Below are positions 1 to 64,000 of a stretch of DNA of 64,000 nucleotides, piece after piece. The translations under genes and the position numbers were made by a program. The notes under the pieces are model-generated. The model searched no databases, had not been told where the DNA came from, and saw only the letters and a program-made list of their open reading frames with translations. This stretch comes from Phycisphaerales bacterium (GTDB lineage: Bacteria > Planctomycetota > Phycisphaerae > Phycisphaerales > UBA5793): positions 222,031 through 286,030 of the forward strand of contig JADZAS010000030.1 of the NCBI GenBank assembly GCA_020852515.1, read 5' to 3'. Position 1 is the first letter of the stretch. Each line of letters begins with the position of its first letter.

Positions 1-767
1 CCGAGACGGCCGACATCGGCAAGCCGGACTTCACCATCGACGCCGGACAGATCACCACGCTCATTGAGCGCACGCGCTTCGCCACCGCCCGCGAGAACTC
101 GCGCTACGCGATCAACGGCGTGCTCATGAAGCGCAAGGCCAAGAAGGTCGAGTTCGTCGCGACCGACGGCCGGCGCCTGGCGGTGGCGCGCGGCACGTGC
201 TCGAGCATCGGCGACAAGAACGAGAGCCAGTGCATCATCCCCAGCAAAGCGCTCAACCACCTCATGAAACTCACCGGCAGCCCGGAAGACAAGGTCAGCG
301 CCTACATCACCGACAGCCAGGCGATTTTCATCGTCGGGCAGGACGGTCGCGAGGCCATGCTGGCGACGAATCTCGTGGAGGGCTCCTTCCCGCCCTACGA
401 AGACGTCATTCCCAAGGACCTCGACAAGAAGGTGACGTTCGAACTCGACACGCTCGCCTCGGCCGTGCGCCGGGCGGCGCTGCTGACCAACGAAGAATCA
501 AAGGGCGTGCGGCTGTCGTTCCGCGAGGGCGGGTTGACGATTTCGAGCCGCGCGCCCGAGATGGGCGAAGCGGAGATCAAGGTGCCGCTGGCCAAGTACG
601 AAGGCGACGACGTGGAAGTAGGCTTCAACCCGACGTTCATCACCGATGCGCTCAAGGTGATTCACGCGGACCAGATCGTGTTCGAACTCAAGGCCCCGAC
701 CAAGCCCGGCATGATCCGCGCGGGCAACGACTTCACCTACGTGCTCATGCCGGTGAGCCTGAACTGA
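1..767 (+). CDS. dnaN: DNA polymerase III beta sliding clamp, C-terminal ~255 codons (5' end outside window)
   Basis: The frame is open from the window edge (ETADIGKPDFTIDAGQITTLIERTRFATARENSRYAINGVLMK...) and runs into the listed 120..767 ORF. Clamp-like strings are VEFVATDGRRLAV, GFNPTFITDALKV and VFELKAPTKPGMIR. TGA at 765-767. Confidence 0.9.
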   Translation, partial: ETADIGKPDFTIDAGQITTLIERTRFATARENSRYAINGVLMKRKAKKVEFVATDGRRLAVARGTCSSIGDKNESQCIIPSKALNHLMKLTGSPEDKVSAYITDSQAIFIVGQDGREAMLATNLVEGSFPPYEDVIPKDLDKKVTFELDTLASAVRRAALLTNEESKGVRLSFREGGLTISSRAPEMGEAEIKVPLAKYEGDDVEVGFNPTFITDALKVIHADQIVFELKAPTKPGMIRAGNDFTYVLMPVSLN

Positions 768-962
768 GCGAACGGGGCGGCGAAGGCGCAAGCGCCAGGG
801 TGCCGTGGTCTAAGCGACGCTCTGGGAGCGCAGGCCACGCGGCGCGCCATTGACAATCAAGTCAGCCTGTTCATTCACCCGCGCATCGACGTGGCCTTCG
901 GTCGCAGAGCCTCCCTCCAGACCACGGCACCCGCGGTGCAAGTGGCGTAAGTCGCCGGCGGC

Positions 963-3596
963 TCAATGCGCGGCGACCTGCGCGGCGCGCGGGGCGCTCT
1001 CGCTGCTGGTCGTCGCGCCTTGCGCATCCCAGGTGATCAGGCCGGGGATGAAGGGCGTGTGCAGGCGGTCGTCGGCCGGGATGACGCGCACGGCCAGGCC
1101 GCGCCGGCCCGACTGCTGGGCCACGATCTCGCCGGTGTAGCGGTGTCGTCCGTCGCCGAGGTCGGCCGCGTGGGTCATGTTTTCCGCCACGCCGTTGACG
1201 AGATCGCCGCTGGCTGCGACCGAGCCGGTGTAGATCTGCACGCACACTTCCTGCGGAGCGAATTCATCGAGGCGCACGATCACCTCGACGGGCATCGGCG
1301 CGCGGACCGGCAGCGGGCGGTGCGTGTCGGCGACGACCGATTCGATGCGGATGCGCTGCCAGAGCCGGCGGTAGCGCTCGATCTGCGCCGCCAGCCCGCG
1401 AGCGCCGGCCATGTTGTCGGCGGCAAGGCGCTTGGTGCGCAGGTGACTGCTCACGTAAAACAGATCGGCGTACTCGTGCACCATGCGATTGGTGTTGAAC
1501 ATCGGCGCCAGCGACTGGATGCACCGCTTCATCCGCGCCACCCAGCGGCGCGGCACGCCCGCCGAATCGCGATCGTAGAACTCGGGCAGGATGTGCCCCT
1601 CAAAGAGATCGTACAGGCTCGCCGACTCGATCGCGTCGGCCTGCTCGTCGCTCACGTAGCGTTCGCGCCGGCCGATGGCGAAGCCCGCCTGCGGCTCATA
1701 GCCCTCGTCCCACCAGCCGTCGAGAATGGAGCAGTTGACCACGCCGTTGACCGCCGCCTTCATGCCGCTCGTGCCCGATGCCTCGAGACCTCGGCGCGGC
1801 GTGTTGAGCCAGACGTCGCAGCCCGTGACGAGGTAGCGCGCCACGTTCATGTCGTAGTTCTCGAGGAACACGATTCGCGCGCTCTGGTCGCTCGAACCCT
1901 GCGAGAAGCGCGCGAGTTCGCGGATGAATTCTTTGCCCGCTGAGTCGGCCGGATGCGCCTTGCCGGCGATGAGAAACTGAATCGGCCGATTGGCGTCGGC
2001 GAGCAGGCGGCTGAGACGCTGCGGATCGCGCATGAGCAGCGTGGCCCGCTTGTAGGTCGCAAAGCGCCGCGCAAAGCCGATCGTCAGCGCATTGGGGTCA
2101 AGCGCCGCCACGGCTCGATCCGTTTCCTGCATGCTCCGGCCGTACGCTTCGCACTGCTCGCGCACGCGGGCGCGGGCCCAGGTGACGAGCTTGCTGCGCC
2201 GCTGGTTGTGGATGGCCCAGAGTTCTTCGTCGGGGATGTCGTTGATGCGGCTCCAGACCGTGAAGTCTGCCGGATCGTTCTGCCAGCGGTAGCCGAGGTA
2301 GCGGTTGAACAATTCGGCCATGTTGCGCGACAGCCACGAGCGCGAGTGCACGCCGTTGGTCACGTGCACGATGGGCACTTCCTCTTCGGGTACGGCAGGC
2401 CAGACGTTGCGCCACATTCTCCGGCTGACTTCGCCGTGCAGTTTGGAGACCGCGTTGCAGTAGTTCGACGTGCGGATCGCCAGCACCGCCATCGAGAAGT
2501 ACTCGTTGCGGTCGAAGACGTTCTCGCGTCCCAGCGCCTGCAGGCCCTCCATGTCGAGCTTCAGCCCCGCGACGTACTCGCCGAAGTAGCGCTGCATGAG
2601 CGAGGAGTGGAACCGGTCGATGCCGGCGGGCACGGGCGTGTGCGTCGTGAAGATGTGGCCGGCCGACTGCATCGCCGCAGCCTCGACAAAGCTCATGTCG
2701 GTGCTCTCGATGAGCCGGCGGATGCGCTCGAGGGCGAGGAACGCGGCGTGGCCTTCGTTGATGTGGCACACGGTGGGTTCGATGCCGATCGCCGCCAGCG
2801 CGCGGATGCCGCCGATGCCCAGGATGATCTCCTGCTGGATGCGCATCTCCACGTCGCCGCCGTAGAGGTTGCGCGTGATCTGCCGATCGTCGGTCCGGTT
2901 CTCGGGAAGATTCGTGTCAAGCAGGTAGAGCGGCACGCGGCCGACCTGGCATTTCCACACCGCCACCCGCACATCGCGCTCGGGCAGACGCACGGTGATC
3001 TTCACCCAGTCGCCGTTGGTGTCGCGCACGCGATTGATGGGCTGGTTGGCGAAATCGAGATCGGGATACGTCTCCTGCTGCCAGCCGTCGGCGTTGAGGT
3101 ACTGCATGAAGTAGCCGTGCTGGTAGAGCAGGCCGACGCCGACCAGCGGGATGCCCAGTTCGCTGGCGGACTTGAGATGGTCGCCCGCGAGGATGCCCAG
3201 GCCGCCCGAGTAGATCTGGAAGCACTCGGTCAGGCCGAACTCGGCTGAGAAGTAAGCGATCTTCGCATCGCGCACGTCGGCATGCGCATTGGAGAACCAG
3301 CCGTGCGACGAGACGTGCTGATCGAGCTGGCTGTAGACGCGGTAGATCTCGTGCAGAAAGCTCTCATCGCGCGACGCCTGTTCGAGGCGATCCTGGCTGA
3401 CGTGGCCGAGGAGTTTGACGGGGTTGTGCCCGTGGATGTGCCACTGCTCGGGGTCGAGGCGCACGAACAGCGCAATGGCCTCGGGATTCCACGTCCACCA
3501 GAGGTTGCGCGCGATGTCCAGCAGCGGCTGGAGGGCTTCGGGCAAGGAGGGAATGACGCGGAACGGGCGGATGTGCGCCTGATCGGATCGAAGCAT
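963..3596 (-). CDS. glgP: alpha-glucan (glycogen/maltodextrin) phosphorylase family protein
   Basis: ORF of ~880 aa. N-terminal region is [32 protein letters not shown]. The pyridoxal-phosphate lysine motif is [14 protein letters not shown]. Start taken at ATG 3596; 3626 is also possible. Confidence 0.85.
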
Positions 3597-3958
3597 GTCT
3601 GGGCGTCCACGCCGCGCTGGCGGCAAGTAAAGGTGACTGGGCGGAGGATTCTACGAACATCGGCACGCCCGCCCGTGAGTCTGAGGCCGATGCGGGGATT
3701 CTTATCGGTTCCAGCCCGTCGCCGGGGCGAAGCAGGGCACGCCCGGCCCCAAACCGGGGGTCAACCGCCATTCTGGCAGACGCTGCCGTGATCGTGTGCC
3801 GCATTTCGGCGTTCTTGACCCCGCCAGGGCCGATGGCGGCTCCTCACGCGGGCTCAGCCGTGGCATCGCGGTTGCGGTTTGCCCCCAAGCGGATTCCCTC
3901 GGCCCGCGCCGCCGGACCGCTCGTACAGTTTGAAAAGTCACCCGGAAGGAACTCCGTC

Positions 3959-5869
3959 ATGTCAAAAATCATCGGCATCGACCTCGGCACGACCAACTCG
4001 GTGGTCGCCGTCATGGAAGGCGGCCAGCCGAAGGTTCTCATCAACTCTTCGGGCAACCGCATTACGCCGTCAATCGTCGCGTTCACCGACAAGGGCGAGC
4101 GCCTCGTCGGCCAGCCTGCCAAGCACCAGCAGGTCACCAACCCCAAAAACACCATCTACTCGATCAAGCGCTTCATGGGCCGCCGGCACAACGAAGTGCA
4201 CAATGAAGAGAAGATGGTGCCCTACGAAGTGTTCGGCGGCGGCGATGAACTCGTCAAGGTCAAGGTCCGCGACAAGACCTTCACCCCGCCCGAAGTCTCG
4301 GCCATGATCCTCCAGGATCTCAAGAAGACCGCCGAAGACTACCTCGGCGAGAAGGTCGATCGCGCGGTCATCACCGTGCCCGCCTACTTCAACGACAGCC
4401 AGCGCCAGGCGACCAAGGACGCCGGCGAGATCGCCGGCCTCAAGGTCGAGCGCATCATCAACGAGCCGACCGCAGCAGCGCTCGCGTACGGTCTCGAGAA
4501 GAAGAAGAACGCCAAGATCGCCGTCTTTGACCTCGGCGGCGGCACGTTCGATATCTCCATTCTCGACATCGGCGACGGCGTGTTCGAAGTGCTCAGCACC
4601 AACGGCGACACGCACCTCGGCGGCGACGACTTCGACCAGTACCTCATCGACTTCGTGGCCGAAGAGTTCCGCAAGAAGGAAGGCATCGACATCCGCAAGG
4701 ATCCGATGGCCCTGCAGCGCCTCAAGGAAGGGTGCGAAAAGGCCAAGTGCGAACTCTCCAGCACCATGGAGACCAACATCAACCTGCCGTTCATCACGGC
4801 GGACCAGAACGGCCCCAAGCACCTGCTCGTCACCGTGACGCGCGCCAAGTTTGAGTCGCTCTGCGAACCGCTGTTCGCCCGGCTCAAGGGCCCGTGCGAG
4901 CAGGCGCTCAAGGACGCCCGCGTCAACCCGAGCGACATCGGCGAGGTTGTCCTCGTCGGCGGCTCGACGCGCATGCCCCGCGTGCAGGAGATGGCCAAGC
5001 AGATCTTCCAGACGCAGGAACTCGACAAGTCGATCAACCCCGACGAAGTCGTGGCAGTCGGCGCGGCCATCCAGGGCGGCGTGCTTCAGGGCGACGTCAA
5101 GGACGTGCTCCTGCTCGACGTCACGCCGCTTTCGCTGGGCGTCGAAACGCTCGGCGGCGTCATGACGCGCCTCATCGAGAAGAACACGACCATTCCCACG
5201 TCGCGCAAGGAGATCTTCTCCACTGCGGCCGACAACCAGACGAGCGTGACCATCCACGTCCTGCAGGGCGAGCGCGAATTCGCCCGCGACAACCGGACGC
5301 TGGCGCGCTTCGACCTGGCGGACATCGCCCCGGCGCCGCGCGGCATGCCGCAGATCGAAGTCGAGTTCGCCATCGACGCCAACGGCATCCTCAACGTCTC
5401 TGCGACCGACAAGGCCACCGGCAAGCGCCAGCAGGTCGAGGTCAAGGGATCCAGCGGCCTGAGCAAGGACGAGGTCGAGAAGATGCGCCGCGACGCCGAG
5501 GCCCACGCGGCCGAGGACAAGGCGCAGCGCGAACTCGTCGATCTCAAGAACCGCGCGGAGAACATCGTCTACCAGACCCGCAAGCACCTCACCGAGCACG
5601 GCGACAAGGTCTCGGGCGACGTGCGCGGCCAGATCGAGTCGGCTCTGAGCAACGTCGAGAGCAAACTCAAGGAAGACGACAAGAACGCCATCGAAGCCGC
5701 GCTCAAGGAACTCGAGCGCGTCTCCATGGAACTCGGCAAGGCCGTGTACGAATCGCAGTCCAAGGCGGCCCCCGGCGGCGCTGCGCCCGGCGGGCAAGGC
5801 GGCGGCCAGAGCGACAAGGGTGAAGATGTCATCGACGCCGAGTACGAAGTCAAGGATGACAACAGCTGA
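3959..5869 (+). CDS. dnaK: molecular chaperone DnaK (Hsp70)
   Basis: [14 protein letters not shown] start, with DLGGGTFD and the full Hsp70 layout. The listed ORF start 3788 is a 57-codon extension. GGAAGGAA lies upstream of ATG 3959. Confidence 0.97.
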
Positions 5870-5895
5870 CCTGCCCGTTCAACACTCCTTTTGCT

Positions 5896-5932
5896 GGCCC
5901 GCGCTCCCACCGAGCGCGGGCCTTCTTCGTTT
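5896..5932 (+). terminator. intrinsic terminator downstream of dnaK
   Basis: GGCCCGCGCTC (5896-5906) pairs perfectly with GAGCGCGGGCC (5912-5922) around a 5-nt loop. TTCTTCGTTT follows. Confidence 0.7.
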
Positions 5933-6040
5933 CCGGACCGGCGACAGCGAGATGCGCGGCATCGACCCCAGCAACCGCGCCGGGCGGTGGCGCTAAACTT
6001 CTGGCCCGCCCTTGTGCTGATCGCGGAAGCAGGAGAGATC

Positions 6041-8029
6041 GTGACCACACTGGCCAGCCTCCAAGCCGAAACACGGCCGCAGCAGCGGCCATCCGACGCC
6101 GCCCTCGACGCCGCGAAACTGGCGGTCGAGCGTGCTGCCGCCGCGCTGCTCTCGCTGCAGAAACCCGATGGCCACTGGTGCGCTGAACTGGAAGGCGATT
6201 CGATCCTCAACAGCGAATACACGCTCATGAAGTGGATCCTCCGCCAGGAAGACGATCCGCGCCTGCCGAAGATCATGACCTATCTCCGCCGCCTCCAGCG
6301 CAGTGACGGGGCGTGGGGCCAGTACCCCGGCAGCGGCGTGGATGTGAGCGCCACGGTCAAGGCGTATGTGTGCCTGCTGCTCGATGGAGACAGCCCGAGC
6401 GAGCCGCACATGCAGCGCGCGGCGGAAGCGATCCGCTCGCATGGCGGCGCCGAGGCGTGCAACAGTTTCAGTAACTTTTATCTCGCCGCGCTCGGGCTGA
6501 TCGACTGGGACGCCGTGCCGGCCATCCCGCCGGAGATGATCTACCTGCCGCGCTGGTTCTACTTCCACCTCGACAAGGTCTCGGCGTGGACACGCACGAT
6601 GATCCTGCCCTTGGCGATCTGCACGGCATTGCGCCCCGTGCGCGCCCTGTCGGCGCAGATCAGCATCGATCATCTCTTCAATGACATTCGGTTCAAGAAG
6701 ACGCTGTCGAAGAAGTTCGATTCGTTCCCGTTCACGTGGAACAACTTCTTTCTCGCGGTTGATCGCGTGCTCAAGATCATCCAGCGGGCCGATGCGTCGC
6801 CGCTGCGCCGCAGCGCGCTGCGAAAGGCGGAGAAATGGATTCTCGATCGCGCCGATGCAAGGCACACGGCGGGGCTGGGCGCCATCTTTCCACCGATGGT
6901 GTATCTGCAGATCGCCTTCGATGCGCTGGGCTACGAACGCTCGCACCCGGTCATGCAGCAGGCCGAGCGCGACCTCGATGACTTCATCATCGAGGAAGAG
7001 GATCACATTCGCATCCAGCCGTGCTTCTCGCCGGTGTGGGACACGGGCATCGCGCTCTACGCCCTGACCGAGTGCGGCAGGACCATTTCCAATTCACCCG
7101 AGGTCTCCCGCGCCTGCGAGTGGCTGCTGGCCAAAGAGAACCGTCTCGCCGGCGACTGGCCGCGCACGGTGGACGCCGCGCCGGCCGGGTGGTTCTTCGA
7201 GTATCACAACGAGTGGTATCCCGATGTCGATGACACGGCGATGGTCGCGATGGCCCTGCACCGCGCCGGCGGGCAAGCGAATCGCGCTGCGGGCCAGCGG
7301 GGCGTGCAGTGGATCTTCGCCATGCAGAATGACGACGGCGGCTGGGCTGCGTTCGACAAGACGCGCGATCGGCCCATCCTCGAGAAGGTCCCCTTCGCCG
7401 ATCACAACGCGATGCAGGATCCGTCATGCCCCGACATCACCGGCCGCGTGCTCGAATGCCTCGCGTGGCACGGCATCCGCGCCGATCATCCCGCCGTGCA
7501 GCGCGCGGTGAAGTACATCAGATCGAAGCAGGAGCCGGAGGGCTGCTGGTTCGGCCGCTGGGGCGTGAACTACATCTACGGCACGTGGCAGTCCATCGGC
7601 GGTATGCGCCACATCGGCGTGGACATGAATCAGCCGTGGATCCAGCGAGCCGGCCACTGGCTCAAGAGCGTGCAGAAGAGCGACGGCTCGTTCGGCGAGT
7701 CCGCCAACTCCTATGAAGACCCTTCGCTAAAGGGCATCGGTCCTTCAACCGCATCGCAGACCGCCTGGGCCGCGATGACGCTGCAGGTGGTCTTCGGCCC
7801 GCACGATCCCGACCTCGCCCGCGCCATCCGCTGGCTGTGCGACACCCAACTCAGCGCCGGCGACGCGCCGGATCGATCACTCAATCCCGATGGCGATCCG
7901 CCGGGCTCCTGGGTCGAGACCGAGTTCACCGGCACGGGCTTCCCGCGTGTGTTCTATCTCCGCTACCACCTCTATCGCCTGTACTTCCCGCTGATGGCGA
8001 TCGCGCGGTGGGTGCATGCGCAGGGCTAA
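6041..8029 (+). CDS. shc: squalene-hopene cyclase
   Basis: Contains the DVDDTA (DxDD) catalytic motif and repeated QxxxGxW motifs (QKPDGHW, QRSDGAW, QNDDGGW, QKSDGSF). Start placed at GTG 6041, preceded by AGGAGAG. The listed TTG 5891 start overlaps the dnaK terminator. Confidence 0.88.
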   Translation: MTTLASLQAETRPQQRPSDAALDAAKLAVERAAAALLSLQKPDGHWCAELEGDSILNSEYTLMKWILRQEDDPRLPKIMTYLRRLQRSDGAWGQYPGSGVDVSATVKAYVCLLLDGDSPSEPHMQRAAEAIRSHGGAEACNSFSNFYLAALGLIDWDAVPAIPPEMIYLPRWFYFHLDKVSAWTRTMILPLAICTALRPVRALSAQISIDHLFNDIRFKKTLSKKFDSFPFTWNNFFLAVDRVLKIIQRADASPLRRSALRKAEKWILDRADARHTAGLGAIFPPMVYLQIAFDALGYERSHPVMQQAERDLDDFIIEEEDHIRIQPCFSPVWDTGIALYALTECGRTISNSPEVSRACEWLLAKENRLAGDWPRTVDAAPAGWFFEYHNEWYPDVDDTAMVAMALHRAGGQANRAAGQRGVQWIFAMQNDDGGWAAFDKTRDRPILEKVPFADHNAMQDPSCPDITGRVLECLAWHGIRADHPAVQRAVKYIRSKQEPEGCWFGRWGVNYIYGTWQSIGGMRHIGVDMNQPWIQRAGHWLKSVQKSDGSFGESANSYEDPSLKGIGPSTASQTAWAAMTLQVVFGPHDPDLARAIRWLCDTQLSAGDAPDRSLNPDGDPPGSWVETEFTGTGFPRVFYLRYHLYRLYFPLMAIARWVHAQG

Positions 8030-8688
8030 GAACGGCTGTACCGTTGCGCCATCGATTCGAGCAGCGCGTTCCACACCGTGTTCGCGTCGCCGTTGGCGTC
8101 GATGACGAGATGCTGGCCCGGCTGCTCGCGCGCCTGCGACAGGTAACCTTCGCGCACGCGCTTGTGGTACGCCGCGCCCTTGGCCTCCATGCGATCGAGC
8201 AGCGGATTGAGGCGCGATGCGGCCGTCTCGGGCGTCACGTCGAAGATGACGATGAGATGCGGCGAGACTTGGCCGCACGCGATGCGCGCCACGGCCCGGA
8301 TGTCATCCAGGTCCATCCCGCCCGCGGCGCCTTGGTAGGCCAGTGTCGAACTCACGAACCGGTCGGCGAGCACGACCTCGCCGCGGCTCAGCGCGGGGCC
8401 GATGCGCTCGGCGACGAGCTGGGCCCGGCTGGCCATGTAGAGCAGCATCTCAGCCCGCACGTCGAGATCGACGTGGCGATGATCGAGCAGCACGTGGCGG
8501 ATTTCTTCGCCGATCAGCGTGCCGCCCGGCTCGCGCACTTCGCACACCGTCAGCCCGCGCGCTGACGCAAAGTCCGAAAACCGGCGAAACTGAGTCGATT
8601 TCCCTGATCCATCCGGCCCATCGAAGACAATAAACTGCCCCGCAAGGCGGTTGTGCCAGTCAGAGAGAGTCGGTGCGGCCGCGGACAC
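8026..8688 (-). CDS. tmk: thymidylate kinase
   Basis: P-loop FIVFDGPDGSGKST followed by a dTMP kinase-like body. Start uncertain: GTG 8688 chosen, while the listed ATG 8871 would overlap the neighbouring divergent gene. The stop overlaps the shc stop by 4 nt. Confidence 0.8.
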   Translation of the reverse strand: MSAAAPTLSDWHNRLAGQFIVFDGPDGSGKSTQFRRFSDFASARGLTVCEVREPGGTLIGEEIRHVLLDHRHVDLDVRAEMLLYMASRAQLVAERIGPALSRGEVVLADRFVSSTLAYQGAAGGMDLDDIRAVARIACGQVSPHLIVIFDVTPETAASRLNPLLDRMEAKGAAYHKRVREGYLSQAREQPGQHLVIDANGDANTVWNALLESMAQRYSRS

Positions 8689-8800
8689 GGCACGATGATG
8701 CGCCCGCCGGCCGTCTAAGGCAAGTCGCCGGGCAGATTGAGGCCTGCCGCCGCGAATCAACCGGTACAATGTCACGGGGCCCAGCAGCGGAGGAAGAATC

Positions 8801-10312
8801 ATGAACCTGATCGCCATTTCACTCGCACTCGCCGCGGCTGCCGGCCCGCCGTTTGGCAGCGTCCGCGACACGCTGCCGCCGCGCTACGTCGAATCGTCCA
8901 TCGGCCTCGGCTCGCCGCAGTGGGATGGCGGCCGCACGATGCTGCGCCTGGCCGATCTCAATCTCGACGGAAATCCCGACATCGTCACCGTCGGCGATCA
9001 CGGCTCGCCGTTTGTCAACACCGACATGCACGGCATCACCGTGTGGTTCGGCGACGGCACCGGGCAGTGGCAATCCTTCCAGAGCGGCAACTTCGGCTAC
9101 GGCGGAGTCGCAGTCGGCGATGTGAACAACGACGGCCTGCCCGACGTCGGCTGGGGCGTGCATCACGACTACGGCTCGGGCGGCTTTGGCGATCGCGTCA
9201 TGGGCGTCGCGCTCGGCGACGGCACCGGCCGCAACTGGACGCCGTGGGACCAGGGCCTCGGCGAGAATGGCCAGTCGTGGGGCATGTTCGGCACCGAGTT
9301 CACTGACATCAACGTGGACGGCCGGCTCGACATCGCGTCCGTCTCGTTCGGCTGCTGCGACGGGTTTCACGCCTACCTCAACAACGGCGACGGCACGTGG
9401 ACTCGCTCGTTTGGCTTCCTCGGCGGCAACTCGACGATGGATGTCGCGGCCGGCGACGTGAACAACGACGGCTACGCCGACTTCGCCATCGCGCACCAGA
9501 ACGGCACGATCTACCTCGGCGACGGGCAAGGGGGCTTCACCATCGGCGATGAGAATCTGCCGCCCGGCGGCAACCTGGGGCGGCGCGGCGTCGCGCTGGG
9601 CGATGTGAACGGCGACGCCTTCGACGACCTGTCGCTGGTCAACAGCGCCGGCGGCGTCGAGGTCTATCTCCAGGCGCCCGGCTCATCGCAGTGGGTGCTC
9701 TGGAGCGAGGGACTGCCCGCGAGCGGCGCGTGGGAGGCGACCAAACTCGCCGACATGAACAGCGACGGCTGGACCGACGTCGTCGCGTTCGGCAACGGGC
9801 GACTCGCCGTGTGGCTCTTCGACGGCGATCGCACGTGGAGGGGCGCGGCGACGTTTACCGTGCCCAACCCCGGCGACTACGCGGCGATGGTGGTTGGCGA
9901 CGCGACGCACAACGGCCGGCCCGACATCGCCATCGTCAGCGACCAGGGCAGCCTCTTCAACTCGCGCAACAAGCTGCAGTTCTTCCGCGAGACGACCGAG
10001 CCGCGGGCGCTGCGCATCCGCGTTACGGGGCCGCCGAGGTATCGCACCATTCGCGAAGGCGCGGTGGTCTTCATCGACTGGACGTGCGCGGTGCCCGGCA
10101 ACGTGCCGGCGCGCGTGAAAATCGAATTGAGCGAAGCGGGCCGGCTCGGGCCATGGATGACCCTCGGCGACAACCTGCCCAACAGCGGGCGCTATCAGGC
10201 AAGGGTCGATGTGACGCAGTACAACGCCGAAGCGTACCTCCGCGCGACGGTGACGACGTCCAGCGGCAGCGCCGTGGATGTGGCGGGTCCGTTTTCGATT
10301 CTGCCTCGTTGA
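8801..10312 (+). CDS. secreted FG-GAP/VCBS-repeat (integrin-alpha-like beta-propeller) protein
   Basis: Signal-like N-terminus MNLIAISLALAAAAG. About seven repeats of the type GDVNNDGxxDxxxxxxxG (DLNLDGNPDIV, GDVNNDGLPDV, DINVDGRLDI, GDVNNDGYADF, GDVNGDAFDDL, ADMNSDGWTDV, GDATHNGRPDI). GGAGGAAG lies before the ATG. Confidence 0.8.
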   Translation: MNLIAISLALAAAAGPPFGSVRDTLPPRYVESSIGLGSPQWDGGRTMLRLADLNLDGNPDIVTVGDHGSPFVNTDMHGITVWFGDGTGQWQSFQSGNFGYGGVAVGDVNNDGLPDVGWGVHHDYGSGGFGDRVMGVALGDGTGRNWTPWDQGLGENGQSWGMFGTEFTDINVDGRLDIASVSFGCCDGFHAYLNNGDGTWTRSFGFLGGNSTMDVAAGDVNNDGYADFAIAHQNGTIYLGDGQGGFTIGDENLPPGGNLGRRGVALGDVNGDAFDDLSLVNSAGGVEVYLQAPGSSQWVLWSEGLPASGAWEATKLADMNSDGWTDVVAFGNGRLAVWLFDGDRTWRGAATFTVPNPGDYAAMVVGDATHNGRPDIAIVSDQGSLFNSRNKLQFFRETTEPRALRIRVTGPPRYRTIREGAVVFIDWTCAVPGNVPARVKIELSEAGRLGPWMTLGDNLPNSGRYQARVDVTQYNAEAYLRATVTTSSGSAVDVAGPFSILPR

Positions 10313-10360
10313 CTCACACTCTCGCGCTTTGTGTTCGGGAGCACTGCATTGGAATTTGCC

Positions 10361-11404
10361 ATGACTGAACCGACGGCGTCTCCCAACAACCTGCCACCTG
10401 CCACGTTCACGCTCGGAACCTTCGCGCGGACGCTGCTGCTCATCTCGGTGGCGTTGATCGCGGGGATGACGATTCGCCGGAAAGTCAATGCGAATGCGGA
10501 CCTGCAGATGGCCTATCTGGCGGGATTCGTCGTCGGAACGCTCGGCACGTCGGCGCTGCTGGCGATGATCTTGTGGGGCATCGGATGGTGCTTCTATCGC
10601 GTTTCGCGCCGCAGCCGCACCATTGGACGCAGTGTCGTTCTCGTGCTGTCCAGCATTCTGGCGTTTGGCACGCTGGTCAACGGCCTGATCGAATCACGGA
10701 ATTCGCGAGCAGAGGCGCGGGTGCATGAAATCGTGCACAACATCCACGCGGATCGCGAGAAACAATTCAACGAGACCGGCGTGATCATCCCAGACGTTGA
10801 TGCGGTGCACGAGGCGAACACCGCCCTGTCCGAGTTCGTCAACTCGAAGTCCGGCATCGAGAAGATTACGGGCCAGATCATGGTCGAGTTCAACAACGAG
10901 CTGATTGAGCTGGCGGCACAGTACCAGAAGGCCGTCGAGGCATTCGGCAGCGCCGGCGGCAACGAGGTGAGCACGATAACCGATGCGAAGGTGATCACCG
11001 CCCGGATCGATCTCATTGACGCGGCTCTCAAGTGCAGCGGGGCAGTCTCAGACGCGCTCGAAGCAGCGCCTGAAACGCTGCATACGAAAATGCTCCAGCG
11101 CGGCGTTCCGGATGACTATGCGGGAAAGTTCCTTGCAAGCGCGTTCATTGCAATGCGTCTCGTCGAGGCCATGGAGATTCGCCGTCTGGAAACACTGATT
11201 CTCCAACTCCAGCGGCAGCAACTTCAGTTTCTCGAAACGCGGTGGGGCTACTGGTCGTTCGACAGCGAGACGAATCAGATCGTCATCGAGGCTGAAGACC
11301 TTGCATCCAAGTACGACGACCTGATCCATGAAATGGAAGAGGCGGTGCAAGCGCAACAGGTTCTGCTGCGCTCTCTGATCGATGCCCAGCAAGACCGAAA
11401 TTGA
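10361..11404 (+). CDS. hypothetical membrane protein (3 predicted TM helices plus helical/coiled-coil domain), no recognisable family
   Basis: Long ORF with hydrophobic segments LLLISVALIAGM, YLAGFVVGTLGTSALLAMILWGIGWCF and SVVLVLSSILAFGTLV, then a helical Q/E/L-rich tail. GC is lower than the flanks. Start ambiguous (GTG 10331 or ATG 10361), with no clear SD. Confidence 0.55.
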   Translation: MTEPTASPNNLPPATFTLGTFARTLLLISVALIAGMTIRRKVNANADLQMAYLAGFVVGTLGTSALLAMILWGIGWCFYRVSRRSRTIGRSVVLVLSSILAFGTLVNGLIESRNSRAEARVHEIVHNIHADREKQFNETGVIIPDVDAVHEANTALSEFVNSKSGIEKITGQIMVEFNNELIELAAQYQKAVEAFGSAGGNEVSTITDAKVITARIDLIDAALKCSGAVSDALEAAPETLHTKMLQRGVPDDYAGKFLASAFIAMRLVEAMEIRRLETLILQLQRQQLQFLETRWGYWSFDSETNQIVIEAEDLASKYDDLIHEMEEAVQAQQVLLRSLIDAQQDRN

Positions 11405-11435
11405 GCTGGACCTGATCTGGAACAGGCTCGCCGCG

Positions 11436-13478
11436 TCACGCCGGACTCGGCACCACTCCCGAGCCGGGTTCTTCGCCGTCTGCGGCCGGGGCGTTCTTGC
11501 CGACGATCGACTCGCCGGGGGCTCGCTTCTTGCGATGCTCGGCGGCGAGCAGGTCGCTCACCGTGGGCTTGTCGATCGTGTCACCGCGCATCAGGCGGTG
11601 CACTTCGTCGGCGCTGAGCGTCTCGAACTTGAGCAGCGCATCGGCGACGGCCTCGACCTTTTGCCAGTTCTCGCGGATCAGCTTTTCGCAGTCGGTGTAC
11701 GCCTCGTCGCTGAGGCGCTTGATCTCCTCGTCGATGATGCGTGCCGTTTCGTCTGAATAGCCTTTCTCGGGCAGCGCGAAGTCGCCGGCTTCGTCGTGGC
11801 CGTAGCGCACGAATCCCAGCCGCTTGCTCATGCCCCATTCGAGGATCATCATCCGCGCGAAGGCGGTGACCTGGGCAATGTCCTGGGCCGCGCCCGACGA
11901 CACGTCGCCGGTCATGATCTCCTCAGCGATGCGGCCGCCGCACATGACGCGCATGGTGGACTGGAGGTACTTGAGCCCAAAGCCGTAGCGGTCCTTTTCG
12001 GGCAGGCTGAACGTCGCCCCGCCGTACTGGCCGCGCGGAATGATCGTCACCTTGTGCAGCGGATCGGCGTCAGGCAGCAGCGACTGCACCACGGCGTGTC
12101 CTGCTTCGTGGTAGGCCGTGGCCACCTTTTCCTTTTCTTCGATGACGCGGCTCTTGCGGGCCCGGCCGAACTTGATCTTGTCGCGCGACTCGTCGAGGTC
12201 GTCCTGATCGACGTAGTCCTTGCCGGCGAGGGTGGCGATGATCGCCGCTTCGTTGATGATCGCGGCGAGATCGGCGCCCGAGAACATCGGCGTGCCGCGC
12301 GCTGTGCGCTCGAGGTTGACCGTCGGCGCCAGTTTCACCTTGCGCGCGTGGACCTTGAGGATCTCCGTGCGGCCCTTGAGATCGGGCAGCGAGACGATGA
12401 CCTGGCGGTCGAAGCGGCCCGGGCGCGTCAGCGCCGGGTCGAGCACGTCGGCGCGGTTGGTCGCGGCGATGACGATGACCTGGTCGCTGGTTTCGAAGCC
12501 GTCCATCTCGACGAGAATCGCGTTGAGCGTCTGCTCGCGCTCGTCGTTGCCGCCGGTGGCAAATCCGCTGCCGCGCTTGCGGCCGACGGCGTCGATCTCA
12601 TCGAGGAAGATGATGCAGGGATTATTTTCCTTGGCCTGCTTGAAGAGGTCGCGCACGCGGCTGGCTCCGACGCCCACGAACATCTCAACGAAGTCAGAGC
12701 CGGAGATCGAGAAGAAAGGCACGTCCGCCTCGCCGGCGATGGCCTTGGCCAGCAGCGTCTTGCCGCAGCCCGGCGGGCCGTTGAGCAGCACGCCGCGCGG
12801 GATGCGCGCGCCCAGGCGCTGAAACTTCTTGGGATTCTTGAGGAACTCGACGATCTCGGTGAGTTCGTCTTTGGCCTCTTCGATGCCCGCCACGTCGGCA
12901 AAGGTGACGTTGGTGTGTTCCTTGCTGGTCAGGCGGTGCCGCGAGCGGCCGAAGCTGCCGAACATCCCCGCCCCGCCACCGGCGCTGCGCAGGCCGCGGA
13001 ACAGGAAGAACCAGATCACGCCGAAGATGAGGATCCACGGCAGCAGGCCCACGAGCAGGCTGGGCCAGAGGGACGGATTCGCGTCGTCTTTCCATGCCCC
13101 GTTGGTGAGTTCATTCAGTTGCTGCTTGTAGAACTCGTCGGGCTTGCTGATGGGAACGCGGATGGTGCCCTTTGGATAGTTGCCGGTGCTCTCGCGCAGC
13201 TCGCCGTAGATCCCGTTGGCGCGGAGCACGACGCTGTCGCGATCGATCTTGTCCTGCTCATACAGCGTCTGGAACTCACCCCAGAGCAGGGCCTGGCCCG
13301 GCTGCTTGCTGTTGAAAACGACGAAAAGCAGCAGCGCCAGCGCCACGAGCATGATCCACATGAGCAGGCTGCGGCTCATGCGCATGTTCGGCGGCGGAGG
13401 CGGCTGATCGGGGCGACGACCCGGGCCACCCGGCTCGCGCGAGTCGCGTTTCTGATTCTTCGGAGAATTGTCAGCCAT
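11436..13478 (-). CDS. ftsH: ATP-dependent zinc metalloprotease FtsH
   Basis: Walker [14 protein letters not shown], an AAA body, and the zinc motif HEAGHAV. Start trimmed to MADNSPKNQ (ATG 13478). Confidence 0.95.
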
Positions 13479-13587
13479 GAGGTGCTGTTCCCACAAGCCC
13501 CTGCAGCCCGGCCCTGTGCCGCGCGTGCGATGCCCGTGTTGGTTTATCGGCTCCACCCGGCCGACGGTTAATCCTACGCCTCAAGTC

Positions 13588-14133
13588 TCACCATTGATCG
13601 CGCATTGCCGCGACGATTTGCTCGGCCAGCCGCTGACTGACGCCGAATTCCGCGATTTCCGGCCTCTCGCCCACGGGTCGTGAAGGCATGTACTCGTCGC
13701 CGACCGAAAAGTTCTGCCGCTGCACGATCATCTTGCCCGTGCGCACGTCCCGCCACTGGAAATCGACCGTCACGCTCAGCAGCATTTCGCGCACCAGCCC
13801 GCTGCCCCGGGAGCGGTTCAATCGCGTCTTTTCCACGCCCGTGATCGTGCCCGACAGTTCCGTCTGCGCCGCGTCACTCGTATTCACCACGGCGTAGGGC
13901 GTGCGCTTCTGGATCTCTTTGATCAGCGCATCGGTGATCTCTCGCTCGACGCCGGTGTAGTAGGTGCGGTTGTCGAAAATCGGCACCGCGATGCTGTGGT
14001 ATTTCTCGGGGTAGAGACTGTCGGCGGTGTAGCCCGTGCGATCGCCCGAGCCGTCGGTCGAGGCGCAGCCGGTGATGGCTGCGGCCGCGCTCAGCGCGGC
14101 GGTGGCAGCCGCGATTCGCACCAGCGTTCTCAT
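13588..14133 (-). CDS. lipoprotein, LptE-like (LPS-assembly lipoprotein family candidate)
   Basis: Lipobox AAITGC after a signal peptide. The pattern HSIAVPIFDNRTYYTGVEREITDALIKEI ... AAQTELSGTITG resembles the LptE-type pattern I.V.F.N.T...G.E..LT.AL. Its ATG overlaps the upstream gene stop (ATGA, 14130-14133). Confidence 0.55.
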   Translation of the reverse strand: MRTLVRIAAATAALSAAAAITGCASTDGSGDRTGYTADSLYPEKYHSIAVPIFDNRTYYTGVEREITDALIKEIQKRTPYAVVNTSDAAQTELSGTITGVEKTRLNRSRGSGLVREMLLSVTVDFQWRDVRTGKMIVQRQNFSVGDEYMPSRPVGERPEIAEFGVSQRLAEQIVAAMRDQW

Positions 14134-15227
14134 GGCTGATCCTCCACCGGCGGGCCGGCAGGCTCAGGCTCGGCCGACTCGGGCCCTGTCGCCTCCGGGG
14201 CCGCCGCATCGGCCGTCACCGGCGGTGCGTCCTGGAGCAGCTCCTCGGGCACTTCGTCGCTCACCCAGCCGCGCTCTTTCATCGCCTTGTAGGCCCGCTG
14301 GGCGGCGAGGGTGGAAGAGTGCTTGTCGATGAGCCGCTTGAGCACGAACCTGGCCGAGACTTCATCTTTGCGGCGCAGATAGAAATCGGCATCGACGAGC
14401 ATCTTCTCAGCCCGCGCTTCTTCGATGCGCTGCTGCAGCGCCTCGGCCCGCATCTGCTGCGCCTGGGCCGGGTAGCGGGTGCGCAGGATGTTCAGCCAGC
14501 CATCCGCCTCCTCCAGGCCCGAGACGTCAAAGGCCGGCCCCTTGAACGTCGCCAGGTGCGAGTAGACGAGACGCTGCATCGCGTCTGGGTTATCTGCGGC
14601 CTTGGGGTTGTTCTTGATGTAGATGTCGTACATCGTCGCCGCAAGCTCCATGTTGCGCCGATCGTAGTAGAAGTCGGCGAGGGCCCGGCCGGCGCGCTCG
14701 GCGAGTTTGCTGCCCGGGGCCCGCTCCTGGATGCGGATGAACAGTTCCTCCGCTTCGTCGTAGGCGCGAAACCACCGCATCCCCCACAGCTTGCGCCGCA
14801 GGCCACCGGCGAAGAGCTGCGCCACTTCAAACTCGCGCTCGAGCGCGATCATGAACGCTTCGCTGCCGGGGAACATGCGGCAGATGGCCTCGTAGTCAAA
14901 GAGCGACTTGTAGTAGTCCTTGGCGAGGAAGAGTGAATCGGCGCGGATGAGGTACGCCTCGGCCTCGAGCGGATCGCCCTTGTGGTTCTTGAGCCAGTTG
15001 TCCATGCGCCGCCGGGCGTCGCCGTAGCGCTTCTGAGCCAGCGCCTGCCGCGCGAGGTGCAGTTCGCCCGCGGGCGTGTCGAGTTGCGGCTCATCGACGA
15101 TTTGCCACGTGCCCTCGGCCGTCAGGTCGCGCTCGACCTGCTGCGCCGCAGCGGGCGCAGCGGCCAGCGCCAGTACCAGAGTGAAGCCGGCAGCGGCAAG
15201 CGGCAGCGTGGATCGCGGTGTATTCAT
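14130..15227 (-). CDS. TPR protein, BamD/YfiO-like outer-membrane assembly factor candidate
   Basis: Signal peptide MNTPRSTLPLAAAGFTLVLALAAAPAAAQ, with no lipobox Cys. The body is TPR-like (AEAYLIRADSLFLAKDYYKSLFDYEAICRMFPGSEAF..., ADFYYDRRNMELAATMYDIYIKNNP). Start trimmed to ATG 15227 because the longer ORF runs through a terminator hairpin. Confidence 0.55.
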   Translation of the reverse strand: MNTPRSTLPLAAAGFTLVLALAAAPAAAQQVERDLTAEGTWQIVDEPQLDTPAGELHLARQALAQKRYGDARRRMDNWLKNHKGDPLEAEAYLIRADSLFLAKDYYKSLFDYEAICRMFPGSEAFMIALEREFEVAQLFAGGLRRKLWGMRWFRAYDEAEELFIRIQERAPGSKLAERAGRALADFYYDRRNMELAATMYDIYIKNNPKAADNPDAMQRLVYSHLATFKGPAFDVSGLEEADGWLNILRTRYPAQAQQMRAEALQQRIEEARAEKMLVDADFYLRRKDEVSARFVLKRLIDKHSSTLAAQRAYKAMKERGWVSDEVPEELLQDAPPVTADAAAPEATGPESAEPEPAGPPVEDQP

Positions 15228-15280
15228 GGTCGCGGGCATCATAGAGGCGGGCCTGCACGCGGCAAGGCTTCCTGGCGGCA

Positions 15281-15316
15281 TCGACAAAGCGGGACGGGCC
15301 ATGCGACCCGTCCCGC
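15281..15316 (-). terminator. hairpin terminator candidate after the Met-rich protein gene
   Basis: GCGGGACGGG (15289-15298) pairs perfectly with CCCGTCCCGC (15307-15316) around an 8-nt loop. On the minus strand TTTGTCGA follows, a weak U-tract. Confidence 0.45.
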
Positions 15317-15353
15317 GCGAAAAGCCTTTACGACGTGATCGGAGTCGCGAATG

Positions 15354-17117
15354 TCAGAACAGCGGCGGCTCCTCTTCGTCCATGCCGTTCCCGCCCATCG
15401 GGCCGGCCTGCTGGGCGATGTTCATGATCGACTTGATCACCGGCGCCGGAACGACGAATGAGCCGGCAAAGCCACCGCTGCTCACGGTCGCGCCCATGCC
15501 CACGGGCGGCAGGGCGGCGAGTTCTTCAAAATCGACGCCCGGCGCAAAGCCGGCCGCGAGCGGCGCGGCCATCTTCGCGATGGCGCCCATGCCGATATAG
15601 AAGCGCAGCGAGGGATTGGGCGGAAGCATCTTGTCCACCGCCGCAAGCGTCTTGTTGTCGCCAAGACTCGGCGCTTCGCCCTTCATCGCGGCGATCGACT
15701 TCTCGATCACTTCAGCGTTGCGGCTCGTCGTCTGGATCACGCCGCCCTCGACGGGCACGACGTAGCCCTGCATGCCGCCCGGGCCGTAGAGCATCGACAT
15801 CATCTGCTGCATCTGCATCATTTCGGGAGGCACGGTCATCTTGACGGCGTAGGTGTCGGCCTTGATGCCGGCGATGTCCTTGGCGCCCTGCTGGTAATCG
15901 GTCGTGATCTTCATGCCCCCGGGCGCTTCGGTCTCGCCCATGGCTCCGATCGTCTCGCGCACCGCCGCGAGGATCTGCTCCTGGTTGCCGCTCATGCGCG
16001 TAACGCTGCGGCTGAGCAGCCCGGCGAACAGGCCGCCTGGCGGCGGGTAGATGGCCATGCCCATCCCGTCGGTGTGGCGGAGCAGTTCCATGTTGTTCAT
16101 CATGTTCGGAGCGCCGCCGGCGGGCTCCACGCCGAGACGCGCCTTGATCTCGTCGAGCAGCGGGCCGACCTTGACGGCCTTGTAATCCATCGACATCGCC
16201 ATGAGGAACGGCGCATCCTCAAAGCCCTTGAGCAGGTTGCGCGACTCGGCGACGCCCGGGAGCAGCGCCCTCATCTTGCTGCCTTCGCGCGTCTGCACGG
16301 CGAGATCGAACGCAAAGCCTCGCTCGCCGTAATTCAGGCCGGCGACGACGCCGCTGCACTCGTCGATCATCATTCCGATGAACGCCTCGTTCATCCGGGC
16401 GATGTCTTCGCCCATGGGCATGCCCATGCCCATCGCGCCCGCCTGGGCGACCTGCTGCGACACCGCCTCGCTGAACCACTCGATGACTTCCTGCCGGCGC
16501 TCGGCCAGCCCGTCGAAATCGACGATCGCAAACGCCTGCGAGCGCTCGATCACGCCGGTTCCGACTTGCCCGATGCGCTCCTTGAACCGGGCCACGGCGT
16601 TGTCCTGCGCGACGTATCCCTCGGCCAGTTCCTTGCGCGGGCTGAGAACGGCGTACTTGCCGGCGGAGCGGACGTAGGCCGTGCTGCCCATCGCGGTGGT
16701 CACTTCCGACACGCCGTCGGCGCTGACGTCGGGCCCGAAAGCGGAGATCCACTTCGAGTAGTCGGCGACCGGCAGCAGCATGATCATGGGCGGCGCATCG
16801 CCCTCCATTTCATAATCCATCATCGCCACGCCCATGGAGCCTGAGAGATCGAGCGCCGAAGCGCTGACGCCCAGTTGGCTCAGCATCGACGACGGCGTGA
16901 ACTGGCCCACGGCGTCCTGCTCGATGGCGACCATGAGCTGCTTCCACTGCTTGTCCACCTCGCTCAGTCTGGTGGTGCCGATGAAGATTTTGGTGTTCTT
17001 CGGGGCCGCCGCGAGCACGTCGGGGAGATCGGCCTTGGCCAGCGGGGCGGCGCACATCAGGCCCGAGGCGAGGCACAGTCCCGCCAGGCTGGTGGTCGAC
17101 ATCGATCGGAAGTTCAT
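15354..17117 (-). CDS. exported methionine-rich protein of unknown function
   Basis: ATG 17117 is preceded by AGGAGA and gives the signal peptide MNFRSMSTTSLAGLCLASGLMCAAPLAKA. I count about 47 Met in 588 aa, in clusters: GAMGMGMPMG, NMMNNM, DGMGMAI, PPEMMQMQQMMSM. The C-terminus is acidic (GMDEEEPPLF). Confidence 0.75.
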   Translation of the reverse strand: MNFRSMSTTSLAGLCLASGLMCAAPLAKADLPDVLAAAPKNTKIFIGTTRLSEVDKQWKQLMVAIEQDAVGQFTPSSMLSQLGVSASALDLSGSMGVAMMDYEMEGDAPPMIMLLPVADYSKWISAFGPDVSADGVSEVTTAMGSTAYVRSAGKYAVLSPRKELAEGYVAQDNAVARFKERIGQVGTGVIERSQAFAIVDFDGLAERRQEVIEWFSEAVSQQVAQAGAMGMGMPMGEDIARMNEAFIGMMIDECSGVVAGLNYGERGFAFDLAVQTREGSKMRALLPGVAESRNLLKGFEDAPFLMAMSMDYKAVKVGPLLDEIKARLGVEPAGGAPNMMNNMELLRHTDGMGMAIYPPPGGLFAGLLSRSVTRMSGNQEQILAAVRETIGAMGETEAPGGMKITTDYQQGAKDIAGIKADTYAVKMTVPPEMMQMQQMMSMLYGPGGMQGYVVPVEGGVIQTTSRNAEVIEKSIAAMKGEAPSLGDNKTLAAVDKMLPPNPSLRFYIGMGAIAKMAAPLAAGFAPGVDFEELAALPPVGMGATVSSGGFAGSFVVPAPVIKSIMNIAQQAGPMGGNGMDEEEPPLF

Positions 17118-17136
17118 TGGGGTCTCCTGGGTATCA

Positions 17137-17169
17137 GGGTTGATTGACGGTTGTCGGGTTGATTGGCGG
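17137..17169. repeat. 14-nt direct repeat x2 just upstream of the Met-rich gene start
   Basis: GGGTTGATTGACGG (17137-17150) and GGGTTGATTGGCGG (17156-17169) match at 13/14 positions with a 19-nt period. They lie 20-52 nt from the ATG at 17117. Confidence 0.5.
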
Positions 17170-17325
17170 GCGGGTGCGAAGAACTTCATCCACCGGCCCC
17201 CTCCGCGGGGCGCGGCTGGCCGACAGACACAAAGACGAGCCCCGCCGGCGCGCATTCCGTTGATGGTAGCCCCGCCGGCCGGCCCGACCGACCGCGGCGC
17301 ACCGTCCCCGGCCGCCGCCGGCACC

Positions 17326-17354
17326 CTTATACGGCACCGCCACCCCTGCGTTCC
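17326..17354 (-). promoter_or_regulatory. ECF-sigma-type promoter candidate (GGAAC-N16-CGTATAAG)
   Basis: The minus strand reads GGAAC (17354-17350), a 16-nt spacer, then CGTATAAG. This resembles ECF consensus patterns such as GGAAC/TGAAAC-N16-CGTA. Pattern match only. Confidence 0.25.
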
Positions 17355-17379
17355 AAAAAAAGGCGCCTGGCGCCTTTTT
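17355..17379. terminator. perfect palindrome / bidirectional terminator-like hairpin in a divergent intergenic region
   Basis: The sequence is AAAAAAAGGCGCC-T-GGCGCCTTTTT. The arms are exact reverse complements, flanked by A- and T-runs. It lies 23 nt upstream of the hutH ATG. Confidence 0.5.
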
Positions 17380-17401
17380 CGGCCCGGGAGGCTCGACGCC
17401 T

Positions 17402-18937
17402 ATGCTCACGCCCATGAGCCAGCCGCTGGTGCTCGACGGGCAAGGACTCTCGACGGATGACGTCGCGGCGGTGGCGCGCGGCGGGCGGCAGGTGCGCCTC
17501 GGCGCTGCCGGCCGCGCCGCACTCGAGCGCAGCCGAGCCGTCGTCGAACGCGCCCTGAGCACCGGCGACGCCATCTACGGCGTCAATACCGGCTTTGGCA
17601 GCCTCGCCCGACAGCGCATCGCGCCCGACCAGGTCCGCCAGGTGCAGCAGAACCTCATCCGCTCCCACTCCGCAGGCATCGGCGAACCGCTCAGCGAGAG
17701 CGTCGTGCGGTCCATGCTGCTGCTGCTGGCCGCGAGCCTGTGCCGCGGCTGCTCGGGTGTGCGGCCCGTCGTCGTCGAGCGGCTCGTGGACCTGCTCAAC
17801 CATCGGATCGTTCCCGTGGTGCCGTCGCGCGGCTCGGTTGGCGCCTCGGGCGACCTGGCGCCGCTGGCTCACTGCGCGCTCACGCTCATCGGCGAAGGCC
17901 ACGCCATGCACGAAGGCGCCTACAAGCCCGCGGGCAAGGCCCTCGCCGACGCCGGCCTCAAGCCCATCGCGCTTGAAGCCAAAGAAGGTCTCGCGCTGAT
18001 CAACGGCACGCACCTCATGGCGGCGCTCGCGGCACTGGCGCTCGACGACCTCGGCCGGCTCATCGACGCGGCCGTCGTCGCCGCAGCCATGTCCATCGAC
18101 GCCTGCCTCGCGACCGACGCGTTTCTCGATGACCGCCTCCACGCAGCGCGGCACCAGGTCGGCCAGCGCCTCATCGCCGAGCGCCTGCGAAAGTGCCTCA
18201 GCGGCAGTCAGATCATCCCGTCGCACAAGATCGATGATCCGCGCGTGCAGGATCCGTATTCGCTGCGCTGCTGCCCGCAAGTGCTCGGCGCCGCGCTGGA
18301 CACCATCGAGCACGTGCGCACGATTGTGGAGCGAGAACTGCAGGGTGTATCCGACAATCCGCTGGTCTTTGCGGGTCAGGATGGACAGGCCGATGCGATC
18401 ATCAGCGGCGGCAACTTCCACGGCCTGCCGCTGGCGCTGGCGATGGATGCCGCCGCCATCGCGGTGGCCCACATTGCCGGCATCAGCGAGCGGCGCGTGT
18501 ACTACCTGCTCGCCGCGAGCGACAGCGAAAACCCGCTGAATCCCTACCTTTCACCCCAGCCGGGCCTGCACTCGGGCCTGATGATCGTGCAGTACACGGC
18601 CGCGGCCTGCTGCAACGAGATCCAGACGCTGTGCGCGCCGGCGAGCGTGGCGAACATCCCCACCTCGGCCGGCCAGGAAGATTACAACTCGTTCGGGCCC
18701 AACGCGGGCTACAAACTCCGCCGGGCAGTCGAACTGGCGACGAGCGTGATCGCGATCGAACTGCTCTGCTCGGCCGAGGCGCTCGAGTACCACCGGCCGC
18801 TGCGCAGCGGCGCTGTGGTGGAGGCAGCGCACGAAACGGTGCGCAGCGTCGTGGCGCGCCTGACTGCCGACCGCCCGATGACGGCGGACATCGAAGCCAT
18901 TACGAAACTGATCCGGTCAGGCCGGATCGGCGGTTAG
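17402..18937 (+). CDS. hutH: histidine ammonia-lyase (aromatic amino acid lyase family)
   Basis: MIO-forming motif GSVGASGDLAPLAH and an HAL-like SH in QNLIRSHSAGIG. GGGAGG lies upstream of ATG 17402; ATG 17414 is an alternative start. Confidence 0.9.
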   Translation: MLTPMSQPLVLDGQGLSTDDVAAVARGGRQVRLGAAGRAALERSRAVVERALSTGDAIYGVNTGFGSLARQRIAPDQVRQVQQNLIRSHSAGIGEPLSESVVRSMLLLLAASLCRGCSGVRPVVVERLVDLLNHRIVPVVPSRGSVGASGDLAPLAHCALTLIGEGHAMHEGAYKPAGKALADAGLKPIALEAKEGLALINGTHLMAALAALALDDLGRLIDAAVVAAAMSIDACLATDAFLDDRLHAARHQVGQRLIAERLRKCLSGSQIIPSHKIDDPRVQDPYSLRCCPQVLGAALDTIEHVRTIVERELQGVSDNPLVFAGQDGQADAIISGGNFHGLPLALAMDAAAIAVAHIAGISERRVYYLLAASDSENPLNPYLSPQPGLHSGLMIVQYTAAACCNEIQTLCAPASVANIPTSAGQEDYNSFGPNAGYKLRRAVELATSVIAIELLCSAEALEYHRPLRSGAVVEAAHETVRSVVARLTADRPMTADIEAITKLIRSGRIGG

Positions 18938-19100
18938 CCGCCCGGCACTGTTGTCATAGCCGCGCAGGCAGGCATCCACGAGCGTTCGTGCGCGCACGAC
19001 TTCGTCGAGAGGCAGCGGACGTCATCGCCCGCTCCTGGATTCCCGCCCCGCCTTCGCTCAAGGCCGGCTCTGCGCGGGGACGACGGGTTTGGCGACCCCG

Positions 19101-19664
19101 CTACAGAATCGGCATGCCCGTGATGCGCGACTCGAAGGCGATCTGGCCGTCCACGAGCCCCTGCGTGTCGCAGACGAATCGCTTGATGTGGAACTTCACC
19201 TGGTTGGCGAGGATGATGAGCGTGTCGCCGGGCGTGACTTTCCTGCGGAACTTCGTGTCTTCGATGCGGGTAAAGCCCACGAATTCGTATTCGATGATCT
19301 TGCGGGACTGGAACATCCACGAAGTCAGCTGGGCGGCGGCCTCGACCATCATCACGGCAGGCATGACCGGATAGCCGGGAATGTGCCCGGCGCACCACCA
19401 CTCGTCGCCGCGCACGTAGCGCGTGGCGATGGCCTGGGCGAAACCTTCGCCGACCCAGGCGATGCGGTCAATCTGCTGGGCCTCGCCGCGGTGCTTGTTG
19501 ATGGCCTGGATGCCATCGAGATCGACCGCGGTGGCGTTGAGGTCGATTCCCTCAATGTCAAACAGGAGCGGCGGCGCTGCGGGTCGCAGCGGGCTCAACG
19601 GAATTCGGTCTTCGGACCCCACGAAAACGGCCCTCGGCTGCGAGACCGTAGCCTGTCTACTCAC
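19101..19664 (-). CDS. FabZ/FabA-family hot-dog fold dehydratase paralogue
   Basis: HIPGYPVMPAVMMVEAAAQ corresponds to the FabZ active-site region (HFPGxPxMPGVLxxEAxAQ). The N-terminal ~60 aa are atypical. Confidence 0.7.
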   Translation of the reverse strand: MSRQATVSQPRAVFVGSEDRIPLSPLRPAAPPLLFDIEGIDLNATAVDLDGIQAINKHRGEAQQIDRIAWVGEGFAQAIATRYVRGDEWWCAGHIPGYPVMPAVMMVEAAAQLTSWMFQSRKIIEYEFVGFTRIEDTKFRRKVTPGDTLIILANQVKFHIKRFVCDTQGLVDGQIAFESRITGMPIL

Positions 19665-19730
19665 GTTGGCCTCACTCGGAAATGCGCCGACCGTGCGACG
19701 CGGGACGGTCGGCAGGTGTGGTTGACCTGT

Positions 19731-19919
19731 TTACGAGCCCGGCGTCGAGGGCTGGTCACGCATCGACAGAATGGCGTTTCTGACTTCCTGGCACGCGGCC
19801 TTGATGTCCTGCATGGTCTTGCGGGCACGCGTTCCGGCGGCCTTGTTGCCGCCTTCAGCCTTGCGGATGTCTTCTTCCGCATCAGCCACGAGCCGCTTCA
19901 GGTTCTCATATGCTTCCAT
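19731..19919 (-). CDS. histone H1-like DNA-binding protein (Hc1-type)
   Basis: The 62-aa sequence MEAYENLKRLVADAEEDIRKAEGGNKAAGTRARKTMQDIKAACQEVRNAI carries the GNKAAGTRARK core typical of bacterial H1/Hc1-like proteins. AAGGAGAA lies before the ATG. Confidence 0.7.
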   Translation of the reverse strand: MEAYENLKRLVADAEEDIRKAEGGNKAAGTRARKTMQDIKAACQEVRNAILSMRDQPSTPGS

Positions 19920-20032
19920 GGTTCTCCTTACCCACTTTCAACGAGGTGTATGGTTTCCCTGGGGCGGCGCAGTGGCCGCATCACAATATAGCACCGCTCA
20001 GGCGGCTGCGGACGAGTCCAGAAGCCCAAAAA

Positions 20033-20608
20033 TCAGCATTGGGGGCCTGTGCGGATTTCCTTCACCAGCGTGAGGCACTCGCGGAACTGCGGGTGGCCGG
20101 CGTCGCGCAATAACTCGTAAGTCGCTGATACACAACCGGTTATCGCCGCCCCTCCCCTCTCCAGGCGCCGCAGTGCCGGGGCGATCTGATCCGCCTCGCC
20201 GCCTGAAATCGCGTCTGAAACCGCAAAAACGAGTTTCCCCAAATGCAGCAGATCGAGCCCGGTTTGCAGCACACAGACGTGGGCCTCGATGCCGCAGATC
20301 AGCACATTTGGCCGGCCAGCGCTCACCAGCCAGTTTCGCACGGGCTCCACGCAGGCGCTGAAACGCGTCTTTTCGAACACCGGCGTTCCGGGCGGCAGCG
20401 CCTCGGAGATGGGCCTCACCGTGTGTCCCAAGCCCTTGACGTATTGCTCTGTCACGGCCACCGGCAGGCCGAGCACGCCGGCGCAGCGGGCCAGAAAACG
20501 GCAGCGCTCGACCAGACGCTCCGACTCAATCATCTCGCCAGTCAGCCGCTCCTGCACATCGATGATCAGCAGGCAGGTCGTTTCCGGTTTGAGTCGCGCC
20601 AGAGGCAT
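20033..20608 (-). CDS. isochorismatase-family (cysteine) hydrolase
   Basis: CLLIIDVQERL, followed later by VLICGIEAHVCVLQTGLDLL, a catalytic Cys context. Start trimmed to MPLARLKPE (ATG 20608). Confidence 0.8.
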   Translation of the reverse strand: MPLARLKPETTCLLIIDVQERLTGEMIESERLVERCRFLARCAGVLGLPVAVTEQYVKGLGHTVRPISEALPPGTPVFEKTRFSACVEPVRNWLVSAGRPNVLICGIEAHVCVLQTGLDLLHLGKLVFAVSDAISGGEADQIAPALRRLERGGAAITGCVSATYELLRDAGHPQFRECLTLVKEIRTGPQC

Positions 20609-20727
20609 GCGTGTCCGCCATGCTGAGCCGCAGCCGCACCCAACGGGATGCGTTGCGGTCGATACCATTTGCCCTGTCGGCCGAGCGACCGACGCCCACT
20701 CATCTTATCAGGAAAGCGATCTCAGCG

Positions 20728-21276
20728 ATGGCCAGCAAGAAGAAGCAATCGAGCGGCAGTAAGCGCCCAGCTCGAAAAACGACCGCAGCCAAATCCAGCC
20801 GCACGACGACGGCGAAGAAAAAACCGACGAGGGCCGGCAGCCACAGCAGCAAGGCAAAGCCGAAGCGCGATCCGCTCGCGCCGCGCACGGTGACGACCGG
20901 CAAGGGGCCGAGCCCGGGTGAGATCGGCGCTTCTCTGGTGGACATGTTCAATCGCGGCCTGCTTCACGAGATCGAAGCAAAGTGGTGGTCGCCCGGAATC
21001 GTTTCGATTGAGGGCATGGGCCAGGCGTGGGACGGTCGCGCCGCCGTGGATGGCAAGAACCAGTGGTGGGCTCAGACCAACCGCATGGTCGCGGGCAGCG
21101 CGGAAGGCCCCTTCGTCGGCGCGACCGGCTTTGCCGTGAAGTTTCACCTCGAAGTCGAGGAGATCGCCACCGGCCGGCGCAGCATCATGGATGAAGTCGG
21201 CGTGTACACCGTCAAGGACGGCAAGATCGTGCAGGAAGAGTTCATGTACGGCGCGCCGCCCGCGGCCTCAGCCTGA
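20728..21276 (+). CDS. NTF2/SnoaL-like fold protein with Lys/Ala/Thr/Ser-rich basic N-terminal tail
   Basis: N-terminal tail is MASKKKQSSGSKRPARKTTAAKSSRTTTAKKKPTRAGSHSSKAKPKRD. A ~130-aa globular part follows, ending YTVKDGKIVQEEFMY, which is the SnoaL-like pattern. The fold call is by pattern only. Confidence 0.55.
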   Translation: MASKKKQSSGSKRPARKTTAAKSSRTTTAKKKPTRAGSHSSKAKPKRDPLAPRTVTTGKGPSPGEIGASLVDMFNRGLLHEIEAKWWSPGIVSIEGMGQAWDGRAAVDGKNQWWAQTNRMVAGSAEGPFVGATGFAVKFHLEVEEIATGRRSIMDEVGVYTVKDGKIVQEEFMYGAPPAASA

Positions 21277-22008
21277 TCCGCCATCGCAATCAAACCAGAT
21301 GAGATGATGCGCCTCTTCGACGCGCGGCGGCTGGAACCCCGCGCGCTGCGCCAGCGCTGCCAGTTCATCCGTGCGCCACAGGCGATGCAGCGTGTCGCTG
21401 TCCTTGAAGTGCTCGCAAGCCTCATCAATCTCATCGCCGCAGCGCAGCGCGATGAGGCCGCGCTGGGCATCGAGGATCATCTGGCACGAGCCGTCTTCGC
21501 TCAACCCTGTCTGCCAGTCGCCGGATTCGACGAGCGACCACAGTTCGCCCGGGAAGTTGTCGATGACCAGCGCGCCGCCGTCTTCCAGCGTGCCGTTCAT
21601 ACGGCTGAACACTTCGGCGGCCGTGTCGTCCTCGGTCACCAGCATCCACGTGTGGCCGAGGCAGAGGATGAGATCAAATCGGCCGGGGATGCGCGAGGCC
21701 TGCCGGGAATCGGTGAAATCGGCGTCAATGATCTGCACGCGCTGGTGGCCGCGGGCTGGGCGCGATGCTCTGCTCAGCCGCTGCCGCGCCGCCTTACGGG
21801 CTCGCGGATCGACATCGACGCCGACCGCGCGCGTGCTGAGGGGGGCCAGTTGCTCGAGCACCGATCCGTCGCCGCAGCCCAGATCAAGCACCTGCCGCGC
21901 GGCGGCGGGCCGGCTCTCCAGCCAGCGGCGAAGCGCGGAAATCTGCGACTGCCGTAGCACGGGCTCGAGTGGAGCCCAATCATCGAGAGGGGCCTCGGAT
22001 GCGTTCAT
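21268..22008 (-). CDS. class I SAM-dependent methyltransferase
   Basis: Motif [16 protein letters not shown], followed by a Rossmann-like body. Confidence 0.8.
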
Positions 22009-22031
22009 CCCAACAATGTACGGGGATCGCG

Positions 22032-24512
22032 ATGATCAAACCAGTCAAGCGCTTCGGCCGCGGACCCGCGGTGTGGCTCGCCGCCGCGCTTGCAGCCGGC
22101 GCCTCGCCCGATCCGCACAACCCCCCGCCCGGTACGACTCCCCCTCCCGAAGGTGAGGTTTCCATGCCTGCTCAAGACTCCGCCCAGCCGAAGCACACGA
22201 ATCGTCTGGCGCAGGAGACCAGTCCCTATCTGCTCCAACATGCCCACAATCCCGTGGACTGGTGGCCGTGGGGACCGGAGGCGTTCGCCGAAGCGCGCCG
22301 CCGACAGGTGCCCATTCTCGTCTCCATCGGCTACTCGACGTGCTACTGGTGCCATGTCATGGAGCGCGAATCGTTCGAAAACGAGGACATCGCCCGACTG
22401 ATGAACGAGCGCTTCGTGTGCATCAAGGTGGATCGCGAAGAGCGGCCGGATGTCGATGACCTCTACATGACGGCGGTCGTGGCGATGACGGGTCAGGGCG
22501 GCTGGCCGATGAATGTGTTTCTCACGCCTCCGCCGCCTGATGATCTGCCCGAGGGCGAGCAGTGGACGGCGCTGGCGCCGTTCTGGGGCGGGACGTATTT
22601 TCCGCCGCAGGACGCCATGGGCCGGCCCGGCTGGTCGCGCGTCGTCGAGTCGCTCAGCGAAGCCTGGAAAACCCAGCGCGCCGACGTGATCGAACAGTCC
22701 AGGCGCCTCGCCGACGCCGTGCGCGAGCAATTGTCGCTCCAGAGCAGTGCTGCGCCGATCGGCCCGGGCGACGTGAGCGCCGCCGTCGTCACCCTGCTGC
22801 GCATCTTCGACCGCACTCACGGAGGCTTCGGGCAGGCGCCCAAGTTTCCCCAGCCGGTCTTCCTCGAACTGCTCATGGCCAGCCGCGACTCCGTCAGCGG
22901 CGCCGACACTCAACAGCGCGTCGATGAGGCACTGAGCCTGACGCTCGACCGCATGGCCATGGGCGGGATGTACGACCAGGCGGGCGGCGGCTTTCACCGC
23001 TATAGCACCGATGCGCAGTGGATCGTGCCGCATTTTGAAAAGATGCTCTACGACAACGGCCAACTCGCCGAGGTCTATGCGAAGGCCGCCGAGAGCACCG
23101 GCGATGCGTATTACCGTCGCATCGCCGATGAGATCTGCGCCTATGTCTTGCGCGAGATGACGGACGAGAAGACCGGCGCGTTCTACAGCGCGCAGGATGC
23201 CGAGGTGAATCACCGCGAGGGGCTCAACTACCTCTGGACGCCCGATCAGGTGCGCGAGGCACTGACGAAAGCGGGCGAGGGCGAACTCGTCGATCTGGCC
23301 ATTCGCGCCTACGGGCTCGACCAGCCTCCCAACTTCCGCGACCCGCACCACCCTGAGGATGAGCCGATGCACATCCTCGCGCTGATGATGCATCCCGAGC
23401 CGCTGGCGCGGGCGATGAACCTGAGCGCCGAGCAGGTCATGGAGCGCCTCGATCGCATTGACGCAGCGCTGCTCGAGGTACGCACTACGCGCGAGCAGCC
23501 GGGCACGGATGACAAGACCCTCGCCGGGTGGAACGGTCTGATGATCGCCGGCCTGGCGGAGGCGTCGCGCGCGCTCGACAAACCCGAATACCGCGAGGCG
23601 GCCGCTCGGGCGTGGACGTTCATCAACACTTCGATGCGCGATGAAGGCGGCACGCTGCTGCGCTCCTGGCGCGCCGGGCGCGCGGCCATTCCCGCCTTCT
23701 GCGAGGACTACGCGCTGCTCGCCCACGGCCTGCTCGCGCTGCACCGCTGCAATCCCAAAGCGGGCTATGCCGACGCCGCCGCAAACCTCATGGATGAAGC
23801 ACGGCAACTCTTCTGGGATTCCAATCGCGGCGGATGGTTCGACACGCGCGAAGGCAGCACCGACGTCTTCTTCCGCGCGCGCTCGCTGCACGACGGCGCC
23901 CTGCCCGCGGCAACGAGCATCATGCTCAACAACCTGATCGACCTGCACGAGATCACCGGCGAGCAGCGCTGGCTCGATGACGCGATCGCAGCGCTCACGG
24001 CCATCTCGGGCGACCTGCATCAGAACCCCACGGCCATGGCCAACTCGACGCGCGCCCTGCTCCGCCTGCTCGAGGTTGATCCCCAGCGCGTGCATCACAT
24101 CGGCCGCGACGGCGTCGATCCGAACCGCATTGTCGAACTGGCGGCGTCGGTCGAGGAGATCGACCTGACCAGCGAGATGTCCTTCGAGTTCGCGATTACG
24201 CTCATGGCGCGGCGCGGCTATCACATCAATGCCGCCGAGCCGGGCAGCGATCAGGTCGTGCCGCTGTCATTCGAACTGCGCGATGGCGCCGGCCTGGCGC
24301 TGGCGCCGGCCTATCCGGAAGGCACGGAATTCGGCGTGGGCGGTGAAACGATCCGCGTGTACGAACAGTCCGTGACGGTGCCGATGTTGATTCGCCGGGT
24401 GGGCGAGGTGACCGGCGAGCCGGTGCTGGTCGTGACGTTCCAGGCGTGCAACGACACCTCGTGTCTCGCGCCGGTGACGGAAGAGGCGCCGGTGAAGTTG
24501 AAGGTGCGCTGA
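22032..24512 (+). CDS. thioredoxin-fold DUF255/YyaL-like protein with (alpha/alpha)6-barrel-like middle region and C-terminal DsbD-N-terminal-like domain
   Basis: [22 protein letters not shown]...[16 protein letters not shown] carries a CxxC. The C-terminus [10 protein letters not shown]...YPEG...[14 protein letters not shown] resembles nDsbD. Start uncertain: ATG 22032 gives a signal-peptide-like [24 protein letters not shown], whereas ATG 22164 has a better SD. Confidence 0.8.
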
Positions 24513-24555
24513 GTTCGGCCGGTGCCGCGGGAGCGGAAAGCGGCAACGAGGATGC

Positions 24556-24580
24556 GAGCCGCCGCGTCGTGCGGCGGCTC
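24556..24580. terminator. hairpin between convergent genes (terminator candidate)
   Basis: GAGCCGCCGC-gtcgt-GCGGCGGCTC forms a perfect 10-bp stem. There is no strong U-tract on either strand. Confidence 0.35.
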
Positions 24581-24596
24581 GCCGGTGATGACCAGA

Positions 24597-25140
24597 TCAC
24601 AGTCGCCGCTTGCGGTACGCCAGCCCAACGGCAGCCATCCCCACCACTGCCAGAGCCATCGGAGTCGGCAATGGAATTGAGGTGAGTTCTCCCCGCGTGG
24701 GGTTCCAGCTCGATGATGCCTGGATAGACCAAGCCGATCCGCTCCAACTCGCCCTCGCTTCTTCCTGCTTGACGTTTCCGTTGAACGCCACGAAATCAAA
24801 GACGATCGGTTAACTGAAGCGTGTCGAACCAGATGGCCCACGTCAGGTTGGAAGTGGATGGCCCGAATGCGGTCGCCTGATACGGCGAAGCGCCTCCCCA
24901 CTCCAGCCCGTTGCTCCAGCCTCCGACGCTGAAACTCCGATGAGTGGGCGACTTAAACGTGCCGCCCGAAACCATCTGAACGGCCACGAGGTCGAACGGA
25001 CCAACGCCGCTTTCGTTAAAGGCCTGGCCCCAACTGTTTCCTGGCAGAGGGTTGCCGCTGGCCACCAGGTCGCCCCGGGCGGCGGCCGCGACAAGTGCGA
25101 CCGTCAGTCCGAAGAAGCAGACCACGTTACTTTTCCACAT
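24597..25140 (-). pseudogene. secreted PEP-CTERM-anchored protein, reading frame split by a +1 shift at CTT-TGA
   Basis: ORF 24796..25140 has GAGGAGA before its ATG and the signal peptide MWKSNVVCFFGLTVALVAAAARG. ORF 24597..24791 sits in the +1 frame, has only a GTG start, and ends IPLPTPMALAVVGMAAVGLAYRKRRL, which has the PEP-CTERM layout. The +1 frame opens only 12 nt before the TGA of the first ORF. Confidence 0.6.
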
Positions 25141-25327
25141 GGAACTATCTCCTCTCTTCGCACGGTGTGCGAACAGCGACGCGGTGGGAAGGTCTGCCTG
25201 CGGCGCGCGTCACTCGTCGCCAGCAGCATTGGAGCACATCGATTCGAACACATCGAGGAATCGCGGACCGCGCGACAAGGCGGCGCCGCTGATCTCATGC
25301 GACTCGACCACCTCCAGAGCGCGGACA

Positions 25328-25356
25328 TTGGTACCATAATGAGAATTGGATGTCAA
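25328..25356 (-). promoter_or_regulatory. sigma70-like promoter candidate in an AT-rich island (TTGACA-N17-TACCAA with TG)
   Basis: The minus strand has a perfect TTGACA (25356-25351), a 17-nt spacer, then TGgTACCAA. It sits inside the most AT-rich stretch of the window (25330-25400). Confidence 0.3.
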
Positions 25357-25602
25357 TATCCTGTATAGAAAAATGTTGATAATTCCTGCAGAAAACAAAT
25401 GCCTTATCCCGGAACCGGAATTCGGGCTTTCAGTCGTCGCGGCTGTCGCCCGCCAGCGGATCGGGCCAGGTTCATGGCCCTGGTGAAAGGCGCTGCGACG
25501 GGGCGAACTCTCGCTTGAGAGCGCGCACTCGCGGGCAGATCCTCAGCGTCGCCCCGACGCGCCGATTGCCCCTCACGGCGCCTTTACGCCGAAATACGTC
25601 GC

Positions 25603-26841
25603 ATGAACCGCTATCCCCTTCACCGCAGACCCCAGCGATGGGAAGCTCGCCTCAATCCGACGGTGATCCGGCTGTTTCGCGCACTGCGGCGGCGCAAGGC
25701 AGCGCGCGAGCAGCGGCTTGTCGAGGTCGATGTGCGCGGGGCCGATCTCGCACGCCAGGCGGTCGAGCGCGGGGCGGGAGTGCTCATCACGCCCAATCAC
25801 CCGGGACATGCGGATGCGTATGTGATGTTCGAGGCGGCCGATGCGGTGGGCGTGCCGTTCTATTACATGTCGGCGTGGCAGGTGTTTGAGATGCACGGGG
25901 CGATCGGGCGCTGGCTGCTCACGCGGCACGGGTGTTTCAGCGTCGATCGCGAGGGGGCGGACAAAGACGCGTTTCGCGCGGCGGTGGAGGTGGTGCGCGA
26001 GAAGCGCGAGCCGCTGGTCGTCTTTCCCGAAGGCGAGGTGTACCACCAGAACGATCGCGTCACGCCGTTTCGCGATGGGGCGGCGGCGATTGCGCTCAGC
26101 GCGGCAAGGAAGGCGCCGCGGCCGATCGTGGCGATCCCCTGCGCGATCAAGTATGCGTACTTGGAAGATCCGAAGCCGGCGCTGGTGGAGTTGATGGGGC
26201 GGCTGGAGAAGAAGGTGCTGTGGCGGCCGCGGCCGGACCTGCCGCTGGCGCAGCGGGTGTATCGCCTGGCGGAGGCGTTGCTGGCGCTCAAGGAGATTGA
26301 GTACCTCGGCGAGACGATGCAGGGGACGATCGCGGCGCGGCGGCTGGTGCTGGCGGATCACATCCTCAGCGGGATCGAGGGGCGGCACGGGGTGCGGCGG
26401 GTGGAGGCGCCAGCCAATGCCAGCGCGATCCCGGTGCGCGTGAAGGAGGCGCGGGCCGCGTGTTTGAAGAGGTTGGCGGAGATTGAAGAAGGCGAAAGCC
26501 GAGCGGGTGAAAGCGAGCGTCCGCAGATCGCGGCGGATCTGGATGATCTGTTCCTGGTGGTGCAGGCGTTCAGTTACCCGGGTGATTATGTGGATGAGCG
26601 GCCCAGCGTCGAGCGGCTCGCCGAGACGCTGGACAAGTTCGAGGAGGATGTGCTCGGGGCGGCGACGGCGACGGTGCGGGCCCGGCGGCGGGCGGTGGTG
26701 CAGTTCGGTGAGGCGATCGAGGTTGGCGGGGGTGAACAGCCAGCCGGCCAAGCGGCGGGCGGCGGCGGGAGGATGACGGCCGGCGAACTGACGGCCCGGC
26801 TCGAGCGGCGGGTGCAGGAGTTACTGGATGGGATGGGGTAG
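25603..26841 (+). CDS. lysophospholipid/glycerol-3-phosphate acyltransferase family (PlsC-like) protein with ~200-aa C-terminal extension
   Basis: H(X)4D box NHPGHAD and VVFPEGEV (FPEG box). Confidence 0.8.
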   Translation: MNRYPLHRRPQRWEARLNPTVIRLFRALRRRKAAREQRLVEVDVRGADLARQAVERGAGVLITPNHPGHADAYVMFEAADAVGVPFYYMSAWQVFEMHGAIGRWLLTRHGCFSVDREGADKDAFRAAVEVVREKREPLVVFPEGEVYHQNDRVTPFRDGAAAIALSAARKAPRPIVAIPCAIKYAYLEDPKPALVELMGRLEKKVLWRPRPDLPLAQRVYRLAEALLALKEIEYLGETMQGTIAARRLVLADHILSGIEGRHGVRRVEAPANASAIPVRVKEARAACLKRLAEIEEGESRAGESERPQIAADLDDLFLVVQAFSYPGDYVDERPSVERLAETLDKFEEDVLGAATATVRARRRAVVQFGEAIEVGGGEQPAGQAAGGGGRMTAGELTARLERRVQELLDGMG

Positions 26842-26979
26842 TTGCGGGCGGGGCGGCGCGGGATTGGGACCGGCGACCCGGGCGGCGGGAGGGAGTTGGG
26901 CAGGCCGGCCGGCGTCTGCGGAGGCGTTGGGCGGCGGGCACAGGTTGCGGAGAAAAAGATCATTTGCCGCAATTTCCGG

Positions 26980-27007
26980 TTGCGAACGGCGACTGATCTG
27001 GTATGCT
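26980..27007 (+). promoter_or_regulatory. sigma70-like promoter candidate upstream of the H-X9-DG gene
   Basis: TTGCGA (26980-26985), a 16-nt spacer, then TATGCT (27002-27007). It lies ~113 nt upstream of GTG 27121, which has the strong SD GAAGGAGAG. Confidence 0.3.
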
Positions 27008-27120
27008 CGTAGGGGTGAACCCCGAGGCCGGCGGGGCGGATCGTCTGCCGGTCGCGGGAGTCGTGGGATGTCAGCGGCGGCCGGCCGGGCCGCGGAGTTT
27101 GAGAGAAGAAGGAGAGCCGC

Positions 27121-27954
27121 GTGGGACGCACATCAGGCCGAGGATTTACGCTCATCGAACTGCTGGTGGTGATTTCCATTATCGCGCTGCTCATTGCACT
27201 GCTGCTGCCGGGTCTGGCGACGGCGCGCGATGCGAGCCGGCGGGCCCAGTGCCTGTCGCAGTTCCGGCAGATCGGACATGCGATGATGATCTACGCGTCG
27301 GATGAGAATGATTTTGTGCCGCGCGAAGGCAACGAGGTGGCGACGCAGGAGCGGCAAGGCGGCTGGACGACGGTGTCGCACGTGACATGGGCGATGGCGT
27401 TTCGCAAGTATCTCGCGCCGCGCAACGAGTATCTGGGCAACTACCACAACCCGCCGCCGAGCCGCTGCGACAAGTGGGTCAACGCGCGGCAGGCGTATCA
27501 GTGCCCCTCGCATCCGAACCGGAACCACAACATCTCCTACATCATCAACGGCCTGCGCTTCGATCGGCCGGGCGTGGTGAACGAGGGCAATGCGACGCAC
27601 GGCAACGGCCGCTACGCGCACCAGATCGAAAAAGCGCTCTTCGCCAGCAGCCTGGTGTACATCACCGAGTTCGAAGATGACGAGAGCAACTACTTCTACA
27701 ACGTGATGTACAACCAGTCGTGGCCGAGCAACGGCGACCGTGGTCCGGCGGGCTGGCTGGACACGTGGCGAGCGGTCCACATCACCGGCCAGTACCAGGG
27801 CACGGGCGGACGGCGCATCAACAACAAGCGCCACAAGACCGGGTCCAACGTACTCTACCTCGACGGCCACGCCGAGTATCGCACCGACGATTACATCCTC
27901 GACCTGAAAAACTGGGACGATCGGCTGTATCACTTCCAGCGCGATGCGGGTTGA
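27121..27954 (+). CDS. prepilin-type N-terminal cleavage/methylation domain protein, H-X9-DG (DUF1559-like) family
   Basis: [25 protein letters not shown] pilin-like N-terminus and a C-terminal [13 protein letters not shown] (H-X9-DG). Confidence 0.85.
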
Positions 27955-27977
27955 GCCGGGGCAGGTCAAGCAGGTAG

Positions 27978-27995
27978 GTCAGGTCGAGACCTGAC
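27978..27995. repeat. hairpin GTCAGGT-cgag-ACCTGAC (copy 1)
   Basis: Perfect 7-bp stem, 24 nt after the stop of the H-X9-DG gene. It is preceded by three CAGGT pentamers at 27962, 27971 and 27980. Confidence 0.5.
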
Positions 27996-28096
27996 GATTG
28001 GAAGCGTACCGCGCTTCGGCGCACGAGGGCGTGCGCGTGCGTCGCAACGATGCGGCGGTGTGCTGTTCGCACGTCAGCCGCGCGTACACGGCGAAC

Positions 28097-28113
28097 CGTC
28101 AGGTTGCACCTGA
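28097..28113. repeat. hairpin GTCAGGT-tgc-ACCTGAC (copy 2)
   Basis: Same 7-bp stem sequence as copy 1, 119 nt downstream and ~95 nt upstream of the EVE gene start. Confidence 0.5.
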
Positions 28114-28207
28114 CCTGCGGCTCGTGACGGGCTCGAGTCCTCCCGGATGGCAACCTCGATCGTGCATGTGCCGCTTGACCTCGCCGCGGCGACGACGATC
28201 ATCGTGC

Positions 28208-28696
28208 ATGGCGAAGAAATCCAACGACAAACCGCGGTGCTGGCTCGTTAAGGCCGAGCCGGACTGCTACTCGATCGACGATCTCAAGCGCGACCGCAAG
28301 ACGTTCTGGGACGGCGTGCGCAATTACCAGGCCCGCAACTTCATGCGCGATGACATGCGCGTGGGCGACGGCGTGCTCTTCTACCACAGCGGCGCCGAGC
28401 CGCCCGGCGTCGTCGGCGTGGCCCGCGTATGCAAGGCGGGCTATCCCGATCACACCGCCCTGGACCCGAAGCAGCAGCACTACGACCCCAAGGCGAGCAC
28501 GGACAATCCCATCTGGATGATGGTCGATGTGGAATTCGTCGAGAAGTTTCCGCGCGTCGTGTCGCTCAAGGAAATGAAAGAACGCGCGGATCTCGAAGGC
28601 ATGTCTGTGTTGCAGCGCGGCCAGCGGTTGTCGGTCATGCCCATCGAGCCCAGGCAGTTCGAGATCGTCTGCGCCATGGGCCGCGGCGGGAAGTAG
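28208..28696 (+). CDS. EVE (PUA-like) domain protein
   Basis: MAKKSNDKPRCWLVKAEPDCYSIDDLKRDRKTFWDGVRNYQARNFMRDDMRVGDGVLFYHS...GQRLSVMPIEPRQFEIV matches the EVE/THYN1-like pattern. The listed ORF start 27998 is an extension. Confidence 0.8.
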   Translation: MAKKSNDKPRCWLVKAEPDCYSIDDLKRDRKTFWDGVRNYQARNFMRDDMRVGDGVLFYHSGAEPPGVVGVARVCKAGYPDHTALDPKQQHYDPKASTDNPIWMMVDVEFVEKFPRVVSLKEMKERADLEGMSVLQRGQRLSVMPIEPRQFEIVCAMGRGGK

Positions 28697-28720
28697 CCTT
28701 CGCGCACGCACGCCAGGCGC

Positions 28721-28836
28721 TCACCACAAAGGGCACAAAGGCACAAAGCGGGCACGAAGAAGAAAATACTCTTTCGCCGCCGCGCGCTACACACCCTTTA
28801 CTGCTTTGTGTCATGGTGTCTTGGTGACTTTGTGCT
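28721..28836. repeat. inverted cluster of CACAAAG/CTTTGTG heptamers at a convergent gene junction
   Basis: Left arm is tcacCACAAAGggCACAAAGgCACAAAGcgggCACGAAG (28721-28759). Right arm carries CTTTGTG at 28804-28810 and 28828-28834 plus GGTGTCTTGGTGA. The right arm encodes the last ~12 codons of the ada ORF. Confidence 0.5.
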
Positions 28837-29907
28837 GAATGTTGGAACCCCGGCGACGCTGGCTTCGTGGTTGAGCAGCCATTGTTTGCGCCAGACTTTG
28901 CCGCCGTAGCCGCCGAGGGCGCCGCCGGTGGCGATGATGCGGTGGCAGGGAATGACCAGCGCGATGCGGTTGTCGCCGTTGGCCCGGCCGACGGCGCGGT
29001 GAGCGCCGGACCGCCCCACTGCTTTGGCGAGCTGCGCGTAGGTGCGCGTCTCGCCCGGCGCGATGCGCCTCAGTTCGCTCCACACGCGCTGCTGAAACTC
29101 GCTGCCCGGCGCGACGATCGGCGTGCGGAACGCCAGCGACCTGCCGTCGAAGTACGCCTTGAGTTCTTCGCGAATCCGCGATAGGTGCGCATTGCTCCCA
29201 GGCACCACCGTTGCATTCATGCGGCGGCGCAGCGTCGTGATCTGCTTCTCGATGGCCCGGCGATCGACGAACTCGAGCAGGCACAGGCCATCATCGCACG
29301 CGATGGCGAGCATCGCGCCCAGCGGCGTGTCGATCCAGTCGGCCAGCAGGACGTTGATCTCGCGGCCGCGGCCGACGGGTTGCCCGAACACGCGCGCGAA
29401 CGCATCCCGAAAGCCGCTGAGCGATTCGTAACCCGTGGTCGCGCCGACGCGATCAGGCGACTTGCCGTTGCGGATCTCGCGCAGGGCCAGGCCGAGGCGG
29501 CGGGCGCGGGCGTAGGCGTGGAACGTCATGCCGTAGTGCTGCTTGAAGTAGGCGCGGGCGCGGGTGGGCATCACGCCCAGAGCGCGCAGGTCGCGGTCGG
29601 CAAGGCGCGTGGCGGGGTCGGCGTCCAGCCGCGCGTGAAGTTGCTCGACCCACTGCGGCGCCGCGCGGCCGTGTTCGAGCGGCCGGCAGCGCTTACACGG
29701 CCGATAGCCCGCGTGCAGCGCATCGGAAGCGCGCTGGAAGAACTCCACGTTTTCGCGCCGCGGCTTGCGCGCGCTGCAGGTGGGCCGGCAGAAGACGCCG
29801 GTGGTCCTGACGCCGACGAAGAAGACGCCTTCGCTGCGCGAGTCGCGCTGCACGAGGGCGCTGTACATGGCCGATTCGCTGGGGAGCAGTTGGTTGATCA
29901 TGGCCAT
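28798..29907 (-). CDS. ada: bifunctional Ada-type regulator / O6-methylguanine-DNA methyltransferase
   Basis: N-terminal Zn-Cys region VFCRPTCSARKPRRENV, an AraC-type HTH middle region, and the C-terminal active site VIPCHRII. Confidence 0.88.
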   Translation of the reverse strand: MAMINQLLPSESAMYSALVQRDSRSEGVFFVGVRTTGVFCRPTCSARKPRRENVEFFQRASDALHAGYRPCKRCRPLEHGRAAPQWVEQLHARLDADPATRLADRDLRALGVMPTRARAYFKQHYGMTFHAYARARRLGLALREIRNGKSPDRVGATTGYESLSGFRDAFARVFGQPVGRGREINVLLADWIDTPLGAMLAIACDDGLCLLEFVDRRAIEKQITTLRRRMNATVVPGSNAHLSRIREELKAYFDGRSLAFRTPIVAPGSEFQQRVWSELRRIAPGETRTYAQLAKAVGRSGAHRAVGRANGDNRIALVIPCHRIIATGGALGGYGGKVWRKQWLLNHEASVAGVPTFSTKSPRHHDTKQ

Positions 29908-30046
29908 GTTTTAAGGGTAGCGAATGCCGGCCGCCACCGCGAAATGAGCGCGGAATTCGGATTCACGAAATGGCGGGATCAAATCGCCCCCGCCCCGGCC
30001 CTCCCCCACACAGCCGGGGAGGAAGTTGGCGTGCGCGCTGCGTTGA

Positions 30047-33000
30047 TCAGGGCTGCTCAATCATGATGCGGAACTGGCCGGGCCTGATCTCGTAGTCTTT
30101 CCTGCTGCCGTCGGGCCAGCGGACCTGAAACTGGAGCGAGTCGGTGGGCGGCAATCCCAGGCCGAAGTAGACCTGGGCCACGGACTGCGAGAGATAGCCC
30201 GAGCCTGCGGTGATCTCGGCGCTCTGGCTGCTGACGTTGCCGGTGCCGTAGAGACGGATGCGCGAGCCCACCGCCGCGGGATTGCCCGGCTTGCCCTTGA
30301 GCGTGATGACCAGCATTTCTCCCGCGACGCCAAGCGCCGCCGAGTTGTTGATAAAGGCGCGGATCGGGCCACCGTTCTGCGTGAGCGCTATGTCCGGCTG
30401 GCCGTCGTGATTGATGTCGCACACCGTCGCGGCGCGCCCGTCGCCGGGCACGAACAGCCCGCGGTCGTCGGTGGGGTTGGCCATGAAGTGGCACTCCCAT
30501 GCCCCCAGCAGAAACTGGCCGATGCCGCCGGTCCACCGGCCGGTCTCGGGCTCGCGATGACTGAAGTTCTGCACGAAATAAACGTCGGGCGTGCCGTCGC
30601 CGCCGAAGTCGGCCACGGCGGCGCCGTAGCCTGGCGACGCCTGCGCAATGCGCGTCAGCGTCTGGAAGGTGAACGCTGCAGCGCCATCGCCTGGCGTTCC
30701 GCCGTTGACGAGAACGCCGCTGGCGAGCGTATTGGCGGTCAGCACGTGCGCCTGTTCGAGCGAGTCGGGCGTGTAAATCTGCTCAAGCGTGGCGCCGGCA
30801 AAGTCGTGGTAGGTCGGCATGCGCTGCTTGACGAGCGGCATGGCTTCACTCGAACAACTCAGCCCGCGCACGGGCAGCAGGACGTGGTCGCTGCCGCTCT
30901 TGGCTTCGACGATGTCGTACTGGCCGTTGGCGTCGAAGTCGCTGTAGTAGATCATCGCCGGCTTGTCGGGCGCGGGGCTCTTGTACTTCGTGTTGAGGCC
31001 GGCGTTGAGGACGAGGTAGTCCATGTCGCCGTCGCCGTCGAAGTCGCCGGGCGTAACGGAGTTCCACCAGCCGGTGAGTTCGGCCAGGCCGGCTTCTTTC
31101 GTGCGCTCGACAAGTCGTCCGCCCGCGTTCTGCCAGTAGTGGATGGGGCCGTACTCGCAGGCGATGAGCAGATCGATAAAGCCGTCGTCGTTGGCGTCGG
31201 ACCACACGGCCGAGGTCACCATGCCCGAGTCGGCCAGGCCCGGCGCATCGGTCTGGGTCACGTCGGTGAATGTACCGCCGTCGTTGCGCAGCAGGCGGCT
31301 GGGCGGCGCGAGCGGATACTGATCGGGCACGGTGCGGCCGCCGACGAAAAGATCAACGTCGCCATCGCGATCATAATCTGCAGCGACGATGCACGAGGTG
31401 CTCGTGGCAACATCCGACAGGGCGCCGGCGGGCGCGTGCGTGAAGTGCCCGCTGCCGTTGTTGAGATAGAGCCGGTCGCGCAGCGCCGGATCGCCCTGCG
31501 GCCACTCCACGCTGCCGCTGGCGACGACGAGATCGAGGTCGTTATCCGAATCGACGTCGATCCACAGCACGGCCATGTCTTCGGATTCGCGGTCGTCCGC
31601 CCACGGCCCGTCGGGCGCTTTGGTGAAGTGGCTGTTGCCGTCATCGAGCAGGAGTTGCCCGACCTGCCCGGCCGGCGCGCCGATGAAGCAGTCGTCGTCG
31701 CCGTCACCGTCCGCATCACCCCATGCCATGCCCGGCCCGTTCTGCGAGAGCAGAGCCGGAAGCAGCGGCTGGGTTTCATATTCGTCGAACTCGCGCTCAG
31801 GCGCCGCGTCGGTGGTGAAGCCGGATGACGCATCCAGCGCGATGAACTGCGGAGGAGCGTTCGGCTCGCTGGCCACGCGAGCGGACTGCGCGGATTGCGT
31901 GATGGTGTACCAGCGGTCGGCTTCGAGCCGCTCGAAAGTCTGCTGCGAGCCGTCGGGCCAGATGACGGTCAGTTCGGCGACCATCGCGCGCTCGCCCAGG
32001 CCGAATTGCGCGACCGGCTCGGTGGCGGACTGGAAGCCGTGTGCCGGAAAGACCTGGCGCACCTGGTGGAGGTTCGGCCCGTTGAGCGCGATGCGGGCGC
32101 CGACGCCGAATCGGTTGTCGCGGGTGCAGCGCAGGCTGACGAGAAGGCGCCGACCGGTGTTCGAGTCGTTGCGGTAGATTCCCACGGGTTCATCGACGTT
32201 GCACACGACGAGATCGAGATCGCCATCGCGATCGAAGTCGGCCATGGCGGCGCCGTAACTGAGCGTCTCCTGATTGACGCCCCACTGATCGCCGGCGTCG
32301 GAGAAGTGGTAGTCGCCGTCGTTGCGCAATGCCGCGTTGGGCTCGCGGATTGGCGGAACCTGGCGGTACACGTTCCACTGCGCCTCCCAGCGCTGCACGG
32401 GGTCGCGCACGCCGATCCTGTCCATCTCGGCTTCGAGTGACTGAAGTTTGCGGGTGAGATCGGGATCGAAGGATTGGTTCGTCGTGCCGTTGGTGGCGAA
32501 GAAGTCGAGCAGCCCGTCGTTGTCGAGGTCGTTGAAGAGCACGGACCAGGTCCAGTCGGTGCTCGCCAGGCCGGCGAGGAAGCCGATTTCCATGAAGCGC
32601 GGCGAGCCGGTATTGAGATAGAGCATGTTGCGCATGTACTGGCGCGGCTCGGCGCTGAGCAGAAACCAGCGCGAATCGCCCATGTCACCCATCCACAATT
32701 TGGACATATAGTGCGTGCGGGCGCTCATGTCGGCGGCGAGGAAGTCCATGCGGCCGTCGTTGTTGATGTCGCCGAAGTCGGCGCCCATCGAGAACCACGG
32801 CGTGTACGGCACGGCCTGCTCGATGGCGTCGGCAAACGTGCCGTCGCCGTTATTGCGATACCAGCGGTCGGCATCCCAGAAGTCGTTGCCGACGTAGAGA
32901 TCGGGCAGGCTGTCGTTGTTGTAATCCCACCACGTGGCGCTCAGGCCGGGGTGGTTGCCGCTGATGCCCGCCATCTCGCCCACTTCGGTAAACGTGCCGT

Positions 33001-33787
33001 CGCCGTTGTTGTGATAGAGACGGTCGCGCTGGCCGGCCTTGATGACATAGCGCTCGTCGCGGCCGTTGATGCGGCGCATCTGCTCGACGAACATCTCCTC
33101 TTGGCCGGGTGCGAGCGTGGTGTGGCCGGCTGCATCGCGCTGCATGCGGGGCTGATCGGCGGCGGCGCCGGGATACATGCGGTTGGTCAACAGATAGATG
33201 TCCACGAAGCCGTCGTTGTCGTAGTCCGCCACGGCGGCCATGACCGAAGCGCCGCGGAAATCGAGCCCGGCCTTCTTAGCCGACTCGATGAACGTGCCAT
33301 TGCCCTGATTGACGTAGAGCAGGTTGGGGGCGTCGTAGTTGCACACATACAGATCGAGATCGCCGTCGTTGTCGATGTCGAGGAAGGTCGCACCCGTGCC
33401 CCATGCCGTGCCGAGATTGACGCCGGCCTGATCGGTGACGTCTTCGAAAACCATGTCGCCGACCTGGCGGTAGAGGCGGTCGCGGCCGATCTGGCTGGTG
33501 AGGTAGAGGTCGGGCCGGCCGTCGTCGTCGTAGTCGCCGATGCACACTCCACCGCCGGCGTAACTGTGCATGTAGAGGTGTTTGCGGGGGTTGTCCCAGT
33601 CGATGCGGTTCTCGAAGTCGATGCCGGTTTGCGCGGCGTCGAGCTGGGTGAACATCGTCGGCCCGGGCGCCGGCGCTGGCGGCTTGAGAGCTGTGGAAGT
33701 AATGCCCTCGCCCTGGCCCAGGGCGGCAGCAGTCAACGTGAAGACAATCAGCGCGCACGCGCCGCGGCGGGGGTGGGTGTGTTGCAT
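30047..33787 (-). CDS. secreted FG-GAP/VCBS + ASPIC/UnbV (CRTAC1-like) protein, two tandem modules
   Basis: Signal peptide MQHTHPRRGACALIVFTLTAAALGQG at ATG 33787. Many DxDxDGxxD FG-GAP repeats. Two ASPIC-like segments: GVGARIALNG...VIWPDGSQQTF and AVGSRIRLYG...VRWPDGSRKDY. Confidence 0.85.
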   Translation of the reverse strand: MQHTHPRRGACALIVFTLTAAALGQGEGITSTALKPPAPAPGPTMFTQLDAAQTGIDFENRIDWDNPRKHLYMHSYAGGGVCIGDYDDDGRPDLYLTSQIGRDRLYRQVGDMVFEDVTDQAGVNLGTAWGTGATFLDIDNDGDLDLYVCNYDAPNLLYVNQGNGTFIESAKKAGLDFRGASVMAAVADYDNDGFVDIYLLTNRMYPGAAADQPRMQRDAAGHTTLAPGQEEMFVEQMRRINGRDERYVIKAGQRDRLYHNNGDGTFTEVGEMAGISGNHPGLSATWWDYNNDSLPDLYVGNDFWDADRWYRNNGDGTFADAIEQAVPYTPWFSMGADFGDINNDGRMDFLAADMSARTHYMSKLWMGDMGDSRWFLLSAEPRQYMRNMLYLNTGSPRFMEIGFLAGLASTDWTWSVLFNDLDNDGLLDFFATNGTTNQSFDPDLTRKLQSLEAEMDRIGVRDPVQRWEAQWNVYRQVPPIREPNAALRNDGDYHFSDAGDQWGVNQETLSYGAAMADFDRDGDLDLVVCNVDEPVGIYRNDSNTGRRLLVSLRCTRDNRFGVGARIALNGPNLHQVRQVFPAHGFQSATEPVAQFGLGERAMVAELTVIWPDGSQQTFERLEADRWYTITQSAQSARVASEPNAPPQFIALDASSGFTTDAAPEREFDEYETQPLLPALLSQNGPGMAWGDADGDGDDDCFIGAPAGQVGQLLLDDGNSHFTKAPDGPWADDRESEDMAVLWIDVDSDNDLDLVVASGSVEWPQGDPALRDRLYLNNGSGHFTHAPAGALSDVATSTSCIVAADYDRDGDVDLFVGGRTVPDQYPLAPPSRLLRNDGGTFTDVTQTDAPGLADSGMVTSAVWSDANDDGFIDLLIACEYGPIHYWQNAGGRLVERTKEAGLAELTGWWNSVTPGDFDGDGDMDYLVLNAGLNTKYKSPAPDKPAMIYYSDFDANGQYDIVEAKSGSDHVLLPVRGLSCSSEAMPLVKQRMPTYHDFAGATLEQIYTPDSLEQAHVLTANTLASGVLVNGGTPGDGAAAFTFQTLTRIAQASPGYGAAVADFGGDGTPDVYFVQNFSHREPETGRWTGGIGQFLLGAWECHFMANPTDDRGLFVPGDGRAATVCDINHDGQPDIALTQNGGPIRAFINNSAALGVAGEMLVITLKGKPGNPAAVGSRIRLYGTGNVSSQSAEITAGSGYLSQSVAQVYFGLGLPPTDSLQFQVRWPDGSRKDYEIRPGQFRIMIEQP

Positions 33788-33843
33788 CGGTGAGGATATG
33801 CGCCGCTTCGACGACGGCGCACCGTCCGGCGACGCCGCCCGGA

Positions 33844-35250
33844 TCAATGCTCGACGCGGTGGCCGAGCATCGGGGCGATCTCGTTGACCATGCGGTCGCG
33901 GATCACTTCGTTGCGGGCCTCGAGATTCAGCCGCAGCACCGGCTCGGTGTTCGACTGGCGGACGTTGCACCACCAGCCTTCCTTGCGGAAGCAGTCGATC
34001 GTCAGGCCGTCAAGGTGGTCGATCTCGGCGACGTTTTTAAAGTGCTCTTCGAGGGCCTCGAGCGCGAGGTCTTTTTCCTCGTTCATGAAGTTGATCTCGC
34101 CGGACTGCGAGTAGCGGGCGATGGGCTTGATGAGCGTGCCCAGCGGCTTCCTGCTTTCCGCGAGCAGGCTGAGCACCTGGGCGAAGATGATGGCGCCGCT
34201 GTCGGCGTAGAAGTTGTCGCGGAAGTAGAAGTGGCCCGAGAGTTCGCCGCCGAACACGGCGTGCTTCTCCCGCAGGATCTTCTTCATGAACACGTGCCCG
34301 ACGCGCGACTGGATCGGCTTGCCCCCTGCGGCGCGGATCTCTTCCTCGACGGCGCGGCTGGAGCGGAGGTCGTAGACGATTCCCGCCCCAGGATGGCTCT
34401 TGAGAAAGTGCGTCGCCATGAGAGCGGTGAGGTGGTCGCAGCCGATGATCTCGGCCTTGTCATCGACGAAAATGCCGCGATCCGCGTCGCCGTCGAAGCA
34501 GATGCCGCAGTGCGCGCCGGTCTCGAGCACCTTCTGGCGCACGTCGGCGAGGTTCGAGGCAATGAGCGGGTTGGGATCGTGCGAGAACTTGCCCGTCGTA
34601 TTGCGGAAATGCAGTTCGATGATCTCCAGATTGGGCGCACCCTTGAAGACCTTCTTGAACATCGTGGCCGCCATGCCGTTGCTCGCATCGACGACGACCT
34701 TCATCGGTCGATCCTTGAGATCGAGGAATGAGAGCACGTGCTCGCGGTAGCCATCCCAGAAATCGCGCTCTTCAACCCGGCCGGCGGGTTCGGGACCGGG
34801 CGCGATCTTTTCGAAGTCCGCCATCGCGGCGTACTTGCTGATCTCGTCGAGGCCGGTCGTCTGGCCGATGGGCAGGGCCTGGCGGCCGCTGATCTTGAAG
34901 CCGTTGTACTCGATGGGATTGTGACTGGCGGTCACCATCACGCCGCCGGCGCAGTCGAGGTAGTTGATTGCAAAGTAGATGAACGGCGTATCGACCATGC
35001 CCACGTCGATGACGTGCGCGCCGTAGGTGCGGATGCCGTCCATGAGGGCCTTGGAGAGCGCGGGCGAACTCGGCCGCATGTCGCGCCCGACGATGATGTG
35101 CCGCATCATCGGGTCGGTGTCGCCCGAGGCGCTCGCCTGCTCGAGGAGGTAGCGGGCCGTGCCATAGCCGATCTTCCACGCAGTCTGCTCGTTGAGCGGG
35201 TTGGGGTAGACGGCACGAACGTCATAGGCCTTGAAGACTTTTCCGAGCAT
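33844..35250 (-). CDS. phosphomannomutase/phosphoglucomutase
   Basis: Active-site TASHNP, metal loop FDGDADR, and sugar loop GGELSGH. Start trimmed to MLGKVFKAYDVRA (ATG 35250). Confidence 0.9.
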   Translation of the reverse strand: MLGKVFKAYDVRAVYPNPLNEQTAWKIGYGTARYLLEQASASGDTDPMMRHIIVGRDMRPSSPALSKALMDGIRTYGAHVIDVGMVDTPFIYFAINYLDCAGGVMVTASHNPIEYNGFKISGRQALPIGQTTGLDEISKYAAMADFEKIAPGPEPAGRVEERDFWDGYREHVLSFLDLKDRPMKVVVDASNGMAATMFKKVFKGAPNLEIIELHFRNTTGKFSHDPNPLIASNLADVRQKVLETGAHCGICFDGDADRGIFVDDKAEIIGCDHLTALMATHFLKSHPGAGIVYDLRSSRAVEEEIRAAGGKPIQSRVGHVFMKKILREKHAVFGGELSGHFYFRDNFYADSGAIIFAQVLSLLAESRKPLGTLIKPIARYSQSGEINFMNEEKDLALEALEEHFKNVAEIDHLDGLTIDCFRKEGWWCNVRQSNTEPVLRLNLEARNEVIRDRMVNEIAPMLGHRVEH

Positions 35251-35373
35251 TCGGCTGGGCTCCCTCGGCGGACGGCAAAAAGGCGTAAGCAATGAAACCT
35301 CCATTATAGGAATGTGGATACGAACTGTCAGTGAGGGCCTGGCCCGAGATGGCCAAAATCGGCCTTGGCGCGC

Positions 35374-35775
35374 TCAAAACGGCCGATTTTCGTCCGACTC
35401 GAGTGCCGGCTGCGGCGCCAGCGATGAGTCGATCTCCAGGCGCACCCGGCGGAGAATCGCCTTGCGCCCCGCGAGGCGCAACTGCTGCTCCAGACCGGAC
35501 TTGAGCAGCCGCTCGGCCGCGTAGAGCGTCGCCGAGCCATCCACGTGGATCGTCAGCACCCCCCTGCTGAAAGCGCTCAGGCGCGATCGCTCAACGACCC
35601 CGGGCGGCATGATCGCCGTCCACCTTTCAATGAACTCGGCCAGCCGGTCGAACGGCTTGCGGTGCTCGCGCTCGAACTGCTGCGGCAGGAAATCGCCCAG
35701 CGCCTGAGCCCGGTCCGGCCGAATGGACCGCCCCTGACGAATGGCGTCGATGCGGCGCTGGAGGGGCGTGGACAT
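35374..35775 (-). CDS. DUF721/DciA-like protein
   Basis: RWTAIMPPGVVERSRLSAFSRGVLTIHVDGSATLYAAERLLKSGLEQQL...ILRRVRL fits the DUF721 pattern W..i....v...s.l..f..GvL.v.v.s. Start trimmed to MSTPLQ (ATG 35775). Confidence 0.5.
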   Translation of the reverse strand: MSTPLQRRIDAIRQGRSIRPDRAQALGDFLPQQFEREHRKPFDRLAEFIERWTAIMPPGVVERSRLSAFSRGVLTIHVDGSATLYAAERLLKSGLEQQLRLAGRKAILRRVRLEIDSSLAPQPALESDENRPF

Positions 35776-35852
35776 GGCGGATGGTAGGCGAGTACACCGT
35801 GCGGCCCGCGGAGGGCGCGGCCGCGGCGATACGGCGCGAAGGACAATGACCG

Positions 35853-35976
35853 GATGCAGCGCGAAGGACGCTGAGCGGCGAAGACCTGAACCGAGCACCA
35901 AGCGTCAGCACGGGTGTTGAGCGTGCGCCGCGCGGCCGCCGAGATGCAGCGCGAAGAACGCGGCTCGGCGAAGACC
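35853..35976. repeat. 34-nt imperfect direct repeat x2 (plus a partial third core) in a long intergenic region
   Basis: GATGCAGCGCGAAGGACGCTGAGCGGCGAAGACC (35853-35886) and GATGCAGCGCGAAGAACGCGGCTCGGCGAAGACC (35943-35976) match at 30/34 positions. The core GCGCGAAGGAC also occurs at 35834-35844. Confidence 0.55.
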
Positions 35977-36169
35977 CTTCCTTACGGTCGGGGCTCGGGT
36001 TATTGCAAGGCGAAGTTTGCTCACTTGATCGTCAAACTCGCATCGCCGGGCCGGCGCAGAGCCTTGTCCCGACCTACGGCCGCGCCGCCGAAAGGGCCAG
36101 GTCAACCAACACCGATCTCACGCCCGAGTCGGCGCAGGCGTGCGCGGGTGGGGCTACCATGCCGATCCC

Positions 36170-37240
36170 ATGACCGCGATCACGCTCGATGGCGTTCGCA
36201 AGGCCTTTGGCTCGACCGTGGCGGTCGATTCGGTGTCGCTGCGCATCGCCGACGGGCACCTCTTTTTCCTGCTCGGCCCGTCGGGGTGCGGCAAGACGAC
36301 GCTGCTGCGCATGATCGCCGGTTTCATCGTGCCCGGCCGCGGCACGATCCGCTTCGACGATCAGGACGTCACGCGCCTGCCGCCCGAGAAGCGGCAGACG
36401 GGCATGGTCTTTCAGAACTACGCCCTGTGGCCCCACATGAGCGTCTTCGAGAATGTCGCGTTCGGCCTGAAGGTGCGCAAAGTGAGCCGCGGCGAGCGCG
36501 ACGACCGCGTGGCCGCGGCGCTCAAGGCCGTGCGCATGCAGGACTACGCCAAGCGCACGCCCAACCAGCTCTCGGGCGGCCAGCAGCAGCGCGTCGCGCT
36601 GGCGCGGGCCCTGGTGATCGAACCGAAGGTCCTGCTGCTCGATGAGCCGCTTTCGAACCTCGACGCCCGGCTGCGCAGCGAGATGCGCCGCGAGATCCGC
36701 CGGCTGTGCAGCGAGACGGGCATCACCACGGTGTACGTCACCCACGACCAGGTCGAAGCGCTCTCCATGGCCGACGAACTGGCGGTTTTGCGCGACGGCA
36801 GGGTGATGCAGGTCGGCAAGCCGCGCGATGTATACCAGCGGCCGGACAACCGATTCGTGGCTGATTTCCTCGGCGACACGAACTTCATCAGCGCCGAAGT
36901 CGTGGGCGCCGAAGCGGGCGAACTCATCCTCCACGCGCCGATGGGCAACGTGCGGGCGCGCGGCCTGCACGAAGACACGCCGCGCAGCGGGAACCTCACC
37001 TGCTCGATCCGGCCCGAAGCGTGGCGCCTGGGCGCGGCGGCGGGCAACGGCGCAGCGGGCAACCAGTGGCAGGGCACGATCGTGGACAGCGTCTACCACG
37101 GCGAGGCGGCGCGACACGAGATCGAATTGGCCGGCGATGTGACCATCCACGCGCTCGAACTCAATCCGCAGCAGCGCCAGCCCGGCGCGCAGGTGGAGGT
37201 CAGCATCGATCCGGGCGACGTGGTCGTGCTGGCGGATTGA
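36170..37240 (+). CDS. ABC transporter ATP-binding protein (PotA/FbpC/CysA-like, with C-terminal TOBE-like region)
   Basis: Walker A GPSGCGKTT, signature LSGGQQQRVALARAL, and Walker B LLLDEPLSNLD. No permease or binding-protein gene is adjacent. Confidence 0.9.
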   Translation: MTAITLDGVRKAFGSTVAVDSVSLRIADGHLFFLLGPSGCGKTTLLRMIAGFIVPGRGTIRFDDQDVTRLPPEKRQTGMVFQNYALWPHMSVFENVAFGLKVRKVSRGERDDRVAAALKAVRMQDYAKRTPNQLSGGQQQRVALARALVIEPKVLLLDEPLSNLDARLRSEMRREIRRLCSETGITTVYVTHDQVEALSMADELAVLRDGRVMQVGKPRDVYQRPDNRFVADFLGDTNFISAEVVGAEAGELILHAPMGNVRARGLHEDTPRSGNLTCSIRPEAWRLGAAAGNGAAGNQWQGTIVDSVYHGEAARHEIELAGDVTIHALELNPQQRQPGAQVEVSIDPGDVVVLAD

Positions 37241-37320
37241 CCCCAGATGCAAGGGCCACACTGCGCGGAAATGACGAGACCCTGCCGGCGGGGCTCGTTC
37301 AGCGATGCGCTCGGCACCTG

Positions 37321-40300
37321 CTACTTGGCGACAGGCTGCGGCTCGGCTTGGCGCGCGGGGGTGGATTCATCCTCATCGGACTCGTTGCGTGGCGCGGCGG
37401 CGTGATGCGGCTGCGGGGCGGCGACGTGGAGCGTCGGCCGGCCCCATGACCCCCCCGCCGCGGCGAGCCAGTTGGTCAACCACAGCCGCGCATCGATCAC
37501 GAGGCTGAACAGCATCGGCACGAGCACCAGCGTAAACAGCGTGCTCATGATCAGACCGCCGAGCATCACGCTGCCCAGGCCGCGGTACAGCTCGCTGCCC
37601 GAGCCGGGCATGACGACCAGCGGAACGGTTCCGCCGACGGTGGTCATCGCCGTCATCATGATCGGCCGCAGCCGGGTGCGGACGGACTCGGCGATGGCCT
37701 TGCGCGGCGAGAGTTTCTCGACGACGTCCTGCTCGCTCTCGCCGTAGCCATTCATGAAGTTCAGCGCCTGGTAGACGATGAGAATCGCATTGTTGACGAC
37801 GGTGCCCAGGAGCATCACAAAGCCGAGCATCGTGAGGATGTCGAGGTTCTGCGTGGGCATGTACGGATCGCCCGCGGTCCAGTTGTGCACGAGGCGCAGG
37901 CCGAGGAAGCCGCCGAAGGTCGCCAGCGGCACGCTGAAGAGAATGACCAGCGGGTAGAGGAACGACTCGAAGAGCACGCACATGAGCAGGTAGTTGATGA
38001 GCAGCGCGAGGAAGAAGCGGCTCGAGAGCAGGCCGATGAGCGTGCCGTCGCCGAGCAGCGCTTTGCGCACCGACGTAAGTTTGTCCGCCGAGCCGGCGAG
38101 GTCGGTGTTCACCGTCTCGGGGATCTGTCCCTGCTGGCGGAGGTCTTCGACGATCGCGGTGATCTTGTCCATCGCCTCGCCCAGCGGAATGTCCTTGTCG
38201 GGCGTGACTTCGAGCGACACGGCCCGCTGGCGCTCGACGTGGTTGATCTGCTGAGGCGCGGTGGTGCGGACAAGCCGAGCCACCGACGCGAGCGGCACGT
38301 TCTGGCCGGTGGCCGTGGCGATGGGCGTGTCGGAGAGAGCGCTGATGTCGCGCCGGGCCCAGCGGCCGTCTTCGATCGCGTCGCCGTCGAGAACCTTGAG
38401 ATCGATCGACTCGCCGCCAATGCGGAACTCGCCGATGTTGGCGCCTTCGCCCAAGGCACGCACCGCCAAGCCGACGTCGCGCGTGGACAGGCCCAGTTCG
38501 GCGGCGCGGAGGCGATCGACGATGACGTTGACCTGCGGCGCGGCGATCTGGAAGTTGCCCGGCTGGCTCTGCACTTTGCCGTAACCGAATTCCTGGTTGA
38601 ACAGGTTGAACGCAGCGCCCGCGGCGGCGTTCACCTGATCGATGTCTTCGCCGGAGAACTCGACGTCAATCGACGATCCGCTCGAACCCGAAAGGCGGAA
38701 CAGCGGCGCCTGGAATGCAAAGCCGGTGACGCCGGGAAGATTTTCAGCGCGCGTGGCGTGGTTGAAGAGCGTGGCGACATCGACGACGCGTTTGCCGTCA
38801 TCGCTCACGCCGCCATGAAACATGAAGCCGTTGAACGCAACGAAGAAGTAATTCTGCAGCGACGGCGGACGGACCGGCGGGCCGGGCTGGCCGGTGGCCC
38901 AGCTGAAAGTCGGGATCGGCGGCAGTTGTTCGAGCGCTTTTTCATAGGCCTGCGGATCGCCCTTGAGTTCGCCGGCCTCCCAGAAGGGACGAATCTCGGC
39001 CTCGACTCGCGCGCCCAGCTCGGCCTGTTTGTCGAGGTTGTAGCCCGGCGGGGGCACGAGCATGCCAAAGACGAGGTTGCGATTGCCCTTGGGCAGGTAG
39101 TCGGTCGGGGGCATGAGCGCGATGCTGCCCCAGATCGAGCCGACGGCGAAGAAGATGACGATGGCGACGCGCGCGATGATGCTGCCGCACAGCGCGTAAA
39201 CGAGCCGGCCCAGCGCGCCGCTGATGCCGCGCGGCTCGTCGGCGGCGGGCTTGTTCGATGCGGTGTTGCGGCGCTTGGCCATGCCGGAACCGAGCGAGAG
39301 CCAGATCGCCGCGGCGCAGGGCACGACGGTGATCGAGACGACCAGGCTCAACGCCACGGCCGAGCAGATCGCCAGCACGATGTCGCGGAACAGTTGCCCC
39401 GCATCTTCCTTGATGAACAGCACGGGGATGAACACAACGATGGTGGTGAGCGTCGAGGCGAGCACCGCCCCCCACACCTCGCGTGGCGCACGGTAGGCGG
39501 CCTGGCGCGGCGTGGCGCCCATCTCGATGTGCCGGTAGATGTTCTCCAGCACCACGATCGAATTGTCCACGACCATGCCTACGGCAAACGCGAGGCCGGC
39601 CAGGCTGATCACGTTGAGGTTGCGCCCCATCGCGACCATGGCCACAAACGTGCCGATGACCGAAATGGGAATCGCCAACGCGATGATGCCCACCGAACGA
39701 ACGGAGCGCAGGAACAGCAGCAGCGTGATCACAGCTATGGCGCCGCCGATGTAGATGTTGCTCGTCACCAGGCCGATTGCCTGGTCGATGTACACGGTCT
39801 GGTCATAGACCTGGCGGAGCTGGAGCGGCTGGCTCAGGCCGAGTTTACGCGACTGGACTTCGAGCAGGCCGCCGGGCTGGTTGAGTTGCGCGATCGACTG
39901 CTGCAAGCCATCCATCACTTCGATGACGTTCGACCCGACCTCGCGCTGGGCGTTGATCGCGATGACGACGTTGCCCTTGGAGTGCACGAACGAGGACGGC
40001 TTCTTGTACGTCATGACGACGTCGGCCACGTCGCGGACGTAGATCGGCCCGCCGGCGTCGCGCGTGATGACCGTCTGCTCGACGTCTTCGACGGTGCGGT
40101 AGCGGCCGACGGTGCGGAGCGTGATGCTCGCCTTGCCTTCTTCCATGGAGCCGGCGGAGAGATCGACGTTTTCGCGGCGAAGCGCATCGAACAGGTCGCC
40201 GTAGGTCAGCGCGTGCTGGGCGAGGCGCACGGGATCGGTGCGCACCTGCACCTCGCGCTCGAGCCCGCCGAGCACGTTGACCGTGGACATGCCCGGCACG

Positions 40301-40806
40301 CGCTCGAAGGCGGTCTTGATGTTGTCTTCGGCGAAGTCCTGAAGCGTGCGGATGTTGAAATCCGCATCGTCCGTCTCGAAGATGATCCACGCGATGTAGT
40401 CGCGGTTCATCGGGTCGGAGGCTTCGATGACCGGCTCATCGACGCCTTCGGGATAACTCGACACTTCGCGGAGCTTGTCAGACGCTTCGCGCAGCGCCGC
40501 GTCCTTGTCGGTCCCGACTTCGAATTCGAGCGTGATCTGGCCGTTGCTCTCGCGGCTCTGGCTCGTCATCTTGCGCAGCCCGGAGAGCCCCTTGAGCTTG
40601 TCCTCCTGCTTTTCGATGATGTCCTGCTCGACCTCCTGCGGGCTTGCGCCTTCCCAGAAAGTGGAGATCGTGACGACCGTTGAATCGACGTTGGGCGTCA
40701 ACTGAATCGGGATCGTGTTCAGCGCGAGCACGCCAAACAGGAGAATGAGCAGCACGCCGACCACGACGGCGACGGGCTTCTCAATGCTGGCTCGAATGAT
40801 GTCCAT
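37321..40806 (-). CDS. RND-family efflux transporter (AcrB/CzcA-like inner-membrane subunit)
   Basis: About 1160 aa with an RND-like N-terminus MDIIRASIEKPVAVVVGVLLILLFGVLALNTIPIQLTPNVD. It has two large periplasmic loops and 12 hydrophobic segments. Confidence 0.9.
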   Translation of the reverse strand: MDIIRASIEKPVAVVVGVLLILLFGVLALNTIPIQLTPNVDSTVVTISTFWEGASPQEVEQDIIEKQEDKLKGLSGLRKMTSQSRESNGQITLEFEVGTDKDAALREASDKLREVSSYPEGVDEPVIEASDPMNRDYIAWIIFETDDADFNIRTLQDFAEDNIKTAFERVPGMSTVNVLGGLEREVQVRTDPVRLAQHALTYGDLFDALRRENVDLSAGSMEEGKASITLRTVGRYRTVEDVEQTVITRDAGGPIYVRDVADVVMTYKKPSSFVHSKGNVVIAINAQREVGSNVIEVMDGLQQSIAQLNQPGGLLEVQSRKLGLSQPLQLRQVYDQTVYIDQAIGLVTSNIYIGGAIAVITLLLFLRSVRSVGIIALAIPISVIGTFVAMVAMGRNLNVISLAGLAFAVGMVVDNSIVVLENIYRHIEMGATPRQAAYRAPREVWGAVLASTLTTIVVFIPVLFIKEDAGQLFRDIVLAICSAVALSLVVSITVVPCAAAIWLSLGSGMAKRRNTASNKPAADEPRGISGALGRLVYALCGSIIARVAIVIFFAVGSIWGSIALMPPTDYLPKGNRNLVFGMLVPPPGYNLDKQAELGARVEAEIRPFWEAGELKGDPQAYEKALEQLPPIPTFSWATGQPGPPVRPPSLQNYFFVAFNGFMFHGGVSDDGKRVVDVATLFNHATRAENLPGVTGFAFQAPLFRLSGSSGSSIDVEFSGEDIDQVNAAAGAAFNLFNQEFGYGKVQSQPGNFQIAAPQVNVIVDRLRAAELGLSTRDVGLAVRALGEGANIGEFRIGGESIDLKVLDGDAIEDGRWARRDISALSDTPIATATGQNVPLASVARLVRTTAPQQINHVERQRAVSLEVTPDKDIPLGEAMDKITAIVEDLRQQGQIPETVNTDLAGSADKLTSVRKALLGDGTLIGLLSSRFFLALLINYLLMCVLFESFLYPLVILFSVPLATFGGFLGLRLVHNWTAGDPYMPTQNLDILTMLGFVMLLGTVVNNAILIVYQALNFMNGYGESEQDVVEKLSPRKAIAESVRTRLRPIMMTAMTTVGGTVPLVVMPGSGSELYRGLGSVMLGGLIMSTLFTLVLVPMLFSLVIDARLWLTNWLAAAGGSWGRPTLHVAAPQPHHAAAPRNESDEDESTPARQAEPQPVAK

Positions 40807-40867
40807 ACGTGTTCCGTTGCTGCTGCGCGAGCGCAACCGGCGCCGCCGCCGGTGCGGTCTGTTTCTC

Positions 40868-42043
40868 TCAGTTGGAAGGGGCGGACGGCGATGCGGTTGC
40901 ACCCGCCGCCTCGGCCTCGTTGCGCACGATCATCACCTTGGCCGTGGGATAGAGTTTTTCATTGCCCTCGGTTACAAGCAGCACGTCCTCCTCGAGGGGA
41001 CCGCTGACGACGAAGCGCCCGATTCCCGCGCTTGAGCGGATGTCGATGTTTACCGGATACGCCGCGCCATCGCGCACGGCGTAGACATAGGGCCCCGTCG
41101 GCGACATAAGCACCGCATCGCGCGAAACGGTCAGCGCTTCATCAAACTCCTTGGACGGCACCCAGCCCTTCACCGCCATGCCCGGCTTATAGCGGCCGTC
41201 TTCGTTCTCGAGCGCGACCTTGACCGGATAGGTCCGGGCCCGTGGATCGCCGATGGGCACGATCGCTCGGATCGAGCCGATCACGGCGTCTTCGAACGCC
41301 GCAGGCAGGATCTCGAGGCTCATGCCCACGCTCAACTGCGAGACGAGCGACTCGGGCACGTCGAGCACGGCATCGACCTGGCCGAGTTCGACGAGTTCGG
41401 CGATGTCGCCGCCCACGCCGACCCACTGGCCGACTTCAGCGAGCTTGATGACGATCACGCCGTCGAAGGGCGCGAGGATGGTCTTGTTTTCGAGGCGCTG
41501 CGTGATGAGATCGATCCGCGCCTGGGCGAGGCGGACACTCTCCTGCGCCTGGCGCAGGGCCGCGCGTTCGGCGAGGGCCTCGCTGCGCTTGTCGGAGATT
41601 TCCTTGGGCTGGGCGGCGCCGCGAGCCTGCAGTTCCTCGAGCGACTGGAGATCGGCATCGGCCCACTCGCTGCGGGCCCGATGTTCATCAACGCTCGCCT
41701 GGGCCTCGGCCAGTTCGGCTTCCTGCTCGCGCAGGTTGAGTTCGAGTATGGCCGAGTCGAGCTCGGCAAGCACTTCGCCGGCCTTGACCGTATCACCCGC
41801 GTCAAAGGGCACGCGGAGGACGATGCCGGGCTCTTCGGAAGCGACCGTCGAGCGGCGCCGGGCGGCGATCTCGCCCGTGATGCGGTGCATGCGCGTGACC
41901 GACTCGCGGCGGACGGGATCGACCGCCACGGGCGAAGCGGGCTGGGCCAGCGCGGCCGGCGCCAGCAAGGCCGTGGCAAGAAGCGCAAACAAAAGCCTGG
42001 GAAGCGTCCGCGGGCGCGCCGCGGGCGTCGGGTCATACTGCAT
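40868..42043 (-). CDS. RND efflux periplasmic adaptor (membrane fusion protein, HlyD-like)
   Basis: Signal/anchor LLFALLATALLAPAALAQ, a coiled-coil hairpin region (LELNLREQEAELAEAQASVDEHRAR...), and beta-barrel-like C-terminal parts. GGAGGA lies before ATG 42043. It sits 61 nt upstream of the RND gene. Confidence 0.85.
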   Translation of the reverse strand: MQYDPTPAARPRTLPRLLFALLATALLAPAALAQPASPVAVDPVRRESVTRMHRITGEIAARRRSTVASEEPGIVLRVPFDAGDTVKAGEVLAELDSAILELNLREQEAELAEAQASVDEHRARSEWADADLQSLEELQARGAAQPKEISDKRSEALAERAALRQAQESVRLAQARIDLITQRLENKTILAPFDGVIVIKLAEVGQWVGVGGDIAELVELGQVDAVLDVPESLVSQLSVGMSLEILPAAFEDAVIGSIRAIVPIGDPRARTYPVKVALENEDGRYKPGMAVKGWVPSKEFDEALTVSRDAVLMSPTGPYVYAVRDGAAYPVNIDIRSSAGIGRFVVSGPLEEDVLLVTEGNEKLYPTAKVMIVRNEAEAAGATASPSAPSN

Positions 42044-42129
42044 TCCGGATGTCCTCCGCTGCCGATCGGGCAGCCGCTGCATTGGCCCAATCATATGGGG
42101 TCCGCCAAGGGCCCATCCGCCGGGCGGGT

Positions 42130-42163
42130 GAAAAGCCACAACCCGCCTGAGAACGGCGGGTTG
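42130..42163 (-). terminator. intrinsic terminator after the small-paralogue pair
   Basis: The minus strand reads CAACCCGCC-gttctca-GGCGGGTTG followed by TGGCTTTTC. Confidence 0.6.
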
Positions 42164-42251
42164 GGAAGGTTGAGATGCGGCGGGGAACAGGACCTTCAAC
42201 GGGGCCCGGGACCGCTGCGTGCGCGGCCAGGCGGCGCCGGCCTGTCCGGGA

Positions 42252-42653
42252 TCAGTGCGGTATTTGCACGACGTTGCTCGTTTGACAGCTTGCGTCCGGA
42301 TAGTTCAGCGTCTGCAGATAGCCGCCGCAGGCGCGCGGGCCGGCGGTTCCTTCGAAGAAGGCGAATCCGTTTTCATCCGCCCGTGCTGCCGTCGCAATCT
42401 GCAGCCCGTGCCAGTTCAGACCGAGTCTTGTTCCCGCGCACCAGTGGCCGAAGGGAAGGACATAGGAGCCGCTCATCGGAGCGAACAGCAGCAGAACGGA
42501 CCGATCCGGCCGCACTCCACGGACATCAGCGAGCACGAAGCCCGGGCACGAGCCTTCGAGCGTCAGCACCGGCTGCGCTGTCGCCGGCGCGCTCCAAATG
42601 GCCAGGGACGCCGCCGCGATGAGCACGAGTTGGAATGCACGATTCGCTTTCAT
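42252..42653 (-). CDS. small secreted 4-Cys protein, paralogue A (unknown family)
   Basis: AGGAGGA before ATG 42653. Signal peptide MKANRAFQLVLIAAASLAIWSAPATAQ. The mature ~106 aa are ~58% identical to paralogue B. Confidence 0.75.
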   Translation of the reverse strand: MKANRAFQLVLIAAASLAIWSAPATAQPVLTLEGSCPGFVLADVRGVRPDRSVLLLFAPMSGSYVLPFGHWCAGTRLGLNWHGLQIATAARADENGFAFFEGTAGPRACGGYLQTLNYPDASCQTSNVVQIPH

Positions 42654-42664
42654 GGCCGTTCCTC

Positions 42665-43063
42665 CTATCGTGGGATCCGCACGACGTTGCTGATCTCGCA
42701 GCCACCGCTTGGATAGTTCAGTGTCTGGAGAAATCCGCCGCACGCCAGCGAGTTCACTTCGCCTTCAAAGAGCGCCACTCCGTTCTGATCCGCCACGACT
42801 CCCGCGACTTGCCGCAGCCCTCGCCAACCAAGCCCGAGTTGAACGCCCTGACACCAGTTGCCGCGCGGCAGCACAAAAGTCCCTTCGTGAGGCGCGAAGA
42901 GGAGAAGAATGAACTTCTCAGGCCGTGCATTTCGAACTTCCGCCCGCAGCAGACCCGGGCATTCACCTTCGAGAGTGAGAACGGGCTGCGCCAGACCCGA
43001 GCGCGCCGGAGCCAGCACCGTTGCCAGACTCGCGACGACGGCGGTCAGGACTCTCGTGAACAT
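42665..43063 (-). CDS. small secreted 4-Cys protein, paralogue B (unknown family)
   Basis: AAGAGG before ATG 43063. Signal peptide MFTRVLTAVVASLATVLAPARSGLAQ. Blocks shared with paralogue A include PVLTLEGxCPG, LLLFAP, ACGGxLQTLNYP and SNVVxIP. Confidence 0.75.
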   Translation of the reverse strand: MFTRVLTAVVASLATVLAPARSGLAQPVLTLEGECPGLLRAEVRNARPEKFILLLFAPHEGTFVLPRGNWCQGVQLGLGWRGLRQVAGVVADQNGVALFEGEVNSLACGGFLQTLNYPSGGCEISNVVRIPR

Positions 43064-43196
43064 GGCTGAAACCTCTTTGGGCCGATGTTACATGATATGA
43101 GTATGCCGCCGGCGCATCGGACCTGCTATGAGAAAGTCGCCCTGATCTGGCGCTTTCATGGCGACCTCATGAGATTCGGCGGCGAACCGTCTGCGC

Positions 43197-43236
43197 GCGA
43201 AGAAAAACCGGGGCGGCGCTGAGCCTTGCCCCGGCT
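43197..43236 (-). terminator. intrinsic terminator after the SBBP-repeat gene
   Basis: The minus strand reads CCGGGGC-aaggctcagcgcc-GCCCCGG followed by TTTTTCTTC. Confidence 0.65.
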
Positions 43237-43262
43237 TGATTTCGACGATCGTTTCCGGCGCG

Positions 43263-44969
43263 CTACTGCACCTGCGTGGCCACGACATTGCTTGCCTGGT
43301 TGTACTGCGCGGCCTGGAACCACACGCTGGCCCCGGAAGATCCCCGTGGAATGGGCAGCGTCCAGACCGCGGTGCCCGCCGGATCGCTGACCGCCACGCC
43401 CCCCGCCTGCCGCGGGTTCTGCAGCGAGAGCGTTACATTGAGGAATGGGACAAAGAGGTTGCTCGTCCCGGACGTGCTGTACCCGAGGTAGCAGTCGGAG
43501 GAGGGCTCCACGTTGGAGAAGGTAAAGGTCGCGGGCTGACCGGGCAGGAGCGGGTCAGGATTGACGACGAGCAGCGGTGGCGGCGCGGTGGTGTACTTGG
43601 CGACGAGCGAGTCGGTTCCTGTGCCGATACCGACCGAAGAGCCGCAGACCACGACGCGTCCCAGATCATCCACGTCCACGGCGGACCAGAAGTCGTCCGC
43701 GTGGGCGGGGCCGTCGGTGATCACGGTGTCGAGCAATTGCCCGTCGGGTGAATACTTGAGCAGCCAGGCGTCGTCGCCGCGGCCATAGCCGTACCAGCCG
43801 AAGCCGGCGACGAGCAGGTTGCCGTCGGCGTCGAGGGCGAGGTCGTTGCCCCAGTCGTCGCCGAACCAGTCGCTGCGGAAGATCTGCGCCCAGGCGAGGT
43901 TGCCATTGCTGTCCCAGTGGACGGTGCCGGCGTCGTTTTCGCCGCCCGTGGTCATGGTTGAGCCGGAGACGTAGGCGCCGCCGGCGCCATCGGGCAGGAC
44001 GAGCCAGCTGTAGTGATAGCCGCTGTTGCCGCCGTAGCGTCCTTCCCACTGGAACGACCCGTTGGTGTCGTACTTGACAGTGCAGTATTCAAAGTCGCTG
44101 TTAAGGAAGGCGGAATCGGAGATGCCGGTGGCAAAGACGTTTTCGGAGCCGTCGATGGAGATGGCGTAGAGCGATTCGTCGCCGTGGTACTGGCTGTCGA
44201 AGAGTCGGGACCAGAGGAGGTTGCCGGCGGGGTCATACTTGAGCAGGCCGTAGTCGCGATCTCCGTTGTTGTTGCTCACGTCGCCGCCGACGTAGGCGTT
44301 GCCCGATGGCGAGACCGCGATCACCCAGCCGTAGGAATTGTCCAGCGGGCCCCGGAAAGTCCGCACCCACAACTGGCTGCCGGCGGCGGAGTACTTGATC
44401 GTGACGTATTCCCAGTACCCGTCGGCGGCGTACTGATAGCCGGTCACATAGACACGGCCGGCGGCATCGAGGCCGACCGCTTCGATCCCGAAGGTCTCGT
44501 CGTCGCCGTTTCCGGGCCCGTTGTAACGGCGCGCCCACGTGAGCTGACCGCTGGGATCGTACTTGAGCGTCGTGATGTCGCTGTCGCCGCCGACTCCCGC
44601 AGACGAGCCGCAGATGATGATGTTGTCGTTGGCGTCGATGGCGAGGCTTCCGAAGAACTCGTAGCCGTGGCCGGGGCCGTCGTAAGTCTGCGTCCACAGC
44701 AGGCGACCAGTGCGGTCGTACTTGCGCAGCAGCACGTCGTAATCCGTGGCGGGGTCGTAGGCCCAGCCAACGGTCACGGCATTACCCTGGCTGTCGATCT
44801 TCACGTTGAAATCGACTTCCTCCTGACCCGCGCCGTTGTCGGTGCGGGTCTGCCAGACCGTCCTCCACTGCGCCAATGAAGACGAGGCGGCGGCAAGGAC
44901 AGCGCCGACCGCGAGCGCGCGCACGAACCACCTTCCCGCAAGGGGATGACTCTTCTCTCTCCTGAACAT
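43263..44969 (-). CDS. secreted beta-propeller repeat protein (SBBP-like repeats) with distinct ~105-aa C-terminal domain
   Basis: Signal peptide MFRREKSHPLAGRWFVRALAVGAVLAAASSSLAQ. Roughly 50-aa repeats of the type D..T.KY...G...W...Y.GPG.G.D......D..G..YVTG. The C-terminal domain ends QASNVVATQVQ. Confidence 0.75.
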   Translation of the reverse strand: MFRREKSHPLAGRWFVRALAVGAVLAAASSSLAQWRTVWQTRTDNGAGQEEVDFNVKIDSQGNAVTVGWAYDPATDYDVLLRKYDRTGRLLWTQTYDGPGHGYEFFGSLAIDANDNIIICGSSAGVGGDSDITTLKYDPSGQLTWARRYNGPGNGDDETFGIEAVGLDAAGRVYVTGYQYAADGYWEYVTIKYSAAGSQLWVRTFRGPLDNSYGWVIAVSPSGNAYVGGDVSNNNGDRDYGLLKYDPAGNLLWSRLFDSQYHGDESLYAISIDGSENVFATGISDSAFLNSDFEYCTVKYDTNGSFQWEGRYGGNSGYHYSWLVLPDGAGGAYVSGSTMTTGGENDAGTVHWDSNGNLAWAQIFRSDWFGDDWGNDLALDADGNLLVAGFGWYGYGRGDDAWLLKYSPDGQLLDTVITDGPAHADDFWSAVDVDDLGRVVVCGSSVGIGTGTDSLVAKYTTAPPPLLVVNPDPLLPGQPATFTFSNVEPSSDCYLGYSTSGTSNLFVPFLNVTLSLQNPRQAGGVAVSDPAGTAVWTLPIPRGSSGASVWFQAAQYNQASNVVATQVQ

Positions 44970-45120
44970 GGTTTTGCTTCCTGATTGTTCGGGGCGCGGC
45001 CGGCCGGTGCGGTCGAGCGCGCTCCTCAGCCACACATCCAAACCCTCGCCGCGTCCGCGCGGCGAGACAGACGACGCATGAAGATACGTCGGTGTCCGCA
45101 TCGAGACAACGCCCGCGCGT

Positions 45121-45158
45121 GTGAGAAACGGACGAGGCGGCCGACGTGCGGCCGCCTC
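45121..45158 (-). terminator. intrinsic terminator candidate after clpX
   Basis: The minus strand reads GAGGCGGCCG-cacgt-CGGCCGCCTC (perfect 10-bp stem) followed by GTCCGTTTCTC. Confidence 0.55.
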
Positions 45159-45187
45159 AGTGTGGCAAGTGTCGATGCGAGCGCGGC

Positions 45188-46531
45188 TTACGCCGATTCC
45201 TTCTTGCGCTTGGTGGTGAGCTGGGCGAGGGTGTACTTCGCGTCGATCGCGGGGCGGTCGATGATGTAGGTCACGCCCTCGGAGTCGGCGTCGGGCAGGT
45301 CGTACATGAGATCGAGCATGACCTCCTCGAACACGGCTCGCAGGGCGCGGGCGCCGGTCTGGCGGGCCATGGCCCGCTCGGCGAGGCAGCGCATCGCGTC
45401 GTCGGTGAACTCCAGTTGCGCGCCTTCCAGCGTGAACAGGTGCTGGTACTGCTTGATCAGCGCGTTCTTGGGCTCGGTCATGATCTGAATGAGCGCATCG
45501 AAGTCCAGCGGCAGCAGCGGCGTGATGACCGGCAGGCGGCCGACGAGTTCGGGAATGAGGCCGAACTCGAGCACGTCGTCGGCGGTCACCTGCTTCATGA
45601 GCGCTGCCTTTTCGTCGATGGCGCGCTGCTCATCGACTCCCTGATCGGCGCTGAAGCCGATGCGCCGCTTGCCCAGGCGCTTCTTGACGATCTCGTCGAT
45701 GCCGACGAACGTGCCGCCGACGACGAAGAGGATGTTGGTCGTGTCGATCTGGATGTACTGCTGCTCGGGGTGCTTGCGGCCGCCCTGAGGAGGCACGTTG
45801 GCAACGGTGCCTTCGAGCATCTTGAGCAGGCTCTGCTGCACGCCCTCACCGGACACATCACGCGTGATCGAGACGTTGTGGCTGGTCTTGCCGATCTTGT
45901 CGATCTCGTCGATGTAGATAATGCCGCGCTGCGCCGCCTCGACGTCGTAGTCGGCGGCCTGGAGGAGCTTGAGCAGCAGGTTCTCAACGTCCTCGCCGAC
46001 GTAGCCCGCTTCGGTGAGCGTGGTGGCGTCGCCGATGGCAAACGGGACGTTGAGCATGCGCGCCAGCGTGCGGGCCAGCAGCGTCTTACCCGAGCCGGTG
46101 GGCCCGATGAACAGGACGTTGCTCTTGTCGATCTCGATGCCAGTGTCCTTGTCGAGCTGGCTGAGGCGCTTGTAGTGGTTGTGGACGGCGACAGAGAGGG
46201 CCTTTTTGGCCTCGATCTGGCCGATCACGTACTGGTCGCAGAACTCTTTGATCTGGCGGGGGCTGGGGATGGTGGAAAACGTCTGCCGACCGGCGGACAT
46301 GCGCCGCCGCTCCTGCCGAAAGATGTTCTGGCAGAGGTCCACGCAGTTGGAGCAGACGTAGACGTCGTTAGGCCCCTCGACCATGGGGCCGACTTCGCGC
46401 GAGGTCTTGCCGCAGAACGAGCAGGTGGTGACCCGCCGGCCCCGGAAGCCGCTCTTGCTGTCTGCGCCATCGCCGGCCTGACGGTTGTTTGGGTCAGTCC
46501 CGCCGGAGTCGCCATCCCGATTCTTGGCCAT
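45188..46531 (-). CDS. clpX: ATP-dependent Clp protease ATP-binding subunit ClpX
   Basis: N-terminal zinc ribbon CSFCGK...CSNC, Walker [12 protein letters not shown], and a full ClpX body. AAGGGGAA before the ATG. Confidence 0.95.
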
Positions 46532-46660
46532 TGATCCACGTTCCCCTTGTCTGTAACTGCAACCGATCGCGTTATTTGCCGCAAGGCGCAGAGCCTGAGA
46601 GTTTATCGTCGAGCCGGGCCCTTCTCTTCAACGCTCGCCACAGAGCATCAGGGCCGGCGT

Positions 46661-46984
46661 TCATTTCTTCCCCTTGCGGGCAGTGTCCGATAGCCCGCGC
46701 GAAACCGACGCGTATGGGGCCGCATCAGTTGTCTGTGCCGCGTGTCCAAGAGCGACGGCCCGGGCCGCCTGGTATTCCTCCTCGGTCAGGTCGCCGCGCG
46801 ATCGCATCTCGCGGAGATCCTGAAGCGTAAAGGCGGGCGCGGCGCCGTTTTCATCCGTCCGCAGTGCCCTCCGCACCATTACTACGACGAACGCGGCAGC
46901 GAGGATCAGGGCCGCGAGCACACCGAGCCACAAAGCAATGGCTGGCCAGTCGATGCGATGCGCCGCCGCGAGTATCGCCATCAA
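46661..46984 (-). CDS. small membrane protein with SHOCT-like C-terminal motif
   Basis: One TM segment (WPAIALWLGVLAALILAAAFVVVMV) followed by FTLQDLREMRSRGDLTEEEYQAARAV, which fits the SHOCT pattern L..L..L...G.iT.EEy. Confidence 0.6.
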   Translation of the reverse strand: MMAILAAAHRIDWPAIALWLGVLAALILAAAFVVVMVRRALRTDENGAAPAFTLQDLREMRSRGDLTEEEYQAARAVALGHAAQTTDAAPYASVSRGLSDTARKGKK

Positions 46985-47111
46985 CCAAGTCTAAACTGAA
47001 GCGGGCGACAAACAAGCGCCGTTATTGATGGAATCGCCTGTAGCCGCGGTTTTGCGGCCGCTAGGATTTCATTGGGCCGTCGGGAGGCCGTGGAGCCCGC
47101 AGGAGCACGCC

Positions 47112-47981
47112 ATGTTTTCAGACTTTCGATTCAGCCGCATTCATCTTGCCTGCCTCGGCCTGGCGCTGCTCTGCACGGCTGGTTCCGTCCTTGCGCAGGA
47201 CCAGCCTGCGACGCCGCCCGCTGAGAAGCCGGCGGAGCAGACCGAGCCGAGCGAGCCGCCGCCGCAGCGCTCCATCGAGGAGATCCGTCGCCAACTCGAG
47301 CGGGACGATCCGACGAACCCGACCACGCGCGTGGAAGCGCCGCGCGAGGCGGCGGCGATCGAGTTCGACCCCCTCCTGCCGCCGCGCGGCCGGCTGCTGC
47401 CCGAGGGATCCTATCTCATGTCGCGCACCGGCGTGCTCACGCGCACTGAGTCGCTGGGCGTGCTGCACTTTCTTCCCGATGCCGATCCGAATCGGCCGCG
47501 CCAGCAGAACCAGGCGATGATGCTCATGCCCAGCCGCGTCACCGAGCGCATCGAGGCGAACCTGAACGAGGTCGCCACGAGCGGGCCGGTGGAGATCTCG
47601 GGGCGGGTGTACGCCTACGAAGGCCGCAACTACTTCATGCCCACGACCAACCCGTTCCGCACAGGCACGATGGTCACTACGAATCATGCGGACCTCGTGC
47701 GCGAGGGGGCGTTCATCGTCTCGCGCGCCGGGCGCATCAGCCGCTCGGACACCGGCGGCGAGTGGATGGTGACGTTTGACTCGGACAGCAGCGGACTGAT
47801 GGATCCGCCGATGGTGCTGCTGCCCTGCCGACTGCTCGAGCGCCTGGTGCGCGTGGCGCAGTCTGAAGGCGATGCGGCGCGGATCATCATCTCCGGCCAA
47901 GTGTACGCGTACCACAACGTGAACTACCTGCTGCCGACGGTGATGCTGCGGCCGGTCGCGAGTGAGAATCTATCGCCGTAA
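47112..47981 (+). CDS. secreted protein of unknown function with an internal two-fold duplication
   Basis: AGGAG before ATG 47112. Signal peptide MFSDFRFSRIHLACLGLALLCTAGSVLAQ. Two ~85-aa modules end ISGRVYAYEGRNYFMPT and ISGQVYAYHNVNYLLPT. Confidence 0.7.
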   Translation: MFSDFRFSRIHLACLGLALLCTAGSVLAQDQPATPPAEKPAEQTEPSEPPPQRSIEEIRRQLERDDPTNPTTRVEAPREAAAIEFDPLLPPRGRLLPEGSYLMSRTGVLTRTESLGVLHFLPDADPNRPRQQNQAMMLMPSRVTERIEANLNEVATSGPVEISGRVYAYEGRNYFMPTTNPFRTGTMVTTNHADLVREGAFIVSRAGRISRSDTGGEWMVTFDSDSSGLMDPPMVLLPCRLLERLVRVAQSEGDAARIIISGQVYAYHNVNYLLPTVMLRPVASENLSP

Positions 47982-48146
47982 GTTCACGTGGCATGGCGTG
48001 GCGATTCCCTGAACCGAGCGTGTCGAAGTCGCGTTGCGATGCCGAGAGCCGGTGAGCCGGAAAGCGATCGCAGCAACACGCTCGACTGGATGTCTGCCTG
48101 CGCAGGCATGACGGGCCGACCCCGCAGCGGCGCACGCCGGAGCCGA

Positions 48147-50546
48147 TCACCCGAAGAGACGCGCGCGGATAATGGCGAGTTGGTCGCCTTGCGCATCGGC
48201 GTGCTTCGCGCCGCTTTGGCGCCAGGCGCGGAGGTGATGATCAAACGTGCCGCGACTGAGCAGCAGGCCCGCTGCATTGATGCGGCCGCTGCGCACGGCG
48301 AGGGCGTCGAGCAGGCGGCGCTGCCGGCGGCTCAGGCCAAGCCCGGCCGCGACGGCGCGGTACGCCGGACCGTGACGGCGGGCATCGCGAACGCTCCAGC
48401 GCAGCGCCATGAGAGTCGCACCTATGACGCCGGCGCCAAGCAGCACCACGCCCAGTGCGCTCCACGACAGCCACGGCCAGTCTGATTCGCGTCCGACAAA
48501 CGATCGCGAGATGTCTTCGAGGCGCGAGGACTGCGCCAGGGACACCGGCATGAGCGGCAGCGCGACCAGGCGCGAAAGGGGCCCGGCCGCCGCCGGCGCG
48601 GCTGCGTTTGCTGGATGAAGCGCAACGACCTCGCGAGGCGTGACCTCCCGCTCCGCGGGCCCGGCGTCTTGAGCAGACTGCTGCGGCGCGGGTCGATGTG
48701 CCGTCATCGCGGCCAGCAGGCGGCGGGCAGTGCGGCGGGCGCGCTCGCGCACCGGGCGGCTCGCATCGCGCCGGGCCAGCTCGGCCACGCGCGTGGCGCA
48801 GGGCGTCAGCGCCGACACCTCCGCCGCCCACAGGGCGCTGAGACGGTGCAGCGGCCGCGGATCGCCGAGCATCTGCTCAAGCCGCGCTGCCGCGGCGTCG
48901 CGGTCGATGCGGGCGATGGCGGCGATGGCGTTGGCGCGAGGGCGGTTGTCGGGCGCCTTGCAGAGTTGCTCGAGCACGTCGCGGCAGGTTTCGATCAGCG
49001 GCGGAGCCAGAACTTCGATCGCATTGGCGCGCGTGCGCACGTCGGCGTGGCGCAGGCCGGCAAGCACGGCCTGGCGCGAGGAGTCGCTGTCGATCGCGCC
49101 CAGCGCCTTGACCGCAGTGGCGCAGAGGCGCACGTCGGCGCCGCGCGTGAGCGCGAGCAGTTCGAGTTCGATCTCGGGGAGGATCTGCAGATCGCCGGCC
49201 AGGCGGATGGCGCGGAGGCAGGTCTCGCGCTGCCGGGCGCTGAGGCGGCGGCGGATTTCGCTGATGATCGCCTCGGGCTGTTCGCGCATGAGCAGGCGCG
49301 CCGCGAGTCGCTGCTCGACGCGCGGGCCGCTGCCGGACCAGTACGACCACATCGATTCGAAGTCGGCGCGATTGGAATGCGCCGCGGCGATGGTGCGCAC
49401 GCTGCGGTGCGGGCCGCGGAGCAGTTGGCGCAGCGTCTCGGCGAGGCCCGCCACGCGCCGCCGGATGCAGTGCCGCACGGCCAGCGCCGCCAGGCGCTCG
49501 TCTTCATCAAAGCAGAATCGCATCGCGACGGCGTCGGCTCGCCCATCGCGCAAATTCGCCAGGGCCCGGAACGCCGCCAGGCGGGCGCGCGGCGTGCGAA
49601 ACGCGAGGCCGTCGGACAGCCGCATGATCCGCTGCTCGTCGGATATGGGCACGGTCATGATCCACTCGGGCAGCGCGGCTTGAGCCGCGGCATCGAGTTC
49701 AAGTGCGATGGCCGAAGGCGGCGCCGCAGGCCGGCGCGGATCGAGCCGCCGCAGCCGCGCCTGCTGTTGCGGCAGGTGGAGCAGGTGGGCGCGATCGGCG
49801 ATCATCGCGGCGAAATGGGGCGTCGGAGCGAGGCGGGCGATGTGTTCAAGCGCCTGCGAGCCGAGCGAATCGATTCCCAGCCACGTCAGCAGATGCGGCG
49901 CGAGCTGCTCTTCGGGCAGGCGCTTCATGAAGCCGCGCATCGCCATGTGGGTTGGATGATCGCGATCGGCCATCCAGCGTCGCAGCGCCGGCCCCGGCGT
50001 GGCGATGAAGCGCGCCGCCGCGACGAGCACCGCCGTCTGCCGGTGCTTCGGATAGGCGTCGAGCGCCTCGGCCAGGGCTTCGTCGAGCCGCTGGGCATCG
50101 GCCTTGCGGGCCCTCTCATCGGACCCCCGGCCGAGGTGGAGCAGCGTGAGGCGATCGATCGCTTCGGCCGCCGCCCGGCTCACGAGCGGGTCGTGGTGCG
50201 TGAGATTCTTCACCGCCTCGTCGAGTCCGCGAATCTGACCTGCTCGTCCGATCAACATTAATGCATTTCGGCGCTGGACCGGTTCGGCCGCCTCGGCCGC
50301 GGCGGCGATGGCGGCCGGCGCGCCCCCGGCCAGGTCGGCGGTGCGGCGGCGCAGGTCATCATCGAGGTCGTGCCAGCGCCGGATGAGCACCCCCACGGCC
50401 TCGCTACATGGCCGCTGCAGCAGCGCGTCTGCAAGTGCCGGACATTCGTCCACTTCCGCGTGCTCGAGCGCATCGGCCAGCGCGGCGACGGCGGCGGCAT
50501 CGCTCAGGCGGTTCACGTGGCGCAAGCGGTGCTCAAGAGGCGGCAT
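48147..50546 (-). CDS. HEAT/armadillo-like repeat protein with a single C-proximal TM segment
   Basis: Repeated motifs of the type D..VR..A..AL (HHDPLVSRAAAEAIDRL, ADVRLCATAVKALGAID, HADVRTRANAIEVLAP, DNRPRANAIAAIARID, DASRPVRERARRTARRL). TM segment WLSWSALGVVLLGAGVIGATLMAL. Start uncertain: ATG 50546 or 50603. Confidence 0.6.
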   Translation of the reverse strand: MPPLEHRLRHVNRLSDAAAVAALADALEHAEVDECPALADALLQRPCSEAVGVLIRRWHDLDDDLRRRTADLAGGAPAAIAAAAEAAEPVQRRNALMLIGRAGQIRGLDEAVKNLTHHDPLVSRAAAEAIDRLTLLHLGRGSDERARKADAQRLDEALAEALDAYPKHRQTAVLVAAARFIATPGPALRRWMADRDHPTHMAMRGFMKRLPEEQLAPHLLTWLGIDSLGSQALEHIARLAPTPHFAAMIADRAHLLHLPQQQARLRRLDPRRPAAPPSAIALELDAAAQAALPEWIMTVPISDEQRIMRLSDGLAFRTPRARLAAFRALANLRDGRADAVAMRFCFDEDERLAALAVRHCIRRRVAGLAETLRQLLRGPHRSVRTIAAAHSNRADFESMWSYWSGSGPRVEQRLAARLLMREQPEAIISEIRRRLSARQRETCLRAIRLAGDLQILPEIELELLALTRGADVRLCATAVKALGAIDSDSSRQAVLAGLRHADVRTRANAIEVLAPPLIETCRDVLEQLCKAPDNRPRANAIAAIARIDRDAAAARLEQMLGDPRPLHRLSALWAAEVSALTPCATRVAELARRDASRPVRERARRTARRLLAAMTAHRPAPQQSAQDAGPAEREVTPREVVALHPANAAAPAAAGPLSRLVALPLMPVSLAQSSRLEDISRSFVGRESDWPWLSWSALGVVLLGAGVIGATLMALRWSVRDARRHGPAYRAVAAGLGLSRRQRRLLDALAVRSGRINAAGLLLSRGTFDHHLRAWRQSGAKHADAQGDQLAIIRARLFG

Positions 50547-50787
50547 GCTGCTTTCCGTCTGGTGAATGTCCCGATTCGGCCGGATCGAATCGACCCGATT
50601 CATCCCGCACCGATCAGTCGTCCATCGGCCAGTCGTGTGCAACCTCTGCAAGACTTGACGGTTGTCCTGTGCAGATCGACGCCGTACGACTGATCCATGA
50701 AATCGATTGCCGGGAAGTGAAGGGCCGGGGGGGAAAGCGGGAATCAGATTGGGGAGATGGGGATTTCCTCTGTTGAAAGGAGCCGAC

Positions 50788-51354
50788 ATGAGCACACTGT
50801 CTCCGCGGGCGCTGGCGTCGCTGCAGGCCTACCGGCTCATGCTCTTTTCCCGCGCCGTGCATCCGGAGTTCTTCGAGATCCGCAAGCGCCGCGCCAGTCG
50901 CTCGCACCAGTATGAACTCGACACCTGGCTGGCGCGCGGCGCGCACGTGATCACCTTCACGCACGGCGGCGAGCACATCGTCGAAGTGCTGACGCCCAAC
51001 GAGCCCGCAGTGCCCCGGCGCGGCGTGGTCGAGTCGCTGCCCTGCGCCGGCGAGCGCGAGCACGAGTCGCGCTTCGGCGGGCGGCTGAACTACATCACCA
51101 GCGTGCAGACCGAAATCGTCTCCGAAAACCTCTATCGGGCGACGCTGCGCGAGATGCACGAGCACGCCGTCGAGAACAAGTCGCTCATGCACCGCTGGCG
51201 CGAGGATGACAGCCGCGCCGACAGCCTCTCGGTGCTCGACGTGCAGTGCTACCCGTGGGAGGTCCACGCCCAGGCCTGGCATCTCGACGCCGGTTGCGGC
51301 CTGGTCCTGCGCTCGCAGGCGATCTTCGAGGTCTTGGCGCAGCAGGGTGAGTGA
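50788..51354 (+). CDS. hypothetical cytoplasmic protein (188 aa)
   Basis: AAGGAG before ATG 50788. Coding-like composition, no motif I can name. Confidence 0.55.
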   Translation: MSTLSPRALASLQAYRLMLFSRAVHPEFFEIRKRRASRSHQYELDTWLARGAHVITFTHGGEHIVEVLTPNEPAVPRRGVVESLPCAGEREHESRFGGRLNYITSVQTEIVSENLYRATLREMHEHAVENKSLMHRWREDDSRADSLSVLDVQCYPWEVHAQAWHLDAGCGLVLRSQAIFEVLAQQGE

Positions 51355-51530
51355 GCGACGTGCCCGTCCTGTTGAAACTGGCGACTTGATCCTTTTCTGC
51401 CGATGAATACACTCGATCGACCATGAAGCCCCTGACCGCCGCCATCTCGATTCGCATCGGCATTACCATGCCCCACTGAGGCGGCGGGGAATCGGCGCGG
51501 CTCTGGCGAGCACCAGCAACAACCGATTTC

Positions 51531-51563
51531 AGGCCCCGCCTCCGGTGGGGCCTGTTGCGTTTG
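51531..51563 (+). terminator. hairpin terminator candidate upstream of ileS
   Basis: CAGGCCCC-gcctccggt-GGGGCCTG followed by TTGCGTTT. Confidence 0.4.
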
Positions 51564-51625
51564 AACCGGTAGACTTGCACCCACGAGTTGACCGCCTGCG
51601 GTCGCTTTTTCGAGAGAATTCAGCC

Positions 51626-54586
51626 ATGAGCAGCGAATCGTCCAGTCCCGCCTCCGCCAAGGCCCCGAGCGACAAGCCGTCCTACAAGCAGACGCTCAAT
51701 CTGCCCAGGACAGCGTTTCCGATGAGGGCCAACCTGGTTCAGAACGAGCCCGCCAGCATGAAGCGGTGGGACGGCATGCGCCTCTACGATGCCCTGCGGC
51801 AATTGTCCGCCGACGAAAGGCGCGACCTCTGGTCCTTCCACGACGGCCCGCCTTACGCCAACGGCTCAATCCACCTCGGCCACCTGCTCAACAAGGTGCT
51901 CAAGGACTTCGTCGTCCGCACCCGGACGATGCAGGGGCGAGACGTGGCATACGTGCCCGGCTGGGACTGCCACGGCCTGCCCATCGAGCACAAGGTGATG
52001 ACCGAACTCGTCGAGTCGGGCAAGGCCGCCAAACTCGACACGCTCAGCGATGACGACCGGCGCATGGCAGTGCGGTGCGAGTGCCGCAAGTACGCCGAAA
52101 AGTTCATCAAACTGCAGACGGGGCAGATGAAACAACTTCTGACCGTCGCTGACTATGACCATCCGTATCTGACCATGCAGCCCGAGTATGAGGCGGCGAC
52201 GCTCGAGGTCTTCGCCGACCTCGTCGAGCACGGGCTGGTCTATCGCGCGCTCAAGCCGGTGCACTGGTCGATCGCCAACCAGACCGCGCTGGCCGAGGCG
52301 GAACTTGAGTACTACGACCGGCAGGACCTGTCGGTGTACGTGTGGTTTGAGGTCGAAGATGTCGCAGGGCTGCTCAAGGCGTTCGGCCTGGCTGGCAAGG
52401 ATCCGAAGGAGTTCGCCGATCTCAGGCCGTCGCAGATGATTTGGACGACCACGCCGTGGACGCTGCCGGCGAATCTCGCGGTGGCGGTGCACCCGCGCTA
52501 CGAATACGTTCTGGCGATGATGGGCGGGCGGCCGACGGTGGTCGCGGCCGAGCTGTATGCCAAGGTCAAGGCGTTGCGGGAGAAGAACAGCGCGCACGGC
52601 AGCGCTGAACTCGGTCGCTGCAAGGGCGCCGACCTGGTCGGGCTCACCTATCGCCATCCGTTCTGCCCGCGCGTCTCGCCGGTGGTTTCGGCCGAGTACG
52701 TCACGCTCGAAGACGGCACCGGCCTGGTGCACACGGCGCCGGGGCACGGGGCCGAAGACTTCCAGACCGGCCACGCCAATGGGCTCGACATCTACTGCCC
52801 GGTGCGCGCCGACGGTACCTACGACGAGACGGTGCCGGACTGGCTGCGCGGCATGGACATCTGGAAGGCGAACGACGCCATCGCCGCACGCCTGACCGAG
52901 AGCGGAGCGATGTACTTCTCGCACAAGTTCACGCACTCGTACCCACACGACTGGCGCGGCAAGACGCCGGTGATCTTCCGCGCCACCGAGCAGTGGTTCG
53001 CGGCCGTGGATAAGCCGCGCGCCGGCGATGTCGATCTGCGCACGCTGGCGCTGGACCAGACGCGCGATGACGTAAAGTTCTACCCAGAGTGGGGCCGCAA
53101 CCGCATGCGCGGCATGCTCGAATCGCGCCCCGACTGGTGCCTGAGCCGGCAGCGCGCGTGGGGATTGCCGATCCCTGCGTTCTTCGACGCCGACGGCAAC
53201 TACCTGCTGACCAGGCGCAGTGTGCTGTGCGTCGCGGAAAAAGTCCGCGCTAAGGGCAGCGATGCGTGGTTCACGATGAGCGCAGCGCAACTGCTTGAAG
53301 GCTACGACCCCGCGAGCGATCCTGATGCGCCGCCAGCGCTTAAAGCCCATGCGTGGCAAAGCCTGAGTGAGGCTCTGCGCAAATCCAGCGACATCTTCGA
53401 CGTCTGGTTCGAATCCGGCTGCTCGTGGCACGCGGTGATGGATCAGCGCGGCCAGGCCGATCTTGCGCACGGCAAGAGCGTCGAACTCTACCTCGAAGGC
53501 TCCGACCAGCATCGCGGCTGGTTCCAGGTGTCGCTGCTGACCGCTCTGGGCGCCACGGGGCGCGCTCCTTTCAAGGCACTGCTCACCCACGGCTTTACCG
53601 TTGACAAAGACGGCAAGAAGATGAGCAAGAGCCTGGGAAACACCATCGAAGTCGAAGACCTGCTTAAGAAGTACGGCGCCGACGTCTGCCGCTGGTGGGT
53701 CGCGTCGATCAACTTCGAGGGCGACATCAAGGTCGATTACTCGCTCTTTGACGTCGCCGGCGAGTCGTATCGTAAGGTGCGCAATACGCTGCGCTTCCTG
53801 CTGAGCAACCTCGACGACTACACACCGGCCGAGCAGCGCGAGACGATGCCCGGCGCCAGTCTCGATGCTTGGGTGCTCGGCGAGTACAACCGCATGTCGC
53901 AGAAGGTGCGCGCTGCGTACGACCGCTACGACTTCCGTGCGGCTCACAGCGCGCTCTACGACTTCTGCAATGACACGCTCAGCGCCGTCTACCTCGCCGC
54001 GACCAAGGACCGGCTCTATTGCGATCGGCCCGACAGCGTGCGCCGGCGGCGGACGCAGCGGGCGATGTGGGAGTTGTGCGACGGGCTGTGCCGACTGCTG
54101 GCGCCCATCCTGCCGCACACGGCTGACGAAGCGTACCGCTCGCTCTGGAAAGTCGATGCAAAAGACACCTCGCGCTGCGTGCAGCTGACGACGTACATCG
54201 AGGCGTTCGACGTCGCGGCGGATGCGGCCTGGCCCCAGGTCATGGCCGCGCGCGAGGCAGCGCAGCAGACGCTTGAAGCAGCGCGGGCGGCGCAGGTGAT
54301 CGAGAATCCCCTCGACGCCGAGGTGCACGTGGAAAACGCCGACGGCGCCCTGGCGGCGTTCGCCACCCGCTTTGCCGACGCGACGGGCGACTCATTCGAG
54401 GCTGAATTCGCCGACCTGCTAGGCGTGAGCCGCGTGAAGTTCGTCGGTGCGGGCGCAGCAAGCGTCGTCTCGCTCGTCGATGAGCCTCGCTGCGAGCGAA
54501 GCTGGAAGCGCGATGGCTCCGTGAAGCAGCGAAGCGACGGCGGCTGGCTGACGGACCGCGACGCCCAGGCTGTCGGCGTGGCGTAG
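51626..54586 (+). CDS. ileS: isoleucine--tRNA ligase
   Basis: HIGH-type PYANGSIHLGHLLNK, KMSKS (DGKKMSKSLGN), and a class Ia editing insertion. Start trimmed to MSSESSSPAS (ATG 51626). Confidence 0.96.
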   Translation: MSSESSSPASAKAPSDKPSYKQTLNLPRTAFPMRANLVQNEPASMKRWDGMRLYDALRQLSADERRDLWSFHDGPPYANGSIHLGHLLNKVLKDFVVRTRTMQGRDVAYVPGWDCHGLPIEHKVMTELVESGKAAKLDTLSDDDRRMAVRCECRKYAEKFIKLQTGQMKQLLTVADYDHPYLTMQPEYEAATLEVFADLVEHGLVYRALKPVHWSIANQTALAEAELEYYDRQDLSVYVWFEVEDVAGLLKAFGLAGKDPKEFADLRPSQMIWTTTPWTLPANLAVAVHPRYEYVLAMMGGRPTVVAAELYAKVKALREKNSAHGSAELGRCKGADLVGLTYRHPFCPRVSPVVSAEYVTLEDGTGLVHTAPGHGAEDFQTGHANGLDIYCPVRADGTYDETVPDWLRGMDIWKANDAIAARLTESGAMYFSHKFTHSYPHDWRGKTPVIFRATEQWFAAVDKPRAGDVDLRTLALDQTRDDVKFYPEWGRNRMRGMLESRPDWCLSRQRAWGLPIPAFFDADGNYLLTRRSVLCVAEKVRAKGSDAWFTMSAAQLLEGYDPASDPDAPPALKAHAWQSLSEALRKSSDIFDVWFESGCSWHAVMDQRGQADLAHGKSVELYLEGSDQHRGWFQVSLLTALGATGRAPFKALLTHGFTVDKDGKKMSKSLGNTIEVEDLLKKYGADVCRWWVASINFEGDIKVDYSLFDVAGESYRKVRNTLRFLLSNLDDYTPAEQRETMPGASLDAWVLGEYNRMSQKVRAAYDRYDFRAAHSALYDFCNDTLSAVYLAATKDRLYCDRPDSVRRRRTQRAMWELCDGLCRLLAPILPHTADEAYRSLWKVDAKDTSRCVQLTTYIEAFDVAADAAWPQVMAAREAAQQTLEAARAAQVIENPLDAEVHVENADGALAAFATRFADATGDSFEAEFADLLGVSRVKFVGAGAASVVSLVDEPRCERSWKRDGSVKQRSDGGWLTDRDAQAVGVA

Positions 54587-54618
54587 CGGCTTGGTATGAA
54601 GGCGATGCATTCGACGAT

Positions 54619-55572
54619 TCATTTCACGTGCGGCACGAAGATGAGCACGAAGCGCGTGTCGCCGTCGGGGCTGACCAGCGCTTCTTCCCCGGCGGTGCGG
54701 ATGCGCGGGCTGGCGGGACCCGCGGGCTGCGGCTGGGCGCCAACCGGCACGAGCCCTGCACCTTGCTCTCCGGCAGGCTTGTTTTGTTCAGCCTCAGGCT
54801 CCACTTCCGCCGGCGGCGCCTCCGCTTCGCTTTCCGCCGGCTTGGTCGACGGCGGGCCGGCCGCGACGCCGACGGGCGCGATGGCCGTCACCAGCACCGC
54901 CCACTTGCCATCGAGATCCACGCGCAGCGCCGACGTCGGCACGTAGACGCCCATGCGCGCTTCGCGCACCGGATCGGGCGAAAGCGGGTCGCGGCGCGGC
55001 TGGTGGAACTGCACGACCGCCTCGAGCCTCAGCATCGGCGCCTTTGAGTCGATCAGCGGGTAGTCGCGCATCAGCATGCGGAAACGGCCGTCCGTGAACT
55101 CGCCGATCTCCCCGCCCACGCGCACGAGCCGCGGGCTGTCGAGCCGCGGCGCCGTGACCACAGCCTTCCACTCGGGCACGAAGCCGAGGTGAATACGTTC
55201 GACGATCGGCTCACCCGTGAGCGCCACGAGGAACTCACTCGACTTCTTCCGGTCGGCGAGCAATTCCACGGGGATGGCGACGACGATCAGGCCCTCGCTG
55301 CGGAGGCGGTCCAGTTGCTCGGCGCTGAGCCCCAGCGGCTCGGCGGAGTAGGGCGCCAGCACGTCTTCGAGTTTCTCCTTGTGCCGGTACGGCCGGTTGA
55401 GCAGGCGATACACCTCCATGCCGCGCTGCATCGAGTCCAGGAGCGATGGACCGACGCCCGGAGCCTGGGGCGAGGGCTCGATCGCTTCCGCCGGCGCCCG
55501 GCAGCCTTGGTTCAGGGCCAGTGCGGCGGCGGCCACCAGCGCCGCAGCGGTATGCCTCACGGGAATGCTCAT
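54619..55572 (-). CDS. hypothetical lipoprotein
   Basis: Signal peptide with lipobox LALNQGC. The C-terminal third is a Pro/Ala/Glu-rich low-complexity region. No recognisable family. Confidence 0.6.
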   Translation of the reverse strand: MSIPVRHTAAALVAAAALALNQGCRAPAEAIEPSPQAPGVGPSLLDSMQRGMEVYRLLNRPYRHKEKLEDVLAPYSAEPLGLSAEQLDRLRSEGLIVVAIPVELLADRKKSSEFLVALTGEPIVERIHLGFVPEWKAVVTAPRLDSPRLVRVGGEIGEFTDGRFRMLMRDYPLIDSKAPMLRLEAVVQFHQPRRDPLSPDPVREARMGVYVPTSALRVDLDGKWAVLVTAIAPVGVAAGPPSTKPAESEAEAPPAEVEPEAEQNKPAGEQGAGLVPVGAQPQPAGPASPRIRTAGEEALVSPDGDTRFVLIFVPHVK

Positions 55573-55649
55573 TGGGGTTCCGTTCGTTTCCTCGCTCGAC
55601 TCGCCCGCCCGACCTCCAATGATACCGGATGCCCCAGGCGTCTCACGCC

Positions 55650-56201
55650 ATGCATGATGATGTCGATCGGGTGCTGTTCAGCCGGGATGCGATCGCCGCG
55701 CGCGTGGCCGAACTGGGCCAGGCGATTGCCGACGACCTCGATGTGCTGGCGAACCATCCGACGGAGGTCATGCTCGTGCCGGTGCTGACAGGCTCGATGG
55801 TGTTCGTGGCCGATCTGATTCGCCACCTGCCGCACAAACTGCGAATCGGGGTGATGAGCGTGAGCAGCTATCCGGGCCGATCGATTGAGAGCAAAGGCGC
55901 ACTCATTCGCAGCGGGCTGCCCGAAGACCTCGCCGGCAAGCACGTGCTCATCGTCGATGACATCCTCGACACGGGGCAGACGCTCACGCTCGTGCGCGAC
56001 ATCATCGCGGAGCAGCGCCCCGCCGAGGTGCGCACGTGCGTGCTGCTGCGCAAGGACCGGGAGCAGGCCCGCTCGTTCCCCGTCGATTACGTCGGCTTTG
56101 ACATTCCCGACGAGTTCGTGGTGGGCTACGGCCTGGACTACAACGACTATTACCGCAACCTGCCCGATATCGTGACCCTTCGTCCCGAGGCGCTGCGATG
56201 A
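55650..56201 (+). CDS. hpt: hypoxanthine phosphoribosyltransferase
   Basis: PRPP-binding motif VLIVDDILDTGQTL and C-terminal GYGLDYNDYYRNLP. ATG 55629 is an alternative start. Confidence 0.9.
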   Translation: MHDDVDRVLFSRDAIAARVAELGQAIADDLDVLANHPTEVMLVPVLTGSMVFVADLIRHLPHKLRIGVMSVSSYPGRSIESKGALIRSGLPEDLAGKHVLIVDDILDTGQTLTLVRDIIAEQRPAEVRTCVLLRKDREQARSFPVDYVGFDIPDEFVVGYGLDYNDYYRNLPDIVTLRPEALR

Positions 56202-56857
56202 CGTCCCGCCCCAATGACGAAACCGACCGCGCGCGGCGAACCGGGAAATCCGGGGCTCAGCGCGGCGGCGTCGGCGCGGCGCCACCGGCGGCCTACGCCG
56301 CGGGCGGCGAGGCCGTGGATGGCATCACGCGGCCGGTGGCCCAGGCGCGCGCGGCGCTGCCGGCCGACCTGCTCGGTGATGACGAGATCATCATCATGTG
56401 GCTCAAGCCCAGCCCGCTGTACATCATCCTCGCTTCGCTGGGCAGCCTGGTGCTCATCGCCGCGCTCACGCTGCTGCTGGCGTACCTGTCGAAGATCTCG
56501 CCGCTGCCCAATGCCGCGTGGTCGGATCGCGATGCGTTCCTGTTCGGCGCGACGGTCGCCCTCGTCCGCCTCGGCTGGCAGGCGGCGGAGTGGTGGAACC
56601 AGACCTACGTCCTGACCGACCGGCGCATCATCGCCGTGTATGGCGTGCTCCGTCGGGCTTACTTCCACGCCCCCCTCCAGCAGATCCAGCACATCGCGGT
56701 CATTCAGACCATCCGCGAGCGCGTCTTCGGCCTGGGGACGCTGGCGTTTGCCACCGCAGGCAGCGACCGCTACGACGCGGCGTGGCTGAGCCTGGCCGGT
56801 CCGTTTGGGGTGTACAAGCAGGTCAACCGGACGATCGACCGTTATGTGCGGCGCTGA
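56198..56857 (+). CDS. membrane protein with bacterial PH (bPH_2/YdbS-like) domain
   Basis: Two TM segments followed by WWNQTYVLTDRRIIAVYGVLRRAYFHAPLQQIQHIAVIQTIRERVFGLGTLAF. The start overlaps the hpt stop (ATGA). Confidence 0.75.
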   Translation: MTSRPNDETDRARRTGKSGAQRGGVGAAPPAAYAAGGEAVDGITRPVAQARAALPADLLGDDEIIIMWLKPSPLYIILASLGSLVLIAALTLLLAYLSKISPLPNAAWSDRDAFLFGATVALVRLGWQAAEWWNQTYVLTDRRIIAVYGVLRRAYFHAPLQQIQHIAVIQTIRERVFGLGTLAFATAGSDRYDAAWLSLAGPFGVYKQVNRTIDRYVRR

Positions 56858-56860
56858 ACA

Positions 56861-56895
56861 CGAAAAAGCCGTCGGCTTGCGCCGACGGCTCTGGG
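56861..56895. terminator. bidirectional intrinsic terminator between convergent genes
   Basis: AGCCGTCGGC-ttgc-GCCGACGGCT forms a perfect 10-bp stem. GAAAA lies on the left (a U-run for the minus strand) and CTGGGGTTCTCGTT on the right. Confidence 0.6.
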
Positions 56896-56941
56896 GTTCT
56901 CGTTCGATGCCTCGGTGTCGGCATGCCTCGATGCGTGCGCC

Positions 56942-57967
56942 TCACGACCCGCCGTACTGGACGATGTCATCGAAGCGCTTGAGATCGACGTCGCTCCAGC
57001 GGCCGTTCTGCTGGGGGCTTTCGACCTGCTGCTTGTCGAAGTAGATGTTGTCCTTGCCGGCTGACATGATGACGTAGCCGCCGCGCGGCGTGGAATCGAG
57101 CGTGGGATGACCGGCGATGGCCTGACAGAGTTCGCGGGCCGGTCCGCCGCCGATCGATGACGCCGTTTCGGCGAGATAGCTGCGGTCGCGCTGGTTCACA
57201 GGCGTGCCGCCGCTGCGGCCAACGACCAGGGCCGGGGCGCTGGTGTAACTCTGGAACGAGGAGTAGTAATACGGGGCGGCCTGACTGGTGTTGCCCGCCT
57301 GGGCCTTGAAGGCGACGACCGCGGGCCGGCCGCCAATGTCACGCAGGCCCTTGGGCTTGGAGCCGCTGTTAGCCCAGAGAATGATCGGCGCGCCAAAGGC
57401 ATCGATGAGATCGGGCAGAGCGCGGTCGCCTTCCTGCGGCAGGTTGTTGGTCACGTCTTCCTGCCCGCCCGAGCCGGCCGTCTGGCCGTTGACGTAATAG
57501 AGGTCGCGCGGATTGGGTTTGAAGTAGGAATCGTACTTCGTGCCGCCGATGGTGGGCCCGAGGCCGATGTCATCGCGCCAGATGTCGATACCGGCGAGTT
57601 GGAAGGTGTCGTCACCGTTGGAGTTCATCCCGCCCATGAGCTCGAGCATGGCATTTTCGGTGCCGCTCAGTTCGCTGTAGTTGTTGTTGTCGCTCGAGAG
57701 TTCGCGCTCGCTCAAGGCGCCGGGCTGGCGGTTGTGGGTGAGGACGAAACTGTCCACCGCGTCGCCGAGATTCTTCATCAGGGCCCGCGTCTGCGTCACC
57801 TTGCCCTGCAGGCGCACCGCCGCCAGCGCAGGCAGCAGCAGGCCGACGAGCAGGGCAATGATGCCGATGACCACCAGCAGTTCGATGAGCGTGAAGCCGC
57901 GGGGCGCACGCGCGACGGGTCGGCGGCTTCGGGCCGGGAAACGGCGGGAGGTGGTGGAGGTGAACAT
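56942..57967 (-). CDS. prepilin-type N-terminal cleavage/methylation domain protein (type II secretion pseudopilin/GspG-like)
   Basis: [29 protein letters not shown] and a C-terminal IMSAGKDNIYF. ATG 57967 has GGAAAGGA 8 nt upstream; GTG 57973 is an alternative start. Confidence 0.8.
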   Translation of the reverse strand: MFTSTTSRRFPARSRRPVARAPRGFTLIELLVVIGIIALLVGLLLPALAAVRLQGKVTQTRALMKNLGDAVDSFVLTHNRQPGALSERELSSDNNNYSELSGTENAMLELMGGMNSNGDDTFQLAGIDIWRDDIGLGPTIGGTKYDSYFKPNPRDLYYVNGQTAGSGGQEDVTNNLPQEGDRALPDLIDAFGAPIILWANSGSKPKGLRDIGGRPAVVAFKAQAGNTSQAAPYYYSSFQSYTSAPALVVGRSGGTPVNQRDRSYLAETASSIGGGPARELCQAIAGHPTLDSTPRGGYVIMSAGKDNIYFDKQQVESPQQNGRWSDVDLKRFDDIVQYGGS

Positions 57968-58190
57968 GATCACGGTCCTTTCCGCGGGTGCGTAACAGCC
58001 TGTCTCAACCGGAGATCGATAGGATCACCGGCGCGGCCGCGGCCCGGACCATTGAATGGGTGCCCCGGAGCGGCGGCCATGATCAGCGCGCACGCCGCCC
58101 GCTCATCCGTACCCATAATTTACCACAGGATGCCCCGCGCGGCTCGGGAAAAGTTGCAAAATCGCGCAAAATCCCTTTGGGCGCCGCGCC

Positions 58191-58535
58191 TCAGCCGCCC
58201 GGACGCTGCCAAGCCGTGTCCGGGTCCTTCTCCATCGCCCCGGCGGCCATCTCGATGCACCGGCGGCAGATGCGCACTGCCCCGTCCAGCGGGCTCTCCC
58301 ACTGCGGCTCATCGCGCTCCTCCAGGCACATGCGGCACCTGAGTCCAGCCACCTCCCCCACCCCGCCGCCCGCCAGCACGACTTCAGCGTACGCCACCGA
58401 CACGCACCGGCCGCAGATCACGCTGCCCTCGTGCCCCTCGACCAGCGGCAGGTCCGCCGTCCATGCTGCGTGGCAGAAGTCGCACAGCACGTCGGACATC
58501 TGCACGTTCTCAGGATCGGTGCCGGGTCGGTACAT
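58191..58535 (-). CDS. stand-alone protein with two ClpX-type C4 zinc ribbons
   Basis: CDFC-N19-CGRC and CRMC-N19-CRRC have the same spacing as the ClpX N-terminus in this window (CSFC-N19-CSNC) and share P-VEG. Start taken at MYRPG (ATG 58535), 13 nt after the upstream stop. Confidence 0.65.
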   Translation of the reverse strand: MYRPGTDPENVQMSDVLCDFCHAAWTADLPLVEGHEGSVICGRCVSVAYAEVVLAGGGVGEVAGLRCRMCLEERDEPQWESPLDGAVRICRRCIEMAAGAMEKDPDTAWQRPGG

Positions 58536-58548
58536 CGGAGGGCTCGAT

Positions 58549-59424
58549 TCAGGCGCTGACCGGCGCCGACGCGGGCGCCAATTCATCTTCGGGCACGTAC
58601 GGCGTGTGCCGGCGGCGGCGGCGCGGCGTGGGCTCGGGCACGGCCGCGAGCAGCGTCTGCGTGTAGGGGTGCTGGGGGTTCGCGTAGATGGCCTCGCGGT
58701 CGCTCATTTCGACGATCCGGCCGCGGAACATCACTGCCACGCGATCGCAGATGTGCTGCACGACGGCCATGTCGTGGCTGATGAACAGGTACGACAGGCC
58801 CATGTCGCGCTGCAGGTCCTTGAGCAGGTTGAGAATCTGGCTCTGGATAGAGACGTCCAGAGCCGAAGTCGGCTCGTCGCAGATGATGAGTTTGGGATGC
58901 AGGGCCAGGGCCCGCGCGATGCCGATGCGCTGCCGCTGACCGCCGGAGAACTCGTGCGGATAGCGGTCAGCGGCGCTGCTCGGCAGGCCGACGCGGTCGA
59001 GCAGCTGCTCGACCTGCTTGCGCAGTTCGGCGCCGCGGGCCAGGCCGTGCACTTCGATGGGCTCGCCCACGATGCGGCCGACGCGCAGCCGGGCATTGAG
59101 CGACCCGGCCGGATCCTGGAAGATGATCTGCATCTCGCGGCGCAGCGGCTGCATCTCGCGGCGGCTGAGTTTGAGCACGTCGCGGTTCTTGTAGAGGACC
59201 TGGCCGCTGGTGGCAGGAATGAGGCGGAGGATGGTCCGGCCGACGGTGGTCTTGCCGCAGCCGGACTCGCCCACCAGCCCCAGCGTCTCGCCGGGCGCGA
59301 TGGTGAATGACACGCCGTCCACGGCTTTGACCCAGCCGGTCGTGCGCTGCAGCACGCCGCTGTGCACGGGGAAGTGGGTGTGCAGGTCGCGGACGTCGAG
59401 CAGAGGCGGCGCGTGGGCAGTCAT
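58549..59424 (-). CDS. ABC transporter ATP-binding protein, oligopeptide/dipeptide (OppF/DppF-like) type
   Basis: Walker A GESGCGKTT, signature FSGGQRQRIGIARAL, and a C-terminal HPYTQTLLAAVP segment. No permease, partner ATPase or binding protein is nearby. Confidence 0.88.
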   Translation of the reverse strand: MTAHAPPLLDVRDLHTHFPVHSGVLQRTTGWVKAVDGVSFTIAPGETLGLVGESGCGKTTVGRTILRLIPATSGQVLYKNRDVLKLSRREMQPLRREMQIIFQDPAGSLNARLRVGRIVGEPIEVHGLARGAELRKQVEQLLDRVGLPSSAADRYPHEFSGGQRQRIGIARALALHPKLIICDEPTSALDVSIQSQILNLLKDLQRDMGLSYLFISHDMAVVQHICDRVAVMFRGRIVEMSDREAIYANPQHPYTQTLLAAVPEPTPRRRRRHTPYVPEDELAPASAPVSA

Positions 59425-59495
59425 CCGTGAAGGTTAGGCGGCGCGTGGCGGAGCGGGCGCGAGCCACGCCCTCTGCATGAGATCGATCGGCGGAC

Positions 59496-59524
59496 CTGAC
59501 GCGACATTCAGACGCTGTTACACT
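59496..59524 (+). promoter_or_regulatory. extended -10 promoter candidate placing the transcription start at or next to the ATG (leaderless mRNA candidate)
   Basis: CTGACG (59496-59501), a 17-nt spacer including TG, then TACACT (59519-59524). The ATG is at 59533 with no SD in between. Confidence 0.3.
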
Positions 59525-59532
59525 TTCCGCTC

Positions 59533-60714
59533 ATGATTGACGCTCGAACTCGGCGGCAGCATCTTCGGTGGGCATTGCAGCTCACCAGCATTCCCACGGC
59601 GGCGGCGCGCGAGCATCGCGTCATCAACTGGATCAACGACTGGCTCGGGGACCGGCCCAATCTCACGCTCCGCCGCGACAAGGCCGGCAACATGCTCATC
59701 AGCCGCAAGGGCGCCCGGCGCGGCGGGCGGCCGCTGCTGATCACGGCCCATCTCGATCACCCCGCGTTTGTCATCAAGAAGGTGCGCGACAGCCGCACGC
59801 TGCAAGCCGAGTTTCGCGGCGGCGTGCGGCCGCCGTACTTCCGCAAGGCCAAGGTGCTCGTCTACGACGCAAGCGACGCGGCCCATCGCGGCACGGTGAT
59901 TGAACACGGCAAAGGAAAGCTCTTCGACGAAGTCGTCATCCGCCTGAACGAGGCGACCGATGCGGTGCAGGTCGACGACCTCGCCACGTGGGACCTCAAA
60001 CCCGCGCGGGTGCGCAAGGGCCTCATCGAGGCGCCGGCGTGCGACGATCTGATGGGCGTGGCGGCGGCGCTCTCGGCCATGGACGTGCTGCGCCAGAGCC
60101 GCGGCGCCGGCGACGTGCGGGTGCTGCTGACTCGATCAGAAGAGATCGGCTTCATCGGCGCGATCGCGGCATCGCAGAGCGGGCTCATCCCCAGGCGGGC
60201 CAAGGTGATTGCGCTGGAGAACTCTCGGAGCTTTGCCGACAGCCCCATCGGCGGCGGGCCGATCCTGCGGGTGGGCGATCGGATCAGCATCTTTCACCAC
60301 GGCCTGGCGTTTGAGACGGCGCGGGTGGCGATGGAGATGGAGAAGCGCCGCGGCGGTTTCAAGTGGCAGCGGAGGCTCATGCCCGGCGGCGCCTGCGAGG
60401 CGACGACGTTTCAGGCCTACGGGTATGAGGCCATCTGCCTGTGCCTGCCGCTTGGCAACTACCACAACATGGCCAACCTTGCCGAGGTCATCGAGGGGAA
60501 AAAAGGCGCCAAAGCCCTGATCGCAGCGGAGTTTGTGAGCCAGGCGGATTATCATGGGCTGGTCGACTGGCTCGTGGAGTGTGGCCGGGTGCTCACCGGG
60601 CCGGCCCGGCGCGGGCGGACGGATGCCGACGGAGCGGCTGCAATTCGCCAGATGATGGAAAAGATTGAACGGACCAAGGGTTATGTGCTCAGGGAGGGAG
60701 CGGCCCTGATCTAG
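59533..60714 (+). CDS. clan MH (M42/M28-like) metallopeptidase family protein
   Basis: Metal-ligand-like strings in the order expected for M42/M28 enzymes: ITAHLDHPAF, ACDDLMGVAA, RSEEIGFIGA, PGGACEAT, GNYHNM. Confidence 0.65.
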   Translation: MIDARTRRQHLRWALQLTSIPTAAAREHRVINWINDWLGDRPNLTLRRDKAGNMLISRKGARRGGRPLLITAHLDHPAFVIKKVRDSRTLQAEFRGGVRPPYFRKAKVLVYDASDAAHRGTVIEHGKGKLFDEVVIRLNEATDAVQVDDLATWDLKPARVRKGLIEAPACDDLMGVAAALSAMDVLRQSRGAGDVRVLLTRSEEIGFIGAIAASQSGLIPRRAKVIALENSRSFADSPIGGGPILRVGDRISIFHHGLAFETARVAMEMEKRRGGFKWQRRLMPGGACEATTFQAYGYEAICLCLPLGNYHNMANLAEVIEGKKGAKALIAAEFVSQADYHGLVDWLVECGRVLTGPARRGRTDADGAAAIRQMMEKIERTKGYVLREGAALI

Positions 60715-60860
60715 ATTGGGGCAATATGCTGGAACCGCCGCAGCCGGCGGCGGCGTATAGAACCCTGTGAGTTGCGTGGACCGGACGCGGCCGATTGCCG
60801 ATGTTTTGCCCATTGAGGGTCCGCGTTGATCCTCGGTTCCCGGCCCGGCAACCACGGGGC

Positions 60861-62177
60861 ATGCAGTTGAGCGACTTGATGAGCCAGAGTCAGACCCAAC
60901 CATCGATGACCGATAAAGATCCCAGCGCGGCGAGCAATGTCGATACGCTGCTGGGGCGGATCGTCGTCGAGCAGGGTCTGGCCACCAGCCAGGAAGTCGC
61001 CCACTGCTTCGAGGTGCAGCGGCAGCAGTCCGACGCCAAAGAAGCCTCGCTCGCCGACCTGCTCCTCCAGAACAACTACGTCACGCTGCGCCAACTTGAC
61101 CGCCTCCGTCGCGAGGTCGAGGCGCAGAAGTCCACCCAGCAGATCCCGGGCTACTCGATCAAGAAGAAGCTGGGCGCGGGCGCGATGGCCAGCGTGTACC
61201 TCGCGCGGCAGATCAGCCTCGATCGCATGGTGGCGATCAAGGTGCTGCCCAAGAAGTACAACAGCAACGTCAATTTCATCGACCGCTTCTACAAAGAGGG
61301 CCGCGCCGCCGCCAAACTCAACCACCCCAACATCGTGCAAGCGTACGACGTGGGCAAGGCGGGCGAGTTCCACTACTTTGTGATGGAGTACGTCGAGGGC
61401 GGCACGGTCTACGACATCCTCACCAAGAAGGGCCGCATCCCCGAGAAGGACGCCATCGACATCATCCTCCAGATCGCCGATGCGCTCAACCACGCGCACG
61501 AAAAGGGCTTCGTGCACCGCGACGTCAAGCCCAAGAACATCATGTTCACCAAGGAAGGCGTGGCGAAACTTGCGGACATGGGCCTGGCCCGCGCGGTGTC
61601 GGATATCGAAGCGGCCAAGGAGGAAGAGGGCCGCGCCTTCGGCACGCCGTACTACATCAGCCCCGAGCAGATCCGGGGCGAAGTGAACATCGGCGCGCAG
61701 GCCGACATCTACTCGCTGGGCGCGATGTTCTACCACATGGTCACGGGGCAGGTGCCCTTCGACGGCGAGAATCCGACGGCGGTGATGCACAAGCACCTCA
61801 AGGCCGACCTCACGCCGCCTGATCACGTCAATCCCAAACTCTCCGCCGGCGTGTCGGAAGTCATCGAGATGATGATGGCCAAGAGCCGGCGCGAGCGGTA
61901 CCACAACTGCCGCGATCTCATCGAGGATCTGCGGCTGATTGCGGCCGGGGCCAAGCCGCGTCTCGCGCACAAGGAGATGGATCTCTCGGGCCTGACGGGC
62001 GGGACGATGATTCCGCCGGATCAGCTCGAGGACACGGGCGTGCTCGCCGCCCCGCAGCCCGTGGTGGGCAACGGCTCTTCGCCCTTCAGCCACCCGGCGG
62101 TGATGCTGCTTCTGATCCTGCTGGGAGTAAGTCTTCTGGGCAACGTGGTCATGCTGATCGTGAGCATGACGCGCTAG
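60861..62177 (+). CDS. Ser/Thr protein kinase with N-terminal T2SS-E-N/MshEN-like helical domain and C-terminal TM anchor
   Basis: Kinase motifs: ATP-site lysine VAIKVL, HRDVKPKNIM, DMGLA, YYISPEQ. N-terminus is LLGRIVVEQGLATSQEVAHCFEVQ...LADLLLQNNYVTLRQLDRL. C-terminus is VMLLLILLGVSLLGNVVMLIV. Start trimmed to ATG 60861. Confidence 0.88.
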   Translation: MQLSDLMSQSQTQPSMTDKDPSAASNVDTLLGRIVVEQGLATSQEVAHCFEVQRQQSDAKEASLADLLLQNNYVTLRQLDRLRREVEAQKSTQQIPGYSIKKKLGAGAMASVYLARQISLDRMVAIKVLPKKYNSNVNFIDRFYKEGRAAAKLNHPNIVQAYDVGKAGEFHYFVMEYVEGGTVYDILTKKGRIPEKDAIDIILQIADALNHAHEKGFVHRDVKPKNIMFTKEGVAKLADMGLARAVSDIEAAKEEEGRAFGTPYYISPEQIRGEVNIGAQADIYSLGAMFYHMVTGQVPFDGENPTAVMHKHLKADLTPPDHVNPKLSAGVSEVIEMMMAKSRRERYHNCRDLIEDLRLIAAGAKPRLAHKEMDLSGLTGGTMIPPDQLEDTGVLAAPQPVVGNGSSPFSHPAVMLLLILLGVSLLGNVVMLIVSMTR

Positions 62178-62315
62178 GCCGCGTTCAGGTCACCAACTGG
62201 TGGTGCATTGCTTGGCCCGGGCCTACACTCGGGGCTGTCGCCATTGCGTCCTTGCCTCATTTACCCAGCCGCCCGCCGGTTTGCAGCGTGGCGGCCTGTT
62301 TTCGCGGCCCATTCG

Positions 62316-63854
62316 ATGAGTTCGGTTTCGAGCCAATCTGATACAGCATCACTGTCGGCCCCGCCGATTTCGCCGCTGCGCGAACTGTTCGCGCTGGCAT
62401 GGCCGACGGTGTTGACGATGGCCAGTTACACGACGATGCAGTTCATCGACGCGGCGATGGTCAGCCGGCTCGGTCCGCTCGAACTGGCGGCGCAGGGCAA
62501 CGGCGGGCTGATCACCTTCGTGCCGCTCTCGTTTCTGATGGGCGTGCTCACGATGGTGAACACCTACGTGAGCCAGAACCTCGGCGCCGAGCGGCCGCGC
62601 GAAGCGCCGCGTTACGCCTGGGCCGCCATGTGGATGAGCCTCGTCGCGTGGCTGCTGCTGCTGCCCTACGGCCTGTCGCTGCCCCCCATCTTCACGAAGA
62701 TGGACCACTCGCCCGAACTCATTGCGCTCGAATCCGGCTACGGCCAGATTATGGTCTACGGCTGCTTCGCCATGCTCATGAGCCGCGGACTGAGCCACTT
62801 CTTCTACGGCCTGCACCGGCCCAAGGTCATCTTCGTCGCCACCGTCATCGGCAACGCGACCAACATCTTCGGCAACTGGGTGCTCATCTTCGGCCACCTC
62901 GGCGCGCCGCGGCTGGGCGTGAACGGCGCGGCGCTGGCCACCGTGCTGGGCACGGCCGTCGAACTGCTCATTCCGCTGGCGCTGTTCCTGGGCCCGAAGT
63001 TGAACGCCGAACTCGGCACGCGCGGCGCCTGGAGGCCACACCTGCGGACCATGCGTGAACTGTGGCGCGTCGGCTGGCCGCGCAGCCTCACGTTCGGCAA
63101 CGAGATGCTCTGCTGGGCCGTGTTCATGACGTACCTCATTGGAACATTCGGCGAGGCGCACAACACCGCCGGCTGGATCGTGCTGCGCTACATGCACCTG
63201 AGTTTCATGCCCGCCGTGGGCATTTCGGTGGCCGTCACGGCGATGGTCGGGCGCTACATCGGCGCCGGCAAGCCGGATATCGCCAACCAGCGAGCCTGGC
63301 TGGGCGTGCGCATGGCCGTGGCGTACATGGGCCTGTGCGCGCTGGCGTTTGTCATCTTCCGCCACCCGCTGGCGAACTTCCTCATTAAGCAGGATGACCC
63401 GGCGGCGGAAGAGATTCTGGCCATCGCTTCGCAACTGCTCATCTGCGCCGCGGTGTTCCAGGTCTTCGACGCCATGGCCATCTCGCTCTCGGGCGCTTTG
63501 AGCGGGGCGGGCGACACGGTGTGGACCGGCATCGTCACGATGATCACTTCGTGGACGCTCATCGTCGGCGGCGGGTTTGCGATGGTGCTCTGGGCGCCGC
63601 AGCTCAAGTCGCTCGGGCCGTGGCTGGGCGCTTCGGCCTACATCATCCTGCTCGGCCTCGCCTTCGTGTGGCGCTGGCGCAGCGGGTACTGGCGGACAAT
63701 CAAACTCCTCGACAGCGCCCCGGCCGATGCGCTGGCGGAGATCGACCCCGCAAGCGGTCCGCTGGCCGATCGCGTCATGGCCTCGACAGCGCCGACCATC
63801 GGCGGCGAACGGAAGCAGCCGGAGCCGGCGCCGGCGCCGGCCGCGGCGCCATGA
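62316..63854 (+). CDS. MATE-family efflux transporter
   Basis: RELFALAWPTVLTMASYTTMQFIDAAMVSRLG N-terminal pattern, 12 hydrophobic segments, and a Pro/Ala-rich tail. Start trimmed to ATG 62316. Confidence 0.85.
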   Translation: MSSVSSQSDTASLSAPPISPLRELFALAWPTVLTMASYTTMQFIDAAMVSRLGPLELAAQGNGGLITFVPLSFLMGVLTMVNTYVSQNLGAERPREAPRYAWAAMWMSLVAWLLLLPYGLSLPPIFTKMDHSPELIALESGYGQIMVYGCFAMLMSRGLSHFFYGLHRPKVIFVATVIGNATNIFGNWVLIFGHLGAPRLGVNGAALATVLGTAVELLIPLALFLGPKLNAELGTRGAWRPHLRTMRELWRVGWPRSLTFGNEMLCWAVFMTYLIGTFGEAHNTAGWIVLRYMHLSFMPAVGISVAVTAMVGRYIGAGKPDIANQRAWLGVRMAVAYMGLCALAFVIFRHPLANFLIKQDDPAAEEILAIASQLLICAAVFQVFDAMAISLSGALSGAGDTVWTGIVTMITSWTLIVGGGFAMVLWAPQLKSLGPWLGASAYIILLGLAFVWRWRSGYWRTIKLLDSAPADALAEIDPASGPLADRVMASTAPTIGGERKQPEPAPAPAAAP

Positions 63855-64000
63855 ACACGATCAGCGCACGGCAGGCGAAACGCATCGCTGTCGCGCTCGA
63901 GCAGTGGTTCGCAGCGCGGCAGCGCGATCTGCCGTGGCGACGCCGCACGCGCAGCATTCAACAGCGCGCCTATCGGTGCCTCGTGGCCGAGTACATGCTT
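63851..64000 (+). CDS. mutY: A/G-specific adenine DNA glycosylase, N-terminal 50 codons (3' end outside window)
   Basis: MNTISARQAKRIAVALEQWFAARQRDLPWRRRTRSIQQRAYRCLVAEYML matches the MutY N-terminal pattern L..W......R.LPWR.....YRvLVSEiML. The ATG overlaps the MATE stop (ATGA). Confidence 0.7.
   Translation, partial: MNTISARQAKRIAVALEQWFAARQRDLPWRRRTRSIQQRAYRCLVAEYML

Follow-up and report, generated by a model that had tools for sequence, protein, structure and literature searches.

What are two small, adjacent genes for secreted four-cysteine proteins doing close to a large propeller-like protein whose own C-terminus may be a copy of the same module? This question is raised by one stretch of a Phycisphaerales genome, 64,000 nucleotides long and called the window here, in which a sequence-only reading had picked out the pair. 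In this work we asked what the two proteins are, how they relate to the protein encoded upstream and whether their neighbourhood says anything about their role. Our answer to the first part is that both genes are exported, module-only members of a large uncurated domain family, that is, free-standing copies of an uncatalogued domain which usually ends larger exported proteins. The features of the locus are collected in Table 1.

Table 1. Features of the small gene pair and of the gene upstream of it, in window positions
Feature	Position	Strand	Basis or remark
Signal peptide and beta-propeller-repeat body of the 568-aa protein	43581..44969	-	SBBP / delta-60 / DUF5122-like, sub-threshold
Cys-poor domain variant, C-terminal ~105 aa of the propeller protein	43266..43580	-	phmmer and hhalign
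Terminator-like hairpin with UUUUUCUU	43200..43237 (hairpin 43205-43237)	-	RNA fold
Upstream small gene	42665..43063	-	ORF and translation; 132 aa
AGGAGGA Shine-Dalgarno of the downstream small gene	42660..42666	-	Direct sequence read
Downstream small gene	42252..42653	-	ORF and translation; 133 aa
Terminator-like hairpin with weak U tract	42129..42165 (hairpin 42136-42165)	-	Pattern scan and fold

The two small products had been described as paralogues, and BLASTP confirms this (56% identity over 131 aa, E 5e-51). Every conserved block listed for them was found again, and by our count their mature parts are identical at 62 of 107 positions, where 63 of 108 had been given. The product of the upstream gene consists of a Sec-type signal peptide (about residues 1-25, ...SGLA|QP) and a 107-aa 4-Cys Ig-like domain, and that of the downstream gene has the same composition (signal peptide ...PATA|QP, domain of 107 aa). 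The signal peptides had been recognised correctly, but their cleavage had been placed after ...AQ; the -3/-1 rule, applied to the translations, favours a site before the conserved Q, most likely after ATA or GLA. The spacing of 11 nt also held, as did the AGGAGGA of the second gene, which overlaps the TAG stop of the first and lies 6 nt 5' of the ATG at 42653. Could these nevertheless be ORFs that arose by chance in GC-rich DNA, or duplicates of a C-terminal domain that are decaying? The window has 66% G+C and many long spurious ORFs on both strands, which would fit such an origin. Against it stand the signal peptides, the Shine-Dalgarno sequence, a confidently predicted fold, the use of different synonymous codons for 34 of the 62 identical residues, and purifying selection, with dN/dS values in the range 0.13-0.26 (0.16 for the upstream and 0.13 for the downstream gene when each is compared with its orthologue in L002, a locus of a Planctomycetota MAG). 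Orthologues of the small genes are present in many MAGs and metagenomes; the downstream product is 85% identical to that of the L002 gene, and exactly this product was called on 11 public contigs. The conservation statistics refute the chance or decay reading, and we consider its probability negligible.

The sequence-only reading could place the module in no family. This stands as far as curated libraries are concerned: no Pfam or NCBIfam model covers the domain in the window proteins, in 33 family members or in ten fused members, a PDB sequence-profile search with the domain gave 0 hits, and our literature search found no description of such a domain. The module is not isolated, however. An exhaustive library search, seeded with an alignment of eight sequences (A1), returned 986 cluster representatives at E<=1e-3, of which 322 remain at E<=1e-10. 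The domain is about 105 aa long and ends no more than 5 residues from the protein C-terminus in 152 of the 156 best hits. Among these best hits 40 are free-standing, consisting of a signal peptide and the domain only, and 116 are fused; in three (P0130, P0152 and P0155) the domain is internal or N-terminal, so that the C-terminal position is a strong but not an obligatory property. The passengers of the fused members are very diverse (FG-GAP, SBBP/DUF5122, DUF7948, beta-helix and Flg_new_2), all with Sec signals and most of them non-enzymatic repeat proteins. A giant protein of 5811 aa, P0010, was dropped as a non-member, its score being the sum of 30 weak partial matches; judged by eye, it has a T9SS-type-looking tail.

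The four cysteines, noted before as invariant in the pair, are kept in all 161 aligned domains of the family, and both window proteins have their motifs, G-x-CPG, C-x-G(T/V), ACGG and C-x-(T/I)SNV. The best-conserved motif is that of the last strand, C-x-TSNV-x-I, which lies 1-3 residues from the C-terminus; both small proteins stop 3 residues past SNVV, and in them the terminal domain is preceded by the signal peptide alone. Signal peptides of the form AxA|Q are conserved in 33 free-standing homologues. Against an HMM of the 4-Cys domain the upstream and downstream products score E 3.5e-36 and 2.2e-37, although the two window domains were among the 161 from which this HMM was built; independent support for membership comes instead from the A1-seeded search with its 986 relatives. 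The hosts of the close relatives are represented by 11 genome loci, all from MAGs, of which 10 are labelled Planctomycetota, Planctomycetaceae or Phycisphaerae and one Vicinamibacteraceae (isolate 'PLA1').

What kind of domain is it? The AlphaFold model of the upstream small product (pLDDT 86) is an eight-strand beta-sandwich, and the predicted fold class is a generic Ig-like one. The modelled sandwich is complete, its first strand beginning two residues after the predicted cleavage site. Foldseek against the PDB returned only generic Ig, FnIII and neocarzinostatin-like matches (TM 0.4-0.55), all with E above 1e-3 (1e-3 to 1e-2) apart from one unrelated hit; a weak similarity to glucan-recognition and CBM56 domains was seen among many other Ig-like hits. 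The four cysteines presumably form two disulfides after Sec export.

The upstream protein had been called an SBBP-repeat protein. Its body looks like that of a propeller-repeat protein, with SBBP membership below threshold: Pfam SBBP (PF06739) gave E 0.031 and 14.7 bits against a cut-off of 20.5, DUF5122 E 2.3e-4 and 21.8 bits against 27, and the NCBIfam models Lepto_SBBP_lipo (NF047494) and delta_60_rpt E 7e-19 (67.8 against 400) and E 1.2e-17 (63.4 against 76.5), respectively. Its C-terminus had been proposed as a third, diverged and Cys-poor copy of the module. By pairwise comparison this cannot be seen: BLASTP against either small protein gave E 0.05-0.9, and in a search of the window with the 4-Cys HMM the third copy appeared at E 11, neither being significant. 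Since pairwise methods cannot show the homology, profile methods were needed, and with these the proposal fares well. Profiles of the Cys-poor and the 4-Cys domains align in register over 83 columns (hhalign 96.1%, E 3e-9, score 51.8), while 150 shuffles of the columns score at most 18.3, and an HMM of the Cys-poor variant directly matches 4-Cys proteins, with E values from 1e-10 to 1e-5 (1.6e-10 for P0126). At the profile level, the propeller C-terminus is supported as a diverged, Cys-free homologue of the 4-Cys domain. By phmmer it matches the C-terminal domain of an M14 carboxypeptidase, which carries the Cys-poor variant (4e-15), and the C-terminal domains of a family of 560-aa proteins (8e-9 to 1e-3; hhalign 97.1%, E 7e-11). 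The AlphaFold model of this domain is all-beta, but with pLDDT 51 and an alignment of two sequences it is too unreliable to confirm a common fold.

The sequence-only reading had also bracketed the pair by two intrinsic terminators which would insulate it as a bicistronic unit. Terminator-like hairpins were indeed found on both sides. The first, between the propeller gene and the small pair, has a GC-rich stem followed by UUUUUCUU; the 56-nt stretch containing it folds at -25.4 kcal/mol, a figure which includes an outer 4-bp helix, and a simple pattern scan missed it because the stem is bulged. The second has a stem of 9-11 bp followed by a weaker CUUUUC and folds at -20.5 kcal/mol (z -4.56, with none of 200 shuffles as stable). 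It lies between the small gene and the RND adaptor, because independent gene calls put the true start of the adaptor at 42043. As judged from these hairpins, the pair may be transcriptionally insulated. An Rfam search of 41800-45400 gave no match. The same arrangement is seen in genes called independently on Logan contigs of four sequencing runs, in the order 568-aa propeller protein, 132 aa, 133 aa and 391-aa RND adaptor. The propeller gene, which encodes the sole window protein with a Cys-poor domain, adjoins the pair on its upstream side, with 200 nt and the first hairpin in between; the other neighbours are ClpX, the RND adaptor and pump, and unrelated genes.

Does this neighbourhood point to a function? 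A hint had been seen in the RND pump, but an association with it was rejected, as the small genes have neither an RND pump nor an adaptor beside them in any of the related loci; being conserved in none of them, the pump says nothing about function. In 16 of 20 assessable related loci, one to four tandem small genes directly precede, with gaps of 20-68 nt, an exported and unannotated protein of about 560 aa which ends in the Cys-poor domain. Across loci the tandem arrays comprise one to five small genes. L002 carries a deletion relic of the 560-aa protein. Within 8 kb of the arrays in the related MAG loci L003 and L004, which number four and five small genes, no Cys-poor partner is encoded, nor does the one small gene of L018 have such a partner. 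The conserved partner of the small genes is a protein ending in the Cys-poor variant, usually one of the 560-aa family. This family is absent from the window and gave 0 hits both in a PDB sequence-profile search and in NCBIfam. We considered whether the propeller body might be homologous to it and rejected this, the match being confined to the C-terminal domains. No conserved machinery gene adjoins the cassettes in the related loci.

The reading that we prefer, and to which we would give an even chance of being right, is that the domain serves as a modular unit for attachment or assembly in the planctomycete cell envelope. The 4-Cys domain, an Ig-like sandwich of about 105 aa, would be braced by disulfides after Sec export and would act beyond the inner membrane. 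At the end of larger proteins it would tether diverse exported passenger domains, either through Ig-Ig contacts or through contacts between the domain and the envelope. The free-standing small proteins may be partner or adaptor subunits, pairing with the related domain at the C-terminus of the large protein encoded next to them; this domain is of the Cys-free branch both in the adjacent propeller protein here and, in related Planctomycetota, in the ~560-aa protein encoded right after the small genes. Several observations speak against this reading: in the window the large protein is encoded upstream, beyond a hairpin, whereas in the canonical cassette operon it lies downstream; L003, L004 and L018 have no Cys-poor partner; in three of the 156 proteins the domain is not C-terminal; and the model of the propeller C-terminal domain does not confirm a common fold.

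Is the domain rather a C-terminal sorting or secretion tag, read by an undescribed, T9SS-like planctomycete pathway for outer-membrane translocation and surface attachment, with the small proteins as minimal cargoes, decoys or regulators of the pathway? Its placement at the extreme C-terminus of 152 of the 156 proteins, the very diverse Sec-signalled passengers, a sandwich as large as the T9SS C-terminal domain and a best-conserved last strand close to the C-terminus would all suit such a tag. However, neither Por_Secre_tail nor any other sorting-domain model matched, the close relatives come from Planctomycetota, a phylum not known to possess a T9SS, and a conserved machinery gene was not found beside the cassettes. 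Internal and N-terminal copies occur, and about a quarter of the members are domain-only, as one would not usually expect of a pure export tag. We regard this explanation as unlikely. A further possibility, in our estimate likewise an unlikely one, is that both end-domains mark the cargo of an undescribed Planctomycetota-specific pathway by which exported proteins are sorted or attached to the outer envelope, comparable in function to the T9SS C-terminal domain or to sortase signals. The small proteins and the 560-aa partner would in that case be no ordinary cargo but components dedicated to the pathway, as adaptors or as an anchoring scaffold.

Could the domain bind carbohydrate or cell wall in the manner of a CBM and so anchor enzymes and adhesins, either on glycans of the cell itself or on an external polysaccharide, with the small proteins as free lectins? 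The beta-sandwich with its weak Foldseek likeness to glucan-recognition and CBM56 domains agrees with this, as do the tolerated internal or N-terminal placement and passengers typical of surface or polymer-degrading proteins (pectate-lyase-like beta-helices, an M14 peptidase and propellers). Yet the Foldseek matches are non-specific (TM 0.4-0.5), CBMs are not normally limited to the extreme C-terminus, and the coupling of free-standing 4-Cys genes with a protein carrying the Cys-poor domain would be left unexplained; we think this rather unlikely. That one to five tandem paralogous small genes adjoin a large two-part protein with a homologous last domain also recalls chaperone-usher pili, in which pilin genes are accompanied by a tip adhesin of the FimH or PapG type. 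The small proteins could accordingly be pilin-like subunits of a surface fibre or lattice which the large proteins join through their homologous C-terminal domain. Against this, the neighbours tested include no gene for an usher, a chaperone, a sortase or pilus assembly, and in the model no strand is missing and no N-terminal extension is available for donor-strand exchange, which makes the pilin-like explanation very improbable.

Planctomycetota export very many large repeat proteins, and little is understood of how these are retained or displayed on an envelope as unusual as theirs. A domain family of about 1000 clusters, almost always at the protein end, has been missing from Pfam, NCBIfam and the PDB. 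Together with its Cys-free sister branch and the two-part cassette of free-standing domains and 560-aa protein, it offers a testable handle on the organisation of planctomycete surface proteins. At the minimum, two new domain-family definitions are justified and the annotation of hundreds of 'hypothetical' proteins can be corrected.

How does the family compare with known systems? With chaperone-usher pilins (FimH/PapG) it shares arrays of small Ig-like secreted proteins beside a large protein with a homologous C-terminal domain, but the predicted fold is complete where an incomplete Ig fold with a donor strand would be expected, and adjacent usher or chaperone genes were not seen. The bacterial Ig-like, FnIII and neocarzinostatin-type sandwiches, the last with seven strands braced by disulfides, belong to the same fold class (TM 0.4-0.55), and neocarzinostatin apoproteins are of about 110 aa with two disulfides. 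Nevertheless, the E values lie between 1e-3 and 1e-2, there are no motifs in common, and Ig and FnIII modules are usually internal tandem spacers, whereas the 4-Cys domain is a single terminal one. PPC (PF04151) and similar domains are likewise accessory C-terminal beta-sandwiches of secreted proteins, and the M14 carboxypeptidase with the Cys-poor variant recalls them; our family differs in giving no HMM match, in its mostly non-enzymatic passengers and in its free-standing copies with conserved gene coupling. The T9SS C-terminal domain of Bacteroidota (Por_Secre_tail, TIGR04183 / PF18962) is alike in being an Ig-like sandwich of ~80-110 aa which ends unrelated Sec-exported proteins and has its best-conserved motifs in the last strands, and the position at the extreme C-terminus of Sec-exported cargo is found in our family too, with three exceptions. 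TIGR04183, PF18962 and related models gave no match at E<=1 in the window proteins or at E<=5 in 33 family members, and no PorV/PorU-type neighbours were seen at the family loci. What sets the family apart from the T9SS domain is its four invariant cysteines, the Planctomycetota hosts of its close relatives and its many domain-only proteins in tandem arrays.

The 568-aa beta-propeller-repeat protein encoded upstream of the two small 4-Cys genes ends, as judged from profile comparisons, in a Cys-free member of the 4-Cys domain superfamily. The sequence-only reading had proposed such a third copy of the ~105-aa domain, and this was borne out at the profile level but not by pairwise comparison: neither BLAST of the propeller C-terminus against the small proteins nor the 4-Cys HMM (E 11) gave any support. 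The profile of eight Cys-poor sequences aligned in register with that of 161 4-Cys sequences over 83 columns (hhalign, 96.1%, E 3e-9), scoring 51.8 against a mean of 11.3 (sd 2.1, max 18.3) for 150 column shuffles and 11.4 for the reversed alignment. The Cys-poor HMM also matched bona fide 4-Cys proteins directly (P0126, 1.6e-10; P0175, 7e-9). The one close homologue of the propeller C-terminus, P0157, carries FG-GAP repeats and the same tail; an alignment of the two matched the tail of a ~560-aa family from related loci (hhalign, 97.1%, E 7e-11), and phmmer connected the propeller C-terminus with the C-terminal domains of that family (8e-9 to 1e-3) and of an M14 carboxypeptidase (4e-15). The structure model of the propeller tail (pLDDT 51) is too poor to inform on its fold.

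The small genes were confirmed as clear paralogues, their products being 56% identical over 131 aa (BLASTP, E 5e-51) and the mature parts at 62 of 107 positions. We found in both the four Cys and the blocks PVLTLEGxCPG, LLLFAP, VLPxGxWC, LGLxWxGL, ADxNGxAxFEG, ACGGxLQTLNYP and SNVVxIP, as had been described, and the 11-nt gap is likewise present, with an AGGAGGA that overlaps the stop of the upstream gene and lies 6 nt ahead of the downstream ATG. Their signal peptides mark both proteins as exported. Cleavage had been placed after ...AQ, whereas the -3/-1 rule favours a site before the conserved Gln, probably at ATA/Q and GLA/Q. Codons differ at 34 of the 62 identical residues, and dN/dS is 0.26 when the paralogues are compared with each other and 0.13-0.16 when they are compared with their orthologues from a Planctomycetota MAG. 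It follows that the duplication is old and that purifying selection acts on both genes. The hairpins claimed on both sides of the pair proved real on RNA folding. In Logan assemblies of four sequencing runs, genes called independently stand in the order propeller protein (568 aa), small proteins of 132 and 133 aa, and RND adaptor (391 aa). The propeller gene accordingly spans 43263-44969 and the adaptor starts at 42043, which makes the second hairpin intergenic. The called adaptor begins MQYDPTP... and has its own signal peptide; the longest adaptor ORF crosses this terminator-like hairpin. The four-gene arrangement of the window is identical on these contigs (L027-L030: SRR11294020, SRR11294023, SRR8750958 and SRR11294035), and its recurrence in at least four public runs indicates that the source organism has been sampled repeatedly in the environment.

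Features of the window and of the related loci
Feature	Position	Strand	Remarks
Upstream small gene	42665-43063	minus	132-aa ORF
Downstream small gene	42252-42653	minus	133-aa ORF
Hairpin 1	43205-43237	minus	then UUUUUCUU; 56-nt stretch folds at -25.4 kcal/mol
Hairpin 2	42136-42165	minus	then weaker CUUUUC; -20.5 kcal/mol, z -4.6
Longest RND adaptor ORF	40868-42199	minus	443 aa, TTG start
FG-GAP/ASPIC(UnbV) repeat protein	30047-33973	minus	1308 aa, ~8 kb from small pair
560-aa family genes	L001 10981-12666; L005-L011, L014-L017, L019, L020, L023-L026		directly after small 4-Cys genes
Short ORF past three-gene array	L002 9184-9543		120 aa
M14 zinc carboxypeptidase	L006 11858-14656; L014-L016 12005-14803		CarboxypepD_reg domain; ~2 kb downstream of cassette
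AhpC/TSA/Redoxin gene	L014-L016 7062-7721		thioredoxin fold; immediately upstream of cassette

The remark that the domain could not be placed in any familiar family also stood: Pfam and NCBIfam gave no match for the window proteins or 33 family members, nor did a sequence-profile search of the PDB with the domain. A word-indexed search returned only six close homologues, one of them named, from a Phycisphaerales MAG, and an exhaustive profile search 986 cluster representatives at E<=1e-3 (322 at E<=1e-10), a count to be read with caution because P0010 (5811 aa) is a cumulative false positive, whose E of 5e-39 adds up from 30 partial matches, all of them weak, to profile positions 89-133. By eye, the P0010 tail looks T9SS-type. 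All 161 aligned 4-Cys domains keep the four Cys. Among the best 156 proteins the domain reaches to within 5 residues of the C-terminus in 152; it stands alone behind a signal peptide in 40 and follows other regions in 116, namely FG-GAP/VCBS repeats, SBBP/DUF5122 propellers, DUF7948, right-handed beta-helices and InlB-B-like repeats. Its position on these diverse surface-type passengers is near-obligately terminal. Rare exceptions are P0130, with one internal and one terminal copy, and P0152 and P0155, in which an internal and an N-terminal copy precede, as judged by eye, a Kelch-like and a sugar-dehydrogenase-type propeller. Neither domain variant was detected in the 1308-aa protein of the window, although the domain is frequent in FG-GAP proteins elsewhere. 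The AlphaFold model of a small protein (pLDDT 86, pTM 0.76) is an Ig-like eight-strand beta-sandwich that begins two residues past the predicted cleavage site, and Foldseek against the PDB gave generic Ig/FnIII, neocarzinostatin and CBM-like matches only (TM 0.4-0.55).

Close relatives occur at 11 genome loci, all in MAGs, ten labelled Planctomycetota, Planctomycetaceae or Phycisphaerae and one Vicinamibacteraceae (isolate 'PLA1'); metagenomes add ten loci. Free-standing small genes, mapped with three HMMs, form tandem arrays of 1-5. Of the 20 distinct loci that could be assessed, 16 have the gene of an unannotated exported ~560-aa protein right behind the small genes, with gaps of 20-68 nt in the cassette. 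Searches of Pfam, NCBIfam and the PDB gave no match to this family, whose C-terminal ~105 aa make up the Cys-poor domain. L003, L004 and L018 have no such gene. In L002, where the window pair has its closest relative (85% identity), the short ORF matches the profile of the 560-aa family at its first ~50 and its last ~47 positions only and so resembles a relic of that gene with an internal deletion. By eye, the L002 array is flanked by a MurC-like gene on one side and MurB/Ddl-like genes on the other. The window has no member of the 560-aa family, whose HMM matches the propeller tail alone there (E 6.8e-5). The recurrent feature is that free-standing 4-Cys genes lie beside the gene of a large exported protein that has the Cys-poor variant as its last domain; the propeller protein takes the role of large partner in the window, where it lies upstream with a hairpin between. 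The nearby RND pump had been taken as a functional hint, but no pump or adaptor lies near the small genes in any related locus, and the AcrB/HlyD pair is an ordinary, unrelated neighbour. The M14 carboxypeptidase of some loci also has a Cys-poor C-terminal domain (E 1e-21). The AhpC/TSA/Redoxin gene, seen in one lineage, could be linked to disulfide formation or be a coincidence.

What might such a domain do? The two variants are homologous and their genes are coupled in a conserved way. We hypothesize that the four Cys form two disulfides after export, that the domain serves as a module for attachment or assembly, and that the small proteins act as partner or adaptor subunits, which would pair with the related domain at the C-terminus of the large protein next to them. 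We give this general attachment or assembly reading an even chance; the identification of the domain family is well supported and the pairing mechanism much less certain. Could it instead be a T9SS-like sorting tag of an unknown pathway? Its C-terminal position and diverse passengers would fit, but sequence and taxon do not, neighbouring machinery is missing and domain-only proteins are abundant, and we consider this unlikely. A glycan-binding or cell-wall-binding module is unlikely too, if by a shade less so, and a sorting or attachment pathway specific to Planctomycetes is slightly more doubtful than either. That the small proteins are pilin-like fibre subunits with tip proteins seems improbable, as the predicted fold is complete and usher and chaperone genes are absent among the neighbours tested, and an artefact is hardly conceivable.

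No surprising mechanism has emerged so far; the significance lies in a family that is both large and unannotated and has a clean, conserved cassette, in a phylum of which the envelope biology is little understood. In its working, the domain most resembles the C-terminal domain of T9SS cargo or the terminal beta-sandwich of the PPC type, but in sequence it matches neither. Fold and architectural kind are known; what is new is the sequence family, together with its Cys-free sister branch.
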